From Promethearchaeota archaeon (GTDB lineage: Archaea; Asgardarchaeota; Lokiarchaeia; Sigyniarchaeales; SOKP01): 58,373 nt of DNA. Positions within the stretch are counted from its first letter, which is position 1; every line of letters starts with the position of its first letter. The translations under genes were made by a program, and so were the position numbers. Where the stretch lies: the NCBI GenBank assembly GCA_048941605.1, contig JBHLNL010000006.1, positions 1-58,373 of the forward strand, read 5' to 3'. The notes under the pieces were generated by a model, which saw nothing but the letters and a program-made list of their open reading frames with translations, searched no databases and had not been told where the DNA came from. Below, piece by piece: positions 1 through 58,373 of this stretch.

Positions 1-2084
1 AACTTATAACTTGTTTAAGATGTAGGGCTTTAAGGCAATATATATATCATCCAGAACTTTTAAAATATCCTTTAAAGAGAGATGGTCCAAAAGGATCTGG
101 TAAATTCAAACGAATTTCATGGGATGATGCATTAACTGAAGTTGCTGAAAAACTTAAAGAAGTTAAAGGAAAATATGGAAATTCAAGTATCTTTTTAGTC
201 ATGGGTGGTGGTTATCAGGGTGCTTATCATGATGGGATGTTTGCGATGATGAGGCTTTTAACTCAATTTGGGGGATACTCAACTCATTATGGCAATGTTT
301 CTTCAGAAGGAGCGGTCTATGCAACCCAAACTCAATATACATCCCCTTTTGTTGGGCATAGTCGTACCGATTTATTAAATTCTAAGTTGATTATTATGTG
401 GGGGTGGGATCCTGCTAGAATGATCTCTGGTACAGATACAATATTTAATTTAATTAAAGCTAAAGAAAAAGGAATTAAAATAATTTGTATTGACCCTAGA
501 TACACTGACTCTGCTGTTGTTTTAGCTGATCAATGGATCCCTATAATACCTGGAACTGACACAGCAATGATGGTTGCTATAGCTTACGTTATGATAAAAG
601 AAAATCTTCATGATCAAAAATTTTTAGATAAATATACTGTAGGATTTGAGAAATTCAAAGAATATGTTATAGGCAAAGAAGATGGAATACCTAAAACCCC
701 CGAATGGGCAGAGAACATTACTTCTGTGCCAGCAGAAACAATTGTTAATCTTGCTCGTGAGTATGCAAAAGCAAAACCTGCTGCATTGATGGATTGTCAA
801 GGTCCTGCGCGAAGTGCCGTAGGAGAACTATATAATAGATGTGCTATGACTTTAACTGCTATGACTGGAAATGTAGGTAAACATGGTGGAAGTGCTGCTG
901 GAGGATTAATGGGAATTCCTTATGGTCATATGTTTTTTGCATCTAGGATACCTCCTCCTTACAGAAATCCAGTTGAAACAGGATTGAAGTCAGTTCGAGG
1001 TTCTTTAGATTTACAACTTAGATTTCAAGCAAGATGCCATATAAATAAAATATTTGATGCTATATTAAAAGGAAAAGAGGGAGGATATCCATTTGATGTT
1101 AAATTTGCATGGTTTGTGAACAACAACTTTTTAAACCAATTAGGAAATGCTAATAAATCTGCAGAAGCTTTGAAAAAGCTAGACTACATGGTTATAGCTG
1201 ATTTATGGCTTACACCAACAGCAAGATATGCTGATATAATTCTTCCTGTAACTACCATAGCTGAGAAAAGTGATTTAGTAAGACCTTGGCCTTCTGGACC
1301 TTACTTTTTATATGCAAACCAAGCCATTGAACCTATTGGAGAATGCAAGTCTGATTTAAGAATCGCTGAAGAATTAGCAGATAAGCTTGGATTAGAAGAA
1401 TTTGAAAAATTTCCAGATGAGGAAAAAGCATTAAAATTTTTAATAAAATTAAGAGAAGACACTAGAAAAAACATACGAGATATAAACAAATTTAGACAAG
1501 ATGGGATACATCGTCTTAAACTCGAAGGACCTTATGTAGCATTTAAAGAGCAAATTGAAAATATTGAGAATAAACCATTTGATACTCCTTCGGGTAAGAT
1601 CGAGATTTTTTCTCAAAGGATTGCCAATTTAAATGATCCCGAAAATCCTCCAATTCCCAAGTACATGGAAAGATGGGAAGGGCGATATGATCCCTTAAAT
1701 AAAAAATACCCAATACAATTGATATCACCACATCCTAAAAATAGGGTTCATTCAGAATTATATTTAGTTAAATGGCTTAAAGAGGTTGAACCTCATGTTG
1801 CATGGATTAATCCTATTGATGCTGAGGCAAGAGGAATAAAAAATGGAGATGAAATTCTAGTATTCAATGATAGAGGAAAACTCAAAATTAAAGCATGGTT
1901 AACAGAAAGAATAATTCCAGGAGTAATTAGTATTTTTGAAGGAGCTTGGTATGATCCGGATGAAAATGGAATCGATCGAGGTGGATGTGTCAATACTTTA
2001 ACAAAAGATGCATATTCTCCTGGAGGAGCATCTGCTTTAAAATCATGTCTAGTAGAATTTAAAAAATTTAAAGGAGGAACCTAA
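1..2084 (+). CDS. Molybdopterin (bis-MGD) oxidoreductase catalytic subunit, DMSO-reductase family; 5' end cut by the window edge
   Basis: The frame of ORF 201..2084 stays open back to nt 3 (..CLRCRALRQYIYHPELLKYPLKRDG..ISWDDALTEVAEKLKEVKGKYG..), so the true start lies upstream of the window. The protein is long with a MopB-like layout and a C-terminal dinucleotide-binding barrel (INPIDAEARGIKNGDEILVFNDRGKLKIKAWLTERIIPGVISI). A DmsB-type ferredoxin gene follows 1 nt later. Confidence 0.85.
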   Translation, partial: LITCLRCRALRQYIYHPELLKYPLKRDGPKGSGKFKRISWDDALTEVAEKLKEVKGKYGNSSIFLVMGGGYQGAYHDGMFAMMRLLTQFGGYSTHYGNVSSEGAVYATQTQYTSPFVGHSRTDLLNSKLIIMWGWDPARMISGTDTIFNLIKAKEKGIKIICIDPRYTDSAVVLADQWIPIIPGTDTAMMVAIAYVMIKENLHDQKFLDKYTVGFEKFKEYVIGKEDGIPKTPEWAENITSVPAETIVNLAREYAKAKPAALMDCQGPARSAVGELYNRCAMTLTAMTGNVGKHGGSAAGGLMGIPYGHMFFASRIPPPYRNPVETGLKSVRGSLDLQLRFQARCHINKIFDAILKGKEGGYPFDVKFAWFVNNNFLNQLGNANKSAEALKKLDYMVIADLWLTPTARYADIILPVTTIAEKSDLVRPWPSGPYFLYANQAIEPIGECKSDLRIAEELADKLGLEEFEKFPDEEKALKFLIKLREDTRKNIRDINKFRQDGIHRLKLEGPYVAFKEQIENIENKPFDTPSGKIEIFSQRIANLNDPENPPIPKYMERWEGRYDPLNKKYPIQLISPHPKNRVHSELYLVKWLKEVEPHVAWINPIDAEARGIKNGDEILVFNDRGKLKIKAWLTERIIPGVISIFEGAWYDPDENGIDRGGCVNTLTKDAYSPGGASALKSCLVEFKKFKGGT

Positions 2085-2085
2085 C

Positions 2086-2610
2086 ATGCAAATTGGCTTT
2101 CATTTTGATCAAACTCGATGCATTGGATGTTCTGCTTGTGTTGTAGCGTGTAAGGATTGGAATGACATTCCGGCTGGTCCAGAGAAATGGATAAGAATTA
2201 TTTATAACGAAAAAGGAAAATTTCCTAATGTATATGTAAGCTATCTTATTAATCCCTGCTTTCATTGTGAAGATCCTGTATGTATACCAGTTTGTCCTGT
2301 TAAAGCAATTACCAAAAGAAGTGAAGATGGAATTGTCATTGTTGATAGTGATAAATGCCTAGGTAATGAAGAATGTGATTCAAAATGTTTTAAAGCATGT
2401 CCTTATGATGCCCCCCAATTTGGGCCTGAAAAAGGAGCAAAAATGCGAAAATGCAATTTTTGTTTAGATAGACATTTAGAAGGTAAGTTACCCTCATGTG
2501 TTGAAACTTGTCGCACAATTTCGAAATATGGAAATATTAAAAATACTGACAACTTTACTTATTCTCAGAGAACTAAACCTGCCATTGTTTTTAAGCCAAA
2601 AAATAAATAG
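2086..2610 (+). CDS. 4Fe-4S ferredoxin-type electron-transfer subunit (DmsB-like) of the oxidoreductase
   Basis: The N-terminus MQIGFHFDQTRCIGCSACVVACKDWN plus further Cys clusters (CFHCEDPVCIPVCP, CLGNEECDSKCFKACP, CNFCLDRH..CVETC) are typical of DmsB/NrfC-type subunits. An AAGGAGGA Shine-Dalgarno lies 7 nt upstream. The gene is tightly coupled to the catalytic subunit. Confidence 0.85.
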   Translation: MQIGFHFDQTRCIGCSACVVACKDWNDIPAGPEKWIRIIYNEKGKFPNVYVSYLINPCFHCEDPVCIPVCPVKAITKRSEDGIVIVDSDKCLGNEECDSKCFKACPYDAPQFGPEKGAKMRKCNFCLDRHLEGKLPSCVETCRTISKYGNIKNTDNFTYSQRTKPAIVFKPKNK

Positions 2611-2790
2611 AAAATTTATCATTTCAAACCTTAAGCTTTTTTTATTTTAATTCAATTTTATTAAACCTATTTATTTAATTCTATTACACAATTTTAACTC
2701 ATGTTATCTTTAGATTATAAAATCAGAGATAAAAAATAAAATTTAAAAAATTTTAAAAAAGAAAATAATTAATTTTCTATTAGTATTACA

Positions 2791-4344
2791 CTATTTCTCA
2801 GAAACCATTTTATCTAAATCGTGTGAAATCAATTTAGTGGTATTTTTCTCATTGAATTTCAATCTGCTCTTATTTAACTCATCGTCGATTCCAGCTATTT
2901 TTTTAACCATTGTTTTTCGAGCTTCAATGTCATATTGTGTCGTAATAGCTATTTCTTCCATAACTGGGCTTCCTCCTCCATGGTAGCTTCCAAAAAGATG
3001 GATTCCTCCTGTTGCAGAACAAATCATATCACCAACATATCGCCAGAATTGTGCGGCATTTTCAGGTGATATCATCGGGTTTCTAGTAATATATTTATAT
3101 AGTTTATCCTTCAATTTAGGATTAACAAAATCTCGTTCATGCGGGAACGTTGCTGGAATACCACCACAAATATCCGTTATTATCTCAGCTTCACGAAAGA
3201 CATTTTCTCCAGTTAAACACCTTCCAACATTGCAGTAAATGGAGTTTGGAATATAACTTCCTGGCCCATAAGGAATAAAACCTACTCCAGGCATATATAC
3301 TTCTGATTTTCCCAAATCAGATGCAGTATATCCAGCAGCATAACCAAGTTCCGTAACTAAGATTAATTCTGCTAACTTATGTCTAACATGTGTTGCCTTA
3401 GCTATGTTGTTATATTCTGCAGCTAAGGCCGCTGTTCCCGTCATTATATCTCCAATTGCAGGTTTGCACCCCGAATAACTATGTCGGTGAAAAAGGCCAA
3501 ATAGTAAGGCAAGGGCACCCCCATGCTGATATTCACCGCATAAAAAGACTCTTTCCCAGGGAACGAATACATCATCAAAAATTATATATGAATCTGTGGC
3601 TCCTGGTTGAAAACCGCGTGGAAAATGTTCCCTTTTTCGAAGATTGTGAATGGTAACCACTTGAGTAACACCCTCATAATCTCCTGGTACCGCGAATGCA
3701 ACCGCATAATCTTTATCTTCTGGTCTTAATGCTCTTGTTGGGATAACTAGTAGTTCGTCAGACACTGAAGCTTCTGAAATGTGTAACTTACAGCCACTAA
3801 CTATAATTCCATCTTTCTTCTTTTCTACAACATGCACATACATATCAGGATCTGCTTGTTCAGCAGGTCTTTTAATTCGATCACCCTTTACATCAGTTTG
3901 AGCACCAGCTGAGACTAAATCTTCTTGTTGGAATCGTAATAACCATTTTTTAAAATTTTCGTGGTAATGAGATTCTCCATTATTTAATTTATCAGCTTCA
4001 TATGAAACATTATATATTGCATTCGCTGCATCGCAACCCATACATCGTTGAATACATCCACCAACTTTTTGACATAATTTACGCGTCATATCTTGCTTTT
4101 TATGAAGATCTTCAGTGCTATGATGAATGTGCGTAAATCGATTAATAATTTCACCAGTAAGATGAGATTTAACTTGGATTAAATCTTTGTATTCAGGATC
4201 ATCAAAAGCATCGAAGGTTGTTCCAATCGTATTTAAACAGTCCATCTGAAGGGCGTCTAATCTATCGATTTCCTTTCCATCATAGTATAGATTTGACTTC
4301 ATTCTGCCTAAATCTTTCATGTACTGTTCTTTTGTCCTAACCAT
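2791..4344 (-). CDS. abfD: 4-hydroxybutyryl-CoA dehydratase / vinylacetyl-CoA delta-isomerase (HpaB-fold family)
   Basis: 517 aa, colinear from memory with Clostridium AbfD. The Fe-S/active-site motifs are retained: CIQRCMG (AbfD CFQRCVG) and FHRHSYSGCK (AbfD YHRQSYGGCK). Confidence 0.8.
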   Translation of the reverse strand: MVRTKEQYMKDLGRMKSNLYYDGKEIDRLDALQMDCLNTIGTTFDAFDDPEYKDLIQVKSHLTGEIINRFTHIHHSTEDLHKKQDMTRKLCQKVGGCIQRCMGCDAANAIYNVSYEADKLNNGESHYHENFKKWLLRFQQEDLVSAGAQTDVKGDRIKRPAEQADPDMYVHVVEKKKDGIIVSGCKLHISEASVSDELLVIPTRALRPEDKDYAVAFAVPGDYEGVTQVVTIHNLRKREHFPRGFQPGATDSYIIFDDVFVPWERVFLCGEYQHGGALALLFGLFHRHSYSGCKPAIGDIMTGTAALAAEYNNIAKATHVRHKLAELILVTELGYAAGYTASDLGKSEVYMPGVGFIPYGPGSYIPNSIYCNVGRCLTGENVFREAEIITDICGGIPATFPHERDFVNPKLKDKLYKYITRNPMISPENAAQFWRYVGDMICSATGGIHLFGSYHGGGSPVMEEIAITTQYDIEARKTMVKKIAGIDDELNKSRLKFNEKNTTKLISHDLDKMVSEK

Positions 4345-4608
4345 TTCTTATCATCTTTTTAAATTACTTTTTTTGGTTTAATTATTTAATTGTTTTAATT
4401 TAGAATTTTTCATAATTCAATATTTGACATATTATAATAATACCTAAAACCTTATTATAATAATCCTTATAACTAATTTCTTTCATTTTTTATCTATTTT
4501 AAGAAATAATTACGAACAAATAAATGAAATATGTATATTTAATAAATAATTCTTAATTTAATAAAAATAGAATGTAAATATACAATAAAATTACTAAATA
4601 CCAAGAGA

Positions 4609-5670
4609 ATGATAAGTATGGTTTTAGAAACAAATATTACCAAAATGTTTGGAATTAAACATCCAATTGTTGCAGCTCCAATGGGTCCATTTTACACAAC
4701 AGAATTAACGATTGCAGTATCAGAAGCTGGAGGATTAGGTGTACTCAGTCATAGTGCTCTATTAAGTGATTATTTGAATGGAAGAAATCCAGTAGATATA
4801 ATGAAAGAGAATATGCTTAAAGTGATAGAGCATACTGATAAGCCTTTTGGATTTAATATAAGGACTTCCAGGAGAGAAACCTATGCACCTCAATTTGTTA
4901 AAGATATTCCTAAATTTATAATGGAAAATCAAAGATTGAAAGAACAATGTGTTTACGCGATTACAAGCGCAGGATCCTCAAAAACATTACCTCAATCAAA
5001 ATCATTCCAAAAATTAAAAGAAAATGGTTCAAATATTAAACATTTTCATGTAGCACCAGCATTATGGCTAGCTGATAAATGTGTTGCTTCAAACGTAGAT
5101 GGATTAGTAGTAACTGGAGGTGAAGGAGGAGGGCATCAATCTTATGAAAAAATTAGTACATTAGTTTTACTACAACAAGTTATGCAGAAACATCCTGATA
5201 TGCCTGTAATTGCCTGTGGTGGTTTTGCAACAGGAGAAGGCCTTGCTGCAGCATTATCAATGGGTGCAGGGGGTATTGCAATGGGTTCTAGATTCATTGC
5301 TTCAAAGGAAAGTGAATTTCATGAGACATATAAAAATATTGTCCCTCCCGCTAAAGCTCAAGATACAGTATTGGTAACTGGAGCACTAGGGCCAATCAGG
5401 CTTTGGAAGAATGAATATTCTTTGCATCATGGTCTTGTGTCAGATAAAGAATCAAAAATGGCTGAAGAAGCAGCTATGACTCAGGAAGATATAATTGCTG
5501 AAGGAAAAGCATATGAAGAGGCATACACAGGAGATATTAATTCAGGAGCTGTTTTATTGGGGCAAAGTATCGGAATAATAAATAGTATTGAAAATATAAA
5601 GAAAATTATAGAAGAAATTGTTCAAAACGCAGAAAAACACTTAAAAAGTGCGTATAGTCTAATCAAATAA
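4609..5670 (+). CDS. Nitronate monooxygenase / FabK-like FMN-dependent enoyl reductase family protein
   Basis: FGIKHPIVAAPMG at the N-terminus. TIM-barrel FMN motifs are present: GLVVTGGEGGGH and VIACGGFATGEGLAAALSMGAGGIAMGSRF. Confidence 0.75.
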   Translation: MISMVLETNITKMFGIKHPIVAAPMGPFYTTELTIAVSEAGGLGVLSHSALLSDYLNGRNPVDIMKENMLKVIEHTDKPFGFNIRTSRRETYAPQFVKDIPKFIMENQRLKEQCVYAITSAGSSKTLPQSKSFQKLKENGSNIKHFHVAPALWLADKCVASNVDGLVVTGGEGGGHQSYEKISTLVLLQQVMQKHPDMPVIACGGFATGEGLAAALSMGAGGIAMGSRFIASKESEFHETYKNIVPPAKAQDTVLVTGALGPIRLWKNEYSLHHGLVSDKESKMAEEAAMTQEDIIAEGKAYEEAYTGDINSGAVLLGQSIGIINSIENIKKIIEEIVQNAEKHLKSAYSLIK

Positions 5671-5871
5671 ATCATAATGAAGATTTATTTTTTTTACTTT
5701 TTTATTTAATTTTAAACGATTTTTAAGCAAATCTTTTTTGTAAAATATAATTTAAACTAGATTTGAGGTAGAATAAAATTCCTTGACCAATAATTTAAGA
5801 TATTTAAAAACATTATAAATAAAAACTCTATTCAGATAATTTTAAAAAAACATAAAAAACCATCAAATTTA

Positions 5872-6927
5872 GTGATTATAATTAAACCTATAAACAAATT
5901 TAAAACTTACAAATTTGATGCTGCTCCATTCTTCTTTTTTATTGATATATTCCCACCTGAGTATTTAAATCCTTCAAAACCTCATCTAGTATCTCTTATA
6001 GAATCAATCAAAACTAATCCAATTATGCCATTACCTATGAGAGTTGATCGTGTGTTTAATGGAGAAAAATCAATTTTAATTCGTCCCAGTGAACCAATAT
6101 CGTATATGATTTCAGAAGATCTTTCTGCAATCATCAACCCAACTCCATTTCTTCAAGTGGGTATGGAAAAACTTCTATATTTCACAGAAATACGAGCTCG
6201 TGAAAAACTAATTCTCCCTCTCACATCTGAACGTGTAATAAAATGGTGGAATTCAACTAAATTCTTATATGGAAACATTTCTTTTATTGAAAAAGATTTC
6301 TCTGATTTTTTAAAAGCTTATTTGTATACAATTGTAAAAAATAGGGTTGAAGAGATGGATTTGGTGAAATCCGCTATGAACTACTGCAAATATATAGCGG
6401 ATACCTGCAAAAAAAGACTTGAGCAAAATAAAATTATAGCAGAAGTAAAAGGGGAGCAAATTAATATGAATCTTTATAAAAGAAAGGATATCTCCTATTA
6501 TACTAAATTTAAGAAAAGAGAAGAAACTCAATATCGTCCTGAACTTATCGATATCGAAGTTTATGATCTTTCTGATAAAGGATTCACTGGAAATGATGAT
6601 CGGTCAAAAATTTTTAGGGAGTTAAAATCAAAAAGAATAAAGTACATACCTCTTTTAATTTATGAGGATTTACTTGAATGTATGCTGCAAAACATAAAAG
6701 ATCTTGAAAATAACACAAATAAAATTTTAGATCCTTCATTATTATTAGAAAATAAGGTAATTATTTTAGAAACGCCGAAAGAAAAGGATTCAGTAAACTT
6801 TCAGGAATACTCATGGTGGCAAAACTTTGAAAATATAAATTTCAAATCCATTTTAGAGTCTATATGGACTACATATGAAAAATTTTATGCTTCTTTTAGT
6901 AAGCAACCTATATCATCTATTCGATAA
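5872..6927 (+). CDS. Hypothetical protein (351 aa)
   Basis: Long open frame in AT-rich DNA with a GTG start in the ORF track. No family was recognised. Confidence 0.5.
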   Translation: MIIIKPINKFKTYKFDAAPFFFFIDIFPPEYLNPSKPHLVSLIESIKTNPIMPLPMRVDRVFNGEKSILIRPSEPISYMISEDLSAIINPTPFLQVGMEKLLYFTEIRAREKLILPLTSERVIKWWNSTKFLYGNISFIEKDFSDFLKAYLYTIVKNRVEEMDLVKSAMNYCKYIADTCKKRLEQNKIIAEVKGEQINMNLYKRKDISYYTKFKKREETQYRPELIDIEVYDLSDKGFTGNDDRSKIFRELKSKRIKYIPLLIYEDLLECMLQNIKDLENNTNKILDPSLLLENKVIILETPKEKDSVNFQEYSWWQNFENINFKSILESIWTTYEKFYASFSKQPISSIR

Positions 6928-7087
6928 TATAATGAAGGCTTTTATAATATTAGGAGCAATTTAACTAAATTTTCTAAAAAATTTTAAAGGTGATAGTTTA
7001 TATTCAACTCATTAATAAATAATCTTAAAATAGAGAATTAGCTATCTTTTTTTAAAAATTTAAAACAAGAACCTTAGATTAGAAGTA

Positions 7088-8224
7088 ATGCTTTACAAGG
7101 AAGAAAAACCAGCAATTTTAATGCTTCAAGACGGTCGTTATTTTCAAGGGATTGGTTTCGGAGCGACAAAAATAACTACTGGAGAATTAGTTTTTAATAC
7201 TATGACTGGCGCTGGTTATCTTGAAACTCTAACAGATCCATCGTATTGGGGTCAAATTGTAGTTATGACTCACCCATTGGTTGGAAATTATGGGGTTCCT
7301 CCATGGGAAAAGGATAACTATGGTATTACTAAGTATTTTGAATCTGAGTCTATAAAAGTAACTGGTTTTGTAGTGAATGAGTGCTGTAAAGAGCCGAGTC
7401 ATTATCAAAGCGAAAAATCTCTTGATGAATTTTTAAAAGAACAAGATATCCCAGGAATTGAATGGATTGATACACGAGCAATTACAAAAATCTTACGCGA
7501 GGAAGGGGTCCAATTAGGAGCTTTAGCCGTATATGAATCTGGTGAGAAACCTGATATTGAAAATTTAAAGCAAATTGCTGTAAATGCTCAAGATCCTAAC
7601 CTTCGACATCTATCCAGTGAAGTTTCTACTAAAAAAATAATTACTCATACTCCACTAAATCCGATTGGAAAAGTTATTCTGCTAGATATGGGTGTAAAGC
7701 TTAATATCATACGAAATCTTGTTACGCGAAGACTCGAAGTGTTAGTAGTTCCATATAATTATACTTATGAACAAATTATGTCTTTTGAACCAAATGGTGT
7801 GTTTATTTCCAATGGCCCTGGTGATCCCGCAATATATAAAGAAGCTATTGAGGTATGTAAAAATTTATTGAATAATAACGTACCAACAATGGGAATTTGT
7901 TTAGGAAATCAAATAATTGGCTTAGCAGCGGGAGGATCTTCATATAAATTAAAATATGGCCATCGAGGTGGGAATAAAACTGTTATTGATCCAGAAACAA
8001 AAAAGTGTTATATAACTTCGCAAAATCATGGTTTTTGTATAAAAGACTTTGAAAAAGGTGGATTTAAAGAAAACCTAAAAAATATTGATGATTCTTCCAA
8101 TGAAGGAATAATTCATGAAACAAAACCAATTTTCGCAGTTCAATTTCATCCTGAGGCATGTCCTGGGCCATGGGATTCATTATATTTATTTGATAAATTC
8201 CTGGATATTATGGGGGTTAAATAA
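7088..8224 (+). CDS. carA: Carbamoyl-phosphate synthase small (glutaminase) subunit
   Basis: 378 aa. The N-terminal CPSase small-chain domain reads LQDGRYFQGIGFGA..GELVFNTMTGAGYLETLTDPSYWGQI. Class-I GATase motifs are MGICLGNQ and FAVQFHPEA. Confidence 0.95.
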   Translation: MLYKEEKPAILMLQDGRYFQGIGFGATKITTGELVFNTMTGAGYLETLTDPSYWGQIVVMTHPLVGNYGVPPWEKDNYGITKYFESESIKVTGFVVNECCKEPSHYQSEKSLDEFLKEQDIPGIEWIDTRAITKILREEGVQLGALAVYESGEKPDIENLKQIAVNAQDPNLRHLSSEVSTKKIITHTPLNPIGKVILLDMGVKLNIIRNLVTRRLEVLVVPYNYTYEQIMSFEPNGVFISNGPGDPAIYKEAIEVCKNLLNNNVPTMGICLGNQIIGLAAGGSSYKLKYGHRGGNKTVIDPETKKCYITSQNHGFCIKDFEKGGFKENLKNIDDSSNEGIIHETKPIFAVQFHPEACPGPWDSLYLFDKFLDIMGVK

Positions 8225-8226
8225 AA

Positions 8227-11200
8227 ATTCCATTAGATAAAACCATCAAAAAAGCATTGATTTTAGGCTCAGGCGGTATTCGTATTGGGCAAGCGGGAGA
8301 ATTTGATTATAGTGGTTCGCAGGTTTTAAAAGCTTTAAAAGAAGAGGGTATAGTAACAATCCTAATTAATCCTAATATTGCCACAATTCAGACTGATCCC
8401 CAATTATCTGACAGACTATATTTATTACCTCTTAATGTGGATTATGTAGAACGAGTTATTAAAAAAGAGCGACCAGATGGAATTTTATTAGCATTTGGAG
8501 GTCAAACTTCTTTAAATGTTGGAGTTGAACTAAATGAGTTAGGAATTTTAGAGAAGTATAATGTTAGAGTATTGGGAACCCCAATCGAAGCCATTGAAGC
8601 TACAGAAGATCGCGATTTATTCATAAAAGCAATGGAAAAATCCACTGTTAAAGTATGTAAAAGTCAAGCAGTAAATTCATATACTGAAGCGATAAATGCT
8701 GTTAATGAGATTGGGTTTCCTTGTATGATTCGAGTAGCCTATACATTGGGAGGGCGTGGATCGGGTATTGTCAATAATATGAAGGAATTTGAACGAATGG
8801 CAAGGAAAGGATTAGCACAATCCCGAATAAATCAGATATTAATAGAGGAAAGTATATGGGGTTGGAAAGAGATTGAATATGAAGTTGTAAGAGACTCTGA
8901 AGACAACTGCTTTATTAATTGTAATATGGAAAACTTCGATCCAGTTGGTCTCCATACAGGAGAGTCAATTGTTATAAGTCCTAGTCAAACCCTCACAAAT
9001 GAGGAGTATCAGATGCTCCGCTCAGCTTCTATCAGAGTTATTAGAAACCTTGGAATTATAGGAGAATGCAATATTCAATATGGTTTAGATCCATTTTCAA
9101 AAGAATTTAGGGCTATAGAGGTAAATGCTCGACTCTCAAGATCCTCAGCACTTGCATCTAAAGCAACTGGATATCCTTTAGCATATATAGCAGCAAAATT
9201 GGCAATAGGTTATACACTACCAGAACTAATAAATAAGATTACAGGAGTAACAACAGCATGCTTCGAGCCTGCTTTAGATTATTTAGTACTTAAAATCCCC
9301 AGATGGGATTTAACAAAATTTCAAAAGGTTGATCGTAGAATAGGCTCTCAGATGAAAAGTGTTGGCGAAGTAATGGCAATTGGTCGAACATTTGAGGAAG
9401 TTCTTCAAAAAGCTATTAGGATGCTTGATATAGGAATGAAAGGACTTATAGCAAATGATTTAGAACCTATTAAAGATTTAAATGAACTGAAGTATGCCTT
9501 AAGAAATCCAACTGATTTGAGAGTATTTAGGCTTGCTGAAGCTATAAAAAAAGGTATCTCGATTGATGAAATCTATCGCTTATCACGAGTAGATAAGTGG
9601 TTTTTATATAAAATAAAAAATATTATCAGTGTCGAACAAAAACTTAAAGATCTTGATTTATTAGAAACTAGCGATCATGAAAAAAAATATTGGCTGGAAA
9701 GAGCTAAACGATTTGGTTTTTCTGATGGTCAAATTGCCAAAATAATAGGAGTCGATACAATTTTTTTAAGGCAAATGAGAAGAAGGTTGGAAATCCACCC
9801 GTTTGTCAAAAGAATCGATACTTTAGCTGCAGAATGGCCAGCAATTACTAATTATTTATATCTAACATATGGAGCTTCTGAACACGACATTGATTTTGAG
9901 CAGGAATATAAGGAAAATTTAAGAAAAGTTATTGTTTTAGGTTCAGGAACTTATCGTATAGGTGCTTCGGTCGAATTTGACTGGGGTTCAGTTAATTGTT
10001 TATGGGGTTTAAAAAATTTAGGTATAGATCAGGCTATAATGATTAATTATAATCCCGAAACTGTTTCCACTGACTATGATACTTCAGATAAGTTATATTT
10101 TGAGGAATTATCTGGCGAAAGAGTGTTAGATATTTGTGAACTCGAAAAAGCAGAAGGAGTAATTGTTTCAGTAGGAGGTCAAATAGCTCAAAATCTTGCT
10201 TCAAAATTTTCTAAATATTCTGAAATCTTCAGAAAAGCAAGTCTAAACATTCTTGGAACGCATGGAAGTCGTATAGATATGGCAGAAGATCGTTCAAAAT
10301 TTAGTAATTTATTAGATCAACTGGATATAAAGCAACCCCAATGGAGTATGTTAATAAGTAAAGAGGATGCATTAAAATTTGCTAAACATGTAGGTTATCC
10401 TGTATTAGTGAGACCTTCATATGTTCTAAGCGGTGCTGCGATGAGAGTGTCTTATGATGAAAAAACATTAACAGATACTCTTGACCTCGCTGCTGCTGTT
10501 TCTCAAGAATATCCTGTGGTAATTACCAAATTCTTCACTGGAGCAAGAGAAATTGAAGCTGATGGTGTGAGTGATGGAAAGAATGTATTTATTGGAGCTA
10601 TTGTTGAACATATTGAAAATGCTGGTGTTCATTCGGGAGATGCTACAATGTCAATACCACCTCAAACAATTTCCGAAAAAGTTATAAAAAATATAGAAAA
10701 AAATACTAAAGAAATTGCCTTAGCTTTAAAAATAAGAGGTCCTTTCAACGTTCAATACCTAGTAAAAAACGAAGAGGTATACGTTATAGAATGCAATCTT
10801 AGATCGAGTCGATCTATGCCATATGTTTCAAAAACAAGGGGGATTAACCTTATGAGACTTGCTGCTGAGGTTTTTATGGGAAAAGAGATTCCTCAACGTA
10901 TTATGGAACTTTCATATGGAAATTATGTTTCAATAAAAGCTCCAATGTTCTCGTTTATGAGATTAGATAAAGCTGACCCATTACTCTCTGTTGAAATGGC
11001 TTCTACGGGAGAAGTGGCGTGTATTGGTGATGACTTTCCTGATGCTTTAATTAAATCTCTTGAAGCGACAGAAATGAACATCCCAATTCATGGGGGAAAT
11101 GTTTTAATTTCAGTTGGTGGAGAAGAGTTGAAGAGGCGTATGATTCCCTTAGCAAAGAAATTAAAAGATCTAGGATTTACTATTTTTGCGACTGAAGATA

Positions 11201-11538
11201 CTTCATTAGCATTAAAAAAAAATGGAATTTATGCTGTTAAACTCTATAAAATTCATGAGTATGGTTTAGAACCAAATATTATGGGATGTCTTCAGAATGG
11301 TGCAATTGATCTAGTGATAAATATTCCACTTCCTACTACAGTCGAAGAAAAATTTAGGACTATAATGGAAGATGAATATAAAATAAGAAGAATGGCAGTA
11401 GATTATAATATTCCTGTAATTATTAATTTAGAACTTGCTGAAGTATTAATAAATGCAATAGAAAAAGTTCGGAGAAAAGAAGTTGAGATTAAATCTCTTA
11501 ATGAATATCTCGATTCTTTAAAAGAAATTTATTGGTAA
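8227..11538 (+). CDS. carB: Carbamoyl-phosphate synthase large subunit
   Basis: ~1100 aa with duplicated ATP-grasp halves (GSGGIRIGQAGEFDYSG and GSGTYRIGASVEFDWG) and a C-terminal MGS-like domain. The ORF track starts at TTG 8257. The conserved N-terminus (PLDKTIKKALILGSG) continues upstream to ATT 8227 / ATA 8221, directly after an in-frame TAA at 8218-8220. Confidence 0.93.
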   Translation: MPLDKTIKKALILGSGGIRIGQAGEFDYSGSQVLKALKEEGIVTILINPNIATIQTDPQLSDRLYLLPLNVDYVERVIKKERPDGILLAFGGQTSLNVGVELNELGILEKYNVRVLGTPIEAIEATEDRDLFIKAMEKSTVKVCKSQAVNSYTEAINAVNEIGFPCMIRVAYTLGGRGSGIVNNMKEFERMARKGLAQSRINQILIEESIWGWKEIEYEVVRDSEDNCFINCNMENFDPVGLHTGESIVISPSQTLTNEEYQMLRSASIRVIRNLGIIGECNIQYGLDPFSKEFRAIEVNARLSRSSALASKATGYPLAYIAAKLAIGYTLPELINKITGVTTACFEPALDYLVLKIPRWDLTKFQKVDRRIGSQMKSVGEVMAIGRTFEEVLQKAIRMLDIGMKGLIANDLEPIKDLNELKYALRNPTDLRVFRLAEAIKKGISIDEIYRLSRVDKWFLYKIKNIISVEQKLKDLDLLETSDHEKKYWLERAKRFGFSDGQIAKIIGVDTIFLRQMRRRLEIHPFVKRIDTLAAEWPAITNYLYLTYGASEHDIDFEQEYKENLRKVIVLGSGTYRIGASVEFDWGSVNCLWGLKNLGIDQAIMINYNPETVSTDYDTSDKLYFEELSGERVLDICELEKAEGVIVSVGGQIAQNLASKFSKYSEIFRKASLNILGTHGSRIDMAEDRSKFSNLLDQLDIKQPQWSMLISKEDALKFAKHVGYPVLVRPSYVLSGAAMRVSYDEKTLTDTLDLAAAVSQEYPVVITKFFTGAREIEADGVSDGKNVFIGAIVEHIENAGVHSGDATMSIPPQTISEKVIKNIEKNTKEIALALKIRGPFNVQYLVKNEEVYVIECNLRSSRSMPYVSKTRGINLMRLAAEVFMGKEIPQRIMELSYGNYVSIKAPMFSFMRLDKADPLLSVEMASTGEVACIGDDFPDALIKSLEATEMNIPIHGGNVLISVGGEELKRRMIPLAKKLKDLGFTIFATEDTSLALKKNGIYAVKLYKIHEYGLEPNIMGCLQNGAIDLVINIPLPTTVEEKFRTIMEDEYKIRRMAVDYNIPVIINLELAEVLINAIEKVRRKEVEIKSLNEYLDSLKEIYW

Positions 11539-11542
11539 ATTC

Positions 11543-12061
11543 TTATGACGATCTCCCCTTTAGCATAGCTATAAATGCTGTTAAAACTCCGAATAGCAAT
11601 ATATTTATAAGGCCATGAATTATAACCTGAACCATGACTTCTTCAAAAGTGCAACTAAAACAAACAAACGCTAAAACAATACTATCAATCAAAGCTATAA
11701 TAATAAACACTAAAATACAAGTTATTGAGGTTAAAATCCATCCTCCTACTGATTTAACAATATCCCCTCCCATTAAACCTGCAACAACCGAAGCAACAAT
11801 AAGTGATATAAAAAAACCAAAGTAGAATACCATAAATCCAATTAATGCTTGGTTTGCTCCCAAAATTAAGAGATCCCATGGAAAAAATAGCATAGGGTAA
11901 ATTAACCTGAAAAATACAAATACTGGATGTGTTGAATACCTAGGGAGTTCTAAATCTATTAATAAACCTACAATTGAATAGCTAATAATAGTTATTAGAA
12001 AATTCAAAATAAAAAATGTTATAAGGCTAAATAAGTAAGCTCTAACAAGCCCCGTTTTCAT
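11543..12061 (-). CDS. Integral membrane protein, hypothetical
   Basis: 172 aa composed almost entirely of hydrophobic helices. Confidence 0.6.
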   Translation of the reverse strand: MKTGLVRAYLFSLITFFILNFLITIISYSIVGLLIDLELPRYSTHPVFVFFRLIYPMLFFPWDLLILGANQALIGFMVFYFGFFISLIVASVVAGLMGGDIVKSVGGWILTSITCILVFIIIALIDSIVLAFVCFSCTFEEVMVQVIIHGLINILLFGVLTAFIAMLKGRSS

Positions 12062-12285
12062 TTTTATAAAACCTCTTGTTTAAATTTATTTGAATTTAAT
12101 GTATATTTCTTAAAACGTTCATTAACATATATAAAATTTTATAAATTACCTAACAAAAATGTAAAAAAGTGAATCAGAATTTACTGTATATATTGAATTA
12201 TTAATAGATATCTTGAAAAATTTTGTAAATATATCACAATTTATCAGTAATTTAATAACCTAATATATTTTTAGGTGTTCAAGAG

Positions 12286-12564
12286 ATTTATTACCGTGGT
12301 TATATTTTAATTAGATTGAAAATCATTGGAACTCAATGGAAAGTCACAGAAAAGTTAAAAGGCTTAAAATCGAGCAATTTAAATGAGGATTGGCAAATTA
12401 CATATGCCACTCCTGTATATGGTGGTTGGGATTTAATGGTAGAATGTATTTTTGACAAACTTAATGATTTAGATAAAATTGTTTCATTCTGTAGGACTGA
12501 CCCTGAACTATCTCAATGGATAGAGGCAACGACTACCCTAATTAGTACTAAAAAGAATTATTAA
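12286..12564 (+). CDS. Stand-alone Lrp/AsnC-type ligand-binding (RAM) domain protein
   Basis: The pattern YILIRLK..KVTEKLKGL....ATPVYGGWDLMVECIF..LNDLDKIV matches the beta-alpha-beta-beta-alpha-beta RAM fold (vtG.yDl...v). The first strand lies upstream of the track start (TTG 12316). ATT 12286 sits 8 nt after AGGTG (12273-12277). Confidence 0.55.
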   Translation: MYYRGYILIRLKIIGTQWKVTEKLKGLKSSNLNEDWQITYATPVYGGWDLMVECIFDKLNDLDKIVSFCRTDPELSQWIEATTTLISTKKNY

Positions 12565-12592
12565 AATTATATAAAATTGAAAAAAGTATCAG

Positions 12593-12808
12593 TTATAAAA
12601 AATAATAAGGTGGACCCCATAGATAATATTCAAAAAACATTGGTTCGGTGTAATCGATGTATCTAAATACTACAAACATAATAACACTTATCATTATTAA
12701 CAAGACAACTACTATTACAGCTAAAGCCCATATTGTCCTTTGCATGGATATCACTCTTTGTTCCAGAGTTTTTGGAGCGATTTCCTCATCTTTCTCTTTG
12801 GTAATCAT
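12593..12808 (-). CDS. Small single-pass membrane protein, hypothetical
   Basis: 71 aa with one strongly hydrophobic helix. A GGGGGTGA Shine-Dalgarno lies 7 nt upstream of the ATG. Confidence 0.5.
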   Translation of the reverse strand: MITKEKDEEIAPKTLEQRVISMQRTIWALAVIVVVLLIMISVIMFVVFRYIDYTEPMFFEYYLWGPPYYFL

Positions 12809-13269
12809 TCCACTTTCACCCCCTTTTTAAATGTAATAATATATAAGTAATTAGAAGATTTTTCAATGTTTTGGATTATAATATTTAAATAAGATTTAAA
12901 AAAACCTAAGCGAACATGTGAAAAGATTGCAAAATTAATTTAATCACCATTTATTTAAGCTTTAAATAATAATTCATCTACAATTTCTTGAAAATTGATG
13001 GAAAAAAGCTATGGGGTCTTCCCTTAGAATATTATGTTCTTTGAGTACACAAATTACTCGAAAAAAATAAGTATATAATGACAAGATTTTTTTTATGTTA
13101 TTGTCAGATTATCTCAGAAGGCATCCTTAAAGATCGTACCCTAACTATTTTCATTTCAGAGCTTCCATAACTATATAATAAGAGGGGATTACATATAACA
13201 AACAATAAAGAATTATTTGAGTTATTTTTTGAATTATCTTCAAGAAAAGGGTCTAAATACGCTACAGAA

Positions 13270-13797
13270 GTGAGCAATAGGCAAAAAAATGAAATCATTA
13301 TTGAAAAATTCGAAAATTCTTTAGATATTCTAAATACAATGTTAATGAATATGATTCAATTAAAAACCGGTGCTAGAATCGGGATGTCGGTCTCTATTGA
13401 TTTGACTCGAGAAACTTCTAAATTATTTACCGATAGGATTAACAAATTACATTATATTTTAGATAAGCATAGAGAAACTTTAAGTGAGAAAATAGTAGAG
13501 AAAATTGGAAAATACTTTGATATGGTTGCGCCATCTGGACTTCTGAGTTCTGAAGAATTCTTAAAATCAGATATTGCTTTAAATATATTAAAAGAATTTA
13601 TTCATAAGTATAATCGTGCTTCAAGCTGTTTTACTCACATATCTCTTACCATAAAACAATTAACTGATATTTTAAATCTTGAAGGTAATTATAAAAATCC
13701 TCAAATAATAAAGGATAAGAAATATCTGGAAGCCCTTTTAAAATTAATGATCATAATTTCAAAACCTCGAAAAGGGATTTACGATTTCTTCTCCTGA
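13270..13797 (+). CDS. Hypothetical protein
   Basis: 175 aa from GTG 13270. The frame is open from 13171. ATA 13195 lies 6 nt after a GAGGGGA Shine-Dalgarno, so the real start may be 13195. The gene ends in TGA. Confidence 0.5.
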   Translation: MSNRQKNEIIIEKFENSLDILNTMLMNMIQLKTGARIGMSVSIDLTRETSKLFTDRINKLHYILDKHRETLSEKIVEKIGKYFDMVAPSGLLSSEEFLKSDIALNILKEFIHKYNRASSCFTHISLTIKQLTDILNLEGNYKNPQIIKDKKYLEALLKLMIIISKPRKGIYDFFS

Positions 13798-13944
13798 TTA
13801 AATTTTAATAATTTAAAGAGCTTACCCAAGAATTTGATATGTTTAAGTTCATTATCAAGATTTACTTTTTTTGGTAATAATCTAACTTCTATTCCCGATT
13901 ACATTAAAGAAATGAAGGATAAAGGAGTAAAGATATATTACTAA
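13798..13944 (+). pseudogene. Leucine-rich-repeat-like coding remnant, in frame behind the TGA of the preceding ORF
   Basis: 48 open codons read LNFNNLKSLPKNLICLSSLSRFTFFGNNLTSIPDYIKEMKDKGVKIYY. They contain two LxxLxxNxL(T/K)S(I/L)P LRR units. Confidence 0.3.
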
Positions 13945-14253
13945 TAAGTTTTTACTACATTGAGTCTGAATATAGTTTAAATTGAATGTTAATTTAATTT
14001 GTATAAGTTTTAAGAATAATTTGATGAAATTGCTTAGGTTGTATTTGTAACTCCTCTAACAACCACATTCTAAGTTTTACTTTCTCTAATTCTTCTTCCA
14101 ACCTTACATCATATGCAATTTCTTTATCAGACACAATTAGTTAATAAAACTAATAATATTTAAATTAATCCTTAATATTTCAAAGGAAATTGTCGGGATT
14201 ATTAATGAGTTAATATGACTCTTAGTTTTTGTGTACAAAATACAATACTATAT

Positions 14254-14751
14254 TTACAGAAACAATTCCATGAAGACTTCATCTTCATAATTAGTATCCA
14301 TTTTTACCTGACGAGATAATATACCTTTTTGTACAAAGCCTAAATTTTTATAAAACTTTATAGCATCAGAGTTGGTGGCTCGAACGTAAATAACAATCTT
14401 CTCATATTTATTCTTACGTGCAAAATCAAATGTGTATTCAGCTAATTTAAGTCCGATATTCTTTTTCCGCCACTCAGGAAGAATAAATGTACCGATAACC
14501 CCAACATGACTAAAATATTTTGAAAATTTAGCCCATAGATCTAATGATTGAAAACCTATAATTTTATCTTCATTTTCAGCCACAAATATACCTTCCCGAT
14601 TTGAAAGAGAAGAAATATAATCTTTCTCTTGTTTAACTGTGAAAGGGTCGCTTATAGCAGTAAATTTCTTCTCAGTACATATAACTTTCCAAATTTTTGA
14701 TATTTCTTCAGCATCCTCCGTTTGAGCCTTTCTGATATTAATTTCTATCAC
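14254..14751 (-). CDS. GNAT family N-acetyltransferase
   Basis: 165 aa. The acetyl-CoA-binding core reads VIGTFILPEWRKKNIGLKLAEYTFDFARKNKYEKIVIYVRATNSDAIKFYKNLGF. Confidence 0.85.
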   Translation of the reverse strand: MIEINIRKAQTEDAEEISKIWKVICTEKKFTAISDPFTVKQEKDYISSLSNREGIFVAENEDKIIGFQSLDLWAKFSKYFSHVGVIGTFILPEWRKKNIGLKLAEYTFDFARKNKYEKIVIYVRATNSDAIKFYKNLGFVQKGILSRQVKMDTNYEDEVFMELFL

Positions 14752-14933
14752 TTATAACAACTTCTCTTTATGGTTTTTACATTTACTCATAATTTATTTT
14801 ATGAACGATATTCGCTTTCTGAAATAATTATAATAATAATTTATATTTTGAAGGTAAAAAATCTATTAATCATAAAATACTTCTACAAAATAATTTGACA
14901 AATTATTAACTATCATTATAATTGTAAAATTAT

Positions 14934-16772
14934 ATGCCAAGTACAGAAGTAAATCAGACAACTGCTAATTATGTAGAATTTACACCGGGGAAAGATCCCT
15001 TTGAAAAGGCACGACGGAAAGGGTCGAGAAGATGGATAACATCTCATATTTTTCATGGTTCTAATAAGATTCTATTTATTATTGTATTATTTACAACGAT
15101 AATAGCAGCAAACTTATCCTCAGCAATTTTAGTTATTATAGGAAAGGCTATAACAGATTTTTTGATAGGCAATCAGTCAAGTCTGCTTTTTTATACTATT
15201 TTTGTATTATTACTAAGTGTTGGGACCCCAATATTGCGCTTAGTTAATTATATGCTACGTGAAGTTATAGCACAGAGACTGGAAAGAGATTGTCGAAGAG
15301 AATTCTATTCCAACCTTCTTGGTAAAAGTCAGTCATTCCATGATCAACAAAAAATTGGAGAATTGATGGCTCGTGCTACAGACGATGTTCGAACAATGAA
15401 TTTTTTAATTAGTCCAGCAATATCCTTAATATTTGAGTCTTTTACATCCTTAATAATCCCAATTTTCTATATTATCGCTTTTTACCCTTCGCAATTAATT
15501 ATAACTCCATTAATTTTTTCTGTATTATTTTTCTTTGCTCTTAAGTCATATATTAGAAAAATTGGACCCGTAACCGGGAAATTGCGAAGTTTTTATGGAA
15601 TGATGAACGCAACATTGAATGAAGCCCTAACAGGAATCGAAGTTGTTAAAGCAACTGCCCAAGAATCTAAAGAGGGGCAAAAATATTTTGAAAATGCCAA
15701 TAATTATCGAAATGCTTATGTTGAAGAAGGAGATATTGAAGCTAAATATCTCCCAATATTAATTTTAGCATTAACAATCACTGGAGGTCTTATACATGCT
15801 ATAATTCTTAATTTTATGGGATTAATAAAGATTGGAGATATAATTGGGTATTTAGGACTACTAGCATTACTACGCTTCCCTACATTTATATCCATTTTTG
15901 TTTTTGCAATCATTCGACTTGCTGTTTCCAGCGCTCAGAGATTGCTCGAAACGATGAATAAAAAAACAGAAATTGATGAAAATGTTGAAGGATATAAAAA
16001 AGAAATTGAGGGTGCCATTAAATTCGAAAATGTCTCTTTTAGTTATCCAGGAAGCGAAAGATCAGTATTAAAGAATATAAGTTTTGAAGTTAAACCAAGT
16101 CAAACTTTAGCAATTGTAGGAACTACAGGATCAGGCAAAACAACTTTGACAAAATTGATTTCTCGATTATATGATGTTAATGAAGGAAGAATTTTGATTG
16201 ATAATGTTGATATCCGTAATTATGCTTTAAAATCATTACGAAATCAAATTTCTTATGTAGATCAAGATGTATTTTTATTTTCTACAAGTATTTTTGAAAA
16301 TATATCATTTGGTTATACAGGTTCGATTGAGCAAGTCATTGAAGTGGCAAAAGAAGCTCAAGCACATGAATTTATCTCTAATTTACCAAACCAATATTAT
16401 TCCGAAGTTGGGGAGAGAGGTGTTCAATTAAGTGGAGGCGAAAGACAAAGAATTGCCATAGCTCGTGCATTTCTAGTAAACCCAAAAGTTTTAATATTAG
16501 ATGATTCGACTTCAGCAATAGACTCTAATACAGAAGATAAAATTCAGAGAGCCATTCGAAATATCCTTAAAAATAGGACAACAATTCTTATTACACATCG
16601 TTTAAGTCAAATTCGATGGGCTGATTTAATAATTGTATTAAAAAAAGGAGAGATCGTAGCAAAAGGGACCCATGAAGAATTATTAAAAACCTCAGAAGAA
16701 TATCAAAGAATTTTTATCAAGAAATTTGATGTTGAAATTGATACATTAATTAAAAAATGTGAGGAGGCTTAG
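14934..16772 (+). CDS. ABC exporter, fused permease/ATPase subunit (MdlA/MsbA-like type I exporter)
   Basis: An N-terminal 6-TM domain is followed by Walker A GTTGSGKTT, signature LSGGERQR and Walker B ILILDDSTSAID. Confidence 0.9.
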   Translation: MPSTEVNQTTANYVEFTPGKDPFEKARRKGSRRWITSHIFHGSNKILFIIVLFTTIIAANLSSAILVIIGKAITDFLIGNQSSLLFYTIFVLLLSVGTPILRLVNYMLREVIAQRLERDCRREFYSNLLGKSQSFHDQQKIGELMARATDDVRTMNFLISPAISLIFESFTSLIIPIFYIIAFYPSQLIITPLIFSVLFFFALKSYIRKIGPVTGKLRSFYGMMNATLNEALTGIEVVKATAQESKEGQKYFENANNYRNAYVEEGDIEAKYLPILILALTITGGLIHAIILNFMGLIKIGDIIGYLGLLALLRFPTFISIFVFAIIRLAVSSAQRLLETMNKKTEIDENVEGYKKEIEGAIKFENVSFSYPGSERSVLKNISFEVKPSQTLAIVGTTGSGKTTLTKLISRLYDVNEGRILIDNVDIRNYALKSLRNQISYVDQDVFLFSTSIFENISFGYTGSIEQVIEVAKEAQAHEFISNLPNQYYSEVGERGVQLSGGERQRIAIARAFLVNPKVLILDDSTSAIDSNTEDKIQRAIRNILKNRTTILITHRLSQIRWADLIIVLKKGEIVAKGTHEELLKTSEEYQRIFIKKFDVEIDTLIKKCEEA

Positions 16773-16776
16773 AGAT

Positions 16777-18585
16777 ATGGCATATGGGTGGAATCTAGAG
16801 GCCGAAGAGTATGATAGAGAATTCGATGACAGAGTATTATTAAAGCGTATATTCTCTTATTTTGGTCCTTATAAACGTTTTATGATAATAGTCATTTTGA
16901 CTATAGTTATATCATCTGTTACATCCGGTTTTGTACCCGTTTTAACCAGTATTATTATCAATAATTTAGAGACAAATAGAAATGCTTTCTATATATTCGC
17001 AGTAATAATTATTATTCTTATTTTTAATTTATTAAGTTATGTCTTTAATTACCTTCAGCAACGATTTGCTTTTCGGGTTATAGGTGGTGTTGTTTTAGAT
17101 CTTAGAAAAGATGCTGTAGATGCAGTTTTAAATCATGATCTTTCTTTTTTTGACAGAAATCCAACAGGCAAAATAGTTAGTCGAGTAAATTCAGATAGTG
17201 AAACTTTTGGAACAACTGTCGATTTATCTATCCAATTAGTATCATCAGTTTTGATTGTCTTCTTTTTAATGATTATAATGTTCTTCATAAATATTTTATT
17301 AACTCTGGCAATAATCATTGCAGTTCCAGCATTTTTTATATTAGCATTATCATTTCGAAAAGTAGCTAGGAAAAAGACATTATTAGGGCAAAGAGCTTTA
17401 GCATCCGTTAATGATTTTGTCAAAGAGAGTTTTTCGGGCATTCAAATAGCAAAAACTTTTCGTCAAGAAGAAAAAATATATGAGAAGTTCAATAAAGTAA
17501 ACGATACATCTTATAAAGTTAATCTAAGAAGAGCATTTATATTGAATGCTATCTTCCCGTCCTTAGGAATTATACAAGGTATTACTATAACTTTATTAGT
17601 ACTTTTTGGTGGTAGTAATGTTTTAGGAGGAACAATAAGTGCTGGAGACTTAAATCTATTCCTCCAAGGTACAACTTATTTATTCTTTCCTTTATTATCA
17701 ATTGCTGCATTCTGGCCTACGTTTCAAGCTGGAATGGCCGCCAGTGAACGTATTTTTGCGCTCATTGATACTATACCATTGGTGATTCAAAACGATGATA
17801 TCAAGCCTTCTAGATTAAAGGGGGATATTGAAATTAGAAATTTGATATTCCAGTATGAAAAGAATAAAAATGTTTTTAATAATTTTAATCTCTCAATTAA
17901 ATCAGGAGAATCAATCGCAATTGTTGGGCATACTGGAGCGGGAAAATCCAGTTTAGCTAGACTCTTAGCGAGATTTTATGAATTTCAAGGAGGAGATATT
18001 TTAGTAGATGGCGTAAGCATTAGAAACTATGATCTTAAAGAATATCGAAGACAAATTGGAATTATTCCTCAAATACCTTTTCTTTTTGCAGATTCAATTG
18101 AAAATAACATAAAATATTGTTGCGTAGACGCAAATAAAGAAGATGTCTACAATTCATTAAATGTAACTAGTGGTTCTGATTGGATTACTGAATTATCTAA
18201 AGGATTAGAAACCGATACTGGTGAAAGAGGTAATCGTCTTTCAATGGGTCAACGACAATTAGTTGTTTTTGCGCGTGTCCTATTAGAAAATCCCTCTATT
18301 CTTGTTTTAGATGAGGCTACTGCCTCAGTAGATCCTTTTACTGAAACGAGAATTCAAGATGCTTTACAAAAAACAATTGAAGGACGTACCTCAATTATAA
18401 TTGCTCATCGTCTCTGGACAGTACAACACGTAGACAGAATTATAGTACTTGATCATGGGAAAATTGTAGAAGAAGGAAACCATGAGGAGTTGATGACTAA
18501 AGGTGGTACATATGCTGAGCTTTATAATACTTACTTCCGTCATCAGTCACTAGAATATATTGAAAGGGTAAAAGAAATTACATAA
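16777..18585 (+). CDS. ABC exporter, second fused permease/ATPase subunit (heterodimer partner)
   Basis: A TM domain is followed by GHTGAGKSS, LSMGQRQ and ILVLDEATASVD. The track start GTG 16759 overlaps the upstream gene. ATG 16777 lies 9 nt after GAGGAGG and is the more likely start. Confidence 0.9.
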   Translation: MAYGWNLEAEEYDREFDDRVLLKRIFSYFGPYKRFMIIVILTIVISSVTSGFVPVLTSIIINNLETNRNAFYIFAVIIIILIFNLLSYVFNYLQQRFAFRVIGGVVLDLRKDAVDAVLNHDLSFFDRNPTGKIVSRVNSDSETFGTTVDLSIQLVSSVLIVFFLMIIMFFINILLTLAIIIAVPAFFILALSFRKVARKKTLLGQRALASVNDFVKESFSGIQIAKTFRQEEKIYEKFNKVNDTSYKVNLRRAFILNAIFPSLGIIQGITITLLVLFGGSNVLGGTISAGDLNLFLQGTTYLFFPLLSIAAFWPTFQAGMAASERIFALIDTIPLVIQNDDIKPSRLKGDIEIRNLIFQYEKNKNVFNNFNLSIKSGESIAIVGHTGAGKSSLARLLARFYEFQGGDILVDGVSIRNYDLKEYRRQIGIIPQIPFLFADSIENNIKYCCVDANKEDVYNSLNVTSGSDWITELSKGLETDTGERGNRLSMGQRQLVVFARVLLENPSILVLDEATASVDPFTETRIQDALQKTIEGRTSIIIAHRLWTVQHVDRIIVLDHGKIVEEGNHEELMTKGGTYAELYNTYFRHQSLEYIERVKEIT

Positions 18586-18621
18586 AGAATATGAATAAAA
18601 AAAAAAAATTTAATTTTTTAA

Positions 18622-19167
18622 TTAGCTTTTTATTTTTGCAAGGATATAAGCGAAAATTAATATTCCACCGGCAACAATTGTTAAAATCATTCCAATTCCC
18701 ATAATAATAGTTAATTCAATTGAAATTCCAAGTTGCTCTAGACTATAAGGAATGCCATACAATAAAAAGAAAAAAACGAGTAAATCGCCAATAATATATA
18801 ATAAGCCATTTCTTAACCATTTTTTTCGAGCTTTTTTCAGTTCTCTATTTCCAGTTTTAACTCGAATTCCTGAAATTATTAATAGTAGAGCTCCAAGAAT
18901 AAAAAAAATTATAAAAGCAATTCTAACAAATAACAAACCCATTTGGAGTCCTGAGAGATCGGATTCTATTAAGAGGTATGGAGCAAGCGCGTCCATTATT
19001 CCCACTCCAAATGGTGATAAATCTCCAACTATCGAAAAAGGAATTACAGAATAATAGATACTTACGGTCATTATTGGGAATAGAAGCGATATTAATAACA
19101 CTGCAGCAGCGATTATAGGAAATATAAAAAGAAAATCTTTAGTTTCCGCCATCTTTATTTGCCTCAA
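18622..19167 (-). CDS. Integral membrane protein, hypothetical
   Basis: 181 aa with several hydrophobic helices. An internal ATG (MAETKD, 19152) may be the true start. Confidence 0.55.
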   Translation of the reverse strand: MRQIKMAETKDFLFIFPIIAAAVLLISLLFPIMTVSIYYSVIPFSIVGDLSPFGVGIMDALAPYLLIESDLSGLQMGLLFVRIAFIIFFILGALLLIISGIRVKTGNRELKKARKKWLRNGLLYIIGDLLVFFFLLYGIPYSLEQLGISIELTIIMGIGMILTIVAGGILIFAYILAKIKS

Positions 19168-19429
19168 AATTTATTTTTAAATTTAGAGATAACAAATAAT
19201 AAGTTACAATTTTTTAAAAAACTTTTAAAAAATCTTTAATGCAAAATATTGGAATTTTTATTACTCCACAAAATATAATAATTAGACTAAGGATTTTTAT
19301 TTAGGGGTTATTATTCAAATTCCAATTTATGTAAAAAATGGTCTATAAAAGAAATTTATAGTTATTTTAATTCAAATACCATAAGGAATAAGTTAAATTT
19401 TATGATTTTTAAAGGGTTGAGGTATTATT

Positions 19430-19684
19430 ATGAAAGTTAGTATGAGGTATGATGAAATTTTAGAGGAAAGTTTGAAAGAGCAACTGCGTTGGTTAAAAGA
19501 AGAATTTGAAATTCTGTTTAAATCTAAATTACAAAATTATGTTAAAAAGGATAAAGAAATTGCTAATGCAATCCTAGACTATGTAATAGAAAATACCTGC
19601 GCATATGATAGCATTATATTGTACAATTTGCTTTTTGATACTATGGAAGATATTGAAAAACAATACCCCAACCTTTTTCAATAG
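19430..19684 (+). CDS. Small hypothetical protein (84 aa)
   Basis: Open frame with an ATG and an upstream GGGTTGAGG purine-rich stretch. No family was recognised. Confidence 0.4.
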   Translation: MKVSMRYDEILEESLKEQLRWLKEEFEILFKSKLQNYVKKDKEIANAILDYVIENTCAYDSIILYNLLFDTMEDIEKQYPNLFQ

Positions 19685-19725
19685 TGTGCATCAAAAAATT
19701 CCATTACAATGACATTTGTGAAGTT

Positions 19726-21075
19726 TTATAATCGAATATAGCGATTTCTTTCCCAATCAGATACTACAACTCTATAAGCATCATATTCTTCTAGTTTAGC
19801 ATAGTAATAATTCTTGAATGCAGTTTCCCCAAATACTTCTTTCATAAGTTCAGAATTTTTAAATTCCGCTAATGCTTCATGTAGGCTCCCGGGTAAAGAT
19901 ATGATTCCTTCCTTCTCCATTTCTTTAGAAGATAGATGGTATACATTTCTATCTGTTGGTTCAGAAATTTCAATGTCATCTGATAAAATACCTTCTAGTC
20001 CTGAAGCTAGAAGAACACTAAATTGCAGATATGGATTTCCAGAAGGATCTGGGCACCGAATCTCACACCTTGCAGCACTAGACCGTTCATGAAAATCAGG
20101 TACTCTGATAAGAGGAGATCTATTTCGAAAACCCCATGCAAGATAAACTGGAGCTTCAAATCCTGGAACGAGTCTTTTATAAGAATTAGGCCAGCTACTT
20201 AAAACGGCACACATTGCTCTAGCATGTTTTAATTGTCCAGCAATCCATTTTTTCATTAAAAGCGAGATATTATCCTTGTCCTTATCATCATAGAATGTAT
20301 TATTCCCATTTTTCCATAGAGATTGATGCACATGCATCCCCGAACCATTTATACCATGAAAGGGTTTAGCCATAAATGTGCCTACAAGGTTGTGATAAGC
20401 GGCAACAGTTTTAACTATAGTTTTTATTGTGATTGTATTATCCGCAGTATTTACAGCTTGGTCATAGCGGACATCTATCTCATGTTGTCCAAAAGCTACT
20501 TCATGATGGATACATTCTACATTTATTCCCATAGCATCACAATATTCTGCAATTCGAAACCTTATCATCTCGCTAATATCATAAGGATCATAATCAAAGT
20601 ATCCTCTCAAATCTGAGGGTTTAAATTCTTGCTTTGTATCAGGAGTAAGTACAAAAAATTCCATTTCTGGGGCACAATAATATGAATAACCATATTCTTC
20701 CGCTTTTTTTACTGCGCGTTGCAAAATATATCTAGGATCTCCTTCATAGCGTTGACCATTAGGTTTATAAATATCACAAATAACTCTAGCTACCTTGTTT
20801 TCTTTCCTCCATGGTAAAAGATAAAATGTGCTTGGATCAGGAAGTGCAACTTTATCACTCTCTTCAATTGCGCCATACCCTGTTATTGAACTTCCATCAA
20901 AATTTTCTCCATCCTCAAAGACCTCTTCAATCCGCTTTGAATTTATCTCAAACGATTTAATAATTCCATGGATATCAGTAAATTGGAGATAAATAAATTT
21001 AATATCTTCTTCTTTTATCTTTTCGATTACAGTATTGCAAAAATCCTTTCTCTTAGGGTTGCTTTTTTCAATCAT
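19726..21075 (-). CDS. glnA: Glutamine synthetase, type I
   Basis: 449 aa. An N-terminal beta-grasp (IKFIYLQFTDIHG) is present. Catalytic-domain motifs are CAPEMEFF, MAKPFHGINGSGMHVHQSLW, NSYKRLVPGFEAPVYLAWGFRNRSPLIRVP and RCEIRCPDPSGNPYL. Confidence 0.95.
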   Translation of the reverse strand: MIEKSNPKRKDFCNTVIEKIKEEDIKFIYLQFTDIHGIIKSFEINSKRIEEVFEDGENFDGSSITGYGAIEESDKVALPDPSTFYLLPWRKENKVARVICDIYKPNGQRYEGDPRYILQRAVKKAEEYGYSYYCAPEMEFFVLTPDTKQEFKPSDLRGYFDYDPYDISEMIRFRIAEYCDAMGINVECIHHEVAFGQHEIDVRYDQAVNTADNTITIKTIVKTVAAYHNLVGTFMAKPFHGINGSGMHVHQSLWKNGNNTFYDDKDKDNISLLMKKWIAGQLKHARAMCAVLSSWPNSYKRLVPGFEAPVYLAWGFRNRSPLIRVPDFHERSSAARCEIRCPDPSGNPYLQFSVLLASGLEGILSDDIEISEPTDRNVYHLSSKEMEKEGIISLPGSLHEALAEFKNSELMKEVFGETAFKNYYYAKLEEYDAYRVVVSDWERNRYIRL

Positions 21076-21177
21076 TTTTAATCTAATTTTAATCTTTTTC
21101 TATTCTTTCTAATTTTAATATAATTAATCCCTAATTTGTGTTTTATAAATATAATTATGTTCATATATATAAAAATC

Positions 21178-21203
21178 TTAACATATTCTAGTTCATATGT
21201 TAA
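21178..21203. promoter_or_regulatory. Perfect 9-bp inverted repeat TTAACATAT-N8-ATATGTTAA in the glnA/lrp divergent intergenic region
   Basis: Read directly from the sequence. It lies ~100 nt upstream of glnA (minus strand) and ~170 nt upstream of the Lrp gene. Confidence 0.4.
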
Positions 21204-21371
21204 TATAAATGGAAGAAAAAGTTTATATATGATCACTAATTGAATATTAAAGTGAACGGATGATTAATTTTATAATTTTTGTCGTTCTAAAAAATGGACA
21301 TTTGGATCGCTTTTCACATTAAATTTGTACAATTGCATACTTTTATAATTATTATATAACTTTCTAATAAT

Positions 21372-21872
21372 ATGACTAAGCAATCTAGTATTAATGATAT
21401 TTCCGAACTTGATGTCGAGATTCTAAAGAAGTTAAGTACGGATGGACGAATTTCCCTTCGACAACTTGCAAAAGATTTAGACAATAAATCACCTGTAACG
21501 ATCAAAAACCATGTTGAAAACTTAGAGGAGCAAGGTATTATCATAGATTATGGTGCAAAAATTAATTATGAAAAATTAGGTTACAATATTATTGCACTTA
21601 TCGAATTAACAATATCTAAAGGAAAAATGTTAGAAGTAGAACAAGATATTGCTAAAAATCCAAACAATTTTGCAGTTTACGATATTACTGGTGAGTATGA
21701 TGCTTTAATTCTTGCAAGATTTAAAAATAGAGAGGATCTAAGTAGAATGATAAAGGAGATTCATATTTCCCCTTATGTTGAGCGAACTAATACTCATATT
21801 GTCTTAAATATTATTAAAGAAAATAGTTCATTCGTTGAATTGACAGAAAAAGAATCAAAAAAAAATAAATAA
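21372..21872 (+). CDS. Lrp/AsnC family transcriptional regulator
   Basis: The wHTH region reads LDVEILKKLSTDGRISLRQLAKDLDNKSPVTIKNHVENLEEQGII. The RAM domain reads ALIELTISKGK..VYDITGEYDALILARF. Confidence 0.9.
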   Translation: MTKQSSINDISELDVEILKKLSTDGRISLRQLAKDLDNKSPVTIKNHVENLEEQGIIIDYGAKINYEKLGYNIIALIELTISKGKMLEVEQDIAKNPNNFAVYDITGEYDALILARFKNREDLSRMIKEIHISPYVERTNTHIVLNIIKENSSFVELTEKESKKNK

Positions 21873-22148
21873 TTTCATACATGAGAATAAGATCTTTATC
21901 CTATTTTACTTAAATGTATTAATTGGTTGTTTTCAATTCCTTGTTTATTTGTTTAATAATCTAAATATGTTTTATAAGAATGTTTATTCTTAAAAAGCAA
22001 AATTAATAATACATTATACAAATGTTCAGAAATATGAATGTACGATATAGAATAGTTCAGATTAATAATTAAAATTATACTAACATGTTTAGAAATTAAC
22101 CGATAAATTTATAAATGTATATAATCTCTTATAATAATAAAAACAAAT

Positions 22149-22162
22149 GGGAAACATTTCCC
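22149..22162. promoter_or_regulatory. 14-bp palindrome GGGAAA-CA-TTTCCC, 20 nt upstream of ORF 22183
   Basis: Read directly. It lies downstream of a TATA-like TATATAAT stretch. The same GGGA-N6-TCCC frame recurs at 23285 and 28714. Confidence 0.45.
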
Positions 22163-22182
22163 ACAATAGCAAGAACAAGTAA

Positions 22183-22437
22183 ATGTCCTTAAAACAATTT
22201 AGAGTACGGTTTCAAGAAAAATTAAAAATGATTGAAAAAGAAATGAAGACATATGAAGAAATGTGTTTAGATAAACTAAAAGAAATAGGAATCTCGTCAG
22301 GAGCGGAATGGTCAATAGCAATGGGTTATGAAAGTCCTAATGGATTATCAAAAGTAATAAAACGGATTAAACAAAGCATGCCAGAAAAATTGATAATATA
22401 TTATGATAGAAAGCCACGACGATATGAGGCTAAATAG
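22183..22437 (+). CDS. Small hypothetical protein, possible winged-helix DNA-binding protein
   Basis: 84 aa. The C-terminal half AEWSIAMGYESPNGLSKVIKRIKQSMPEKLIIYYDRKPRRYEA looks like helix-turn-helix plus a beta-wing. This assignment is tentative. Confidence 0.4.
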   Translation: MSLKQFRVRFQEKLKMIEKEMKTYEEMCLDKLKEIGISSGAEWSIAMGYESPNGLSKVIKRIKQSMPEKLIIYYDRKPRRYEAK

Positions 22438-22472
22438 TGAAAAAATAAGTAATATGAGGTGAAATTTGAACG

Positions 22473-22763
22473 ATAAAATGTCTTAAATGTGGAGATGAAT
22501 TTTCTTATGGCAGGAAAATTAGTTGTTGCAATTCTACATATTTTGGGATAATATTTATTGAAAAAAAAAAGGATTATAATTGGAATTGTAATAGTCATAT
22601 AATTAAAAGTGAATCATATGAACCAATCATCGAAGAAATCTCGGATTTAAATATAATAGATAATGGGATACCAATTTCTTATAATTGGAATTGCGAAACT
22701 TCGATAAGGTTTAAAAATCAAGAAAATGGAATTGAAAAAGATTATGTTTTAATCTATGAATAA
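22473..22763 (+). CDS. Cys-rich small protein (zinc-ribbon-like), ORF without any canonical start codon
   Basis: 97 sense codons are open from 22470 to TAA 22761-22763. They read T-I-KCLKCGDEFSYGRKISCCNSTYFGIIFIEKKKDYNWNCNSH...ISYNWNCETSIRFKNQENGIEKDYVLIYE. The frame contains no ATG/GTG/TTG, which is why it is absent from the ORF track. ATA 22473 lies 10 nt after GAGGTGA (22456-22462). Confidence 0.45.
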   Translation: MKCLKCGDEFSYGRKISCCNSTYFGIIFIEKKKDYNWNCNSHIIKSESYEPIIEEISDLNIIDNGIPISYNWNCETSIRFKNQENGIEKDYVLIYE

Positions 22764-23058
22764 AAAATCAGGAGGTGTTTTAAAAGAGTTTACAAATAAA
22801 ACAAGTTCTGCAGATTAGGTGGATGGATTGACTTTCACTGAAATTGAAAAATATTTTAATATTGGTTATATTAATGAAGGATCAAATCCTACACCTTAGA
22901 TAAATTTAAAAGATAGAAATACCCTACCAGAAACCCTAACAACCCAATCTCATTGGACATCACCAAACAGCCATTATTATTCCCAACTCTTGCCATGGGT
23001 TTTGTATAGATCCATGGCAAGAGCTCCACTTAAAATAATCTATATTAATTTTTTATGA
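22756..23058 (+). pseudogene. Degenerate ORF interrupted by two in-frame TAG codons (HTH-like middle segment)
   Basis: ATG 22756 overlaps the stop of the preceding ORF. The reading is MNKKSGGVLKEFTNKTSSAD-TAG(22816)-VDGLTFTEIEKYFNIGYINEGSNPTP-TAG(22897), followed by 52 further open codons. Confidence 0.25.
22987..23023. other. Perfect 12-bp inverted repeat (CTCTTGCCATGG-N13-CCATGGCAAGAG), potential hairpin
   Basis: Read directly. It is comparatively GC-rich relative to its surroundings and sits at the end of the degenerate 22.4-23.1 kb segment. Confidence 0.5.
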
Positions 23059-23284
23059 TAATTTTCACAAATTTGAAATTTGTTTAATTAAAAACACTAA
23101 GTTTTAATAAAAGTTCTTTCAGAAAAAAAAAATTTTCATTAAATAATGTTATTTATTTATAAAATGTTCAGAATAACACATCTATTTTAAAAAAGAATTA
23201 TTAGAAGATCTATAAATAATATACAATGTTTAATCTTTTACCTTAATATTTATTAGGAACATTCACTATATTATTATATAAAAT

Positions 23285-23298
23285 GGGATCTATTTCCC
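23285..23298. promoter_or_regulatory. 14-bp imperfect palindrome GGGATC-TA-TTTCCC between a TATA-like box and the gltB-like start
   Basis: Read directly. The flanks AAATGGGA....ATTTCCC.CAA are shared with the 22149 site. Confidence 0.4.
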
Positions 23299-23315
23299 TC
23301 AAAACCTAAAAAAAA

Positions 23316-24974
23316 GTGATAGACATGACGCAATTTTCGAAGAATACTCCTCAATCAAGTTTAATAGGGTCTAAAACCAGATGTGAAGATTCATGTGAGA
23401 GTGGATTATGTTCAATATGTATAGAAGATTGCCCTATTTTTTGTGAAGTCTCGAAATCCGCACTTAGGGGTCGGGAAATCTTATATCCTAGAAGGGAATA
23501 CTTTGGAAACTCTACAGCCGGTTCGCCAAAAGATTTTGGATTCTCGTATAGTGATTTTCAAATTCAGTTTGAAGTACGAGGGGCTAAGGGTATTGAACCT
23601 GATGAGGATAAAGTAATCTTTCCTAGTGTAGATCTAAAAATGAAATGGGGAAATATTAACCAGAAATATCCAATCGTTATAGCGGGATTGGGAAGCACTT
23701 ATGTAGCAAAGCGAAACTGGGTTGGCTTAGCAATGGGAGCGGCTCTAACAGGAATAAGCATAACTATCGGAGAAAATGTTGTAGGAATGGATCCACATGC
23801 TCAATTTGCAAATCACACTATATTTCCTAAAGTTATAGATACTGATGATATGAAGTTTAGAATTAAGGCATATCGAGAATTCTGGGATGGTAAGAATGGG
23901 GATATCATCGTACAGAAAAATGTTGAAGATACAAGATTAGGTGTTTTTGAATATGTAACTTCAAAACTTGAAATAAATTCTCTTGAAATTAAACTTGGTC
24001 AAGGAGCAAAAGCTATAGGGGGTGAGGTAAGATTAGAATCTCTAGAACGGGCGCAGTTATTGCAAAGTAGAGGATATTTAGTATTTCCAGATCCTACTGA
24101 TCCTATCATAATTGAGCAATGGAAAGAAGGATTGATTCCAGATTTTGAAAGACATAGTAGGGTGGGTTTATCAACTACTAATGATCTTTTAGAAGAAATT
24201 GATCAAATTCGTTCAAGTGGTTCCAAAAATATTTTTATAAAAACAGGTGCTTATAGACCAGCAGCTACTGCATGGATTATACGATTAGGTGTTGAAGGGA
24301 AAGTAGATGGAATGACTTTTGATGGAGCGGGAGGAGGAACTGGTATGAGTCCAGTGTGTATGATGAATGAAGGATCAATTCCCACAGCTTATTTAGAAGC
24401 TCTTGTAGTTGGCTGTCTAGATATGATAAAAGAAAAAAATCATAGTATCACCATTCCCTCCATTGCCATTGCTGGAGGAATTGCTAATGAAACTCAAATT
24501 TTTAAAGCACTTGCTATGGGGGCACCATATGTTAAATGCATCGCTATGGCAAGAGCTCCGATCACAGCAGCCATGAAAGCAAAATATGTAGGTGAAACAA
24601 TTTCTAAGAAAACTGTAACTCCTGCAATGCTTAGAAATTTAGGTTTTTCAAACAATTTTAAACCTGAGACTTTAACCCTTAATAAAGCTTTTATCGAATA
24701 TGATAATTTACATAGAATTTATGATGGAAGAAAAATCCCACCTTCCGCAATTGGAGTATTTACATATTTGACTAGTAAAATAGGTACTGGTCTAAAACAA
24801 TTATTAGCGGGAATAAGGAAATTTAATTTAGATTTAATTGATCGTTATGATATTGCATATCTTTCTCAGAGAGCTAAAGACGTATGTAAAAAGTGGAATT
24901 TAGGGATAAAATCCCAAGAATCACTAGATTTCGAGAAAGTGCAAAAGGAAATTCATTCTGGAAATTTTTCATGA
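23316..24974 (+). CDS. Glutamate synthase large-subunit domain-2-like FMN-binding protein (stand-alone archaeal GltB-type) with N-terminal Cys cluster
   Basis: An N-terminal Cys cluster is present (CEDSCESGLCSICIEDCPIFCE). The TIM-barrel part has GOGAT-central-domain-like motifs: KLGQGAKAIGGEV, DGAGGGTGMSP and IAIAGGIANETQIFKALAMGAPYV. ATG 23325 is an alternative start. Confidence 0.75.
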   Translation: MIDMTQFSKNTPQSSLIGSKTRCEDSCESGLCSICIEDCPIFCEVSKSALRGREILYPRREYFGNSTAGSPKDFGFSYSDFQIQFEVRGAKGIEPDEDKVIFPSVDLKMKWGNINQKYPIVIAGLGSTYVAKRNWVGLAMGAALTGISITIGENVVGMDPHAQFANHTIFPKVIDTDDMKFRIKAYREFWDGKNGDIIVQKNVEDTRLGVFEYVTSKLEINSLEIKLGQGAKAIGGEVRLESLERAQLLQSRGYLVFPDPTDPIIIEQWKEGLIPDFERHSRVGLSTTNDLLEEIDQIRSSGSKNIFIKTGAYRPAATAWIIRLGVEGKVDGMTFDGAGGGTGMSPVCMMNEGSIPTAYLEALVVGCLDMIKEKNHSITIPSIAIAGGIANETQIFKALAMGAPYVKCIAMARAPITAAMKAKYVGETISKKTVTPAMLRNLGFSNNFKPETLTLNKAFIEYDNLHRIYDGRKIPPSAIGVFTYLTSKIGTGLKQLLAGIRKFNLDLIDRYDIAYLSQRAKDVCKKWNLGIKSQESLDFEKVQKEIHSGNFS

Positions 24975-25033
24975 AATTCTTATTTTCCCAATTTTATTAA
25001 AATGAAAAAAAAATAAAGATTAAATATTTATAA

Positions 25034-26824
25034 TTAACTCATTAGATTTTCTAGTTGTTTTACAAAATCTTCATATTGTTTAATTCCTAAACTCCAGAAA
25101 TCTTTTTTTGTAATGTCTAATCCTACAATTTTACCAAGTTCCTCTGGGGAGACACTACCTCCTGCAGCGAGTAGTTTCTTAAACTTTGGAACAAATCCTT
25201 TACCCTCATTTTTATATGTTTGATATAAAGCATAAACAAATAATTGGGCATAAACATAGGGGTAGTTGTAGAATCGAAAATTAGGTATATAATAATGTGG
25301 TTTCATAGTCCATTCCCAGTCCATCTCTTCAAACCATTCTACAGAATCTCCATATATTTTATCTCTTCCAGCACACCAATTTTTGGAAATCGTCTTTCCA
25401 TCCAAATTTTCACCTCGATCAATAGTTTTATATAAATCTTGTTCAAACCACACTCTGGCACTTACCTGAAAAGCAGCTTCTCCAGCATCATCTAATACAT
25501 GTGCTAAAATTCCCATTTTTTCTTCATTCGATTCTGAAGTTTCAAGAAGGAGATCTGTTAAGAGTAATTCTCCAAAAGTAGAAGCCACTTCTGCAACTGT
25601 ATAACCAGCATGAAAATTAAAGAAAGTTTGTTTATCAATTGCTAAATAGTCATGGATAGCATGTCCAAGTTCATGAATAAGAGTAAATATTTCATTTAAT
25701 TCACCAGTATATGTCATTAGAATAAATGCAGACTTGTTATTAAACCAAGCAGCACAATTTGCTCCATTTCTTTTACCTTTTCTAGGACTCGCATCGATAT
25801 GATTTCGATTGAACATATCATTTACAATTTCAACAAATTCATTATCAAATCTTTCATAAGCTTTAATGACTAACTTCTTTGCATCATCCCACTTATATGT
25901 TTTATGAGGCGCTAAAGTAAGTGGAGCACGAACATCAGCACAATTTAGCTTTGGAAACCCAAGAATCTTAGCTTTTAGATTCATATATTTACGATATACT
26001 CCTCCACCTTCTTCAATGGCTTTCATTAAATTGTCAATAATCTCTTGAGTCGTATCATTTACGATAAGGCTGTCATGCATTGGACTGTCATATTTCCGTC
26101 TTTTTGAATTATTTAACCAATCTCCGCAAACACTTCGGAGAGCTGATGAAAAAACATATTCTTCTTCTCCTAACAACCCGTAAATAGATTTATTTGCTGA
26201 GATTCGCGTCTTTCTATCTGGGTGATTAAGTAAAGCGTTAGCTTCTCCATATGATAATTCTTTGTCTACACCCTCAACATTTACTACTATTTTTCTGGTA
26301 TTCAACCATTTTGCTTGTAGATTACTCCACGCTCTAATTCCGTATTGATCTTTTTCTAGGATTAATTGTTCTTCCACTTCTGATAGATAGTGGGGATAAG
26401 CTCTCTTAATTATTTCTAATCTGTGCTTGTAGTTAGAAAGAATTGGATCATCTATTATTTTTGCATTATTATATACATATTTAGCAACTTCTAACTCTAG
26501 AAATGCTAAATCTTTTGCAATCTTTGTGTTAAAATCTTCAACTCGATTTTTCAACGTCTCACTCTCTGGAATTGTCATGTTAGCAACGTATAATCGATTT
26601 GAATAAAGATCTATTTCATCAATATTAGCTAAAAATTTTTCTTGTTTTTGAATTAATTCTAATAATTTTTGGGGAGTGAAATCAGGGGAATTAATTTTTC
26701 CTTTATAGGTTGTTATGAATTCCTCGGTCTTTTTCGAAAGTTTATCCATATTTTCAGTGATTTTTAGATCATCATGACCAGAAAAAATTTCTGTAAGATC
26801 CCATGCTATTTCATTTTCAGTCAT
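25034..26824 (-). CDS. pepF: Oligoendopeptidase F (M3B metallopeptidase)
   Basis: 596 aa. The zinc motif HELGHAIHD and the overall PepF length and layout are present. Confidence 0.88.
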   Translation of the reverse strand: MTENEIAWDLTEIFSGHDDLKITENMDKLSKKTEEFITTYKGKINSPDFTPQKLLELIQKQEKFLANIDEIDLYSNRLYVANMTIPESETLKNRVEDFNTKIAKDLAFLELEVAKYVYNNAKIIDDPILSNYKHRLEIIKRAYPHYLSEVEEQLILEKDQYGIRAWSNLQAKWLNTRKIVVNVEGVDKELSYGEANALLNHPDRKTRISANKSIYGLLGEEEYVFSSALRSVCGDWLNNSKRRKYDSPMHDSLIVNDTTQEIIDNLMKAIEEGGGVYRKYMNLKAKILGFPKLNCADVRAPLTLAPHKTYKWDDAKKLVIKAYERFDNEFVEIVNDMFNRNHIDASPRKGKRNGANCAAWFNNKSAFILMTYTGELNEIFTLIHELGHAIHDYLAIDKQTFFNFHAGYTVAEVASTFGELLLTDLLLETSESNEEKMGILAHVLDDAGEAAFQVSARVWFEQDLYKTIDRGENLDGKTISKNWCAGRDKIYGDSVEWFEEMDWEWTMKPHYYIPNFRFYNYPYVYAQLFVYALYQTYKNEGKGFVPKFKKLLAAGGSVSPEELGKIVGLDITKKDFWSLGIKQYEDFVKQLENLMS

Positions 26825-26930
26825 AATATGACGTTAGAAATTAGGATATTTTAAAAATCTTTACCATCGTAGATAATTTTGGCTAATTATCTGTTATTGT
26901 GGAAACAAACGAGAGGTCTTTTAACACTTA

Positions 26931-28490
26931 TTATTCATATTCAATTGTACTAGGAGGTTTATTCGAAATATCGTAAACAACACGATTTATTCCTTTAACT
27001 TCATTAGCAATTCTAGTGCTTATTCGTTCCAAAAGGTTCCAATCTAATTTAGAAAAATTGGCTGTCATTGCATCAATTGATTCAACTATTCTTATTGAAC
27101 AAATATACTCATAGGTGCGATAATCTCCCATTATCCCCACTGTTTTTAAGGGAAGAAAGACACAGAATGCTTGCCATATTTGTTCATAAATTCCCGCATT
27201 TCGAATCTCTTCTATTAAAATAGCATCTGCGTTTCTTAAGATAGTCAATTTTTCTTTATCAATTGCACCAATTATTCTTACAGCTAGTCCTGGACCTGGA
27301 AAAGGGTGACGATTTAGAATATATTCTGGCAAACCTAATTTTAATCCAATATTCCTTACTTCATCTTTATATAAATCTCTCAAAGGTTCTATAATCTTTA
27401 AATTCATATTATCTGGGAGGCTGAGATTATGATGAGACTTAATCTTTGCTGATAATTTACTCGTAGCACTTGTTTCAACACGATCAGGATAAATAGTACC
27501 TTGAGCAAGATATTTTATATCAGGATGTGCTTGATCTAATTCAATAGTTTTATTCTCAAAAACTTCTATGAAAGTATGACCAATTATACGGCGCTTTTCT
27601 TCAGGATCTTCAACATTGGCAAGTCTTTGTAGAAAAAGATCTTCAGCGTCTACATAATGGAAATTTTCAAATTTTAATTTCCCTCGAAATGTTTCTTGGA
27701 CTTCAATTTCCTCATTTTTTCTTAAGACCCCATTATTTACAAATATACAATGTACTCGATCACCGATTGCTTCGTGTAAGAGAGCGGCAGTTACAGAAGA
27801 ATCTACACCACCACTTAATCCTAAAATAACTTTATTATTAGGTCCAATTTCATTTCTTATTTCTTCAATAGAATTTGTAATCCATCCTTCCAATTTCCAT
27901 TCTTTTTTACACTTGGCTATTTTAAATATGAAGTTCTCTAAAATTTTATTTCCATTTGGAGTATTTGAAACCTCTGGATGGAATTGGACACCATATAACA
28001 GCTTTTCTTGATTTCCATAAGCAGCTACAGGACAAGATTCTGTTGTAGCATATACTTTAAACCCTTCAGCAAGTTCTGTGATTTGATCTCCGTGAGACAT
28101 CCACACGATTTGTTCTTTTTCTAATGTATCAAAAAGTAAATCTGGTTCTAAAATTGTGAGGTTAGACTTACCATATTCCTTAATTTCTTTAGACTCAACT
28201 TTTCCTCCCAGTTGGTGCATAATTAAATGGTGGCCGTAACAAATTCCTAAAAGGGGTATTCTATTTTTAAATATATAACGATAAAAATCATCCTTTAATT
28301 TCGGATCTTCTTGTTCATAAACGCTTCCAGGACTGCCTGATAATATGATTGCTTTTGGTTTTTTTTTTTTCAGATTTTCAAGATCGATATCAAAAGGTAA
28401 AATTTCTGAATATACTCCTAAATCACGTATTCGACGAGTAATTAGATGAGTATATTGACCTCCAAAGTCTAAAACGATTATAGTATCCAT
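26931..28490 (-). CDS. guaA: GMP synthase (glutamine-hydrolysing), fused GATase + ATP-pyrophosphatase
   Basis: Supporting motifs are IIVLDFGGQYTHLITRRIRDLGVYSE, GICYGHH, VQFHPEV, the PP-loop LGLSGGVDSSV, and the C-terminal NRVVYDISNKPPSTIEYE. Confidence 0.95.
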   Translation of the reverse strand: MDTIIVLDFGGQYTHLITRRIRDLGVYSEILPFDIDLENLKKKKPKAIILSGSPGSVYEQEDPKLKDDFYRYIFKNRIPLLGICYGHHLIMHQLGGKVESKEIKEYGKSNLTILEPDLLFDTLEKEQIVWMSHGDQITELAEGFKVYATTESCPVAAYGNQEKLLYGVQFHPEVSNTPNGNKILENFIFKIAKCKKEWKLEGWITNSIEEIRNEIGPNNKVILGLSGGVDSSVTAALLHEAIGDRVHCIFVNNGVLRKNEEIEVQETFRGKLKFENFHYVDAEDLFLQRLANVEDPEEKRRIIGHTFIEVFENKTIELDQAHPDIKYLAQGTIYPDRVETSATSKLSAKIKSHHNLSLPDNMNLKIIEPLRDLYKDEVRNIGLKLGLPEYILNRHPFPGPGLAVRIIGAIDKEKLTILRNADAILIEEIRNAGIYEQIWQAFCVFLPLKTVGIMGDYRTYEYICSIRIVESIDAMTANFSKLDWNLLERISTRIANEVKGINRVVYDISNKPPSTIEYE

Positions 28491-28713
28491 GATTACAAGA
28501 TCTAATTAATTTATAAAAAATGACTCTAAAACTACAAGAAATTATATTTAATAAATTGGAAATAATTTATTGTTAATATTAAAAAAGCTTTATAGAAAAT
28601 TAATTTTTTCCATTAACCAATTATTTTTTTTTTAATAAATCTTTTTTATTAATTGGAACTAGCAAATTACCTAATCATTGGTTAATTTTATATTCATACT
28701 TTACCCAAAATGA

Positions 28714-28727
28714 GGGAATGAATTCCC
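28714..28727. promoter_or_regulatory. 14-bp perfect palindrome GGGAAT-GA-ATTCCC in the guaA / nfnA-like divergent intergenic region
   Basis: Read directly. It is a GC-rich island flanked by TATA-like TTTATATT (upstream) and TATATAAG (downstream), ~115 nt before ATG 28842. Confidence 0.45.
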
Positions 28728-28841
28728 GTAACTATTGTATATAAGAAAATATTTTTTTAGATTCAATTATAACTTCAATTAGAAAACGAGTTTTATATAA
28801 AATTACATTAGGTTTTATTATCAATATTAGGATGATTCATA

Positions 28842-29726
28842 ATGGCTTATGAGATTTTAAAGAAAATTCAACTTGACACCAGTGGCACTCTATATGAGAT
28901 GGATATATATGCTCCTTTAATTGCACAAAAAGCATTTGCGGGGAATTTTGTTTTAGTCAGAATTAACGAGAAAGGGGAAAGAATACCTCTTACTATTGCG
29001 GATTACAATAGAGAAGAAGGAACTGTTACAATTGTGATTCAAGTAGTTGGAAAATCTACTTTATTACTATCTCATCAAGATGAAGGTGATGAAATATTAG
29101 ATGTAGTTGGTCCTTTAGGAAATAAAATCCACATAGAGAAATATGATCACCCAGTAATTATTATTGGTGGTGGAGTAGGGATTGCTCCTTGTTATCCTCA
29201 AGCAAGAGAATTGAAGAATATTGGAAATAAAATTATTTCAATCTTAGGTGCTCGGACTGCAGATCTGGTTTTTTGGAAGGATAAAATGAGTGCTGTAAGT
29301 GATGAAATAATAATTACAACTAATGATGGAAGTGAAGGAATCAAAGGTTTTGTAACTACTCCATTAAAAGAATTGATCAAAAAACAAAAGATAAGTTTGG
29401 TGATTGCAATTGGCCCTTTAATAATGATGAAAAATGTAGCATTAACCACAAGTGGTATAAATGGATTACCAAAGGTGAAAACATATGTATCGTTAAACAC
29501 AATTATGATAGACGGCACTGGTATGTGTGGAGGGTGCCGTTTTCCCACATTAGAGGGTGATATATATTTTGCGTGTGTTGATGGCCCTGATGTAGATGCC
29601 CATATTGTAGATTTTGATAATCTTTTAAATCGTGCTAGTAGGTTTCTTGATCAAGAAAAAGTATCATTAGATCGATATAATCATGAATGCAAAGCATTAA
29701 AAAAATCGGAGGGTGAAGCTTCTTAA
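28842..29726 (+). CDS. NfnA/SudB/PyrK-like FAD and [2Fe-2S] electron-transfer subunit
   Basis: The ferredoxin-reductase-type fold reads FVLVRINEKGERIPLTIADY, GPLG and IIGGGVGIAPCYP. The C-terminal cluster motif is GTGMCGGCR....FACVDGP. Confidence 0.8.
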   Translation: MAYEILKKIQLDTSGTLYEMDIYAPLIAQKAFAGNFVLVRINEKGERIPLTIADYNREEGTVTIVIQVVGKSTLLLSHQDEGDEILDVVGPLGNKIHIEKYDHPVIIIGGGVGIAPCYPQARELKNIGNKIISILGARTADLVFWKDKMSAVSDEIIITTNDGSEGIKGFVTTPLKELIKKQKISLVIAIGPLIMMKNVALTTSGINGLPKVKTYVSLNTIMIDGTGMCGGCRFPTLEGDIYFACVDGPDVDAHIVDFDNLLNRASRFLDQEKVSLDRYNHECKALKKSEGEAS

Positions 29727-29727
29727 A

Positions 29728-32457
29728 ATGACTGAACAAATACCATTAGTCACTGTTCTCTCAAAAAATAAAGATAAAATTTTGCAACAAAATAGGTATA
29801 CTGAATCTCAATTTAATACTTTTCTCAAATCAATACAAGAAGCCGAAAAGCAGAGACAAGATATACTAAAGAAGATTAAAGAGATCGGGGCTTTAGATCT
29901 CCAGAAATTGAAAAATGAATTAAAGATTTCTGATAAAAATTTAATTTATAGTATTGAATATTTAAGAGAATTAGGTTCTTTAGCTTTTTTAGGGGAAAAA
30001 TCACGATTTTTTCATAAATATATAGAAAATAATGAGACTCGAGGATTATTTCCTAATGTCTCTATTGTTCGAGATACAAATTTATGTTGTGGCTGTGGTT
30101 TGTGTGATTCGGTTTGCCCTATACATGCTATTAATTATATAAGTAGCACATTAGAAATTAATGAAGATCTCTGTTTTAAATGTGGTTTATGCTTTTCTTG
30201 CTGTCCAAGATCATTCTTTCCCGAGAGTATAAAAAAATACCAAGAGAATAATGAATTAGATACAAAGTTTGTAGAACAAATAAACCATTATTATAACATA
30301 TATTCTGCTAAAACTACAGATAAATTAATAAAAAATTTCGCCCAAGATGGGGGGATTGTCACAACTTTATTAAAAGCAGCTTTTAAAGAAAAATTTATTG
30401 ATGCTGCTATAGCAGTAAGCGTTTCAGACGAGCCACATAAACCTCTACCAGTCTTAATTGATAAAGAAGAGGAACTTATAAGAACAGCAGGAACTAAATA
30501 TTCGAATTCTCATTCTTTGAGATTATTGCATGGATCAAAAGATTATAAAAATATTGCAATAGTAGGCACCCCATGCATGATGGAAGCATTAAAAAAAATT
30601 GATTTTTATCCATTTAATAAACCATTTTACGATAACATCGCATTAAAAATTGGTTTGTTTTGTATGGAATCATTTGATTATGAAAAAATAAAAGAGCTTT
30701 TAAAATCTGAATTTACAATATCTCCTAATGTTATTAAAAAAATGGATATAGATAAAGGACGATTTTATGCTTTTCATAAAGATCATTCTATTTATAGTAT
30801 ACCTGTAAAAAAGCTCAAGACATATGGTAGATTGGGGTGCTTTTTTTGTGATGATCTAACCTCAGAACAAGCAGATATTTCTGTAGGTTCTATTGGTTCA
30901 GAACAGGGTTGGTCAACAGTCATTATAAGGACTAAAAAAGGTGCAGATTTATTCCAAAAAGCAATTTCTCTTAAATTAATTGAATATAAGGAAATAAGTG
31001 AAGAAACTGAAAGTTTCGCTATACTAAGCAGAGTTAGCAAATCGAAACAAAAATATTTTAAGGAATTAAGGAGACCAAAAATGATTCAGCAAGATCCTGA
31101 TAAGAGAATAACTAATTTTCAAGAAGTACCCAAAGGTTTGACTCTAGAAATGATAAAGCTAGAATCAAAGAGATGTCTTCAATGCGGATTGCCACAATGC
31201 GTTTCTGGATGTCCTGTAAACATTGATATCCCACGATTTATTAGATTACTAAGAGATGAGAAATTTATTGATGCACTCAGAGTGATGAAAGATTATAACT
31301 TGTTGCCTGCAGTCTGCGGGAGAGTATGTCCTCAAGAAATTCAATGTGAAAGTACATGTTTATTAAATGGATTAGAAGAACCGATCGCAATTGGATATTT
31401 AGAAAGATTTATAGCAGATTGGGAACGAAAAAACCAATTAAAAGAATGTCCAGAATGTAAACCTCCAAATAATATCAAAGTTGCAGTTATAGGTTCTGGA
31501 CCTTCAGGATTAACATGTGCGGGAGAGCTTGCAAGAAAAGGTTATGACGTTACGATTTTTGAAGCATTTCATGCTGGTGGTGGTGTGCTGATCTATGGTA
31601 TTCCAGAATTCAGATTACCAAAAGAGATTGTTAAGGATGAAATTGAAACATTGAAAATGCTCAATGTAAAAATCCAATATAACAAAATTATAGGGAAAAT
31701 TCTATCTATTCAAGATTTACGTGATATGGGTTTTGAAGCTTTTTTCATTGGAGTAGGTGCTGGACTTCCAATGTTTCCTAACATTTCTGGATTGGGTTTA
31801 AATGGTGTTTTAACTGCAAATGAATTCCTCACAAGAGCTAATCTCATGAAAGCTTACAAATTTCCAGAATATGATACTCCAATTAGAGTGGGCGAAATTG
31901 TAACAGTTATCGGTGGCGGAAATACCGCTCTTGATGCTTCTAGGGTTGCTAAACGATTGGGAGCTAAAAAAGTAATAGTTCTTTATAGAAGATCAGAATT
32001 AGAGATGCCTGCTAGAAGAGAAGAGTACCATCATGCATTAGAAGAAGGGATTGAATTTCAATTCCTAACAAGTCCTTTAAAGTTTTTAGGAGATGAAAAT
32101 GATAATTTAAAACAAATTCAGGCTATTAAAATGCGTTTAGGTGAACCAGATGAATCAGGGAGGCGAAGACCAATTCCAATCGAAAATTCTGAATTTTTAA
32201 TTGAAACTGACACAGTATTATTAGGTATTGGTGCTATTGCTAATCCCATTTTAACTAAATCAATTCCTGATTTAAAATTAAATAAATGGGGATACATTGA
32301 AACTGATGAAAATAGTAGAACTAATATAGAAGGAGTTTATGCGGGGGGAGATATAGTTTCAGGCACTGCTACAGTGATTTCCGCCATGGGTGCTGGTAAA
32401 CGAGCGGCGCTCTCGATTCATCAATATTTAAAAAATAAATTTGCTCTAATTGAGTAA
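29728..32457 (+). CDS. Multidomain fusion: wHTH-like N-terminus + 2x[4Fe-4S] ferredoxin + FrhB-like (F420 hydrogenase/dehydrogenase beta family) + GltD/NfnB/SudA-like NAD(P)H flavoprotein
   Basis: Ferredoxin motifs are CCGCGLCDSVCP and CFKCGLCFSCCP. FrhB-like motifs are AQDGGIVTTLL, AGTKYSNS, VGTPCMMEAL, IGLFCMESF, CFFCDDLTSEQADISVGS and GWSTVIIRTKKG. GltD-type motifs are RCLQCGLPQCVSGCPVNIDIP, CGRVCPQEIQCESTC, VAVIGSGPSGLTCA and GGGNTALD. ATG 29728 lies behind GGAGGGTGA; the track start is GTG 29713. Confidence 0.8.
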   Translation: MTEQIPLVTVLSKNKDKILQQNRYTESQFNTFLKSIQEAEKQRQDILKKIKEIGALDLQKLKNELKISDKNLIYSIEYLRELGSLAFLGEKSRFFHKYIENNETRGLFPNVSIVRDTNLCCGCGLCDSVCPIHAINYISSTLEINEDLCFKCGLCFSCCPRSFFPESIKKYQENNELDTKFVEQINHYYNIYSAKTTDKLIKNFAQDGGIVTTLLKAAFKEKFIDAAIAVSVSDEPHKPLPVLIDKEEELIRTAGTKYSNSHSLRLLHGSKDYKNIAIVGTPCMMEALKKIDFYPFNKPFYDNIALKIGLFCMESFDYEKIKELLKSEFTISPNVIKKMDIDKGRFYAFHKDHSIYSIPVKKLKTYGRLGCFFCDDLTSEQADISVGSIGSEQGWSTVIIRTKKGADLFQKAISLKLIEYKEISEETESFAILSRVSKSKQKYFKELRRPKMIQQDPDKRITNFQEVPKGLTLEMIKLESKRCLQCGLPQCVSGCPVNIDIPRFIRLLRDEKFIDALRVMKDYNLLPAVCGRVCPQEIQCESTCLLNGLEEPIAIGYLERFIADWERKNQLKECPECKPPNNIKVAVIGSGPSGLTCAGELARKGYDVTIFEAFHAGGGVLIYGIPEFRLPKEIVKDEIETLKMLNVKIQYNKIIGKILSIQDLRDMGFEAFFIGVGAGLPMFPNISGLGLNGVLTANEFLTRANLMKAYKFPEYDTPIRVGEIVTVIGGGNTALDASRVAKRLGAKKVIVLYRRSELEMPARREEYHHALEEGIEFQFLTSPLKFLGDENDNLKQIQAIKMRLGEPDESGRRRPIPIENSEFLIETDTVLLGIGAIANPILTKSIPDLKLNKWGYIETDENSRTNIEGVYAGGDIVSGTATVISAMGAGKRAALSIHQYLKNKFALIE

Positions 32458-32657
32458 TAAAAATAGAATGTTTAAAATCTTCTAATTGGTTCCCAGATCT
32501 TTCCCACAGCAAACTTTTATTGCTATTATTTTATTTAATTAATTATTATTCAATATAATTAAAAAGAAAAATAAAATTTCTTCAGAATTATTGATTTATT
32601 TTCACCAAAATTGAAAAAAATTCAATTCTAAGAAATAAATAAACAAGTGAACTTAAA

Positions 32658-33908
32658 ATGAGTGAAATTCTAGACCCTTTTAAAATTTCTCAGAAACAAC
32701 TTTCTGAAGCATGTAATCTAGCTAATTATGGAGATGAGGTTTATAACGCATTATGTGAGCCAGAAAGATTTGTTGAGATTAAAATTACAATGAAAATGGA
32801 TGATGGATCGATAAAAACATTTAAAGGCTTTCGCTCTCAATATAATTCTGCAAGAGGCCCTATGAAAGGAGGAATAAGATGGCATCCTGACGAAAGTGCC
32901 TCCCTTGTTAAAGCTTTAAGTGCTTGGATGACATGGAAAACTGCATGTGTTGATATACCTCTAGGAGGAGCCAAAGGTGGAATAATATGTGATCCAAGAA
33001 AGATGAGTAATCGAGAACTTGAAACTCTCGCTCGAAGCTATATTAGGCAACTTGCTGATTTTATTGGTCCTACTATTGATGTTCCCGCGCCAGATGTTTA
33101 CACAAATCCGCAGATTATGGCTTGGATGCAGGATGAATATGAACGCATAGTCCGCCATCATGCACCATCAGTTATTACAGGAAAACCTTTGCCATTAGGA
33201 GGAAGTGCAGGACGTTCAATTGCCACAGCACAAGGAGGAATCTATACTATCAGAGAGGCAGCAAAAGATATTGGCTTAAGCTTAAATGGTGCGACAATTG
33301 CAGTTCAAGGATATGGAAATGCAGGATCTTGGGCAGCAAAATTACTTAAGAATGATTTTGGCTGTAAAATAATTGCCGTGTCTGACTCTAAAGGAGGTAT
33401 TTTTAATAAAGATGGATTAGATCCTTACGCGGCAGCAGAATTTAAAGAAAAGACACGAACTGTTGTAGGATTGAAAGGAACCAAAGAAATAACAAATGAA
33501 GAATTACTAGAATTAGAATGCGATGTTCTAGTCCCCGCTGCACTTGAAAATGTGATAACAAGAAAAAATGCTAACAATATTAACACTAAAATCATTGCTG
33601 AACTTGCTAATGGCCCAACAACTCCAGATGCTGACCAGACTCTATTTGAAAAGAATGTACTTATGATTCCAGATTTTCTATGCAATGCGGGGGGAGTCAC
33701 TGTATCTTATTTTGAGATGGTGCAAGGATATTATCGTTACTTCTGGACCGAGAAAGAGGTTTTTGAGGCATTAGATAGAGTTATGACGAGAGCTTATCAT
33801 TCAACAATTGATCAATCTAAGAAATTCAATACCCATAATCGTATGGGTGCTTATATGATATCTCTTGAACGTGTTATAGAAGCAATGCGTTTAAGAGGTT
33901 GGTTATAG
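32658..33908 (+). CDS. gdhA: Glutamate dehydrogenase
   Basis: 416 aa. Supporting motifs are [21 protein letters not shown], the Rossmann motif [10 protein letters not shown], and [14 protein letters not shown]. Confidence 0.95.
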
Positions 33909-33953
33909 CCAAATAATACATACTTTTTTCTTTTTTAATAATCTCTAATATTT

Positions 33954-35270
33954 TTATCCAAAAATTGGAACTAAGATTAGCAAAAAAATTATTGATATTC
34001 CAAGATGAATTAAAGCAAAAGTACCACCCATCTTTAATAGACGTTTATAGCTCATATTTTCTACTCCTGAATCTCGTGCAATTTTTAATGTCATCATATC
34101 ACACGCCGCACCTTGAGGAATAAAATTCCCACCTAAATTAATACCTATTATGAAAGCAAAAAGTAAAGGAACAGAAGAAAAATTAAAGGATTCAATTAAT
34201 GTCGTAATGATTGGTATGAATATTAAAGCTGTTGGTGTATTCGCGACAACACCAGAAATAAAACTAATAATTACAAGTATTAAAAATGACATTAGAAAAG
34301 GACCAAATGTCTGGAAAGGAATCGCAGTAAATAGATCTTGAAAACCAGCTTGTAAAAGACAACCTATAACAATATATAAACTTATGAAAAAAAAAATTAT
34401 TTCCCATTCAATATCTTTCAAAAGCTCACTCATTGGCTTTTTTGTATAACTTCTATTCACTAGAACAAGTATTAATGCAGAAATCGCCGCTGTTAAATAT
34501 AAAAGTGGAAGAACCGCAAACAAAACAATTGTTATTATTATAGCAATACTATTAAAATAGAACATTTTTTTATTTTTTACCATAATATCTGTGTCTATTA
34601 AATCAATCACAAATTTTTTTTGGAGTTCCTCAATTTTTGGTTCTTTTCTTAAAACGTATCTATCCAGTAAAAATATTGTTCCAAATAATAAAAAAAAAGA
34701 AAATCCCCAATAATATTGAATAAAGTAAAGTGTATCGAGCTGTGCAATCCCTGCTGTAGTAAATGCTGTAGAAATAATAATATTTTCTCCACTTGAGAAG
34801 GGAGTTAGAATGGAGCCTATATTAATGCAAATTGTCATACCTAAAAGATATGTTCCAGCTCTAATCTTAAGAAAGTGACAAAGTCTTACAACTATTGGAG
34901 CTAAAATCAAAACGACAACAACATCACTTATTATTGCAGCTAAAAGAGTAGTAATTATGCATAGTAGCCAAAAAAAAATTCTTTGTTCACCTCTCGATAA
35001 TTTAAAAAGTTTAACAGCAACAAACTCTAAGATATTTGAATCTTGGGCTATTTTAGTTATTAAACTCATACTTAAGATTATAATGATAGCTTCCCATTCA
35101 ATGAAACCGATAAAAGTTTCAATACCTATTCCTTTTACTAATCCTGTAATTGCTGCTGCAATAAAACAACATATTAAAGAAATTGCGACAAAATCAAGAT
35201 TCGATTTTGTATAACTTAAAATAATTAATATAAATAAAATAAAAATTACTATAAGAAGTACGGGTTCCAT
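33954..35270 (-). CDS. ArsB/NhaD (CitMHS-like) superfamily ion/anion permease
   Basis: 438 aa and polytopic (~10-12 helices). A central hydrophilic loop gives an internally duplicated layout typical of this superfamily. The family call is tentative. Confidence 0.6.
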   Translation of the reverse strand: MEPVLLIVIFILFILIILSYTKSNLDFVAISLICCFIAAAITGLVKGIGIETFIGFIEWEAIIIILSMSLITKIAQDSNILEFVAVKLFKLSRGEQRIFFWLLCIITTLLAAIISDVVVVLILAPIVVRLCHFLKIRAGTYLLGMTICINIGSILTPFSSGENIIISTAFTTAGIAQLDTLYFIQYYWGFSFFLLFGTIFLLDRYVLRKEPKIEELQKKFVIDLIDTDIMVKNKKMFYFNSIAIIITIVLFAVLPLLYLTAAISALILVLVNRSYTKKPMSELLKDIEWEIIFFFISLYIVIGCLLQAGFQDLFTAIPFQTFGPFLMSFLILVIISFISGVVANTPTALIFIPIITTLIESFNFSSVPLLFAFIIGINLGGNFIPQGAACDMMTLKIARDSGVENMSYKRLLKMGGTFALIHLGISIIFLLILVPIFG

Positions 35271-35443
35271 TATTTTACATGATTATTGATTCGAAGTTAA
35301 TTATTAAATTAAATAATTAGCTTTTAATAAATCTATTTAAAATAAGTCTGATTTACTTTTGAAAGGAATCCATTAAAAAATTCAAAGGATTAATTATAAT
35401 ATTATCTGAAGAATCCAATAATAACAAATTGATTCAACTAAAT

Positions 35444-36289
35444 TCACTTTATTAAAAAAAGTTGAAGTAAAAAGGTGAACAAATTCAAATCATTTAAGAG
35501 ACTAAAGTTTGATAATAAATAATCAAATATGTTTTCTTCGATAAAATATTTTAAACTTATAAAATACCCTTCTTCTGCTTTAAGAATTTCGACAATTCGC
35601 CTGATTAAATTTATAATTTGCTTTTCAACAAGATACATATCACTATTCATAGGATCTATTCCTATAATATTAAATCCAACATTTCTCACAAAAGTTATCT
35701 TACTCAGCTCAGGATTTTTTTGGACAATTTCTAGATTTGAATATTGGTTGAACATCTCTTCAATATTGTCATAAATTACCTTTTTTTTGTTTTCAGGTAA
35801 ATGACCTTCTATTACATTAACAACTAAATTTAATATTTGTTGAAAGATTCCTATAATATCAAAAAATTCAGCAACAGTGGTGATATGTTCTGCTTGCTTC
35901 CATTGAGTGTAATATTCATCAATTATATTTTCAAAAGGTTTATAGATCTCGACATTTCCTGCCCATTTGCTCCCCCATTGATTTTTTTCATTCGCATATT
36001 GCTGGATAAACGTTTGTCTTATCACATCTAAACGGGATCTTAATATATCTCCATTTACTTCCCGAGTATCCGCACCAATAAATAGAAGATTTGTATCTTT
36101 ATCCAGTATGTAAACCCACCTAAGTCCGCCCATTTCAATAGAATCTATCCCTTGTTTAAATTCTACAATAGTAAATTGATTTAATGCAGTAAGAAGCCCC
36201 GAAACCAGATCTTCATTGACAGGAAAATCCATATATGGCTTATAGACTAAAGTTATCCCTGAATCGCTTTCCATAATCCATATATTCAT
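35444..36289 (-). CDS. Hypothetical protein with N-terminal longin/roadblock-like domain
   Basis: The first ~100 aa show a beta-beta-alpha-beta-beta-beta-alpha pattern: IWIMESDSGITLVYKPY / DLVSGLLTALNQFT / IDSIEMGGLRWVYILDKDTNLLFIGADT / ILRSRLDVIRQTFIQQY. The remainder is helical. The gene ends in TGA, followed after one codon by TAG. Confidence 0.45.
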   Translation of the reverse strand: MNIWIMESDSGITLVYKPYMDFPVNEDLVSGLLTALNQFTIVEFKQGIDSIEMGGLRWVYILDKDTNLLFIGADTREVNGDILRSRLDVIRQTFIQQYANEKNQWGSKWAGNVEIYKPFENIIDEYYTQWKQAEHITTVAEFFDIIGIFQQILNLVVNVIEGHLPENKKKVIYDNIEEMFNQYSNLEIVQKNPELSKITFVRNVGFNIIGIDPMNSDMYLVEKQIINLIRRIVEILKAEEGYFISLKYFIEENIFDYLLSNFSLLNDLNLFTFLLQLFLIK

Positions 36290-36362
36290 TTTTAACCCTA
36301 ACTTTTAAATCTATTCAATTAATGTAACGTGTTTATATTAAATAATCTCTAGTATATCGATA

Positions 36363-36854
36363 CTACAATAAATCATCTAAAGAATTAGATTTCAACCATT
36401 TCTCTAAATTTCGCAACATCTCTGTAATCTTTGTTCTCAATGCGAGTTCTGCTGCCGCTCTTCCAATTAAACCAAGAAAATCACTACTCAGCGTAAAGTT
36501 ATTTATAAAAACACCTATTTTGGACTTATTTGAGGAAATTGCCTTTATGCGCATACGTCCTTCTAATTCTCTCACATCCTTGTTATTGCGAACATTCATG
36601 TCAATTAAGTGTCCTTTTCCTCCTTTCTGTTCTCCTCTGTCTTGTAATACTAATTCTCCTTCCATTTCAATTTTGATATTGATAATATCATCTGTTATTT
36701 TAGTATATAACACATTTGGGGCTATAAACTCAGCTTGCATCGTTTTAGATGGGTTTACTATTAACCAAAATTCCGGTTTGTAGATTGCTTTTATAAATTT
36801 ATCATTATTGCAATTTTCCAATTCCACTACTTTAGATATAATATTGTCTGACAC
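36363..36854 (-). CDS. Hypothetical protein, possibly SRPBCC (CoxG/START-like) fold
   Basis: 163 aa. A beta-rich body is followed by a long C-terminal helix (FLGLIGRAAAELALRTKITEMLRNLEKWL), reminiscent of CoxG-type proteins. Support is weak. Confidence 0.4.
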   Translation of the reverse strand: MSDNIISKVVELENCNNDKFIKAIYKPEFWLIVNPSKTMQAEFIAPNVLYTKITDDIINIKIEMEGELVLQDRGEQKGGKGHLIDMNVRNNKDVRELEGRMRIKAISSNKSKIGVFINNFTLSSDFLGLIGRAAAELALRTKITEMLRNLEKWLKSNSLDDLL

Positions 36855-37037
36855 TAAAAATCCACATAATTTTACTTTTATTAAATATCTAATATGAAGA
36901 ACGCTTATTATTTTTTTGAGTTTTCAAAATTTAATTAGCCTCAGTCTTCCTAGATTTAATCATGGGGAGATCATAATGATTTTTTTCATCATAGGCCATA
37001 ATTTGCAGGTATAAAAGAAAACTCGATTTAAAATGAA

Positions 37038-37244
37038 TTATTGAGTTAATCTAAATAGTTTGCTTTCTTCAATGTCATTTTCTTCTTTACAATGAGGGCA
37101 AATCCAAGTAGTATCATTTTTCTTAACAGAATTTATGCAATCATGGCATACAGCAATGTCACATATACAATAATGGGTGTTTTCCATATGATTTTCACAG
37201 CTATTTCCACAAATATAACAAATAGGAGGTGTTCTTTCTGACAT
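37038..37244 (-). CDS. Small Cys/His-rich zinc-finger protein (cross-brace RING/PHD-like spacing)
   Basis: 68 aa with ligand pattern C9-x2-C12 ... C26-x-C28 ... C33-H34-x-C36 ... C49-x2-C52. Confidence 0.55.
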   Translation of the reverse strand: MSERTPPICYICGNSCENHMENTHYCICDIAVCHDCINSVKKNDTTWICPHCKEENDIEESKLFRLTQ

Positions 37245-37341
37245 TTTTAATTAATTGTCTGTTTTTATATTATACTTTATTATACTTTTAATTTTAAGTA
37301 TTCTATTATTTAAATGATTAAATAAAACTATGCAATGAATT

Positions 37342-37536
37342 ATGGATAAAATAAAATCTACATTTCAACTACTCTCTTTGTTTAGCATTTTCTTCATATA
37401 TAAAGCGATTATGGGAGTACTTGAAAATAATACAAATGAATTTGTTCTATGGTTGTTAATTACAATAGTTTATATTGTTTCTCTCGTAATTCTTTATTTT
37501 GTTATTCAGAGATGGGAGAGTAAACAAAAAATTTAG
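37342..37536 (+). CDS. Small two-helix membrane protein, hypothetical
   Basis: 64 aa with two hydrophobic segments. It is convergent with the 37540 gene. Confidence 0.35.
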   Translation: MDKIKSTFQLLSLFSIFFIYKAIMGVLENNTNEFVLWLLITIVYIVSLVILYFVIQRWESKQKI

Positions 37537-37539
37537 CAC

Positions 37540-37818
37540 TTATTTCTTTTTCTTTAGAAAATCCGGAATCATTCCTTCAATTCCAAGACTTTTTAAAATA
37601 GTGTCTCTAATATTCATTTGAATCGTTAAGTCCGACATCCTTGCCATAGCATCCTCTAAAGCTTTTGAAAATTTCTCACTAGCTTCTTTAATAGTATCGG
37701 ATGTTAATTTTAAAGATTCTCTAATAGCTAAATTTGTTTCATGCAATTCTTCTGTTAATTGTTCCATACTATTTCGCATTTCAGAGAGTTCTTCTTTTAA
37801 CTCTTTTATTCCAGCCAT
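37540..37818 (-). CDS. Small coiled-coil protein, hypothetical
   Basis: 92 aa, heptad-like and charged (KELKEELSEMRNSMEQLTEELHETNLAIRESLK), with a basic tail KKKK. Confidence 0.5.
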   Translation of the reverse strand: MAGIKELKEELSEMRNSMEQLTEELHETNLAIRESLKLTSDTIKEASEKFSKALEDAMARMSDLTIQMNIRDTILKSLGIEGMIPDFLKKKK

Positions 37819-37939
37819 TTTTCAATTTTATTCCCGTTATTAAGCTAAATAAATATTCAATATATATTAAAATTGTCAAATAATTATGAAAACTAACCAA
37901 TTAAGAAATTGAGAAAAAAATAAAAAAAATAAATTTAAG

Positions 37940-38629
37940 TTATAGTAGGTTCGCAAAGATACTAAAGCCGCCAATCCATAAACAAAGACCTTGAACAAAA
38001 CAGAAAACTACAATAACAAAAGCAATTGGGGGCCAACTGAGAAATTTTGATATCTTTTGAAGTGTACCAATATAAAACTTCGCAGTAAGACCAACTATTA
38101 ATGTTACAATAATAAATATAACCACGAGTACCCATTTTACTATTGTAGTTCCCAGTAAATTTGCAACAGAATCCGGTATAATTAATGCTACGATAAACGC
38201 TGTAGCAGTTCCAGCTAGAAGCCCTAATATGCTAGAGAGAGGCAAATCCGAAATAGGTTTGAAGAACATGGCAATTCCGATAATAATCAAGAAGACACAT
38301 GTGAAATGGTTAGCTTCGTTTGCAGTAACATCGCGATATTGAAAACTTGGAGGTATGTCCAATATTAATCCCATTACTCCACTCCATATGACAAATATAC
38401 CTAGAATCAATCCCAAATATGACATCCCGCGTAAAAATTTAGTAACATCAAACTTTTCTACTTCAGTTTTCCTTTTGGTAAAAGAACCCCTTCTTTTTCT
38501 TTCATAGCCTAGCCAAGTAATAGCCATTGCGCCACTCAGAACCATCATTATTGCTGCTGATTCAGAAACCCAATTAAAAAATCCACTTATAATGTCCCAA
38601 TATTCTAATTGAAATATTATTTTATTCAC
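37940..38629 (-). CDS. Integral membrane protein, hypothetical
   Basis: 229 aa with ~6 hydrophobic helices. Confidence 0.6.
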   Translation of the reverse strand: MNKIIFQLEYWDIISGFFNWVSESAAIMMVLSGAMAITWLGYERKRRGSFTKRKTEVEKFDVTKFLRGMSYLGLILGIFVIWSGVMGLILDIPPSFQYRDVTANEANHFTCVFLIIIGIAMFFKPISDLPLSSILGLLAGTATAFIVALIIPDSVANLLGTTIVKWVLVVIFIIVTLIVGLTAKFYIGTLQKISKFLSWPPIAFVIVVFCFVQGLCLWIGGFSIFANLL

Positions 38630-38772
38630 CTTTTTGAAATTACTGATTTTAAATATATTGTAAAACTATGTTTTTAAAAATTTATGTTAAACTTGCTTTA
38701 GAACTATAATAGCAATATATTTATTTTCTAAATTGTTCCTTTATCTAAAAAACTCATAATATTTATGAAACT

Positions 38773-38946
38773 ATGTCAGAGTGGAAAAATAAATTAGACA
38801 ATGAATTTGATGAATTTGATTATACTGAATCTAACTGTACTGGTTGAAGTATTATAGATGGTTTCATAGCATGCATAAAAGGTATAAAAAAAAGACATCA
38901 AAAAAGAAAACAAGCAAAACTTAAATTAAAAAATCTCAAGGAGTAG
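38773..38946 (+). CDS. Candidate small selenoprotein (57 codons, in-frame TGA at 38845-38847, motif C-T-G-U)
   Basis: The reading is MSEWKNKLDNEFDEFDYTESNCTG-TGA-SIIDGFIACIKGIKKRHQKRKQAKLKLKNLKE-TAG. 32 codons remain open after the TGA. A paralog with the same architecture starts at 39158. Confidence 0.35.
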
Positions 38947-38951
38947 ATTTG

Positions 38952-39005
38952 AAAACGCTAGGATCTACACCTATGAATTCCGTTAAGATTTCGAGATTAA
39001 ATTTA
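38952..39005 (+). other. Conserved 3'-flank element A (hairpin GAATTC-CGTTAA-GATTTC); candidate SECIS-like or terminator structure
   Basis: Blocks AAAAYGYTAGGATYT..GAATTC..AAGA..TTC.GAGAT..AAATT are shared with 39323-39375. Confidence 0.35.
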
Positions 39006-39157
39006 AAAATTATTATAATTTTTATCAGAGATTAGAATTGCCCTGTAAACTCTTATAATTAATTATTATACGCATCTGAGTTTTTATTTTTTATAAACAC
39101 CACTCTTTTATCTTTTACTTGTTTTAAAACATGTAGAATAAAGGAGGTTATTAAATA

Positions 39158-39295
39158 ATGGAAGAACAAGATGACTATCTAGACATAGAGTTTGATGATG
39201 ATTGTTATAGTACTAGTTGAGGAATGCTCAATATGTGGTATCGACGAGCTGAAAAACTTAGAAAACTAAGAGAACAAGCAAATCAAAATAAATAA
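39158..39295 (+). CDS. Candidate small selenoprotein paralog (45 codons, in-frame TGA at 39218-39220)
   Basis: AAGGAGG lies 10 nt upstream. The reading is MEEQDDYLDIEFDDDCYSTS-TGA-GMLNMWYRRAEKLRKLREQANQNK-TAA. The architecture matches 38773: acidic LDxEFD head, then Cys/Ser/Thr, TGA, a hydrophobic stretch and a basic tail. Confidence 0.35.
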
Positions 39296-39322
39296 TCTAA
39301 AATTCTCAATAAATTAAACCAT

Positions 39323-39375
39323 AAAATGTTAGGATTTAATTTTGAATTCGGCAAGAATTCCGAGATATAAATTAT
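39323..39375 (+). other. Conserved 3'-flank element B (hairpin GAATTC-GGCAA-GAATTC)
   Basis: It aligns block-wise with 38952-39005. The lower stem ATTT/AGAT corresponds to ATCT/AGAT in element A. Confidence 0.35.
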
Positions 39376-39396
39376 AACTACAAAATTTTCTATTTT

Positions 39397-40755
39397 TTAA
39401 GGTTTTCCGGGACCTTCTCCTACTTTTCGATAAATAAATCCTTTTCCTTCTATTAATTTTTTGTTAAAAATATTTCTACCGTCAATAATAATTGGTGTTC
39501 TTACTTTCTTTTTTAATTCGTCAAGATCAATATTATAATATTCTTTATGATTTGTAGTAAACATAAGAACATCAGCTCCAGACACAGCTTTATTGAAATC
39601 ATCGGTTAATTCCGTTTTATGATAATCTCTCTCTTTAACGTAAGGATCATGTGCTAGAAAAGATATATTATGAGAGTGATATCTACTTTTTAATATATTA
39701 ACAATATTTTCAGTTGGCGTGTTCCTTGTATCATCTGTATTCGCTTTATATGAAACGCCTAAGAGAACAATCTTCACATTATCAACTAATTTACGAGATT
39801 CTCTGAATACATCTTCCATTAGTTCAACCATATGTCCTGGCATAGAATCATTTAATTCTCTTGCTTTTAATAATATGTCTGAATTAAATTTATGGTTTGT
39901 ATATGTACGATGCCCATAGACAAGCAGGTGGGGATCTTTTGTTAGACAATGACCACCAACTCCAGATCCCGGATAATGCATCATTCTATCATGTCTATGA
40001 TTGATCAATTCGATGATCTCAAATATATTTCTATCGAAATCCTCACATAACAGAGCCATTTCATTAGCAAAAGCGATATTTACATCTCTATATGTATTTT
40101 CTATACATTTTGTTAATTCCGCTGTAAGTGTATCTGTTATGTGTAAATCTTTTTTTACTACTTTCTCATACAGAAACCTAGCTCTATTGTTAGCTTCATC
40201 ACATCCTCCCCCAATCACTCTTTCCATATCGGTTATATACTCTAGCATTTTACCAGGCATAACACGTTCAAACGAAAATACCAGATAAAAATCTTCTCCC
40301 CTCTTTAAACCGCTTCCTTCTTCTAATTCCCTTTTAACAATATTATTTGTTGTTCCTGGGGCTACAGTAGATTCAATTATTACAGTTACCCCTTTCTTCA
40401 TATGTCTTGAAACTTTTCGAGAGACTTCAATTAAAGATTCATATCTAGGAATTTTAGAATCTAAATCAACTGGAGTTTGAACATCAATAAGAATAAAATC
40501 TGCTTTATTAACATCATCATATTTGTCTGTGACTTTAAACTTTCCATTCTTTACTACTCTCGCTATTAGCTCATCTAAACCAGGTTCTTCTCCCTCAAAT
40601 GGACTTTTTCCCTGATTTAACCAGTCAATCTTCCAACCAGATCTTTTGGACCTACGCTGAATCCCCGTAACATAAAAATCATCAACATCTGCAAGTAGCG
40701 CTGCCATAGGGATACCTACATAACCCATTCCAATAACAATAATATTAGTAGACAT
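39397..40755 (-). CDS. Nucleotide-sugar 6-dehydrogenase (UDP-N-acetyl-D-mannosamine / UDP-glucose dehydrogenase family)
   Basis: 452 aa. The N-terminal Rossmann motif is IIVIGMGYVGIPMAA. The catalytic region is GSGVGGHCLTKDP. A C-terminal UDP-binding domain is present. Confidence 0.85.
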   Translation of the reverse strand: MSTNIIVIGMGYVGIPMAALLADVDDFYVTGIQRRSKRSGWKIDWLNQGKSPFEGEEPGLDELIARVVKNGKFKVTDKYDDVNKADFILIDVQTPVDLDSKIPRYESLIEVSRKVSRHMKKGVTVIIESTVAPGTTNNIVKRELEEGSGLKRGEDFYLVFSFERVMPGKMLEYITDMERVIGGGCDEANNRARFLYEKVVKKDLHITDTLTAELTKCIENTYRDVNIAFANEMALLCEDFDRNIFEIIELINHRHDRMMHYPGSGVGGHCLTKDPHLLVYGHRTYTNHKFNSDILLKARELNDSMPGHMVELMEDVFRESRKLVDNVKIVLLGVSYKANTDDTRNTPTENIVNILKSRYHSHNISFLAHDPYVKERDYHKTELTDDFNKAVSGADVLMFTTNHKEYYNIDLDELKKKVRTPIIIDGRNIFNKKLIEGKGFIYRKVGEGPGKP

Positions 40756-40861
40756 TTTTAGACCTATTATTCTAAAATAACTATTTAAACTGTTAAAGTT
40801 CTAAATAACTCATTATTGAAAAAAGTTTATGAAAAAAAAGGAAAGATATTGAAAACGAAAT

Positions 40862-41542
40862 TTATTTCTTTTTATCTTTGTATGATGTGCCCTTTACTCC
40901 TTTATATATTCCTGCTATTATTGCTCCAGCAACAAATCCTCCTACATGTGCAAAATGGGCTGTTTGACCAACACTAAATGGGTCTACCAACGAATAAATA
41001 GCGTAGGATAATTCAGCAATAAAATATGTTAGTATAAAATACCCTGCATTCACTTTTCGCATTGACATACCTGTTGCGGATGGAAGATAAAATTTATTCC
41101 CTGAATAAAGAATTAAATACACTCCCATCAATCCAAATATTGCTCCAGAAGCTCCCAAAGAAGGAATCATGTCAAATCCGGGTATTGGGATTATAACTGT
41201 ACTTAATGCATGAAGTAAGCTCCCAAAAAATCCCGATATAAAATATGTCACTAGATATAGGATATGACCCATAGCATGCTCGCAATTGTCAGTTATTATA
41301 AGGAAAAACCACATATTCATGATAATGTGCACGTAATCTCCATGCATAAACATTGAAGTAATCAAAGTCCACCAATTTCGACCAGCAAAAAAATCAGCAG
41401 GAACAAAAGCAGCCTCAATATGCATTTGTCCCGTAGGATCAAGTAATTGCCAAACAAATACAATAATATTTGCCAGTAAAATAATTACTGAAAAGTATTG
41501 CTTAAAAAATGGAATTTTATCTGGTTCTGCTTCATATACCAT
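40862..41542 (-). CDS. Rhomboid family intramembrane serine protease
   Basis: Supporting motifs are HGDYVHIIMNMWFF (HxxxN), the catalytic GASGAIFGLMG, and HFAHVGGFVAG. The protein is polytopic. Confidence 0.85.
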   Translation of the reverse strand: MVYEAEPDKIPFFKQYFSVIILLANIIVFVWQLLDPTGQMHIEAAFVPADFFAGRNWWTLITSMFMHGDYVHIIMNMWFFLIITDNCEHAMGHILYLVTYFISGFFGSLLHALSTVIIPIPGFDMIPSLGASGAIFGLMGVYLILYSGNKFYLPSATGMSMRKVNAGYFILTYFIAELSYAIYSLVDPFSVGQTAHFAHVGGFVAGAIIAGIYKGVKGTSYKDKKK

Positions 41543-41695
41543 TTTTATTAACTCGTTTTAGTTTATATAATTTAAAATTATAATAGGTGAAGATAATTTA
41601 CTCAAATGATATAAAAATTTTTAGATTAAATTCAAAAATGAGACATTTATTAAAATAAGTTTAACTAAAAAAGATAAAAAAGGAGATCAATAGTT

Positions 41696-42088
41696 TTAAT
41701 TGTCTTTTCCTAAGATTTCTTTTATTCTGTTTAAAAGTTCTTTCCCCGAAAAAGGTTTGGTGATATAGGCATCAGCACCTAATTTTTTCCCCTTTTGGAC
41801 ATCTTCATTAAAGCTTTTAACTGTAAATAGTACTACAAGAATATCTTTAAACTTTTCATTATTTTTGACCTCCTCCAAAACAGAATATCCACTTCGGCCT
41901 GGCATCATAATGTCAAGTAATATTAAAGCAATCCTGTCATAACTTTCCTCAATAATTTTCATTGCTTCTTTCGCATTACTACTTGTGATAGTGTCAAAAT
42001 CCCCCAATTTTAAGAATTTCTCAGTTAAATTTACAATATCAGGTTCATCATCGACTATAAGAATTGTATTTTTCACTTTTGCAGCCAT
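41696..42088 (-). CDS. Stand-alone response-regulator receiver (CheY-like) protein
   Basis: Supporting motifs are ILIVDDEPDI, LILLDIMMPGRSG, and TVKS...ITKPFSGKEL. Confidence 0.85.
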   Translation of the reverse strand: MAAKVKNTILIVDDEPDIVNLTEKFLKLGDFDTITSSNAKEAMKIIEESYDRIALILLDIMMPGRSGYSVLEEVKNNEKFKDILVVLFTVKSFNEDVQKGKKLGADAYITKPFSGKELLNRIKEILGKDN

Positions 42089-42205
42089 AACAAATCCTAA
42101 CCTTCTAATTTATTGTCTTGATTTGTGTGTAAAAAATTTCTCTTATATTATATTGAATTTAGTCAGTTATATAAATAAGTTTATTTTTTACATTTGTGAT
42201 CATCA

Positions 42206-42865
42206 TTGGTAAGAATAAACCGACTTCCTATATTTCCAGATGACTATATTGAAGATAAAGCGGAAGAATATGATAGCTCAAAATGGATGGAGCGCAATCA
42301 AAAAAGAAGCACACTAATAAGTATTGAATACCTTTTCGATGAAAGATTAAATGATATTGAGGATATAGGGACTGAAATGGGAGAATCATCATTAATTTTA
42401 GATTTAGGATGTGGAACTGGTTATTCATCAGAAGTTTTAATTCAAAATAGTTTTAGAGTAGTTGGTGTTGATATTTTAAATGATATGTTATCAAAAGCTA
42501 GAGAGAAAAAAAAAATTTCTAAAGAATTAAAAAAATTAGAATTAATCTTAGCAGATATTAACAATTTGCCAATTAGAAATAACTCAGTCGATCACATAAT
42601 CTCAATATCATCATACAACTTTATAATTCATGGCTTGGAAAATTATGGTGAGAAAGTAAAACTGTTAAATGATACTGGAAAAAATTTAAATAATATTTTA
42701 AAGAATAAGGGAAGAATTGTTATTGAGTTTTATCCTAAAGATGATAATGAATTGAAAATATTTAATAAGTCATTTATTAATAATGGGTTTGAAGGATTTG
42801 TAGTAAAGAACAAGCCAAAACAGAAATCTGGCCAAACATTTCTATTATTAAAGAAAAGAATGTAA
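42206..42865 (+). CDS. Class I SAM-dependent methyltransferase, Bud23/WBSCR22-like
   Basis: Motif I is ILDLGCGTGYSS. The N-terminal PIFPDDYIEDKAEEYDSS...RNQKRSTLISIEYL resembles the Bud23 N-terminus (PPEIFY..EA.KY...IQ). It is coupled to the next gene (TAA-tt-ATG). Confidence 0.65.
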   Translation: MVRINRLPIFPDDYIEDKAEEYDSSKWMERNQKRSTLISIEYLFDERLNDIEDIGTEMGESSLILDLGCGTGYSSEVLIQNSFRVVGVDILNDMLSKAREKKKISKELKKLELILADINNLPIRNNSVDHIISISSYNFIIHGLENYGEKVKLLNDTGKNLNNILKNKGRIVIEFYPKDDNELKIFNKSFINNGFEGFVVKNKPKQKSGQTFLLLKKRM

Positions 42866-42867
42866 TT

Positions 42868-44001
42868 ATGGGAACATGTAAATTCTGTGGCAAAACAGAT
42901 AAAGTAATCTCAGAAATTCTAGAAGTATGTAGAACATGTGTTTTAGAAGGTAACTGGGATCAAATTAAGTCTCATATATTCAATGTTCACAAACAGGTTC
43001 GTCAGCTTGTAAAACTACCAGAAAAGCCTCCAAAAGCAGAGAAGCCAAATATTAAGTTAAAATGTAATCTATGTATAAATGAATGCAGGCTTTCTGATAA
43101 TGATGTTAGTTATTGCGGTTTAAGAAATATTCAATTAAGAACTTCCGGCCAATTACCATATCCCTCAAAATCGAAAGGATATATCCATGGTTATATAGAT
43201 CCAAATCCAACTAATTGCTGTAATAGCTGGTTTTGTCCAGCTGGAACATCAGCAGGTTATCCAGAATATTCAAATTATGATGGTCCAGAATTTGGTACGT
43301 ATAGTTATGCGGCTTTCTTTTACGGATGCTCATTTTCGTGCCTCTTCTGTCAGAATAGTAGCCATAAGCTTTTTTCAAAAAGACATTTATTCGATGTTGA
43401 AACATTAGCTAATCAGATAGTTAAAAATAAGGACATTACATGTTTATGCTATTTTGGAGGAACTCCCGAGCCTCAATTACCATTTTCTATTAATTTAGCT
43501 GAGAAAATCATAGAAAAACTCAAAAACAAGAAAAGAATCATGAGGTTCTGTTGGGAATGGAATGGCTCCGGTAAACGTGAATGGATTGAAAAAGCAATGC
43601 AAATAGCTATTAATACAGGAGGAAATATCAAATTTGATTTAAAAACATTTCATGAAAAACTAAACTATGCTTTATGTGGTGTAAGTAACAAAAGAACACT
43701 GGAAAATTTTAAATTCCTTGCTGAACATTATTTTGGATCGAGAAAAAATTTACCTGAGATAAGTGCGTGTACACTGATGGTTCCTGGTTATACAAATTCT
43801 ATAGAAGTGGAGCAAATTGCTAAATTTGTTAGTTCTATTAACGATGAAATTCCATATAGTCTATTAATATTTCATGGAGATTATCAAATGCGAGATTTAG
43901 GGATTACACCACGAAAACAAGCATTAAAAAGTTTAGAAATCGCTAAAAAATATTTAAAGAGAGTAAATCTTGGAAACAAATTCTTGTTAGGATTTGCTTA
44001 A
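42868..44001 (+). CDS. Radical SAM protein (PflA/activase-like) with N-terminal Cys-rich extension
   Basis: The CxxxCxxC motif reads YGCSFSCLFCQN. Upstream Cys pairs are CKFCG..CRTC and CNLCINEC..YCG. Confidence 0.8.
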   Translation: MGTCKFCGKTDKVISEILEVCRTCVLEGNWDQIKSHIFNVHKQVRQLVKLPEKPPKAEKPNIKLKCNLCINECRLSDNDVSYCGLRNIQLRTSGQLPYPSKSKGYIHGYIDPNPTNCCNSWFCPAGTSAGYPEYSNYDGPEFGTYSYAAFFYGCSFSCLFCQNSSHKLFSKRHLFDVETLANQIVKNKDITCLCYFGGTPEPQLPFSINLAEKIIEKLKNKKRIMRFCWEWNGSGKREWIEKAMQIAINTGGNIKFDLKTFHEKLNYALCGVSNKRTLENFKFLAEHYFGSRKNLPEISACTLMVPGYTNSIEVEQIAKFVSSINDEIPYSLLIFHGDYQMRDLGITPRKQALKSLEIAKKYLKRVNLGNKFLLGFA

Positions 44002-44003
44002 TA
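43966..44003 (+). repeat. 38-bp direct repeat, copy 1 (last codons + stop of the radical SAM gene)
   Basis: AATCTTGGAAACAAATTCTTGTTAGGATTTGCTTAATA. It matches copy 2 at 45141-45178 at 37 of 38 positions. Confidence 0.85.
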
Positions 44004-44058
44004 TAACTCAGTTATTTGTTATTCAATGCTTAACAGCTTTTTCCAGATTTAAATTTCC

Positions 44059-45036
44059 TTATGGTTCTGGGTTTACACCTAAGTTCCATATCTGTTGATC
44101 TTCAAGCTCTCCGTCGGTTATGATCACTTTAATTTCAATGACATACCCATCACCAACTGGTACATAGGTATAGTTACCACCAATTTGTTGTAATACACCA
44201 CCTGCATACCAACTCACAGTTAACGGATCATTATCTGGGTCGTATATTCTAATTGTAAAGGTTGCTGTATCCCATGGATTGACAGCTGGATTAGGAATTG
44301 TAGGCCAATATTCAACAATTTCAGGTGCACGATTGATATTATTCACGGTTAAAATCCAAACCTTTTCTACCACGTTTTCGCCATCTGTAACGTTTACTTT
44401 TACTGTATGCGTACCATTAGAAAAGTAATCAGTATTATATACATAATTATCTGAGGTCCCTCCCAGATGTGAGAAGTTTAAAGCCATGTCTTCATACCAG
44501 AGATTCCATTCATAAGTAAACAAGGTATTATCAACATCTGATATGGTAATAGCAAATTCTTGAGACTGGTTTTCATTAATTACTGGATTTGATAAAGGGG
44601 AAAAATCAACAATGAAAAGAGGATCATTTATAATAGTTATATTTACAGTAAACACATCTGTAGCGGTTAGTATTCCATCTGAAACTTCAATTGTAACATA
44701 AGAAAATCCGGACCATTCAGCTAATGGAATGATATCTACTAGATTTTCGGCATCAATACTTACTCCACAATTTGGGTTTGAATTCACTAGAATGGAATAA
44801 GTAAGAGGATCTGAGTCTGGATCTGAACTATAATCGCTGAGATTAAAAGCATCTAATTGCTGAGAGTCCTCAGGGAGAGTAATATCAGGCAATCCTGAGA
44901 GTGAAGGGGGCAAATTTTCACCATCTGCTACTCCAGTTGGCTGATTAATTAAATAGAGAAATATACCACTAGTTATCCCTGAACCAGCTAAAGCTGATAT
45001 TATGATAATAGCAATAATTTTTACATTAAATTTCAC
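44059..45036 (-). CDS. Membrane-anchored surface protein with Ig-like (cadherin/PKD-like) repeats
   Basis: An N-terminal TM anchor is followed by ~3 repeats of ~90 aa. Each repeat has DxDxDPLT(Y/V)S-type motifs (DPDSDPLTYS, DVDNTLFTYEW, DPDNDPLTVSW) and V.V.DG motifs. Confidence 0.65.
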   Translation of the reverse strand: MKFNVKIIAIIIISALAGSGITSGIFLYLINQPTGVADGENLPPSLSGLPDITLPEDSQQLDAFNLSDYSSDPDSDPLTYSILVNSNPNCGVSIDAENLVDIIPLAEWSGFSYVTIEVSDGILTATDVFTVNITIINDPLFIVDFSPLSNPVINENQSQEFAITISDVDNTLFTYEWNLWYEDMALNFSHLGGTSDNYVYNTDYFSNGTHTVKVNVTDGENVVEKVWILTVNNINRAPEIVEYWPTIPNPAVNPWDTATFTIRIYDPDNDPLTVSWYAGGVLQQIGGNYTYVPVGDGYVIEIKVIITDGELEDQQIWNLGVNPEP

Positions 45037-45140
45037 AATAATGTATTATTTTTTCTCCTTAAAAAAATTATATTTTTGATTAGTGTTCTATTGTATTTCC
45101 CGATCATGCAATTTTAGGATTTTATCTGCGTTTCATAAGC

Positions 45141-45178
45141 AATCTTGGATACAAATTCTTGTTAGGATTTGCTTAATA
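45141..45178 (+). repeat. 38-bp direct repeat, copy 2 (non-coding duplicate of the radical SAM 3' end)
   Basis: AATCTTGGATACAAATTCTTGTTAGGATTTGCTTAATA. Confidence 0.85.
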
Positions 45179-45289
45179 CTTTAAGAATGCCGTTTTGAAG
45201 TTCAGATAAAAAAGTTTATTTAATAGGATTAATTAAAAATATAAGAATAGACCGTTAAAGATTAAATAGAAATTATTGGTGAGGATAAA

Positions 45290-45595
45290 ATACAAAAAGC
45301 ACGCATACGATTGTCATCCACTCAATTAGATGCTCTGCAATCAGTATGCGATCAAGTTCTTCAAGTTTGTAATAGTCAAGGTATAAGAAAAAATGGTCCT
45401 ATTCCTCTACCAACTAAAAGATTACGTGTTCCTGTAAGAAAGGCTCCTAGTGGCCAAGGTACATCAACTTGGGCAAAATTTGAGATGCGAATCCATAAAA
45501 GACTTTTTGAAATTATCGCAAATGAGCGAAGTATGCATCTCATTATGAAAATTCAGATTCCAGAATCAGTTTTGGTTGAAATTGAGTTAATGTAA
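45290..45595 (+). CDS. rps10: 30S ribosomal protein S10 (uS10, archaeal/eukaryotic S20e type)
   Basis: QKARIRLSSTQ...GPIPLPTKRLRVPVRKAPSGQGTSTWAKFEMRIHKRLFEI..ERSMHLIMKIQIPESVLVEIEL is colinear with archaeal S10 (MQKARIKL...GPIPLPTK...RIHKRLIDI). The track start (TTG 45311) cuts off QKARIR. ATA 45290 occupies the Met position, 5 nt after GGTGAGG. Confidence 0.9.
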   Translation: MQKARIRLSSTQLDALQSVCDQVLQVCNSQGIRKNGPIPLPTKRLRVPVRKAPSGQGTSTWAKFEMRIHKRLFEIIANERSMHLIMKIQIPESVLVEIELM

Positions 45596-45641
45596 TTTGA
45601 ATTAATTATTTTATAGAAACATAAAAAAATTTAATATAGTA

Positions 45642-46400
45642 TTATAATTCATCTAATTTAATTTGAGTAGGCTCAGTAGCTAATTTTGCTTTTTTATCAG
45701 TTTCGATAGTATCAACATAATATACATTCCCGAGGATTTCTGAGCCTTTACCTATTGTAACATTCTTACCTTTAATATCTCCATCCACATGTGTTTTACT
45801 AACATTTACATTGTTCTTGGCATGTATACTTCCATGAATTCTATAATGTTGTTTTTTTCTTATATTTTCAGAAGCTCCGAAAAGTACATCTTCACCAACA
45901 ACGTTTCCTTCAATATGAGTTGAACCATCAATCCTTATGCTTTTCTCAGAAGAAAGATTTCCATTTATCTCTGAAGACCCTGAAAATTGGATTCCTTGTT
46001 CACCTCTTACAAAATGACCTGCTTTAAAAGAACCTGAGACAATTAAAGAACCTTGAATATTAACAAGATTACCTATTTGAGTTGACCCTGAAAAATCTCC
46101 ACTTTCATCCCCATAGAGAAAACCAGCAATATTGAATGAACCTGAACTACTTATGTCGCCATGAGAAGTAAAATTACCAGATCCGGTTAAACTACCTGAT
46201 GATGTAAGCCCATTGCATTCTAAATCTCCATTTATTTTTCCTGAACCTGATATTCGTATAGATTTGTTAGTTTTCCCACCAGAAATTTTAGCAGAACCCA
46301 TAGCGCTAATATGTTCATCAAATTCCTGTAAATCACCAGAACTACTTATAATAACTCTTTTCTCTATTTTCTTCATAGATTCACTATTATTATTTTTCAT
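45642..46400 (-). CDS. Bactofilin-like (polymer-forming, beta-helical) protein
   Basis: 252 aa built from repetitive short G/S-x-hydrophobic turns (ISGSGKINGDLECNGLTSSGSLTGSGNFTSHGDISSSGSF..IEGNVVGEDV..VDGDIKGKNVTIGKGSEILGNVYY), as in DUF583/CcmA-type proteins. Confidence 0.6.
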   Translation of the reverse strand: MKNNNSESMKKIEKRVIISSSGDLQEFDEHISAMGSAKISGGKTNKSIRISGSGKINGDLECNGLTSSGSLTGSGNFTSHGDISSSGSFNIAGFLYGDESGDFSGSTQIGNLVNIQGSLIVSGSFKAGHFVRGEQGIQFSGSSEINGNLSSEKSIRIDGSTHIEGNVVGEDVLFGASENIRKKQHYRIHGSIHAKNNVNVSKTHVDGDIKGKNVTIGKGSEILGNVYYVDTIETDKKAKLATEPTQIKLDEL

Positions 46401-46582
46401 CTTTAATCACTTCTGAAGAGTGGATTACAGTTATATAAAATCAAATTCAATATAACTTTTATTTAATTTTAAATTTTTTAAAAAACTGGAAGTTTAATTA
46501 AACAGATTTAAATCAATAAATTACTATAATTTTCATAATTAACTATAAGATTTCTTAACAATTTAATTTATAGTGTATTATA

Positions 46583-47311
46583 TTGGCAGATTTTCATACA
46601 AAAACTTTTTATGGTCAAAAGAAAAGCGTTAGAATTACAAGTCCATCAAAACAAGTTCCTTATATTTTTTTAAGTTGTATAAGTAGAAAAGACAATGGAT
46701 CTTGGGAAAAACCATCCGAAGGAGAGGGAAAAACGGTAAGATTATCAATTGAGGAAATAATATGTATCTTAGAGGTTCTTTACAGAAGGAGTGCCAACTG
46801 GAGAGGTTATCATGTTTTTAAAGAACGTAAAACCGATATTTATGTAGGTTGGGAGGATGAATCGCGCCAGGTTTTGCAAATTAAAATTGGAGAATATACT
46901 AAAAAACTTCGATTTCCAAATATAAATTTCATGACTATGATGTTAAATCATATCTTAGAGGAAAAAATTGAATTTGCAACAAGTGGTACGTTTGAAACCA
47001 AAACAGTAGAAGCAGCAGAGATGGATGAAGAAGCTGAATACGGAGTTTTTTCAGAACACATAACAGCTAGAGACGGATTACATATAGTTGAAACTACAGA
47101 ATATAGTACCTCAAGAGACACATCGGAAATTGACGCATTAATCAAAGTGGAGAGTCCAAAAGCTTTACTTATTACTTTAGATTCTGGAGAGGAGTTTTGG
47201 ATACCAAAAAGTACTATTCACAACGACTATGATGTGAGTGAAAAAAAGGAGTCTCAAAAATTTCTTGTAGATAAATGGATAATTGAAAAATATAAGATTT
47301 TAGGAAAATAA
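46583..47311 (+). CDS. Hypothetical protein (242 aa)
   Basis: Open frame with a TTG start in the track. It has an acidic central linker and a C-terminal KALLITLDSGEEFWIPKSTI module. No family was assigned. Confidence 0.5.
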   Translation: MADFHTKTFYGQKKSVRITSPSKQVPYIFLSCISRKDNGSWEKPSEGEGKTVRLSIEEIICILEVLYRRSANWRGYHVFKERKTDIYVGWEDESRQVLQIKIGEYTKKLRFPNINFMTMMLNHILEEKIEFATSGTFETKTVEAAEMDEEAEYGVFSEHITARDGLHIVETTEYSTSRDTSEIDALIKVESPKALLITLDSGEEFWIPKSTIHNDYDVSEKKESQKFLVDKWIIEKYKILGK

Positions 47312-47396
47312 ATAATCGACTTTTTCAATTTTAAGAAATCTATAAAATTAAGTTTCTTTTATTTCTTTATTAAATAAATAACCATTTTGAGTTTTT

Positions 47397-48227
47397 ATGG
47401 AAATTAGTATTGATTTCTTAAAAAGACTAGCAATAAATGTATATAATGTGGTAAATCCGCTTTTGGGTACGAGAGAAGCAGCACAAAAGTCAGAGAGAGG
47501 TGCAGGTGGAGATATGTCAATGGAAATTGACTTAATTGCTGAAGATATTATAATAAATTCCTTAGAAACGTCAAAAGTTAACCTATTATTGATAAGTGAA
47601 GAATTAGGAGAAAAATATATAGGAGATATTGAGAAAGCAAAAGAAAATCAGAATGTATTAATTGTAGATCCTGTGGATGGCTCTAATAATGCAGCTCGAG
47701 GGGTCCCCTATTGTTCAGTTTCAATTGCATATGCTATTGGGAATAAAGTAAATGACATTAGAAAAGCAGTAGTACTTAATCTAAACACAGCAGATATCTT
47801 TTGGGCAGAAAGAGGGAAAGGAGCTTATTTAAATGATAAAAGAATTCATGTTTCTAATTTAGATATTACAGAGAAGTGTTTCTTTGAATTGAATCTTCCA
47901 ATGAAAAATTTAATGAAGAATTTACAAGAGTTAAGTCCATTAATAAGAAAATTTTATCGAGTAAGGATATTAGGAAGTAGTGCTTTGACTTTATGCCAAA
48001 TAGCATGTGGTTCTATGGAAGCTTTCATAAATTTAAGAAATAGTAATAGATTAGTAGACGTTGCAGCAGGAATGCTAATTCTAAAAGAAGCGGGGGGTAT
48101 ACTTTTTGCTATAGATGGCTCAGAAATTGAAGAGGAATTGTCAATAAATGTAAAATTTCCATTTATAGCTTGTAATGCTAAGTTGGAGGCTTTCCTTAAA
48201 AACAAAATTGTAAAAAAAATGAGTTAA
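47397..48227 (+). CDS. Inositol monophosphatase / fructose-1,6-bisphosphatase family protein (SuhB-like)
   Basis: Metal-binding motifs are ISEELGE and LIVDPVDGSNNAARGVP. The C-terminal motif is VRILGSSALTLCQIACG. Confidence 0.85.
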   Translation: MEISIDFLKRLAINVYNVVNPLLGTREAAQKSERGAGGDMSMEIDLIAEDIIINSLETSKVNLLLISEELGEKYIGDIEKAKENQNVLIVDPVDGSNNAARGVPYCSVSIAYAIGNKVNDIRKAVVLNLNTADIFWAERGKGAYLNDKRIHVSNLDITEKCFFELNLPMKNLMKNLQELSPLIRKFYRVRILGSSALTLCQIACGSMEAFINLRNSNRLVDVAAGMLILKEAGGILFAIDGSEIEEELSINVKFPFIACNAKLEAFLKNKIVKKMS

Positions 48228-48275
48228 TATAAACATTTGTATTTTTAACTAAAATTCTTAAAAAAATCTTGTTTC

Positions 48276-48881
48276 ATGACAGAATATAAACGAATTGAGA
48301 GAATTTTTTTTTCTAAAGATACAACAATAGTAGCAAAAGAGTTGCTAGGGAATTATTTAGTAAGAGAAACCTCAAAAGGTAAGATGATTGGGAAAATTAC
48401 TGAGGTTGAGGCTTATCTTGGACCAAATGATAAGGCAAGTCATTCTTATAATTATAAAAAAACTGATAGAACGAAAACAATGTATATGAAGCCAGGGACT
48501 TTATATATTTATTTGATTTATGGATTATATTATTGCTTAAACGTAATAACTGAGCAAGAGGGTATACCTTGTGCTGTTTTAATTAGAAAATTATTTCCAA
48601 TTGACGGAATTGAATTAATGATTGAAAATCGAAATATTAGAATTGGCAAAAATTATAAAAATCTTACAGATGGTCCTGGAAAGTTATGTATGGCTTTAGA
48701 TATTACAAAAGATAAATTTAATAGCAAAGATTCCTGTTCCACTGATTCAAAACTATATTTTGCTCAGGTGGAGGGGAATAATAAAAAGGAAATTATAGTA
48801 AGTAAAAGAATTGGTATTGATTATGCAGAAGAAGATAAAGATCAATTATTAAGATTCGCTCTAAAGAACAAAAACTCTTAG
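48276..48881 (+). CDS. DNA-3-methyladenine glycosylase (MPG/AAG family)
   Basis: FFSKDTTIVAKELLGNYLV...GKITEVEAYLGPNDKASHSY..KTDRTKTMY..PGTLYIYLIYGLYYCLNV matches the AAG-family core. Confidence 0.85.
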   Translation: MTEYKRIERIFFSKDTTIVAKELLGNYLVRETSKGKMIGKITEVEAYLGPNDKASHSYNYKKTDRTKTMYMKPGTLYIYLIYGLYYCLNVITEQEGIPCAVLIRKLFPIDGIELMIENRNIRIGKNYKNLTDGPGKLCMALDITKDKFNSKDSCSTDSKLYFAQVEGNNKKEIIVSKRIGIDYAEEDKDQLLRFALKNKNS

Positions 48882-48999
48882 GTTTTTAATTTTTCCCGTT
48901 TTTCCTATTACAAATTGGACATTAATGGATAAATTTATATATATGAATTTTTCCTTTTTCCTTGTAAATTAGGGTTATCGGATAATTTGAGGTGATATT

Positions 49000-49446
49000 A
49001 TCGTAAAGGACGCATTAAAATTTTTTCAGGCTTACATAAAAGAAATGATAGACATTGGGGGAAATAATTTACCAAAAGCCATATCATCTAAATCTGGAGC
49101 AAAATTAGGCAAAATATATAAAAAGCGAGGTTTAACAGGAGATATTGGGACAACCTTAAAACATTTATACACTGTTTTAAATGGTAAACCCGTGATAAAG
49201 CAACTAAATGAAAATACATATGATGTAACCTTAAAATATCCTAAGAAATTTTGTCCAATTGGAGGCTCTTTAAATCCATCTCGAGCTCCACTTTTTCAAG
49301 AAAATATCTGCATTCCATATACAAAAGGATTTCTAAATGAAATTTTTCCTCAATATACATTTGAATCAGATATTTTAAACTGTATCCCCCTTCATAATCA
49401 TAATAATTGTCATTATGTTTTAAAGATCAGAAAAAAAAAATTATAA
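49000..49446 (+). CDS. V4R-domain protein (COG1719-like, Bet3/TRAPP-related fold), paralog 1
   Basis: The Cys pattern FCPIGG...ICIPYTKGFLNEIF....LNCIP....NCHYVLKI is V4R-like. The N-terminus VKDALKFFQAYIKEM aligns with paralog 2 but lies upstream of the track ATG (49045). The only in-frame candidates are ATT 48997 and ATC 49000, after GAGGTGA. Confidence 0.55.
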   Translation: MVKDALKFFQAYIKEMIDIGGNNLPKAISSKSGAKLGKIYKKRGLTGDIGTTLKHLYTVLNGKPVIKQLNENTYDVTLKYPKKFCPIGGSLNPSRAPLFQENICIPYTKGFLNEIFPQYTFESDILNCIPLHNHNNCHYVLKIRKKKL

Positions 49447-49532
49447 GTTGATTAATAACAAATCTTAAATAATTTAAAGAGGAGATTAATCTAGAATTAC
49501 CATCATTGTGTTTAAAAATAAAGTTCAAAATT

Positions 49533-49985
49533 ATGTCAAAAAATAAAGATGCGTTAAAGTTTTTTCAAGTATATATCAAAGAAATGGTCGATATTGGAGG
49601 AGAAAATTTACCAAAAGCTATTTCTAGTAAGTTAGGGGCAAAATTAGGCAAAATGTACACAAATCGAGAATACACTATGGATATTGAAACCGCTCTAAAA
49701 CAAATCTATTTTGCATTAAATGGTAAACCGGTGATAAAACAGTTAGATGAGAATAGATATGAAGTAACTGTAAAATACCCAAAAAAATTCTGTCCAATTG
49801 GAGGAGCTCAAAATCCTTCCCGCGCTCCGATTTTTCAAGAGAATATCTGCATACCCTATACACGGGGTTATTTAAAAGAACTTTTCCCACAAATCACTTT
49901 TGGAGAAGAATTCTTAAATTGTATTCCCCTTAATGGTCAAAAGGTTTGCCATTTTATTTTAAAGATTGAAAATAAAAAAATCTAA
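49533..49985 (+). CDS. V4R-domain protein, paralog 2
   Basis: MSKNKDALKFFQVYIKEMVDIGGENLPKAISSKLGAKLGK... shows very high identity to paralog 1 over the whole length. ATG 49533 is preferred over the track TTG 49506. Confidence 0.6.
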   Translation: MSKNKDALKFFQVYIKEMVDIGGENLPKAISSKLGAKLGKMYTNREYTMDIETALKQIYFALNGKPVIKQLDENRYEVTVKYPKKFCPIGGAQNPSRAPIFQENICIPYTRGYLKELFPQITFGEEFLNCIPLNGQKVCHFILKIENKKI

Positions 49986-50068
49986 ATTAACCTCTGTAAA
50001 AATTTTAGCTTTTTTATTATATCTCTTAAAGATTACAATTGAGTATAAGCTGTAATTTAAATTAAGTT

Positions 50069-50362
50069 AAAAACCCGAATCTCGACTTTAATCCTAATAT
50101 TATAACCAGAGGTCATGCCTCTCCACACCCTTACTATAAAGCGTAAACATCTATAGTTACGGCTGCTCCATCCCTGGCCTGGCCGGTTTTCTAATTATGA
50201 GCATATATTTCTCCTACAAGAGATACCGCTCTGATACCTACCATTATAGGGAGTGCTTCGACGAGAACATAACGGTGGATAATACTACTCATAGAGCCTT
50301 AACTCGAGCATTTCCGTTATGTGCATTTTACGGTCCGTTCAGCATGGAACTTCAGACATTGC
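50069..50362 (-). ncRNA. Signal recognition particle RNA (archaeal 7S/SRP RNA)
   Basis: This is a GC-enriched, non-coding island. The minus strand contains CCGGCCAGGCCAGGGAUGGAGCAGCCGUAAC, matching the conserved helix-8 core (..CCAGGCCCGGAAGGGAGCAGC..). An internal helix CAUAACGG/CCGUUAUG is present. The 5' UCUGAAGUUC can pair with the 3' GAGAUUCGGG. The RNA ends in a U5 run. The ends given are approximate. Confidence 0.7.
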
Positions 50363-50431
50363 ACAACTTGTCCAATATGAAATAGTTAATCCTACAATTT
50401 AAAATTTATATCTTAATATTCTCAGATAACT

Positions 50432-50596
50432 CTAGTCTTTAGAATTTAAACTTTTTTTAATTTCCTTACGTCTAATTATCGATAAAAACTCTTTTGTATC
50501 AGGAAACACATAGATTAAATCTTCTCCGTCATCTTCAATCGTAATTTCCTTATAAAACTTCCCTTTTACTTTAGTATTTAGATCATTTAGAATCAT
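50432..50596 (-). CDS. Possible small protein (54 aa)
   Basis: The ATG-initiated frame reads MILNDLNTKVKGKFYKEITIEDDGEDLIYVFPDTKEFLSIIRRKEIKKSLNSKD. It falls below the ORF-track length cutoff and no family was recognised. Confidence 0.25.
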   Translation of the reverse strand: MILNDLNTKVKGKFYKEITIEDDGEDLIYVFPDTKEFLSIIRRKEIKKSLNSKD

Positions 50597-50691
50597 GAAT
50601 TAAAAATATCAAATAAAGATTCAAAAAAACGTATAGCATGGTGATAATATGGAGATAGTAATAAAAAGAGGAACAAGAATAATTCTTATAA

Positions 50692-51546
50692 CTAATTAAT
50701 CAGTAAATTTTGTAGAAAAGTTCTTACTTGATTATTAGCAGATCTTCCATGGTTAAATAAGCCATTGAGATATCCATTTAGAAAAACACTGATTTCAGAA
50801 TTAAGATCCTTTATATCAACATAATTATATTTTGTTTTTAATTTCTTACCATCAACAACAGGTTTTATATGTTTTTCAATTAGGTTTAAGGTAAAATTCA
50901 CCACAGCGGTATTAACATTTTCTTTATCATTAGAAGATAACTCATAATTTCCTTGAATAGTCTGTTTTCTTAGTTCATTTAAATCTATTAATAAACCCTC
51001 TAGATCTGGTGTTAATTTTAACAATTTTATTTTTGTTGGTAAATCTTCATTACTATTATTTGGAAGTTGAGCATCACAATATTTTTCTAAATTTGCATAA
51101 AATCTAACTAAAAGTTTAAATGTATCTTCAATTTCATACATACTCTCCCAAATATTAAGATCTATACCTTTAAGGGATTTTTTAATACTATTTTTAACTT
51201 TTTCAGCAACGCCTGATAAATATTGTGAATAATCTTCAAATGGAAATCCAAAATAATAATTATTATATTTCTCTTTAATGTCTTTAGCTACAACGTTTTG
51301 AGACTGGATCTTTTCTTTCTTAACCAATTCTTTAGCAAATCGCATTACATAATTACAATTAGGGCAATAAGTAATCCAAGAACTTAAGATAACTTCAGGT
51401 GGTTTAACCCCACTGGAACTTATATACCCATTAAATCCTGATAATAGTTTTCCATCGGAAGAAAAAGTAGCTTCCTCTGGATAAAATGTTCTTGGAATAA
51501 ACTTAGTATTACATAATGGGCAATTTAGTTTTTCTTTTTTGTTCAT
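50692..51546 (-). CDS. Hypothetical zinc-ribbon protein (DUF2225-like layout)
   Basis: CPLCNTKF and, ~50 residues later, CPNCNYVM are followed by a helical domain. Confidence 0.45.
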   Translation of the reverse strand: MNKKEKLNCPLCNTKFIPRTFYPEEATFSSDGKLLSGFNGYISSSGVKPPEVILSSWITYCPNCNYVMRFAKELVKKEKIQSQNVVAKDIKEKYNNYYFGFPFEDYSQYLSGVAEKVKNSIKKSLKGIDLNIWESMYEIEDTFKLLVRFYANLEKYCDAQLPNNSNEDLPTKIKLLKLTPDLEGLLIDLNELRKQTIQGNYELSSNDKENVNTAVVNFTLNLIEKHIKPVVDGKKLKTKYNYVDIKDLNSEISVFLNGYLNGLFNHGRSANNQVRTFLQNLLIN

Positions 51547-51799
51547 GACACTCTAAAATTTATTTTTAATTATCCTATAATTGATTATCCAATATCACAT
51601 ATTTTAGAATAAGTGGTACTATAAATACGAGAATAATATCTAGACCATATTCCTTATAAACAATCCAAATATGAAACTACAAAAAAAATTAAACATTCCC
51701 TTAACCAATAATAAATATTATAATCAAACGAATAAACTATACTTTATTAATTAAATAAAATCATTAAGTTAAATAGAACTCTATATGGAGTAAGTTAGA

Positions 51800-52912
51800 A
51801 TGTCAGAAGATATTGCTTATTTAGATGTGGATACTCTCGAAAATTTTATGAGAGATGTATTCATAGGTTTAGGTGTTCCAAAAGAAGATGCTAAAATTAT
51901 AGCAAATGTATTAATCACCTCAGATTTAAGAGGAATAGAGTCACATGGTGTTCAGAGATGTAAGATGTATTATGACCGTATTAAAGAAGGGATTTATGAA
52001 GTAAAAACTAAAATTGATGTCATAAAGGATGGGCCTACAACAGCATTACTAGATGGAAATTGTGGTATGGGACATGTAATAGCATATAAAGCCATGAAAC
52101 TAGCTATTGAAAAAGCAAAAAAATATGGATTAGGAGCTGTTGCTGTAAAAAATTCTACCCACTTTGGTATTGCAGGGTATTATTCTCTTATGGCAATAAA
52201 AGAAGGAATGATAGGAATAGCAGTCACTAATGCTAGACCCTCTATACCTCCTACATTTGGATGTGAACCAATGTTAGGAACGAACCCTTTAACTATTGGA
52301 GCTCCTACTGATGAAGAATTTCCTTTCCTTATTGATTGTGCTACCTCAATTATTCAACGAGGTAAGGTGGAAGTTAATGCTCGAATTAATAAGCCTCTTC
52401 CAGAAAATACTGTAATTGATGATAATGGTGACATTATGACAAATCCAAATAAAGTTTTAGAAAAAATGTTAGAAAAGAAGGCAGCCTTGTTACCCTTAGG
52501 GGGAAAAGGTGAAGATACGGCAGGATATAAAGGATATGGATATGCAACAGTAGTAGAACTTCTATCGGCAGCATTACAAGAGGGTATTTATTTAAGAGAT
52601 ACAATGGGGATAGTTGAAAATGAACAAAAAAGATTAAAAGTTGGGCACTTTTTCCTTGCCATTAATACAACTAGTTTTGCTGGTTTAGATTCATTTAAAA
52701 AGACTGCTGGTAATATAATGAGGGATTTAAGAGGATCAAGGAAAATTCCGGATACTGATAGAATTTATACTGCTGGAGAAAAAGAATTTATTGCTGAAAA
52801 TATGGTAAAAATAAAAGGTGTCCCTCTTAATAGAAGTCTACAGAATGACATAAAAATTATGCAAAAAGAACTTGGATTAGATAAATATAAATTTGCTTTC
52901 ATGGAAAAATAA
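51800..52912 (+). CDS. Ldh_2 family (malate/L-lactate/L-sulfolactate-type) 2-hydroxyacid dehydrogenase
   Basis: Supporting motifs are DLRGIESHGVQR, NSTHFGIAGYY, GTNPLTIGAP, DCATSIIQRGKV and GYKGYGYATVVELLS. Confidence 0.85.
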   Translation: MSEDIAYLDVDTLENFMRDVFIGLGVPKEDAKIIANVLITSDLRGIESHGVQRCKMYYDRIKEGIYEVKTKIDVIKDGPTTALLDGNCGMGHVIAYKAMKLAIEKAKKYGLGAVAVKNSTHFGIAGYYSLMAIKEGMIGIAVTNARPSIPPTFGCEPMLGTNPLTIGAPTDEEFPFLIDCATSIIQRGKVEVNARINKPLPENTVIDDNGDIMTNPNKVLEKMLEKKAALLPLGGKGEDTAGYKGYGYATVVELLSAALQEGIYLRDTMGIVENEQKRLKVGHFFLAINTTSFAGLDSFKKTAGNIMRDLRGSRKIPDTDRIYTAGEKEFIAENMVKIKGVPLNRSLQNDIKIMQKELGLDKYKFAFMEK

Positions 52913-52932
52913 TCACTAGTATTTAATAAGAG

Positions 52933-54087
52933 TTATATACGTTTCTGGAGTACAATGTGCTTTCTTATTGGTTCACAATGAGGAAATATAGTATCAATGG
53001 CACGTGAATTATTTGACCAAATACCTGTTCCTTCAAAATAATTTACACCAAATAAATTGCAGGTAAGTTGTCCAATATTATTAAGAGCTGAGAAAATACC
53101 TTTGCCAAAATATCCTTTTTTTACCATTGCGGTATCCACATTACACCGTGTTATCGGATTTCCAACCCATGCTTCAAATAAGTCGGGAAGCCCTAATAAT
53201 ATACCCACTAGCTCACCAGAAATTCTATCAAAAGCCATTGGAGCAAATGGCTCTATCTTTTCAAGGTTATGAGTTTCCCAAGTATCTCTAAATTGTTTTA
53301 TGTTCGAATGATTCTTAAAATTAATGTGATTGTTTATCTTATAGAAAGACTTTGGAATCTTCTGAAAAGCCTCAAAAAACTCGTAGATCCGGTTTCTTCC
53401 TGATGCATCAGGTAAAATTTCATGAAATGAATTACTCGCTAAATTACGGATTTCATCAACATAATCATATAACTTCTTTATTGCCATATATCTAAACTCA
53501 ATATTTTTATCTATTTTCTTACCTTTATCCCACATTTTTTGAGCAACATACATACATGAATATTCGGATTCTTTTTGATATGCAAGAGAATTTAAATACT
53601 CGATGATTTTGGAATTTGGATCTGAGAAAGCCACACCATATAACATTGGTTCATTAAATCCCACGAATTGAAATCCAATCCCTCCTAAATTTTTTGGAAA
53701 ATTGATATTTCCCCGAATTTTACGTACATTACATTTTTTAATAAACTTTTCACACCGCTTAATCAATTCTTTGCAAATTTCTAAACTATCAGCATGAAGC
53801 CAACCGAATGTACCGCATTTACGACTATAGCTAGTATAATAAGGATCAATTTGACAGATAACAAATCCCTCTATTTTTTCTGCTCTATAGGCAATGAACA
53901 CACATATTTTAAACTCTGGATTTGACAATTTTTTTTCCAGATAAGATAGAAGTTCAGCAATTACATAGGGTTTGACAATTTCATTTGGTACATATAAAAT
54001 AGCTTCTAAAGCTTCTCTAATCTCTGCAAGATCTATTGATTCTACGATCCTGCTTCTAACATCTAATTTCCCTAATGCTTGTACCAT
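52933..54087 (-). CDS. Hypothetical protein, possibly a tandem GNAT-like acyltransferase fold
   Basis: 384 aa in two halves, each ending in a GNAT-like beta-alpha segment (IRGNINFPKNLGGIGFQFVGF; KKGYFGKGIFSALNNIGQLTCNLFGVNYFEGTGI). Support is weak. Confidence 0.4.
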   Translation of the reverse strand: MVQALGKLDVRSRIVESIDLAEIREALEAILYVPNEIVKPYVIAELLSYLEKKLSNPEFKICVFIAYRAEKIEGFVICQIDPYYTSYSRKCGTFGWLHADSLEICKELIKRCEKFIKKCNVRKIRGNINFPKNLGGIGFQFVGFNEPMLYGVAFSDPNSKIIEYLNSLAYQKESEYSCMYVAQKMWDKGKKIDKNIEFRYMAIKKLYDYVDEIRNLASNSFHEILPDASGRNRIYEFFEAFQKIPKSFYKINNHINFKNHSNIKQFRDTWETHNLEKIEPFAPMAFDRISGELVGILLGLPDLFEAWVGNPITRCNVDTAMVKKGYFGKGIFSALNNIGQLTCNLFGVNYFEGTGIWSNNSRAIDTIFPHCEPIRKHIVLQKRI

Positions 54088-54177
54088 TTTTATCTCAACT
54101 AATTTTGAATTATTGAGATAGTATTGAATTATTTCTTTTTAAAAAAAAAATAAAAAATAGAGATTAAAAAATAGAAT

Positions 54178-55260
54178 TTATATCTTAATAGGTAATTGAG
54201 TGTTAATCGAAATATTTTCTATATGGTCTTTTCGAAAGCTAGTATCTGCCATAGCACATGAAGAACATTTACACATTTTCTCATAAAGGGGATGATTCCA
54301 CATATAATCAAATATTTCTTTCAATGGTCTTTCTCTGATATTCCCAAATGAATAGGGGATAGTAATGCATGGCTGTACCTCCCCATAAGGTGACACATAG
54401 TAATAGATCTTAGTTTTTAAGGCAACACATGAGGGATTGTCTTGATATTGGGTATGCCATTCTCTAAAGACATAAGGAAAATGCTTATTGGCTAAATCCC
54501 ACAATTTTTTTCTTGCTGATGCTGTTAATATTACTTCTGAATGATGGAGCCACCTTCCAGTAGGGTAAGGAGGCAAGTATCTTACACCATGAGCTCCAGC
54601 TGATTTTGCTACTTCAATTAATCTTTCAAAATCTCCATTTTCCAGCCCTTCATTCGTCATTGTATAAGAAAAATAACACCGTTTTATTCCCGCTCCCACT
54701 GCATTCTTCATTGCTCTCATAGATATGTCAAAGCATCCTTTTAAATTACGATTCGCATCATGAATTTCAGGAGTAGCGCTGTCAAGGCTAATAAAAACAA
54801 TATCAATTCCTGCTTCTTTTAATTGTTGAACATAATCTTCTGTCATTGAAATACCGTTTGAATCAATACTTATTAACATTGCTTTGTTTGAGGCATATTC
54901 AATAATTTCCATAAGGTCCTTGCGTAATGTAGGTTCACCACCAATAAGATTTAGAGCAAATAAATTCGCAGATTGGTCGATTAAATCTTTTATTTCTTCA
55001 GTAGTTAAGTCCTTCTGATCTTTCTTAATATATGAATTTACGGCACAGTGATTACAGAGAAGTTGACATCGATAGGTAACTCCTAGCATTAAATATAAAA
55101 TCGGCTTTGACCGATCTTGCAGCCATTGAAATAATGACTTCACCTTACGAGGTTCAATAGGGAAATGCCCTTTACGAATAGCAATCTTAAACCTCTCAGT
55201 AAATTTTGGATTTTTAAATTTTAAATTCTCCAATAATGAATTAGATTTCATTGGTATCAT
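54178..55260 (-). CDS. Radical SAM enzyme with C-terminal SPASM/twitch-type auxiliary cluster domain
   Basis: The CxxxCxxC motif reads YRCQLLCNHCAV, and GGEPTL is present. The C-terminal Cys set is PSCVA..VSPYGEVQPC...CKCSSC. Confidence 0.85.
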   Translation of the reverse strand: MIPMKSNSLLENLKFKNPKFTERFKIAIRKGHFPIEPRKVKSLFQWLQDRSKPILYLMLGVTYRCQLLCNHCAVNSYIKKDQKDLTTEEIKDLIDQSANLFALNLIGGEPTLRKDLMEIIEYASNKAMLISIDSNGISMTEDYVQQLKEAGIDIVFISLDSATPEIHDANRNLKGCFDISMRAMKNAVGAGIKRCYFSYTMTNEGLENGDFERLIEVAKSAGAHGVRYLPPYPTGRWLHHSEVILTASARKKLWDLANKHFPYVFREWHTQYQDNPSCVALKTKIYYYVSPYGEVQPCITIPYSFGNIRERPLKEIFDYMWNHPLYEKMCKCSSCAMADTSFRKDHIENISINTQLPIKI

Positions 55261-55320
55261 CTATTTTGAAGTTTTGTAACTTATTTTCATATTGTTTTTA
55301 TATAAAGGAAAAAAGGAGGA

Positions 55321-55416
55321 ATGGTGATTTTTCCTTTAAATATCTTTGATATCAATACTCTCAAAGATTTTTTTAAGATTTTTTTAAGAAAAAAATTTCA
55401 AAGTGAAAAAAAATGA
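55321..55416 (+). CDS. Possible 31-codon leader/micro-ORF translationally coupled to the first PP-loop gene
   Basis: AGGAGG lies directly upstream of ATG-GTG. The reading is MVIFPLNIFDINTLKDFFKIFLRKKFQSEKK. Its TGA overlaps ATG 55413 (ATGA). Confidence 0.25.
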   Translation: MVIFPLNIFDINTLKDFFKIFLRKKFQSEKK

Positions 55417-56528
55417 TAGAACAACAAATAAAACTTGTAAGAACAAGAAATACTTGCAGCAAATGTGTAAATGATATTTCTGTTTCTGGAATCTCATTTA
55501 ATGGAAATAATACATGCAATTACTGTGAGGCATATGAAAGAAAGCAAGTAAAACTAACTGATTATGATGCCTTAATGAAATTATGGCTTGGAAGATTGAA
55601 AAGATACAAGGGACAAGGAGATTATGATGCTTTAGTTGGGCTCTCAGGAGGGAAGGATAGTACCTATGTATTGCACCAATTAAAAAATACCTACGGATTA
55701 AAAGTAAAAGCTTGGACATTAGATCAAGGATTCCTAACCAAATGGTCTAAAGAAAGAATAGAAAGTATTGTATCAGAATTAGGAGTAGATCATGAATATA
55801 GTGTTGTAGATCGAGAAAAAATCGCCCCTCTCTATATTCTATCGATAATGGCAACGGGAGGTCCTTGCTACACCTGTAGTTATGTAATGTACGGGTTATT
55901 CATAAAGACTGCTTCTGAGCAAAATATTCCGATGGCCATTCATGGACGTTCCAGACCTCAGATGTTAAAGATCTATTCTCCACATAATGAACTTGATCCT
56001 TACAAACCATTTCTAGAAATGTCGTTAAAACCGATTGAAGACGTTAACCTCACAAAGACCTATGAGGATATATTGTCAGTATTACATAAAATTTTACCTG
56101 CTAACGAAGTGGAGAAATTCAGTGAATTCTTCCCCAATCTTGATACAGGATATATCGCAGAATTTATTCCTTACTTTCTCTACCATCCTTATGATGAAAC
56201 GAAACTAGTGGAATTTCTTGAAGCCAATATGAATTGGAAACGCCACCAAAACTATGATGTCTTTACACATTTTGACTGTGCTGCTCATGATGCGTCTGGT
56301 TATTTATATGAAATAGCTGATGGGAGACCATTTATTATGCCAGAATTAAGTGTGTCCATACGAGAAGGAGTTATCTCTCGAGAAGAAGCAGTAAAAAGAT
56401 TAGAAAGAGAAACTTTTCTGAGATTTCCTACCCAATCTATGGAGACTTTAGCTAGTTATGTAAAAAAAAGTCAAAGATCCCTAATTTCTAATGCGAGACG
56501 CATAGCTAAGAGAAGGGGGTATATTTAA
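55413..56528 (+). CDS. Zinc-ribbon PP-loop ATP-pyrophosphatase, N-acetyl-sugar amidotransferase-like (PseA/WbpG family), paralog 1
   Basis: The N-terminal CSKCV...ISFNGNNTCNYC is followed by YDALVGLSGGKDSTYV (the SGGxDS PP-loop) and an internal CYTC. At 371 aa it matches this family's size. Confidence 0.7.
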   Translation: MIEQQIKLVRTRNTCSKCVNDISVSGISFNGNNTCNYCEAYERKQVKLTDYDALMKLWLGRLKRYKGQGDYDALVGLSGGKDSTYVLHQLKNTYGLKVKAWTLDQGFLTKWSKERIESIVSELGVDHEYSVVDREKIAPLYILSIMATGGPCYTCSYVMYGLFIKTASEQNIPMAIHGRSRPQMLKIYSPHNELDPYKPFLEMSLKPIEDVNLTKTYEDILSVLHKILPANEVEKFSEFFPNLDTGYIAEFIPYFLYHPYDETKLVEFLEANMNWKRHQNYDVFTHFDCAAHDASGYLYEIADGRPFIMPELSVSIREGVISREEAVKRLERETFLRFPTQSMETLASYVKKSQRSLISNARRIAKRRGYI

Positions 56529-56561
56529 CTTCTTAATAACAGATAATAGAAACGTGATTAT

Positions 56562-57734
56562 ATGATCGAAAGACAACATATATGTAATAAATGCATTTTA
56601 CCAGATGGCTTTTTAGGCATCAATTTAGATTCTAAAGGAGAATGCAATTTTTGTCGTGATCCAAAACATGAAAATGTTAACTGGACTCGAACTGTAATTG
56701 ATCAAAAAAGAAGGGATAATGCTCTAAAAGATTGGAATTCAATAGTAAAGGATATGCAAAAAAACCATGGAAAAGCCCAATATGATTGCATTTTAGGATA
56801 TTCTGGGGGTAAAGATTCTACTGCTCTCCTAGATTATTTGGTGAATAAATTGAAATTAGACCCTTTATGTGTTACTTCAGATACAGGGTTTATGACAAGC
56901 ATTGCAAAAGACAATATGAGAGATACTTTAGCTCAAATTAATGTTGACCATGTATTAATTGAAGAATGTATCCCAACTTTTACTAAACTCTACAAATGGC
57001 ATTTTTTTAACCATAGTTCGAATGAAAAGTTCCTTGCTCGATTTATCTGTGATTATTGCTCTGATCTAATTCATAGCATCGTCGTAAAACAAGCCATCAA
57101 ACGTGAAATTCCATATGTCTTTTTTGGATATTCACCAGATCAAATTGCACGCTATTTTTTTGAAATGTCAAGAGAACAAATTATTGAAGAATGGATGCCA
57201 GATTTAGTTTTCAACGATCCCGTCTTTGATGGTTCTGATAAACAATGGTATTTAGCATATGAAGAAATTAATAGTGGAAAACTCCCTAGAGTGCTTTTAC
57301 CATATCATGTGATACCATATCATGAACGAGATATCATCAAGCTTGTAGAATCTAAAAAATATATTAAGAAAGGACATGCTGACCCTCTTTTAACTAATTG
57401 TAATGTAGTTCACGCAGCAACTTTTTATGATTTTAATCGATATGGTGGGATTCTATATGCCTATCAATATGCTGAATTAGTAAGACAAAATCCAGAATCA
57501 CGTAAAAAATGGCTTAGAACATTAAAAATATCTGCTCCGCTTATTCTCGAAAATAATTTTAAGCGAAAGGAAGTAAATGCATTTTTAAATAAGATTGGTG
57601 TTTCTCAGGATGAATTGCTAGAACATGTCAAACTACAATTAGAACAAGATCCAAATAAAGAAAAAATACAGACTAATATAAATCTCTTCAGGAAAAAGCG
57701 AACAAATAGAATTTCTGTACCAAACTCAAATTAA
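56562..57734 (+). CDS. Zinc-ribbon PP-loop ATP-pyrophosphatase, N-acetyl-sugar amidotransferase-like, paralog 2
   Basis: CNKCILPDGFLGINLDSKGECNFC...NW......YDCILGYSGGKDSTAL closely follows the PseA-type N-terminus (C.KCV.P.T.P...FDE.G.C..C ... YDC...SGGKDS). Confidence 0.7.
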   Translation: MIERQHICNKCILPDGFLGINLDSKGECNFCRDPKHENVNWTRTVIDQKRRDNALKDWNSIVKDMQKNHGKAQYDCILGYSGGKDSTALLDYLVNKLKLDPLCVTSDTGFMTSIAKDNMRDTLAQINVDHVLIEECIPTFTKLYKWHFFNHSSNEKFLARFICDYCSDLIHSIVVKQAIKREIPYVFFGYSPDQIARYFFEMSREQIIEEWMPDLVFNDPVFDGSDKQWYLAYEEINSGKLPRVLLPYHVIPYHERDIIKLVESKKYIKKGHADPLLTNCNVVHAATFYDFNRYGGILYAYQYAELVRQNPESRKKWLRTLKISAPLILENNFKRKEVNAFLNKIGVSQDELLEHVKLQLEQDPNKEKIQTNINLFRKKRTNRISVPNSN

Positions 57735-57790
57735 ATTCTTAATTTTTAATTATTTCTTATTAAAAAAAAGATAGAATAAAATTTAATGAA

Positions 57791-58159
57791 TTAATATTTA
57801 GATTTTCTAATATACCCTATAAAGATAATTATACTAATTATAATGTCTACAATTTCTGTAATTACAACGAACAATGCGTTTTCTCCAATAATAAATTGTA
57901 TTAAAGGGCGAATTATCTGAGAAATCAAATATGCTCCAAATCCTATAGTTAACAGTAAAGTATTAACCTGGGATAGTCTTTTATTACGGTGTGAGAAATA
58001 AAACATCCATGTAATTACTAAGAATGAGCAAACAATAAAGATCGCGATATTTATACCCGCAAAAGTTGTGTTCGGAGTTATAATTATCAATGTTGCTTCT
58101 ATTGCAGCTATAATTCCTAATATTATTAATGAAACTCTATTTATCTTCTTGGAATCCAT
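57791..58159 (-). CDS. Small integral membrane protein, hypothetical
   Basis: 122 aa with 3-4 hydrophobic helices. Confidence 0.55.
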   Translation of the reverse strand: MDSKKINRVSLIILGIIAAIEATLIIITPNTTFAGINIAIFIVCSFLVITWMFYFSHRNKRLSQVNTLLLTIGFGAYLISQIIRPLIQFIIGENALFVVITEIVDIIISIIIFIGYIRKSKY

Positions 58160-58373
58160 ATCTTTACCCCATATCAGATTTATCTGGAAATGAATGAAGC
58201 ATTCCTGCAGAAATTAAACAGCGGTATTATCTCCCTTCTTGCAGATTAGACGCACCTCAATAAAAAACCCCGTTAGAAAATATTCCCCAAAAGCTAGTTG
58301 AAATATATAACAAGAGTAGGCGAGAAAAAAAGGCAAAATATTTATATCAAAGCATAAAAGTAAGATGTATAGA

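Follow-up and report, generated by a model that had tools for sequence, protein, structure and literature searches.

Two paired Lokiarchaeal micro-ORFs with an in-frame UGA very probably read as selenocysteine, and a conserved three-helix RNA element at the end of each

A stretch of 58,373 nucleotides from a Promethearchaeota archaeon (assembly GCA_048941605.1, contig JBHLNL010000006.1, positions 1 to 58,373), hereafter the window, contains an apparently empty spacer of about 0.75 kb that in fact holds two very small plus-strand genes, each interrupted by a single in-frame TGA and each ending in a structured RNA element. The features of this region are as follows.

38715..38753 (+), candidate archaeal promoter of ORF A, with two conserved AT-rich boxes, ATATATTTATTT (-58 to -47) and TTTATCTAAAAAAC (-33 to -20).
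38773..38946 (+), ORF A, a 57-codon putative micro-selenoprotein gene encoding MSEWKNKLDNEFDEFDYTESNCTG-U-SIIDGFIACIKGIKKRHQKRKQAKLKLKNLKE, with stop codon TAG at 38944-38946.
38836..38847 (+), the C-T-G-U motif of A, with Cys codon TGT at 38836-38838 and the inferred Sec codon TGA at 38845-38847.
38931..39000 (+), SECIS-like three-way junction of A: P0, 38932-38937 paired with 38993-38998; P1, 38939-38949 paired with 38962-38972, apical loop 38950-38961; P2, 38975-38980 paired with 38987-38992.
39020..39024 (+), T-run after the A element, a candidate archaeal termination signal inferred from sequence only.
39141..39147 (+), Shine-Dalgarno-like AAGGAGG, 10 nt upstream of the ORF B start codon.
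39158..39295 (+), ORF B, a 45-codon putative micro-selenoprotein gene encoding MEEQDDYLDIEFDDDCYSTS-U-GMLNMWYRRAEKLRKLREQANQNK.
39203..39220 (+), the C-x4-U motif of B (C-Y-S-T-S-U), with Cys codon TGT at 39203-39205 and the inferred Sec codon TGA at 39218-39220.
39301..39369 (+), SECIS-like three-way junction of B: P0, 39302-39308 paired with 39361-39367, although only four base pairs form in this copy; P1, 39310-39320 paired with 39333-39343, apical loop AUAAAAUGUUAG at 39321-39332; P2, 39344-39349 paired with 39355-39360, loop GGCAA.
39391..39396 (+), T-run after the B element, directly abutting the stop codon of a convergent UDP-sugar dehydrogenase gene (39397-40755, minus strand).

The two ORFs were first pointed out in an initial annotation made from sequence alone, and that observation is confirmed: the frame stays open for 32 codons after the TGA in A and for 24 codons in B, and the two units align over their whole length. 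No other copy exists in the window, as judged by an nhmmer search. Within the window alone, however, the evidence against chance is modest, as the joint probability of the two open runs, calculated from the composition of the spacer, is about 0.003, and 3.4% of all TGA codons in the six frames have at least 20 open codons before and at least 24 after. The decisive evidence is therefore comparative. The boxes upstream of A are conserved in 54 distinct loci and their position implies a leaderless or very short-leader mRNA, although the promoter function is inferred and was not assayed, while at the place of the Shine-Dalgarno-like sequence of B a GGT-containing purine-rich motif is found in the other loci.

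ORF A and ORF B recur as a neighboring pair in 15 Lokiarchaeal (Promethearchaeota) genomes and more than 50 metagenome contigs. All loci come from one fairly narrow Lokiarchaeal clade, with neighboring proteins 54-97% identical, mostly 75-95%, and the pair persists when either neighbor is missing. Conservation downstream of the TGA had been named in advance as a test of recoding, and several lines of evidence show that both sides of the UGA evolve as one reading frame. Firstly, in the main tally the TGA is kept at the same codon in all 64 copies of A and in 64 of 69 copies of B, the other five carrying TGT, and the frame relation across the UGA is invariant in more than 120 copies. Secondly, there are no in-frame stops in 1583 + 1501 downstream codons, as compared to 125-199 in each other frame, and downstream pN/pS is 0.44 for A and 0.33 for B. 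Additionally, substitutions next to the TGA fall at third codon positions, the third position is the most variable in three of the four segments tested, indels come in multiples of three, and the protein sequences are conserved. The Cys and the UGA are invariant in an alignment of A (A10), with variants CGFSU and CxxTGU occurring in distant homologs, and the Cys of B is likewise invariant.

The search for homologs with Cys in place of Sec, also proposed beforehand, was positive for B, where TGT or TGC occupies the site in three lineages: CYY[TI]S-C (loci L013, L016 and L035-37 and protein records P0133 and P0140, the DNA of P0140 not having been examined), CYQTS-C (protein record P0143) and CYETN-C (protein record P0146). 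The latter two lineages lie outside the main tally. In contrast, no Cys homolog of A was found among 5.8 billion proteins, which is unusual for a selenoprotein family.

The 3' elements constitute a conserved, covarying RNA three-way junction of roughly 69 nt. RNAalifold finds P1 unaided, with 6 of 10 pairs compensatory, and single-sequence minimum-free-energy folds give the same junction. In the separate A and B alignments, 92-93% of cells are paired, against 22-59% when partners are slid. Over 105 distinct copies, 23 of 24 pairs show double changes, amounting to 277 cells as compared to 79.5 ± 7.7 in shuffles (0 of 500 as high) and at most 46 when slid, although this large count was made on an alignment fitted to the model. 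The covariance model scores 34.7 bits for the A element and 78.8 bits for the B element of the window. The initial annotation had described an upper stem GAAUUC/GAWUUC of 6 bp, which is real and corresponds to helix P2, but its proposed lower stem AUYU/AGAU with an internal loop is not supported: AUCU belongs to P1, an 11-bp hairpin that starts upstream and, in ORF A, contains the stop codon, while AGAU belongs to the closing helix P0. The elements are therefore larger than the spans originally given (38952-39005 and 39323-39375). In A, the last four sense codons and the stop codon lie inside the 5' strands of P0 and P1.

Whether these elements behave as more than plain terminators had likewise been posed as a test, and their distribution ties them to the UGA. 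In 471 kb, the covariance model hits only behind A and behind Sec-type B. No element is present behind B in the CYYTSC and CYQTSC lineages, while in the CYETNC lineage a recognizable but weakened element persists, scoring 33.8 bits against 44-48 in Sec relatives and with a changed P2 loop. In two loci, L041 and L070, A and B abut and share one element. The spacing from the UGA to the start of the element is 82-95 nt for A and 76-92 nt for B, and the element starts 16 nt before to 15 nt after the end of the stop codon.

Comparison with the published Lokiarchaeal SECIS (lokiSECIS, Mariotti et al. 2016, PMC4989117; Asgard eSECIS-like type I model, Huang et al. 2024, PMC11227280) reveals both shared and divergent features. 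Both lie in the 3' region directly after the gene. P1 has a stem of 10-11 bp, with 94.6% of cells paired, which falls within the 7-15 bp of the published upper stem (9 bp in Lokiarchaeota), and its apical loop of 11-12 nt falls within the published 8-20 nt (11 in Lokiarchaeota), a loop that is A-rich at its 5' side and has G as the last base, usually preceded by A. In P1, the AAA and the terminal G are each present in 105 of 105 copies and the preceding A in 102 of 105, giving the signature RWWAAA…UAG. The genuine frhD SECIS elements retrieved for comparison have loops AUAAAAUAUGG, GUAAACCCGAG and AUAAACCAUAG on 9-bp stems, to be compared with P1 loops such as AUAAAAUGUUAG. Furthermore, as L041 and L070 suggest for the present element, the lokiSECIS can serve two adjacent UGA genes (hdrA-frhD in the literature). 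The defining core, (A/G)UGA immediately 5' of the upper stem and (G/A)A immediately 3' of it, is however absent: the flanking positions are AAGG/CCU in A and AAAG/UUU in B, and they covary as Watson-Crick pairs (column pair 14-47 reads GC 61, AU 36; column pair 13-49 reads AU 24, GC 24, UA 17). For the same reason, kink-turn readings of the junction were rejected. Two additional conserved helices, P2 (loop YGCAA) and P0, make the three-way junction, the A element overlaps the last codons of its ORF, and the covariance model of the new element does not hit the frhD SECIS elements (best 12.5 bits). A loose scan for AUGA-stem-loop-GA returned 115 hits in 264 kb, mostly noise in AT-rich DNA, whereas a strict version recovered the genuine frhD elements but found nothing on the coding strand near A or B; a hairpin at 38757-38721 is on the wrong strand and overlaps the promoter of A, and was rejected as a SECIS.

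The element fails defining features of every published SECIS model. It also lacks the defining feature of the euryarchaeal SECIS, a GAA_A asymmetric bulge between a lower stem and a short G/C upper stem. The GAA of GAAUUC is base-paired in P2 and covaries, B-type copies have GAGUUC or AAGUUC instead, and no single A bulge follows. Bacterial SECIS elements lie inside the ORF, about 11 nt after the UGA; the A element overlaps coding sequence as well, but the present elements start 76-95 nt after the UGA, are mostly untranslated and differ in structure. No Rfam family reached its gathering score in the window, and a relaxed search (E up to 10) of 38600-39420 returned no SECIS family, only four chance-level hits to KRAS_3UTR, SNORD102, CRISPR-DR45 and ppoRNA.

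The presence of Sec machinery, another point on which the initial annotation had staked its proposal, is supported indirectly. A close relative (bin132) is a documented selenocysteine user. A closely related complete genome that carries the pair (locus L003, CP070805.1 = GCA_020343655.1) is listed in the supplement of PMC11227280 with Sec-containing SelD (two entries), HdrA (two entries), FrhD and Prx-like proteins; more broadly, 85.9% of Lokiarchaeia/Helarchaeales use Sec. No tRNA gene, and hence no tRNA-Sec, was found in the window or in 15 loci, and no Sec-machinery gene appeared among the 17 ORFs of the window scanned against Pfam, the rest of the source genome not having been searched. 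Likewise, no in-frame TGA gene in the window convincingly resembles a known selenoprotein, and the molybdopterin oxidoreductase at the window start continues upstream without a TGA.

Neither protein, at 43-57 residues, matches Pfam or PDB sequences or contains a recognizable thioredoxin-like or enzyme domain. They share with the known Asgard selenoprotein families (SelD, FrhA/VhuU, HdrA, FrhD/VhuD, Prx-like, AhpF-N-like, DsbA-like) their occurrence in the same clade, an in-frame UGA, a nearby Cys typical of redox motifs and, for B, Cys-containing homologs, but they are not among the families listed in PMC11227280 or PMC13188914, surveys that were based on homology to known families and would have missed them. 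Small eukaryotic CxxU selenoproteins (SelW/SelT/SelH, the Rdx family) are similar in their small size and in having a Cys two residues before the Sec, as in the CTGU of A, although this relation was not tested. Rdx proteins, however, have a thioredoxin-like fold of about 85-120 residues, for which A and B are too short; no sequence similarity was found, and an AlphaFold model of B predicts a single long helix at moderate confidence, which offered no functional lead, no fold search having been run. The resemblance between A and B noted at the outset is weak at the protein level: a profile-profile comparison gave only 7% probability, although Sec aligns with Sec, such that protein-level paralogy is not established, whereas homology of the two 3' elements is.

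Of the four checks proposed in the initial annotation, three were run in some form and all three came out in favor, while the fourth, 75Se labelling or proteomics, was not done. Taken together, these data support the main interpretation put forward in the initial annotation, and we hold with high confidence that ORF A and ORF B are two small protein-coding genes, each translated as one polypeptide, of 57 and 45 residues, respectively, whose UGA is decoded as selenocysteine. Our analysis demonstrates coding continuity across the UGA, the exchange of Sec and Cys codons in B, the RNA structure and its association with the UGA genes; that the inserted residue is Sec and that the element is the SECIS are inferences, as neither selenium in the products nor the recoding activity of the element was assayed. 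In this view, recoding would be directed by the three-way junction, in which P1, with its loop R-W-W-A-A-A-U-G-N-U-A-G, corresponds to the upper stem and apical loop of the known Lokiarchaeal SECIS while the AUGA/GA core is replaced by ordinary base pairs plus P2 and P0. The element would be intact while the ribosome reads the UGA, and in A would be unwound only when the ribosome reaches the last codons. The products would have an acidic N-terminal part, an invariant Cys 2-4 residues before the Sec, and a hydrophobic-then-basic helix. Their function is unknown, and a role as Cys/Sec redox micro-proteins is no more than a guess.

Of the alternatives, the one that survives best, though it appears unlikely, is programmed readthrough without selenocysteine, in which the UGA is read by a near-cognate standard tRNA such as Trp, Cys or Arg and the 3' structure stimulates readthrough or regulates the ratio of short to long product. 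The absence of the canonical SECIS core is consistent with such a mechanism, and the failure to find a Cys homolog of A would fit a requirement for a stop codon as such, giving two isoforms. Arguing against it are the match of the P1 loop to the lokiSECIS signature, the specific exchange of the UGA with Cys codons in three B lineages, the invariant Cys 2-4 residues upstream, as in Cys/Sec redox motifs, and the documented use of Sec in the clade; moreover, known readthrough stimulators normally sit immediately 3' of the stop codon, not about 85 nt away.

Less likely still is the possibility, raised as an alternative in the initial annotation, that the UGA is a true stop, the functional products being acidic Cys/Ser/Thr-rich peptides of 24 and 20 residues, for example RiPP precursors, with the conserved downstream frame a separate cistron translated by reinitiation. 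Many B copies do have an in-frame ATG one or two codons after the UGA (54 of 56 have a start-type codon within six codons), and public gene calls exist for both halves separately (protein records P0148 and P0149). However, 49 of 58 distinct A copies have no ATG, GTG or TTG in the six codons after the UGA, and the Cys-containing B forms are continuous single ORFs. The neighbors of the window copy that were scanned against Pfam are a membrane protein without a family, a UDP-sugar dehydrogenase and a rhomboid, with no RiPP-type enzyme among them, and the two immediate neighbors are each dispensable. The RiPP alternative is thus not supported.

That UGA is a sense codon in this organism (genetic code 4 or 25), as assumed by the gene callers of the Logan and ENA assemblies whose public protein records give W at the position, is a remote possibility, since the window is densely covered by long ORFs under the standard code, four ORFs of at least 150 residues end in TGA, ORF A of locus L012 itself terminates at TGA, Trp is encoded by TGG inside both ORFs, and no other in-frame TGA joining two long ORF halves that resemble a known protein was seen. 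Equally remote is a non-coding RNA, for example a C/D-box sRNA overlapping ORF B, with incidental ORFs, for which the only support is the weak SNORD102 hit at 39189-39258, containing UGAUGA and CUGA motifs, whose 21.1 bits (E = 1.5) are far below the gathering threshold of 47 in a region that evolves as codons.

A review of May 2026 counts only 11 selenoprotein families in archaea (PMC13188914), and Asgard selenoproteomes have been charted by homology to known families (PMC11227280), an approach that cannot see proteins of 45-57 residues that ordinary gene callers cut at the UGA. Two more families, conserved as a pair across a Lokiarchaeal clade, would show that the Asgard selenoproteome is under-counted. 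The RNA element matters more, as it keeps the apical hairpin of the Lokiarchaeal SECIS but replaces the eukaryote-like AUGA/GA core with a three-way junction, amounting to a natural mutagenesis experiment on which part of the SECIS is read by the still unknown Asgard SECIS-recognition factor; this makes the question directly testable, and the question feeds into the debate on the archaeal origin of the eukaryotic Sec system. It is somewhat more likely than not that these are the first micro-selenoproteins of archaea, one of which (A) appears to be obligately Sec-containing, and that their three-way junction is a new class of SECIS that works without the AUGA/GA quartet. If so, the Asgard Sec-insertion machinery reads the apical AAA…AG loop rather than a kink-turn core, which bears directly on how the eukaryotic SECIS arose, and the covariance model could be used to find further unannotated selenoprotein genes. 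The finding also exposes an annotation artifact, in that public databases hold these proteins only as code-4 mistranslations with Trp at the Sec position.

The spacer in which the two reading frames reside lies between two genes encoded on the minus strand, and on its plus strand holds both of the ORFs described in the initial annotation, as follows:

37940-38629, minus strand: gene encoding a 229-residue membrane protein with no Pfam family
38630-39396: the spacer
38773-38946, plus strand: ORF A
38845-38847, plus strand: in-frame TGA of ORF A
39158-39295, plus strand: ORF B
39218-39220, plus strand: in-frame TGA of ORF B
39397-40755, minus strand: gene of the UDP-glucose/GDP-mannose dehydrogenase family

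The observation itself is confirmed. The two units align along their whole length, and no further copy exists in the 58-kb window. The window is approximately 30% G+C and densely coding under the standard code, with ORFs of at least 150 residues ending in TAA 32 times, TAG 7 times and TGA 4 times, so that UGA is an ordinary, rare stop codon here. From composition alone the two open runs following the TGA codons have a joint probability of about 0.003, and 3.4% of all TGA codons in the six frames have comparably open flanks; the window by itself is therefore suggestive, not decisive.

Comparative data were obtained from several sources. An identical 1.7-kb Logan contig and a 92%-identical ENA contig (L002; loci carrying the unit are designated L, and public protein records P) contain the pair, and in each case the TGA had been translated as Trp, genetic code 4 having been applied to short contigs. 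More generally, public protein collections contain A and B only as 45-57-residue products with Trp at the UGA (L001, L002, L078-L080; P0001, P0002, P0123-P0139), a consequence of gene calling with code 4 on short AT-rich contigs, while on longer contigs the genes are not called at all. When the window is compared with L002, the differences just after the TGA of A are all synonymous third-position changes in the same frame (AGT/AGC, ATT/ATC, ATA/ATC). A scan of one genome per species found 15 loci, all in Lokiarchaeal/Promethearchaeota MAGs and one complete chromosome, CP070805.1, while a metagenome scan with a B-protein profile found 53 more, and further loci were reached through protein records. 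Neighboring proteins are 54-97% identical to those of the window, mostly 75-95%, and all genome loci therefore belong to one Lokiarchaeal clade, whatever their NCBI labels say. Specifically, contigs labeled Thorarchaeota, Hermodarchaeota, Hodarchaeota and Odinarchaeota (L007, L011, L016, L017) are syntenic over the whole locus with the Promethearchaeota (Loki) loci and encode proteins 54-94% identical to the window's, suggesting that the phylum labels of these MAGs are wrong or that the bins are contaminated.

A and B are adjacent almost everywhere, with B usually 215-380 nt downstream of A, and the pair persists where either flanking gene is missing: L003, the locus on CP070805.1, lacks the dehydrogenase, while L013 and L016 lack the membrane protein. 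Departures from this arrangement exist. In the lineage represented by L025 (2073-2800; also L026 and L027) A and B are about 950 nt apart, and the inserted DNA has no long plus-strand ORF, the minus strand not having been examined. In L044 an extra complete A copy with its element is found on the opposite strand (131-330, minus strand), while on the plus strand (540-760) an A-like copy without an ATG, reading …CKS-TGA-NMADGF…, is followed by an element, which suggests local duplication or inversion of the unit.

Conservation beyond the TGA had been named in advance as a test of the selenoprotein reading, and the homologs display it in frame. All 64 A copies have TGA at the same codon, while B has TGA in 64 copies and TGT in 5. 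The family consensus for A is MSEWKNK-(variable, often acidic)-C-T-G-U-G-I-[IV]-D-G-x-I-…-KKR-(basic tail), and that for B is M-(acidic)-D-[YF]-[LF]-D-[LIF]-[EG]-F-D-D-[DEN]-C-Y-x-T-[ST]-U-x-[ML]-[LI]-x-M-W-Y-x-R-A-x-K-L-(charged tail). The Cys is invariant in both, with distant A variants reading CGFSU, CTVTGU or CAGTGU. Downstream of the UGA no in-frame stop is found in 1583 (A) and 1501 (B) codons of distinct sequences, against 125-199 stops in each alternative frame, and downstream pN/pS is 0.44 for A and 0.33 for B. In addition, 49 of 58 distinct A copies have no ATG, GTG or TTG within six codons after the UGA, which argues against reinitiation.

Similarly, the existence of homologs with Cys in place of Sec, likewise proposed beforehand as a criterion, was borne out for B, in which a Cys codon replaces the UGA in three sequence-distinct lineages: …CYY[TI]S-C-SLINMWH… (L013, L016, L035-37, P0133, P0140), …CYQTS-C-ALIKMWY… (P0143; L081/L082) and …CYETN-C-SSFTMWY… (P0146; L083/L084). 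For A, a word-indexed search of 5.8 billion proteins returned only the two code-4 mistranslations and no Cys form, although a Cys form of 50-57 residues would be long enough for gene callers to report.

Nucleotides such as AATCTCAAGGAGTAG are conserved even in loci where ORF A stops earlier, which points to a constraint at the level of RNA. The element concerned is a three-way junction composed of P0 (6-7 bp, AAUCUC(A)/(U)GAGAUU), P1 (10-11 bp with an 11-12-nt loop) and P2 (6 bp, GARUUC/GAAYUC, with loop YGCAA or CGNRAA), and in the window it occupies two positions:

38931-39000: element of A
39301-39369: element of B

Several analyses support this structure. RNAalifold applied to a naive alignment recovers P1, with 6 of 10 pairs compensatory, and in separate MAFFT alignments 92.6% (B-type) and 91.9% (A-type) of cells are paired, against 22-59% when partners are slid, while single sequences fold into the same junction. 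On a covariance-model alignment of 105 distinct copies, which was fitted to the model and so leans towards the structure, 93.2% of cells pair and 23 of 24 pairs show double changes, amounting to 277 cells against 79.5 ± 7.7 in shuffles (0 of 500 as high) and at most 46 in slid controls. Of the two stems proposed in the initial annotation, the upper one is P2, while the lower one is not supported.

The distribution of the element follows that of the UGA. Across 471 kb of DNA the covariance model hits only directly behind A and behind Sec-type B, apart from weak antisense echoes of the same sites. The element starts 16 nt before to 15 nt after the end of the stop codon, and its start lies 82-95 nt (A) or 76-92 nt (B) after the UGA. 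No element follows B in the CYYTSC lineage (five loci) or the CYQTSC lineage. In contrast, the CYETNC lineage, whose Cys-containing B reads …CYETNCSSFTMWY…, keeps a recognizable but weakened copy (L083 1642-1711; L084 226-295), scoring 33.8 bits against 44-48 in its Sec-type relatives, with the otherwise near-invariant P2 loop (YGCAA) changed to AUGCC; this could be a recent Sec-to-Cys change caught before the element decayed, or a sign that the element has a second role. In two loci (L041 2834-3213; L070 524-903) A and B are only about 30 nt apart and share a single element behind B, which starts 165 nt after the end of A's stop codon. This looks like a bicistronic arrangement with a shared SECIS-like element, and mirrors the shared SECIS described for hdrA-frhD.

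Comparison with archaeal and Lokiarchaeal SECIS models, a further test set out at the start, gave a divided result. Published Lokiarchaeal SECIS elements consist of AUGA, a 9-bp stem, an 11-nt loop (A-rich at its start and ending in G usually preceded by A) and then GA/AA (PMC4989117), while a looser Asgard model is also available (PMC11227280). Genuine examples were retrieved from behind frhD in Lokiarchaeal contigs, and read:

AUGA-AUCUUCCAA-AUAAAAUAUGG-UUGGAUGAU-GA
AUGA-UCCUCUCAA-GUAAACCCGAG-UUGGGAGGA-AA
AUGA-ACUUUUCAA-AUAAACCAUAGUGG-UUGAAAAGC-AA

The P1 loop of the new element reads R-W-W-A-A-A-U-G-N-U-A-G, with AAA and the final G invariant in 105 of 105 copies and the preceding A present in 102 of 105; stem length and loop signature therefore match. 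The core does not match, as the positions that would be AUGA and GA are ordinary pairs that covary (GC/AU/UA) and the strand continues into P2 and P0. The element does not fit the euryarchaeal GAA_A model either, the new covariance model does not detect the frhD SECIS elements, and searches of Rfam returned nothing. The element is therefore regarded as working like a SECIS and sharing the apical hairpin of the lokiSECIS, but not as a member of the published structural classes. Two other motifs of related appearance were seen in the window. A perfect hairpin flanked by AUGA and AA at 38721-38757 (minus strand), which gives a weak KRAS_3UTR hit in Rfam, lies on the strand opposite to ORF A and overlaps the conserved candidate promoter box of A, and was judged not to be a SECIS for A; any role upstream of the divergent membrane-protein gene was not examined. 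An AUGA, 9-bp stem, 19-nt A-rich loop and GA motif at 47229-47271 (also L005 20116-20158 and L006 17765-17807) is conserved at the 3' end of ORF 46583-47311, encoding a 242-residue protein with no Pfam family, and may simply reflect coding conservation.

The presence of Sec machinery or tRNA-Sec in the genome had also been singled out as a point on which the interpretation could fail, and here the evidence, which concerns Sec use, comes from a relative. CP070805.1, which carries L003 with A 72% and B 80% identical to the window's, is assembly GCA_020343655.1 (PMC10833476), and that assembly appears with Sec-containing ('_U') SelD ×2, HdrA ×2, FrhD and Prx-like entries in the supplement of PMC11227280. 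The window's own genome was searched only within the 58 kb, which holds no tRNA and no recognizable Sec gene among the ORFs scanned. Of the Lokiarchaeia/Helarchaeales, 85.9% are reported to use Sec (PMC11227280).

Neither protein matches Pfam or PDB sequences. AlphaFold, supplied with an 18-sequence alignment, predicts B as one helix spanning residues 10-44, with a mean pLDDT of 74. Both proteins have an acidic N-terminal part, a Cys-x(2-4)-Sec motif, and then a hydrophobic-then-basic segment. Profile-profile similarity between A and B is weak (7% probability), though it aligns Sec with Sec; common descent of the coding parts is therefore plausible but unproven, whereas the two 3' elements are clearly homologous. 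It is tentatively suggested, with low confidence and by inference from the motif only, that A and B are selenylsulfide-forming redox micro-proteins, possibly acting as a pair.

Taken together, these data establish a real feature and support the proposal that A and B are selenoproteins, with the RNA model corrected; selenium incorporation was not measured directly. Selenoproteins and SECIS elements are already described in Asgard archaea; A and B are very small proteins, and their element lacks the SECIS core. The Asgard selenoproteome survey lists seven families and a May 2026 review counts 11 archaeal families, none of which is a micro-protein, and full-text searches found no description of these genes or of a core-less Asgard SECIS.

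Two further features of the window were recorded in the course of the analysis. At 13270-13944, ORF 13270-13797 ends in TGA and is followed in frame by 48 open codons that look like leucine-rich repeats (…LKSLPKNLICLSSLSRFTFFGNNLTSIP…). At 37038-37244 (minus strand), a 68-residue Cys-rich protein gives weak RING/zinc-finger Pfam hits (zf-RING_4, E = 3e-4, below the cut-off) and is conserved at 70-91% identity in the 12 related genome loci that extend that far.

Follow-up and report, generated by a model that had tools for sequence, protein, structure and literature searches.

A putative AUA start codon in the ribosomal protein uS10 gene of a Lokiarchaeia family

Introduction

The window analysed here, a stretch of 58,373 nucleotides from a Promethearchaeota archaeon, carries a gene for ribosomal protein uS10 whose frame has an ATA codon where the initial methionine is expected, and the question raised by the locus is where its translation begins. 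The original prediction placed the start at this ATA or, failing that, at an upstream AUU. A review lists AUG, GUG and UUG as the start codons of archaea (PMC7531240). Conserved, highly expressed prokaryotic genes are normally selected for AUG, with AUU switches put at about 1/60,000 in 36 genome groups (PMC5622118), and an essential ribosomal gene fixed at AUA across several genera, as proposed below, runs contrary to this pattern. The lineage belongs to the archaeal group closest to eukaryotes, in which start selection is poorly known. A literature search on AUA/non-AUG starts in archaea and Asgard archaea, with most subscription journals outside its reach, found no report of such a trait.

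The uS10 Gene and its Start Region

The features of the locus are as follows.

45290..45595, plus strand: rpsJ (uS10) coding sequence, 101 aa counted from the ATA, stop codon (45593-95) included
45290..45292, plus strand: ATA, putative start codon at the ortholog Met1 position, near-cognate in the family as 53 distinct ATA and 2 ATT sequences
45278..45284, plus strand: Shine-Dalgarno-like GGTGAGG, first G at -12
45263..45265, plus strand: in-frame TAA closing the frame upstream
45311..45313, plus strand: TTG (Leu8), the first canonical start and the choice of many gene callers, giving a 94-aa truncated product
45252..45268, plus strand: putative BRE/TATA-like element, CCGTTAAA-GATTAAATA, spanning roughly -38 to -22 and clearer in relatives than here, where it is degenerate

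On re-reading the sequence, all coordinates that the original prediction gave for this region hold. The ATA is preceded in frame by ATA GAA ATT ATT GGT GAG GAT AAA and followed by CAA AAA GCA CGC ATA CGA TTG, with a 5-nt spacer separating it from GGTGAGG. There is no in-frame ATG, GTG or TTG in the window sequence between the TAA at 45263-65 and the TTG at 45311. The identification of the product as S10 was confirmed by profile search (126.4 bits to TIGR01046, whose cut-off is 96.25, over profile positions 1-99 of 99), and the gene is present as one copy in a genome that is 94.8% complete. As had also been proposed, the ATA occupies the ortholog Met position, aligning with Met1 of solved archaeal uS10 chains, whose N-terminus is MQKARIKL.

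Some NCBI records carry the full 101-aa protein beginning MQKARIRL, apparently from ATA loci (P0001/L045 and P0027/L072), while many other uS10 records are 94- or 89-aa truncations. With the alternative initiators of NCBI table 11 available, the full-length records represent homology-driven annotation and not a described biological trait.

The uS10 gene is separate from that of EF-1alpha (window 42206-45595). In many genomes of the genus it lies directly 3′ of a radical-SAM-type gene (here 42868-44001); in the window a gene of opposite orientation (44059-45036) sits between the two.

Start Codons in Related Archaea

The closest relatives are mostly MAGs of the Promethearchaeota (Lokiarchaeia). 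When the start codons of these related archaea were compared, ATA was found at the uS10 start in 20/20 same-genus genomes having a match, while the 80 closest loci have ATA (45), ATG (21), TTG (7), GTG (6) or ATT (1). ATA stands at the Met1 position in the genus itself and in another five genera of its family (g1, g16, g17, which has ATT too, g22, g23 and two g14 genomes). The remaining genera of the family start uS10 with GTG, TTG or ATG, and other families mostly with ATG. The relatives in these comparisons are not independent samples. A tree of the 297-nt gene, with a backbone lacking resolution, requires nine start-codon changes in its best form, of which at least three are forced by supported branches.

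Among the uS10 orthologs, Gln2 to Ile6 are invariant as residues while their codons vary synonymously, and the CAA/CAG variation beneath an invariant Gln2 indicates that frame 0 is translated from codon 2 onwards. Taking together all readings that place the start at this codon, it is highly probable that uS10 is initiated at 45290.

A few uS10 loci differ from this pattern. Two from g13, L113 (G046:C7) and L241 (G064:C131), have TCG at the Met position with GGTGAG at -12; reading back in frame to the stop, no canonical start is met, and the sister genomes differ in having TTG and another leader. Locus L027 (G030, family f2) reads ATA ATT CAA against GTG GTA CAG in a sister genome; it is possibly an independent ATA start, although an in-frame ATG lies eight codons upstream.

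Shine-Dalgarno and TATA-like Signals

The explanation that we consider likely is near-cognate initiation of the infC/pcnB type at AUA by Met-tRNAi, anchored by a Shine-Dalgarno (SD) sequence on a leadered mRNA. From sequence comparison we infer initiation itself, the tRNA used, the presence of the SD on the mRNA and the reason for the weak codon. In this model, GGUGAG of the leadered uS10 mRNA would pair with the 16S anti-SD and so hold the AUA at the P site; there the ordinary Met-tRNAi (CAU) would take it despite the third-position mismatch, yielding Met-Gln-Lys-Ala-Arg-Ile. The uS10 AUA would then be one case of a family-wide tolerance of AUU, AUA, AUC and CUG behind strong SDs, and it would be held by selection, probably because a weak start serves to set or regulate how much uS10 is made. 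In E. coli extracts AUA does initiate when its context is optimised (PMC5499595).

GGTG is located at -12 or -11 in 51 of the 52 ATA orthologs, which is inside the register range of this genome's canonical starts, and GGTG(A/G) is found closely upstream in 54 of the 55 ATA/ATT orthologs. The GGTGA motif is complementary to the 16S 3′ tail GGAUCACCUCCU of relatives, with a computed duplex energy of -7.4 kcal/mol. The tail reads GGATCACCTCCT in relatives, with the anti-SD intact in four of them; the 16S 3′ end was looked for in the genome's own assembly and was not identified. Some genera possess GGAG or GAGGT in place of GGTGA, these being other parts of the same anti-SD complement.

Within the family an SD-like motif precedes uS10 in 1/21 loci with ATG, 16/25 with GTG or TTG and 54/55 with ATA or ATT, a contrast to be taken as a pattern and not as a test since the ATG orthologs are mostly one clade. 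It matches the compensation of weak starts by strong SDs reported for non-AUG starts (PMC5622118). SD matches of at least five bases occur in this family before about 10% of first-in-operon genes and about 30% of operon-internal genes, an enrichment indicating that these are real SDs. Such clear SD use differs from the cultured Loki genome, in which, according to the review, SDs are not prevalent (PMC7531240).

The alternative that survives best, a leaderless mRNA, is nevertheless rather improbable. It holds that transcription, driven by the conserved BRE/TATA element around -38 to -23, begins at or beside the ATA, so that the mRNA would open with AUA as in mammalian mitochondria, with GGTGA serving only a longer second transcript or acting at the DNA level. 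A TATA-like motif is indeed present at -34..-20 in 40/55 ATA/ATT orthologs against a background of 14-22%; this box, at about -32 to -23 and often with a BRE-like CCRWAAA before it, is the only conserved upstream element other than GGTGA, and genera with a GTG start have textbook BRE/TATA pairs (CCGAAAA-TTTTAAAA and CCGTAAGC-TTTAAATA). With the usual archaeal spacing from TATA to start, the transcript would begin at the ATA itself, leaving GGTGA off the mRNA. However, GGTGA is near-invariant and in SD register, the motifs replacing it in some genera retain the anti-SD complementarity, and SD motifs are enriched in operon-internal genes. Moreover, the box is degenerate in the genome under study, and other near-cognate genes have no excess of TATA at -30 (13/82). 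Both leadered and leaderless uS10 transcripts possibly exist.

Alternative Starts, Editing and Frameshifting

It is very unlikely that the true start is instead the downstream TTG at 45311 or an upstream in-frame ATT or ATA. The TTG is a canonical start that many 94-aa database entries adopt, and the window does have ATA at 45266 and ATT at 45272 and 45275 in frame. Yet of the 80 loci only 27 have this codon-8 TTG as their first canonical start downstream, the next one lying at codon 50-66 in others, and the QKARIR that it would remove is invariant and forms the beginning of the family profile. On the upstream side, an in-frame stop lies no more than two codons before the start in 33/55 ATA/ATT orthologs, so that an upstream AUU cannot be the general start, and just one of the 55 has an in-frame canonical start upstream. 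Neither the TTG nor any upstream candidate has an SD before it. The upstream AUU, the fallback in the original prediction, thus fails as a general explanation, and the downstream TTG is not conserved. AUA as the initiation codon appears well supported by its conservation, by the SD position and by the exclusion of both of these alternatives.

Of equally slight probability is that the codon is made Met by other means, either through mRNA editing (third codon position, A to I or G) or through reassignment of AUA to Met. One A-to-I conversion would be enough for AUA to be read as AUG, and the usual TiaS route for AUA was not found in the class (domain PF08489 turned up in four archaeal controls but in none of the 61 genomes searched from the class). 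Internal ATA nevertheless aligns with Ile at 52-61% of ortholog positions and with Met at 3-4%, the same as ATT, and a tRNA-Ile(UAU) gene is present; a reassigned code was rejected on the behaviour of internal ATA. Such editing would leave the ATT, ATC and CTG starts unexplained, among them the uS10 ATT in g17.

The initiator tRNA has the anticodon CAU, an A1-U72 pair and three G-C pairs, all of which are standard, so an altered anticodon is not the cause, and no altered initiator tRNA was seen. In its gene (contig C196, ~23100-23242, minus strand) an insertion of about 32 nt separates the variable region from the T arm. The tRNA-Ile(UAU) gene is split by an intron and lies on a contig of the same assembly (C165, ~3577-3760, minus strand).

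Entry from an out-of-frame GTG within GGTGA, followed by slippage of -1 along the As of CAA AAA, is even less credible. A canonical start in the +1 frame is open to this point in 44/55 orthologs, but in 8/55 all frames lack an open canonical start upstream, and in three the sole one lies in the other frame. The run of As is broken in six orthologs, which have CAG AAA; in addition, Gln2 would not be conserved under this scheme and the GTG has no SD of its own. It was rejected on the orthologs that lack the GTG or have CAG AAA.

That the ATA is an assembly or consensus error for ATG at 45290-45292, the caveat attached to the original prediction, is a negligible prospect for which no favouring evidence was found, given ATA in 53 distinct sequences from independent assemblies and a Logan contig with no differences over 45000-45319, the latter being weak support since that run may be the source sample.

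Selection on the Start Codon

Selection was considered on a tree of 39 sequences, these being genus g1 and loci of at least 90% identity, all of which have ATA. No change was found in the third base of the start codon, while 15 internal K/E/Q codons had 2-12 third-position changes (A/G, mean 6.4; Poisson P(0) 0.0017); for nine Ile codons within the gene the count was 4-12. ATG is one transition from ATA, yet this step is never taken on the tree. Codons 3, 5 and 6 (Lys3, Arg5 and Ile6) had 0, 1 and 1 changes respectively, and being near-fixed they suggest that part of the ATA conservation may reflect a general constraint on the 5′-end sequence rather than selection for a weak start.

In the window, codons 3, 5 and 6, near-fixed in their nucleotides, fall within 45293-45307. 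Ile6 is ATA in 49/52 sequences and the other Ile codons are mostly ATT or ATC; an RNA-level element right after the start is possible.

Near-cognate Starts Across the Genome

For the genome as a whole, the in-frame codons from the preceding stop up to the first canonical start were scored for an SD match of at least five bases. The excess attributable to SD enrichment was greatest for ATG (126), followed by TTG (36), ATT (30), ATA (21), GTG (14), CTG (7) and ATC (4, weak), and there was no SD enrichment before AAT, TTA, AAA, TAT or TTT in this genome. An SD before a near-cognate codon with none at the first canonical start was found for 91/2646 genes. Setting the control rate of 1.3% against 4.3% leaves an estimated 60 or so genes, a little over 2%, a figure that omits weak-SD cases. 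Near-cognate codons have an SD more often than control codons (odds ratio 3.5, p 4e-19). The signal is repeated in a sample of genome G022 (odds ratio 3.0, p 0.009), while other samples, of about 200 kb and low power, gave p 0.12 (g14), p 0.21 (g13), p 0.048 (G038) and 0/84 (G032).

Orthologs swap codons at homologous starts, the exchanges being ATT/ATG, ATA/ATG, CTG/ATG and ATT/TTG. Examples are a GPN-type GTPase (ATT vs ATG) and a short-chain dehydrogenase (ATA vs ATG), both named from their motifs. A phosphopantetheine adenylyltransferase-like gene and several others retain ATT, ATC or ATA in both genomes. Near-cognate starts thus appear to be a genome-wide trait and probably a habit of the whole family. 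The AUA of the S10 gene is no single-gene oddity but one case of a trait that aIF1 shares.

The Fidelity Factor aIF1

The gene for aIF1 is present in 44/49 genomes of the genus and 128/151 of the class. It is not in the assembly of the genome under study, where the genes next to it lie at the very beginning of contig C196, so that the absence fits a contig break. Loss of aIF1 as the cause of weak starts was rejected on its presence in 128/151 class genomes and on the likely contig edge.

In ten g1 loci, aIF1 reads as a stop, two codons, ATT AAA GAY and then the zinc knuckle, with no canonical start. Its start appears to be ATT in g1, g16 and g20, ATA in g13, f5 and f7, and TTG or ATG in f2 and f6 (loci L164-L180, L151, L153, L156 and L157-L163); in most g13 and both g14 loci an upstream in-frame GTG leaves the start ambiguous. 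Loop 1 is changed from RRYG to R(K/R)WG, with Trp for Tyr, in families f1 (that of the genome under study) and f2. The Trp was rejected as a sufficient explanation, with f5 and f7 keeping Tyr yet having non-AUG aIF1 starts.

Tentatively, aIF1 of Loki-type Asgard archaea might limit its own synthesis through its AUU or AUA start, with the fixed-AUN genes, uS10 among them, following the aIF1 level as a fidelity regulon. If true, such a regulon would couple the making of ribosomes to initiation fidelity, and archaea would gain the example of the feedback loop that they have so far lacked. No report of aIF1 autoregulation was found in the literature search, with the same restriction on subscription journals.

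Comparison with Known Systems

Near-cognate starts are known already from bacteria and mitochondria. Mycoplasma has AUU and AUA starts, and in mitochondria internal AUA is read as Met. With both, the present case shares an AT-rich genome and a relaxed recognition of the third start position. It differs from mitochondria in that internal ATA is Ile and no altered tRNAi was found. Leaderless non-AUG starts are described for mammalian mitochondria (PMC11775629).

The bacterial infC gene for IF3 has an AUU or AUC start with autoregulation (PMC5499595). Like it, the genes described here have a conserved near-cognate AUN start in core translation functions, and the counterpart aIF1 appears to start with ATT or ATA in relatives. 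Unlike it, they belong to the archaeal aIF1/aIF2 machinery, uS10 is a ribosomal protein and not a fidelity factor, and the trait spans several percent of genes. Eukaryotic eIF1 is autoregulated via a start in poor context (cited in PMC6237735). It is an orthologous fidelity factor with a weak start of its own, that weakness lying in an AUG in poor context met by scanning, in contrast to the non-AUG codon behind an SD-like motif seen here. Otherwise the apparatus resembles that of canonical archaeal initiation, with an intact anti-SD (in relatives), a standard tRNAi, aIF1 in most genomes of the genus and the usual SD register.

The main interest lies in the apparent lineage-wide relaxation of start selection and its link to aIF1, more than in uS10 alone. 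With aIF1 also at AUU or AUA, Asgard archaea offer a setting in which start-codon stringency and its feedback can be tested. A practical consequence is that gene callers confined to ATG, GTG and TTG would truncate at least 2-3% of the family's proteins, including uS10, which is a phylogenetic marker.

Further Candidate Loci

One uS10 match (G066:C135:24554-24880) is about 30 nt longer and has stops inside. Elsewhere in the window, position 12286 (plus strand) is a candidate ATT start behind GGTG, opening the frame IYYRGYILIRLK; ATT likewise stands right behind a stop in a g14 ortholog, and it recurs in a paralog located on C114. At 48997-49002 (plus strand), ATT/ATC behind GAGGTG opens IIVKDALKFF, 15-16 codons before the first ATG; the N-terminus of the neighbouring paralog, MSKNKDALKFF, supports near-cognate initiation at this position.

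Follow-up and report, generated by a model that had tools for sequence, protein, structure and literature searches.

Two genes form the core of the locus analysed here, and the others are recent additions. The core consists of a tandem GNAT-fold acyltransferase-like protein (X384) and a PP-loop ATP pyrophosphatase of NASAT fold (PPb); one family of Promethearchaeota keeps the two as neighbours. A second PP-loop gene, PPa, is of bacterial type and has been placed between X384 and PPb in the lineage of this genome; next to it stands a radical SAM gene. No described pathway matches the X384/PPb locus, in agreement with a sequence-only reading of the same DNA. We tentatively favour, at somewhat less than an even chance, a role in acyl transfer, after which nitrogen or sulfur would take the place of the amide oxygen at the expense of ATP, probably on the head group of a lipid or glycolipid.

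Table 1. Features of the locus, in positions of the window, that is, the whole stretch of 58,373 nucleotides analysed
Feature	Positions	Strand	Size and basis
X384, tandem (double) GNAT-fold acyltransferase-like protein, conserved core gene	52933..54087	-	384 aa; ORF, AF2 model, Foldseek
Apparent radical SAM insertion, single gene	54116..55281 (boundaries approximate)	-	approximately 1.2 kb; homology break against G006
Radical SAM enzyme with partial SPASM/twitch-like C-terminal domain, lineage-specific passenger	54178..55260	-	360 aa; PF04055, PF13186
Divergent spacer with TATA-like element	55261..55412	.	152 bp, between radical SAM gene and PPa
PPa, NASAT-fold PP-loop ATP pyrophosphatase, mainly bacterial subfamily	55413..56528	+	371 aa; motifs, profile match, tree
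PPb, Asgard-specific NASAT-fold PP-loop ATP pyrophosphatase, conserved partner of X384	56562..57734	+	390 aa; motifs, AF2, adjacency
C-terminal remnant (residues 153-276) of the 276-aa membrane protein usually flanking X384/PPb	57791..58159	-	tblastn

A two-gene core and its recent additions

Two samples were used: 301 Promethearchaeota genomes representing the phylum, and 49 loci from a scan of genome contigs. X384 occurs in 41 of the 301 genomes, all belonging to one GTDB family (Lokiarchaeia-type); PPb is found in 31 genomes of that family, plus one weak match elsewhere. Both genes are present in 27 of the 41, on the same contig in 22 of these and no more than 300 bp apart in 15 (Fisher p = 2.4e-4 within the family). 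At about 29 of the 49 scanned loci at most a few kb separates them, in several orientations, and among relatives their sequences are 60-80% conserved. The archaeal synteny comes largely from fairly close relatives. X384 is not strictly dependent on PPb, since 14 of the 41 X384 genomes lack PPb and at five related loci a B12-binding radical SAM gene follows X384 in its place.

The pair is usually accompanied by a GNAT-like/DUF998 membrane fusion (641 aa) and by a 276-aa membrane protein, whose family was found at 28 related loci. This genome carries its copy of the fusion on another contig, outside the window. Of the 276-aa protein only a remnant is left at the locus: the G006 orthologue aligns for residues 153-276, and beyond them, to the contig end, the sequence is unrelated.

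The placement of PPa between X384 and PPb is limited to this genome and its two closest relatives; all other loci lack PPa there. In G006, the closest genome, and in one metagenome contig, X384 lies directly beside PPa with no radical SAM gene. The latter occupies the X384-PPa position in this genome alone and is missing there from every other locus examined. Spacer homology with G006 stops at one edge of the interval listed in Table 1 and resumes at the other, so the gene looks like a single-gene insertion in the divergent promoter; a search for flanking repeats around it found none. The TATA-like element TTTATATAAA, at about 55297-55306, is common to G006 and now faces both the radical SAM gene and PPa, its presumed promoter role following from the archaeal TATA consensus. 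Past the radical SAM stop codon, the minus strand has runs of T6, T6 and T10.

The sequence-only reading had described four open reading frames around a shared divergent region of ~150 bp, and ORF and profile searches bear out their coordinates, domains and motifs as well as the length of the region. Its proposal that the four genes form a unit did not survive neighbourhood analysis: the X384/PPb pair is retained, and PPa (three genomes) and the radical SAM gene (one genome) are not co-conserved with it.

The radical SAM enzyme matches PF04055 (93.3 bits) and, above its cut-off of 21.5 bits, the SPASM profile PF13186 (29.7 bits). With C65-x3-C69-x2-C72 and the Cx15Gx4C start of an auxiliary domain it resembles SPASM/twitch enzymes such as AhbD/NirJ, MftC, PqqE, BlsE, Tes and SkfB. 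Unlike them it reaches no named family: no NCBIfam model scores above cut-off, the best being AhbD at 126 bits against 500. Its C-terminal domain may be twitch-like, because it has five cysteines (Cx15Gx4C ... CxCxxC) and not the seven of the full SPASM motif. The nearest homologues (45-48% identity) have a different context, standing in related genomes beside 2-hydroxyacyl-CoA dehydratase genes; database searches give 46% identity for the closest relatives. Against PADLOC defence models, the proteins of the locus show generic similarity only, by way of radical SAM (pVip) and PP-loop (DndC, E about 1e-4) matches.

The tandem GNAT and the PP-loop proteins

X384 had been read as resembling two fused GNAT folds, and its AlphaFold model (pLDDT 78.8, pTM 0.76) agrees: solved tandem GNATs come first in Foldseek (5kf1, E 7.5e-13; 2wpw; 7q3a; MshD), and the top 30 or more matches are all tandem GNATs. 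The C-terminal domain of MprF (5vrv) is a weak match. In profile searches the X384 of the window has no Pfam or NCBIfam match, and Pfam Acetyltransf_1 is weakly reached by 4 of 35 orthologues (best E 7e-5). The acyl-CoA loop (Q/R-x-x-G-x-G/A) reads F-G-K-G-I-F, both glycines being invariant and the first and last positions non-canonical.

Like the C. acetobutylicum glucosamine N-acetyltransferase (5KF1), the clavulanate-pathway enzyme (2WPW), MshD, MAB_4324 and Eis, X384 combines two GNAT folds in one chain (Foldseek E 1e-13 to 1e-7) with a GxG CoA-loop-like motif in its C-terminal domain (G328-K-G330). It differs from them in its about 10-13% identity, in about 60-80 extra residues and in the missing Pfam match. 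Structurally, X384 is matched best by a sugar N-acetyltransferase, a point in favour of a glycan as substrate and against the lipid reading.

NASATs are defined by a PP-loop SGGxDS and a tetracysteine zinc ribbon, CxxC-Xn-[GN]xCxxC (PMC10607449). Both motifs are present in PPa (SGGKDS at 78-83; C15/C18...N-T-C35-x2-C38) and in PPb (SGGKDS at 81-86; C8/C11...G-E-C28-x2-C31), and the ribbon cysteines are invariant among orthologues. PPa further carries C152-x2-C155 and C289; PPb has C163-x2-C166, C280 and an invariant C76. Both proteins align with TIGR03573/WbuX at full length but below its curated cut-off of 203.2 bits (PPa 145.9 bits, PPb 123.9 bits).

The two PP-loop proteins had been called divergent paralogs of the PseA/WbpG family. 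The family fold, seen in the model of PPb, and the motifs stand. The two genes are not a recent duplicate pair: the identity between them is 25% and limited to the N-terminal ~200 residues, and the tree puts them in different clades, both apart from the clade of canonical NASATs. PPa has homologues of 35-51% identity in Clostridia, Treponema, Oscillospiraceae and Verrucomicrobiota, and on the tree the window's copy belongs to a clade of 11 archaeal/metagenome sequences that lies within bacterial ones.

The best Foldseek match of the PPb model (pLDDT 87) is a Legionella NASAT (8wex, E 1.5e-10, TM 0.54-0.55), followed in a second tier by TtuA and then [4Fe-4S]-LarE (E about 1e-6), with low TM-scores to TtuA (0.3-0.45). 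An extra CxxC...C triad is invariant in the PPa and PPb families and missing from four canonical NASATs compared. TtuA holds its [4Fe-4S] cluster by three cysteines (PMC6225789), and CtaC, an Fe-S member of the same PP-loop superfamily, makes thioamides (PMC6772006). With these enzymes, the tRNA thiolases TtcA and Ncs6, and [4Fe-4S]-LarE, PPa and PPb share the PP-loop and an N-terminal zinc finger. Their CxxC starts the helix after the third strand and aligns with the cluster-binding CxxC of the NcsA/TtuA homologue of the same genome. They differ from the group in TM-score, in a C-terminal half of NASAT fold and in the third invariant cysteine (PPb C280, PPa C289), which is out of register with the third NcsA/TtuA ligand; the triad could therefore be a structural zinc site. 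No TtuB-like sulfur-carrier gene lies near X384/PPb.

The genomic context is also atypical for NASATs, as had been noted from the sequence. The canonical examples in the loci we compared adjoin hisH and AglZ/HisF2, or nonulosonate or O-antigen genes, whereas PPb is partnered by a tandem GNAT. The genome contains no HisH/HisF2 partner (no TIGR03572-like, WbuZ/HisF match at E<=1e-5), and nucleotide-sugar genes are absent beside X384/PPb in more than 40 related loci. The one nucleotide-sugar dehydrogenase mentioned in the sequence-only reading is real: a UDP-glucose/GDP-mannose dehydrogenase at 39397-40755, about 12 kb from the four genes.

Bacterial relatives and a possible lipid context

A related GNAT/PP-loop pair is present in gut bacteria. 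In four of six bacterial contexts the PPa homologue comes directly after a GNAT-like gene or a HAD/GNAT-like fusion, and in a fifth a GNAT gene is nearby. This GNAT-like family, 11 of whose 16 members match Pfam Acetyltransf_1, is remotely homologous to X384 (hhalign 99.9% probability, E 1.9e-32). The operons look lipid-related, also holding DUF3419 (BtaA-like), an AMP-binding ligase, PPDK_N/PEP-utilizers, small membrane proteins with Asp-rich motifs, a CDP-alcohol phosphatidyltransferase and MMPL. PP-loop domains of the same cysteine pattern are found inside an NRPS in Roseovarius and fused to a condensation domain in Streptomyces.

In the archaea, it is the DUF998 domain in the neighbour of X384/PPb that suggests a lipid. 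DUF998 has been tied to the levels of the lysyl-glycolipid made by MprF (PMC13370385). MprF, with its membrane domain and tandem-GNAT-like synthase, acts in lysyl-lipid homeostasis with the DUF998 protein DrmA; likewise, a GNAT-fold transferase is here associated with a DUF998 membrane domain, and the product of the neighbouring 641-aa gene has a GNAT-like N-terminal part joined to DUF998. This link is an analogy and no more, and X384 differs in that use of aminoacyl-tRNA is not indicated and that the DUF998 gene lies outside the window. The lipid assignment comes from neighbouring genes only.

Proposed reaction and alternatives

In the pathway that we tentatively favour, X384 would move an acyl group, probably acetyl, from acyl-CoA onto an amine of the substrate. 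PPb would then adenylate the resulting amide carbonyl with ATP, as probably would PPa where present. The oxygen would be swapped for nitrogen as in NASATs, giving an amidine; alternatively, should the extra triad carry a [4Fe-4S] cluster like those of TtuA and CtaC, the incoming atom would be sulfur and the product a thioamide. That the product might be an amidine or a thioamide had been suggested earlier, and it fits the triad. The most likely class of substrate would be the head group of a membrane lipid or glycolipid.

Ordinary glycan tailoring, in which X384 would add the N-acetyl group to an amino sugar of an N-glycan or an S-layer glycan and PPb or PPa would turn that acetamido group into acetamidino, as PseA, WbpG, WbuX and AglX do, with free ammonia as nitrogen source, is unlikely but has real points in its favour. 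Both PP-loop proteins cover the whole TIGR03573 model with both motifs, the best structural matches of PPb and X384 are the Legionella NASAT and a glucosamine N-acetyltransferase, and a UDP-sugar dehydrogenase lies 12 kb away. It sits badly with the scores well under the curated cut-off, with more than 40 loci in which the pair has no sugar-nucleotide enzyme, glycosyltransferase or flippase next to it, with a genome without a WbuZ/HisF2-like gene, and with canonical NASATs that form their own clade and lack the triad. Modification of RNA or protein, by a TtuA-like thiolase or amidase with a GNAT acting on tRNA, rRNA or protein, is very unlikely: the zinc ribbon, PP-loop and CxxC do recall TtuA/NcsA, and the pair is highly conserved (60-80%), yet it occurs in a single family, about a third of whose genomes lack it, its neighbours are membrane proteins, its bacterial relatives reside in operons of lipid or metabolite type, and the genome has a separate NcsA homologue.

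The remaining readings give weight to the radical SAM gene. Maturation of a peptide or a non-ribosomal small molecule, with a thioamide- or amidine-forming PP-loop enzyme, an acyltransferase and here a radical SAM/SPASM maturase working on a peptide or carrier-bound metabolite, was raised by the sequence-only reading and lost its main support because neither the radical SAM gene nor PPa is conserved at the locus. We regard it as quite improbable. SPASM enzymes often mature peptides (NCBIfam matches), thioamidation by CtaC is a precedent, and the cysteine pattern recurs in the NRPS-embedded and condensation-fused domains; against this, the radical SAM gene is found in this genome alone and has no relation to the core, its relatives accompany dehydratase genes, and the conserved neighbour families include no carrier protein, NRPS, RRE or conserved precursor ORF. 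The sole short ORF (55321-55416, 31 codons, upstream of PPa) has no counterpart in the G006 spacer. It is more improbable still that all four genes make up one pathway newly assembled in this lineage: the combination occurs in one genome, the oligo-T runs suggest a separate transcript, and the insertion could be neutral, even though the four lie close together about a single spacer, the shared TATA-like element now precedes the radical SAM gene, and the B12-binding radical SAM gene after X384 in five other genomes hints that radical tailoring of the X384 product may recur. We infer that the radical SAM enzyme contributes at most an optional tailoring step.

Returning to the lipid or glycolipid pathway, a bolder version is that PPa and PPb represent a previously unrecognised [4Fe-4S]-binding clade of the NASAT fold which, with a dedicated tandem GNAT, would act on an N-acyl group in the head group of a membrane lipid or glycolipid and turn it into a thioamide or, by a new route, an amidine. 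We consider this version rather unlikely. If true, it would mean a new class of modified lipid, common to one Lokiarchaeial family and to a six-gene operon of gut and anaerobic bacteria.

Gene conservation around X384

The sequence-only reading had treated four neighbouring genes as one pathway: a 384-aa acyltransferase-like protein (X384), a radical SAM enzyme, and two PP-loop proteins with the fold of N-acetyl sugar amidotransferases (NASATs), PPa and PPb. The four ORFs lie where it had placed them, and so do the divergent region of about 150 bp (152 bp separate the radical SAM gene from PPa) and, 12 kb off, the nucleotide-sugar dehydrogenase, a UDP-sugar dehydrogenase gene. Its interpretation is supported in part: the context is truly unusual and unassigned, but the four-gene cluster is a one-genome accident around a conserved two-gene core.

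Features of the X384 locus and of related loci
Feature	Sequence	Position	Strand	Description
X384	window	52933-54087	-	384-aa tandem-GNAT acyltransferase-like protein
Radical SAM gene	window	54178-55260	-	SPASM/twitch-like C-terminal domain
Short ORF	window	55321-55416		31 codons, overlaps PPa start
PPa	window	55413-56528	+	NASAT-fold PP-loop protein
PPb	window	56562-57734	+	NASAT-fold PP-loop protein
Membrane protein remnant and contig end	window	57791-58373		122-aa ORF, C-terminal 45% of the 276-aa protein, followed by 200 bp of unrelated sequence
B12-binding radical SAM gene	L065	1350-3044		564 aa, directly follows X384
744-aa protein	L056	18-2620		weak HerA/DUF87 similarity; position given together with the 123-aa partner
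Roseovarius plasmid NRPS	L121	2941-4140		internal NASAT-like PP-loop domain
Streptomyces plasmid protein	L122	2932-4101		NASAT-like PP-loop domain fused to a condensation domain

The window is one entire contig of a 3.5-Mb metagenome-assembled genome, and its homologues bear Promethearchaeota (Lokiarchaeia-type Asgard) names. We compared 20-kb neighbourhoods from 20 related genomes, and 49 loci from a species-level genome collection. X384 and PPb are separated by no more than a few kb in about 29 of the 49 loci, usually as divergent genes, sometimes convergent or tandem; the radical SAM gene and PPa are not co-conserved with them. The conserved unit is the X384-PPb gene pair, not the four-gene cluster. 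Across 301 genomes of the phylum, X384 is present in 41, all from one GTDB family and spread over seven genera, and PPb in 31 genomes of that family. Both occur in 27 genomes, on one contig in 22 of these and with a gap of at most 300 bp in 15; X384 stands without PPb in 14 genomes, and PPb without X384 in four of the family. Co-occurrence inside the family gives a Fisher p of 2.4e-4, a figure inflated by the kinship of the genomes and calculated with a lower-bound count of family genomes having neither gene. Apart from the window, PPa separates X384 from PPb only in its closest relative, genome CP070831 (84% identical), and on one metagenome contig; in these two, X384 directly adjoins PPa.

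Two further genes recur beside the pair. One, found in 33 loci including distant ones, encodes 641 aa that end in a DUF998 membrane domain; the N-terminal part of this protein is weakly similar to GNATs and is tentatively labelled GNAT-like, and no homology was detected between the 641-aa protein and X384. In the window's own genome, the copy of this gene runs off the end of another contig. The other encodes a 276-aa membrane protein (28 loci), of which the window keeps only the last 122 residues: the final 200 bp to the contig end are unrelated, so that either the gene is truly truncated or rearranged, or the assembly breaks here. In 18-20 loci, genes for a 744-aa protein and its 123-aa partner are conserved immediately upstream of the GNAT-like/DUF998 gene. 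Five loci without PPb (L065, L073, L088, L090 and L095) have the B12-binding radical SAM gene directly behind X384, where it looks like a substitute partner for the tandem GNAT. Finally, the G014 bin holds an Ldh_2-containing syntenic block twice on different contigs (L045 on C15, L025 on C34), one with PPa and the other with X384; this bin, with an estimated contamination of 8%, may mix two strains.

The radical SAM gene is found at its position in the window only, among all 20 related genomes and 49 loci. Homology between the window and the X384-PPa spacer of the closest genome ends at ~54116 and restarts at ~55281; the intervening 1.2 kb consists of this gene, a short leader and T6/T6/T10 runs past the stop codon. 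Around the cassette we detected no mobile-element signature, that is, no target-site or terminal repeats, just A/T-rich low-complexity matches, and its composition is native-like (GC 0.34 versus 0.31 in the window). The top homologues in a collection of 5.8 billion proteins are 46% identical; in related Asgard genomes (L046-L052), homologues of 45-48% identity repeatedly adjoin two HGD-D 2-hydroxyacyl-CoA dehydratase subunits and a BcrAD/BadFG activator ATPase. A partial relative of 62% identity (P0128) was discarded as a guide to context, as it sits in an unrelated one. We read the gene as a passenger inserted between X384 and PPa, and it should not steer function prediction for the locus. 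The homologous spacer of G006, the closest genome, contains no ORF with an ATG start that corresponds to the short one at the PPa start, and a role of the latter as a conserved peptide gene is improbable.

Folds, subfamilies and the bacterial counterpart

The radical SAM protein matches PF04055 (93 bits) and the SPASM model PF13186 (29.7 bits, cut-off 21.5), with a cluster motif C65-x3-C69-x2-C72, and it reaches no named NCBIfam family, the top one being AhbD with 126 of the 500 bits needed. PPa and PPb align over the entire TIGR03573/WbuX model at 146 and 124 bits, both under the 203-bit cut-off. Both carry SGGKDS and the zinc-ribbon pattern CxxC...[GN]xCxxC, the two defining features of NASATs (PMC10607449), in line with the original motif assignment. 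X384 matched nothing in Pfam or NCBIfam, and a profile search of PDB sequences returned nothing useful. Its AlphaFold model (pLDDT 78.8) finds solved tandem GNATs as the first Foldseek matches: 5kf1 (E 7.5e-13), 2wpw, 7q3a, MshD and Eis. The predicted structure agrees with the two fused GNAT folds suggested at the outset.

PPa and PPb are 25% identical, and that only across the N-terminal ~200 residues; they belong to different subfamilies. On the tree, whose root is unreliable, being set by an NcsA outgroup on a very long branch, the PPb sequences group in a separate Asgard clade supported at 100%. The PPa of the window falls in a small archaeal/metagenome clade nested inside a large bacterial family (35-51% identity) that takes in Clostridia, Oscillospiraceae, Treponema and Verrucomicrobiota; canonical NASATs make up a third clade.

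The X384 family is tiny, with 151 matches in 1.84 billion representative proteins and about nine full-length clusters. By BLAST, its remote matches are homologues of the gene that immediately precedes bacterial PPa homologues, a GNAT-like gene or a HAD/GNAT-like fusion. Profile-profile comparison of the X384 and bacterial GNAT-like families gives 99.9% probability (E 1.9e-32, 333 columns), the bacterial profile being partly built from X384-profile hits, so that the BLAST link is the independent support for this homology. The relation is clear only against the family profile: hhalign of X384 with single bacterial neighbour sequences is insignificant (3-4% probability). Eleven of the 16 members of the bacterial family have a Pfam GNAT score.

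Four of six bacterial contexts examined share one operon order of six genes: the GNAT-like gene (or HAD/GNAT-like fusion), the PP-loop PPa homologue, a small membrane protein with an Asp-rich DDxxDxxxD-like motif, PPDK_N/PEP-utilizers, DUF3419 (BtaA-like) and an AMP-binding ligase. This apparently uncharacterised operon lies on contigs from Clostridia, Treponema and gut metagenomes (L109, L110-L112, L125 and L127). In the fifth context, GNAT and AMP-binding genes occur in the vicinity; in the sixth, the PPa homologue accompanies CDP-alcohol phosphatidyltransferase and MMPL genes. The GNAT/PP-loop pairing crosses domains, with examples in archaea and in bacteria.

Cysteine signature and candidate chemistry

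PPa and PPb share SGGKDS and the tetracysteine ribbon with canonical NASATs, but carry in addition, unlisted in the sequence-only reading, an invariant CxxC (C152/C155 in PPa, C163/C166 in PPb) and a later invariant Cys (C289 and C280, respectively). These cysteines are absent from the four canonical members compared, which were drawn from loci with hisH and AglZ/HisF2 or with nonulosonate genes. The PPb model (pLDDT 87) has as its top structural match a Legionella NASAT (E 1.5e-10), followed by TtuA with its Fe-S cluster, [4Fe-4S]-LarE and YcfA. In TtuA-type enzymes, three Cys bind a [4Fe-4S] cluster, and oxygen is exchanged for sulfur through an adenylate (PMC6225789); CtaC performs the same kind of reaction on amide bonds (PMC6772006). 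In the alignment the extra CxxC falls exactly on the cluster-binding CxxC of the NcsA/TtuA homologue from the window's own genome, whereas the third Cys does not line up with the third TtuA ligand; Fe-S binding by PPa and PPb is therefore a hypothesis, not a result. The same ribbon and CxxC...(S/T)NC recur in the NASAT-like PP-loop domains of both the Roseovarius NRPS and the Streptomyces fusion; these are candidate in-line amide-modifying domains.

Locus architecture, the conserved genes, folds and motifs are established; we propose the following route. X384 would transfer an acyl group to yield an amide, whose oxygen PPb, and PPa where present, would adenylate. Nitrogen would then take the place of oxygen, with NASATs as precedent, or sulfur would do so if the Cys triad holds an Fe-S cluster.

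A lipid or glycolipid is suggested as substrate by the membrane proteins encoded nearby, by the lipid-type genes of the bacterial operons and by the DUF998 domain, for which a link to lysyl-glycolipid levels was recently reported (PMC13370385). A glycan is a serious rival, PPa and PPb having the motifs of sugar amidotransferases. A WbuZ/HisF-type model found no hit at E<=1e-5 in the window's whole genome (95% complete) and a signal in all 14 control genomes. This genome may be without HisF, hence without histidine biosynthesis. Peptide maturation is less likely, and so is a nucleic-acid target; a defence-system reading, graded less likely among the rivals, was rejected.

Altogether, the pair marks a NASAT-fold group with the Cys signature of Fe-S sulfur insertases, spread over Asgard archaea, a conserved bacterial operon and some NRPS proteins. 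If this group makes thioamides or amidines, it would extend the range of reactions known for PP-loop enzymes. The bacterial homologues open an experimental route that needs no Asgard culture. Asgard membranes figure in models of how eukaryotes arose, and the pair may mark a lipid or envelope modification in these archaea that is so far unknown.
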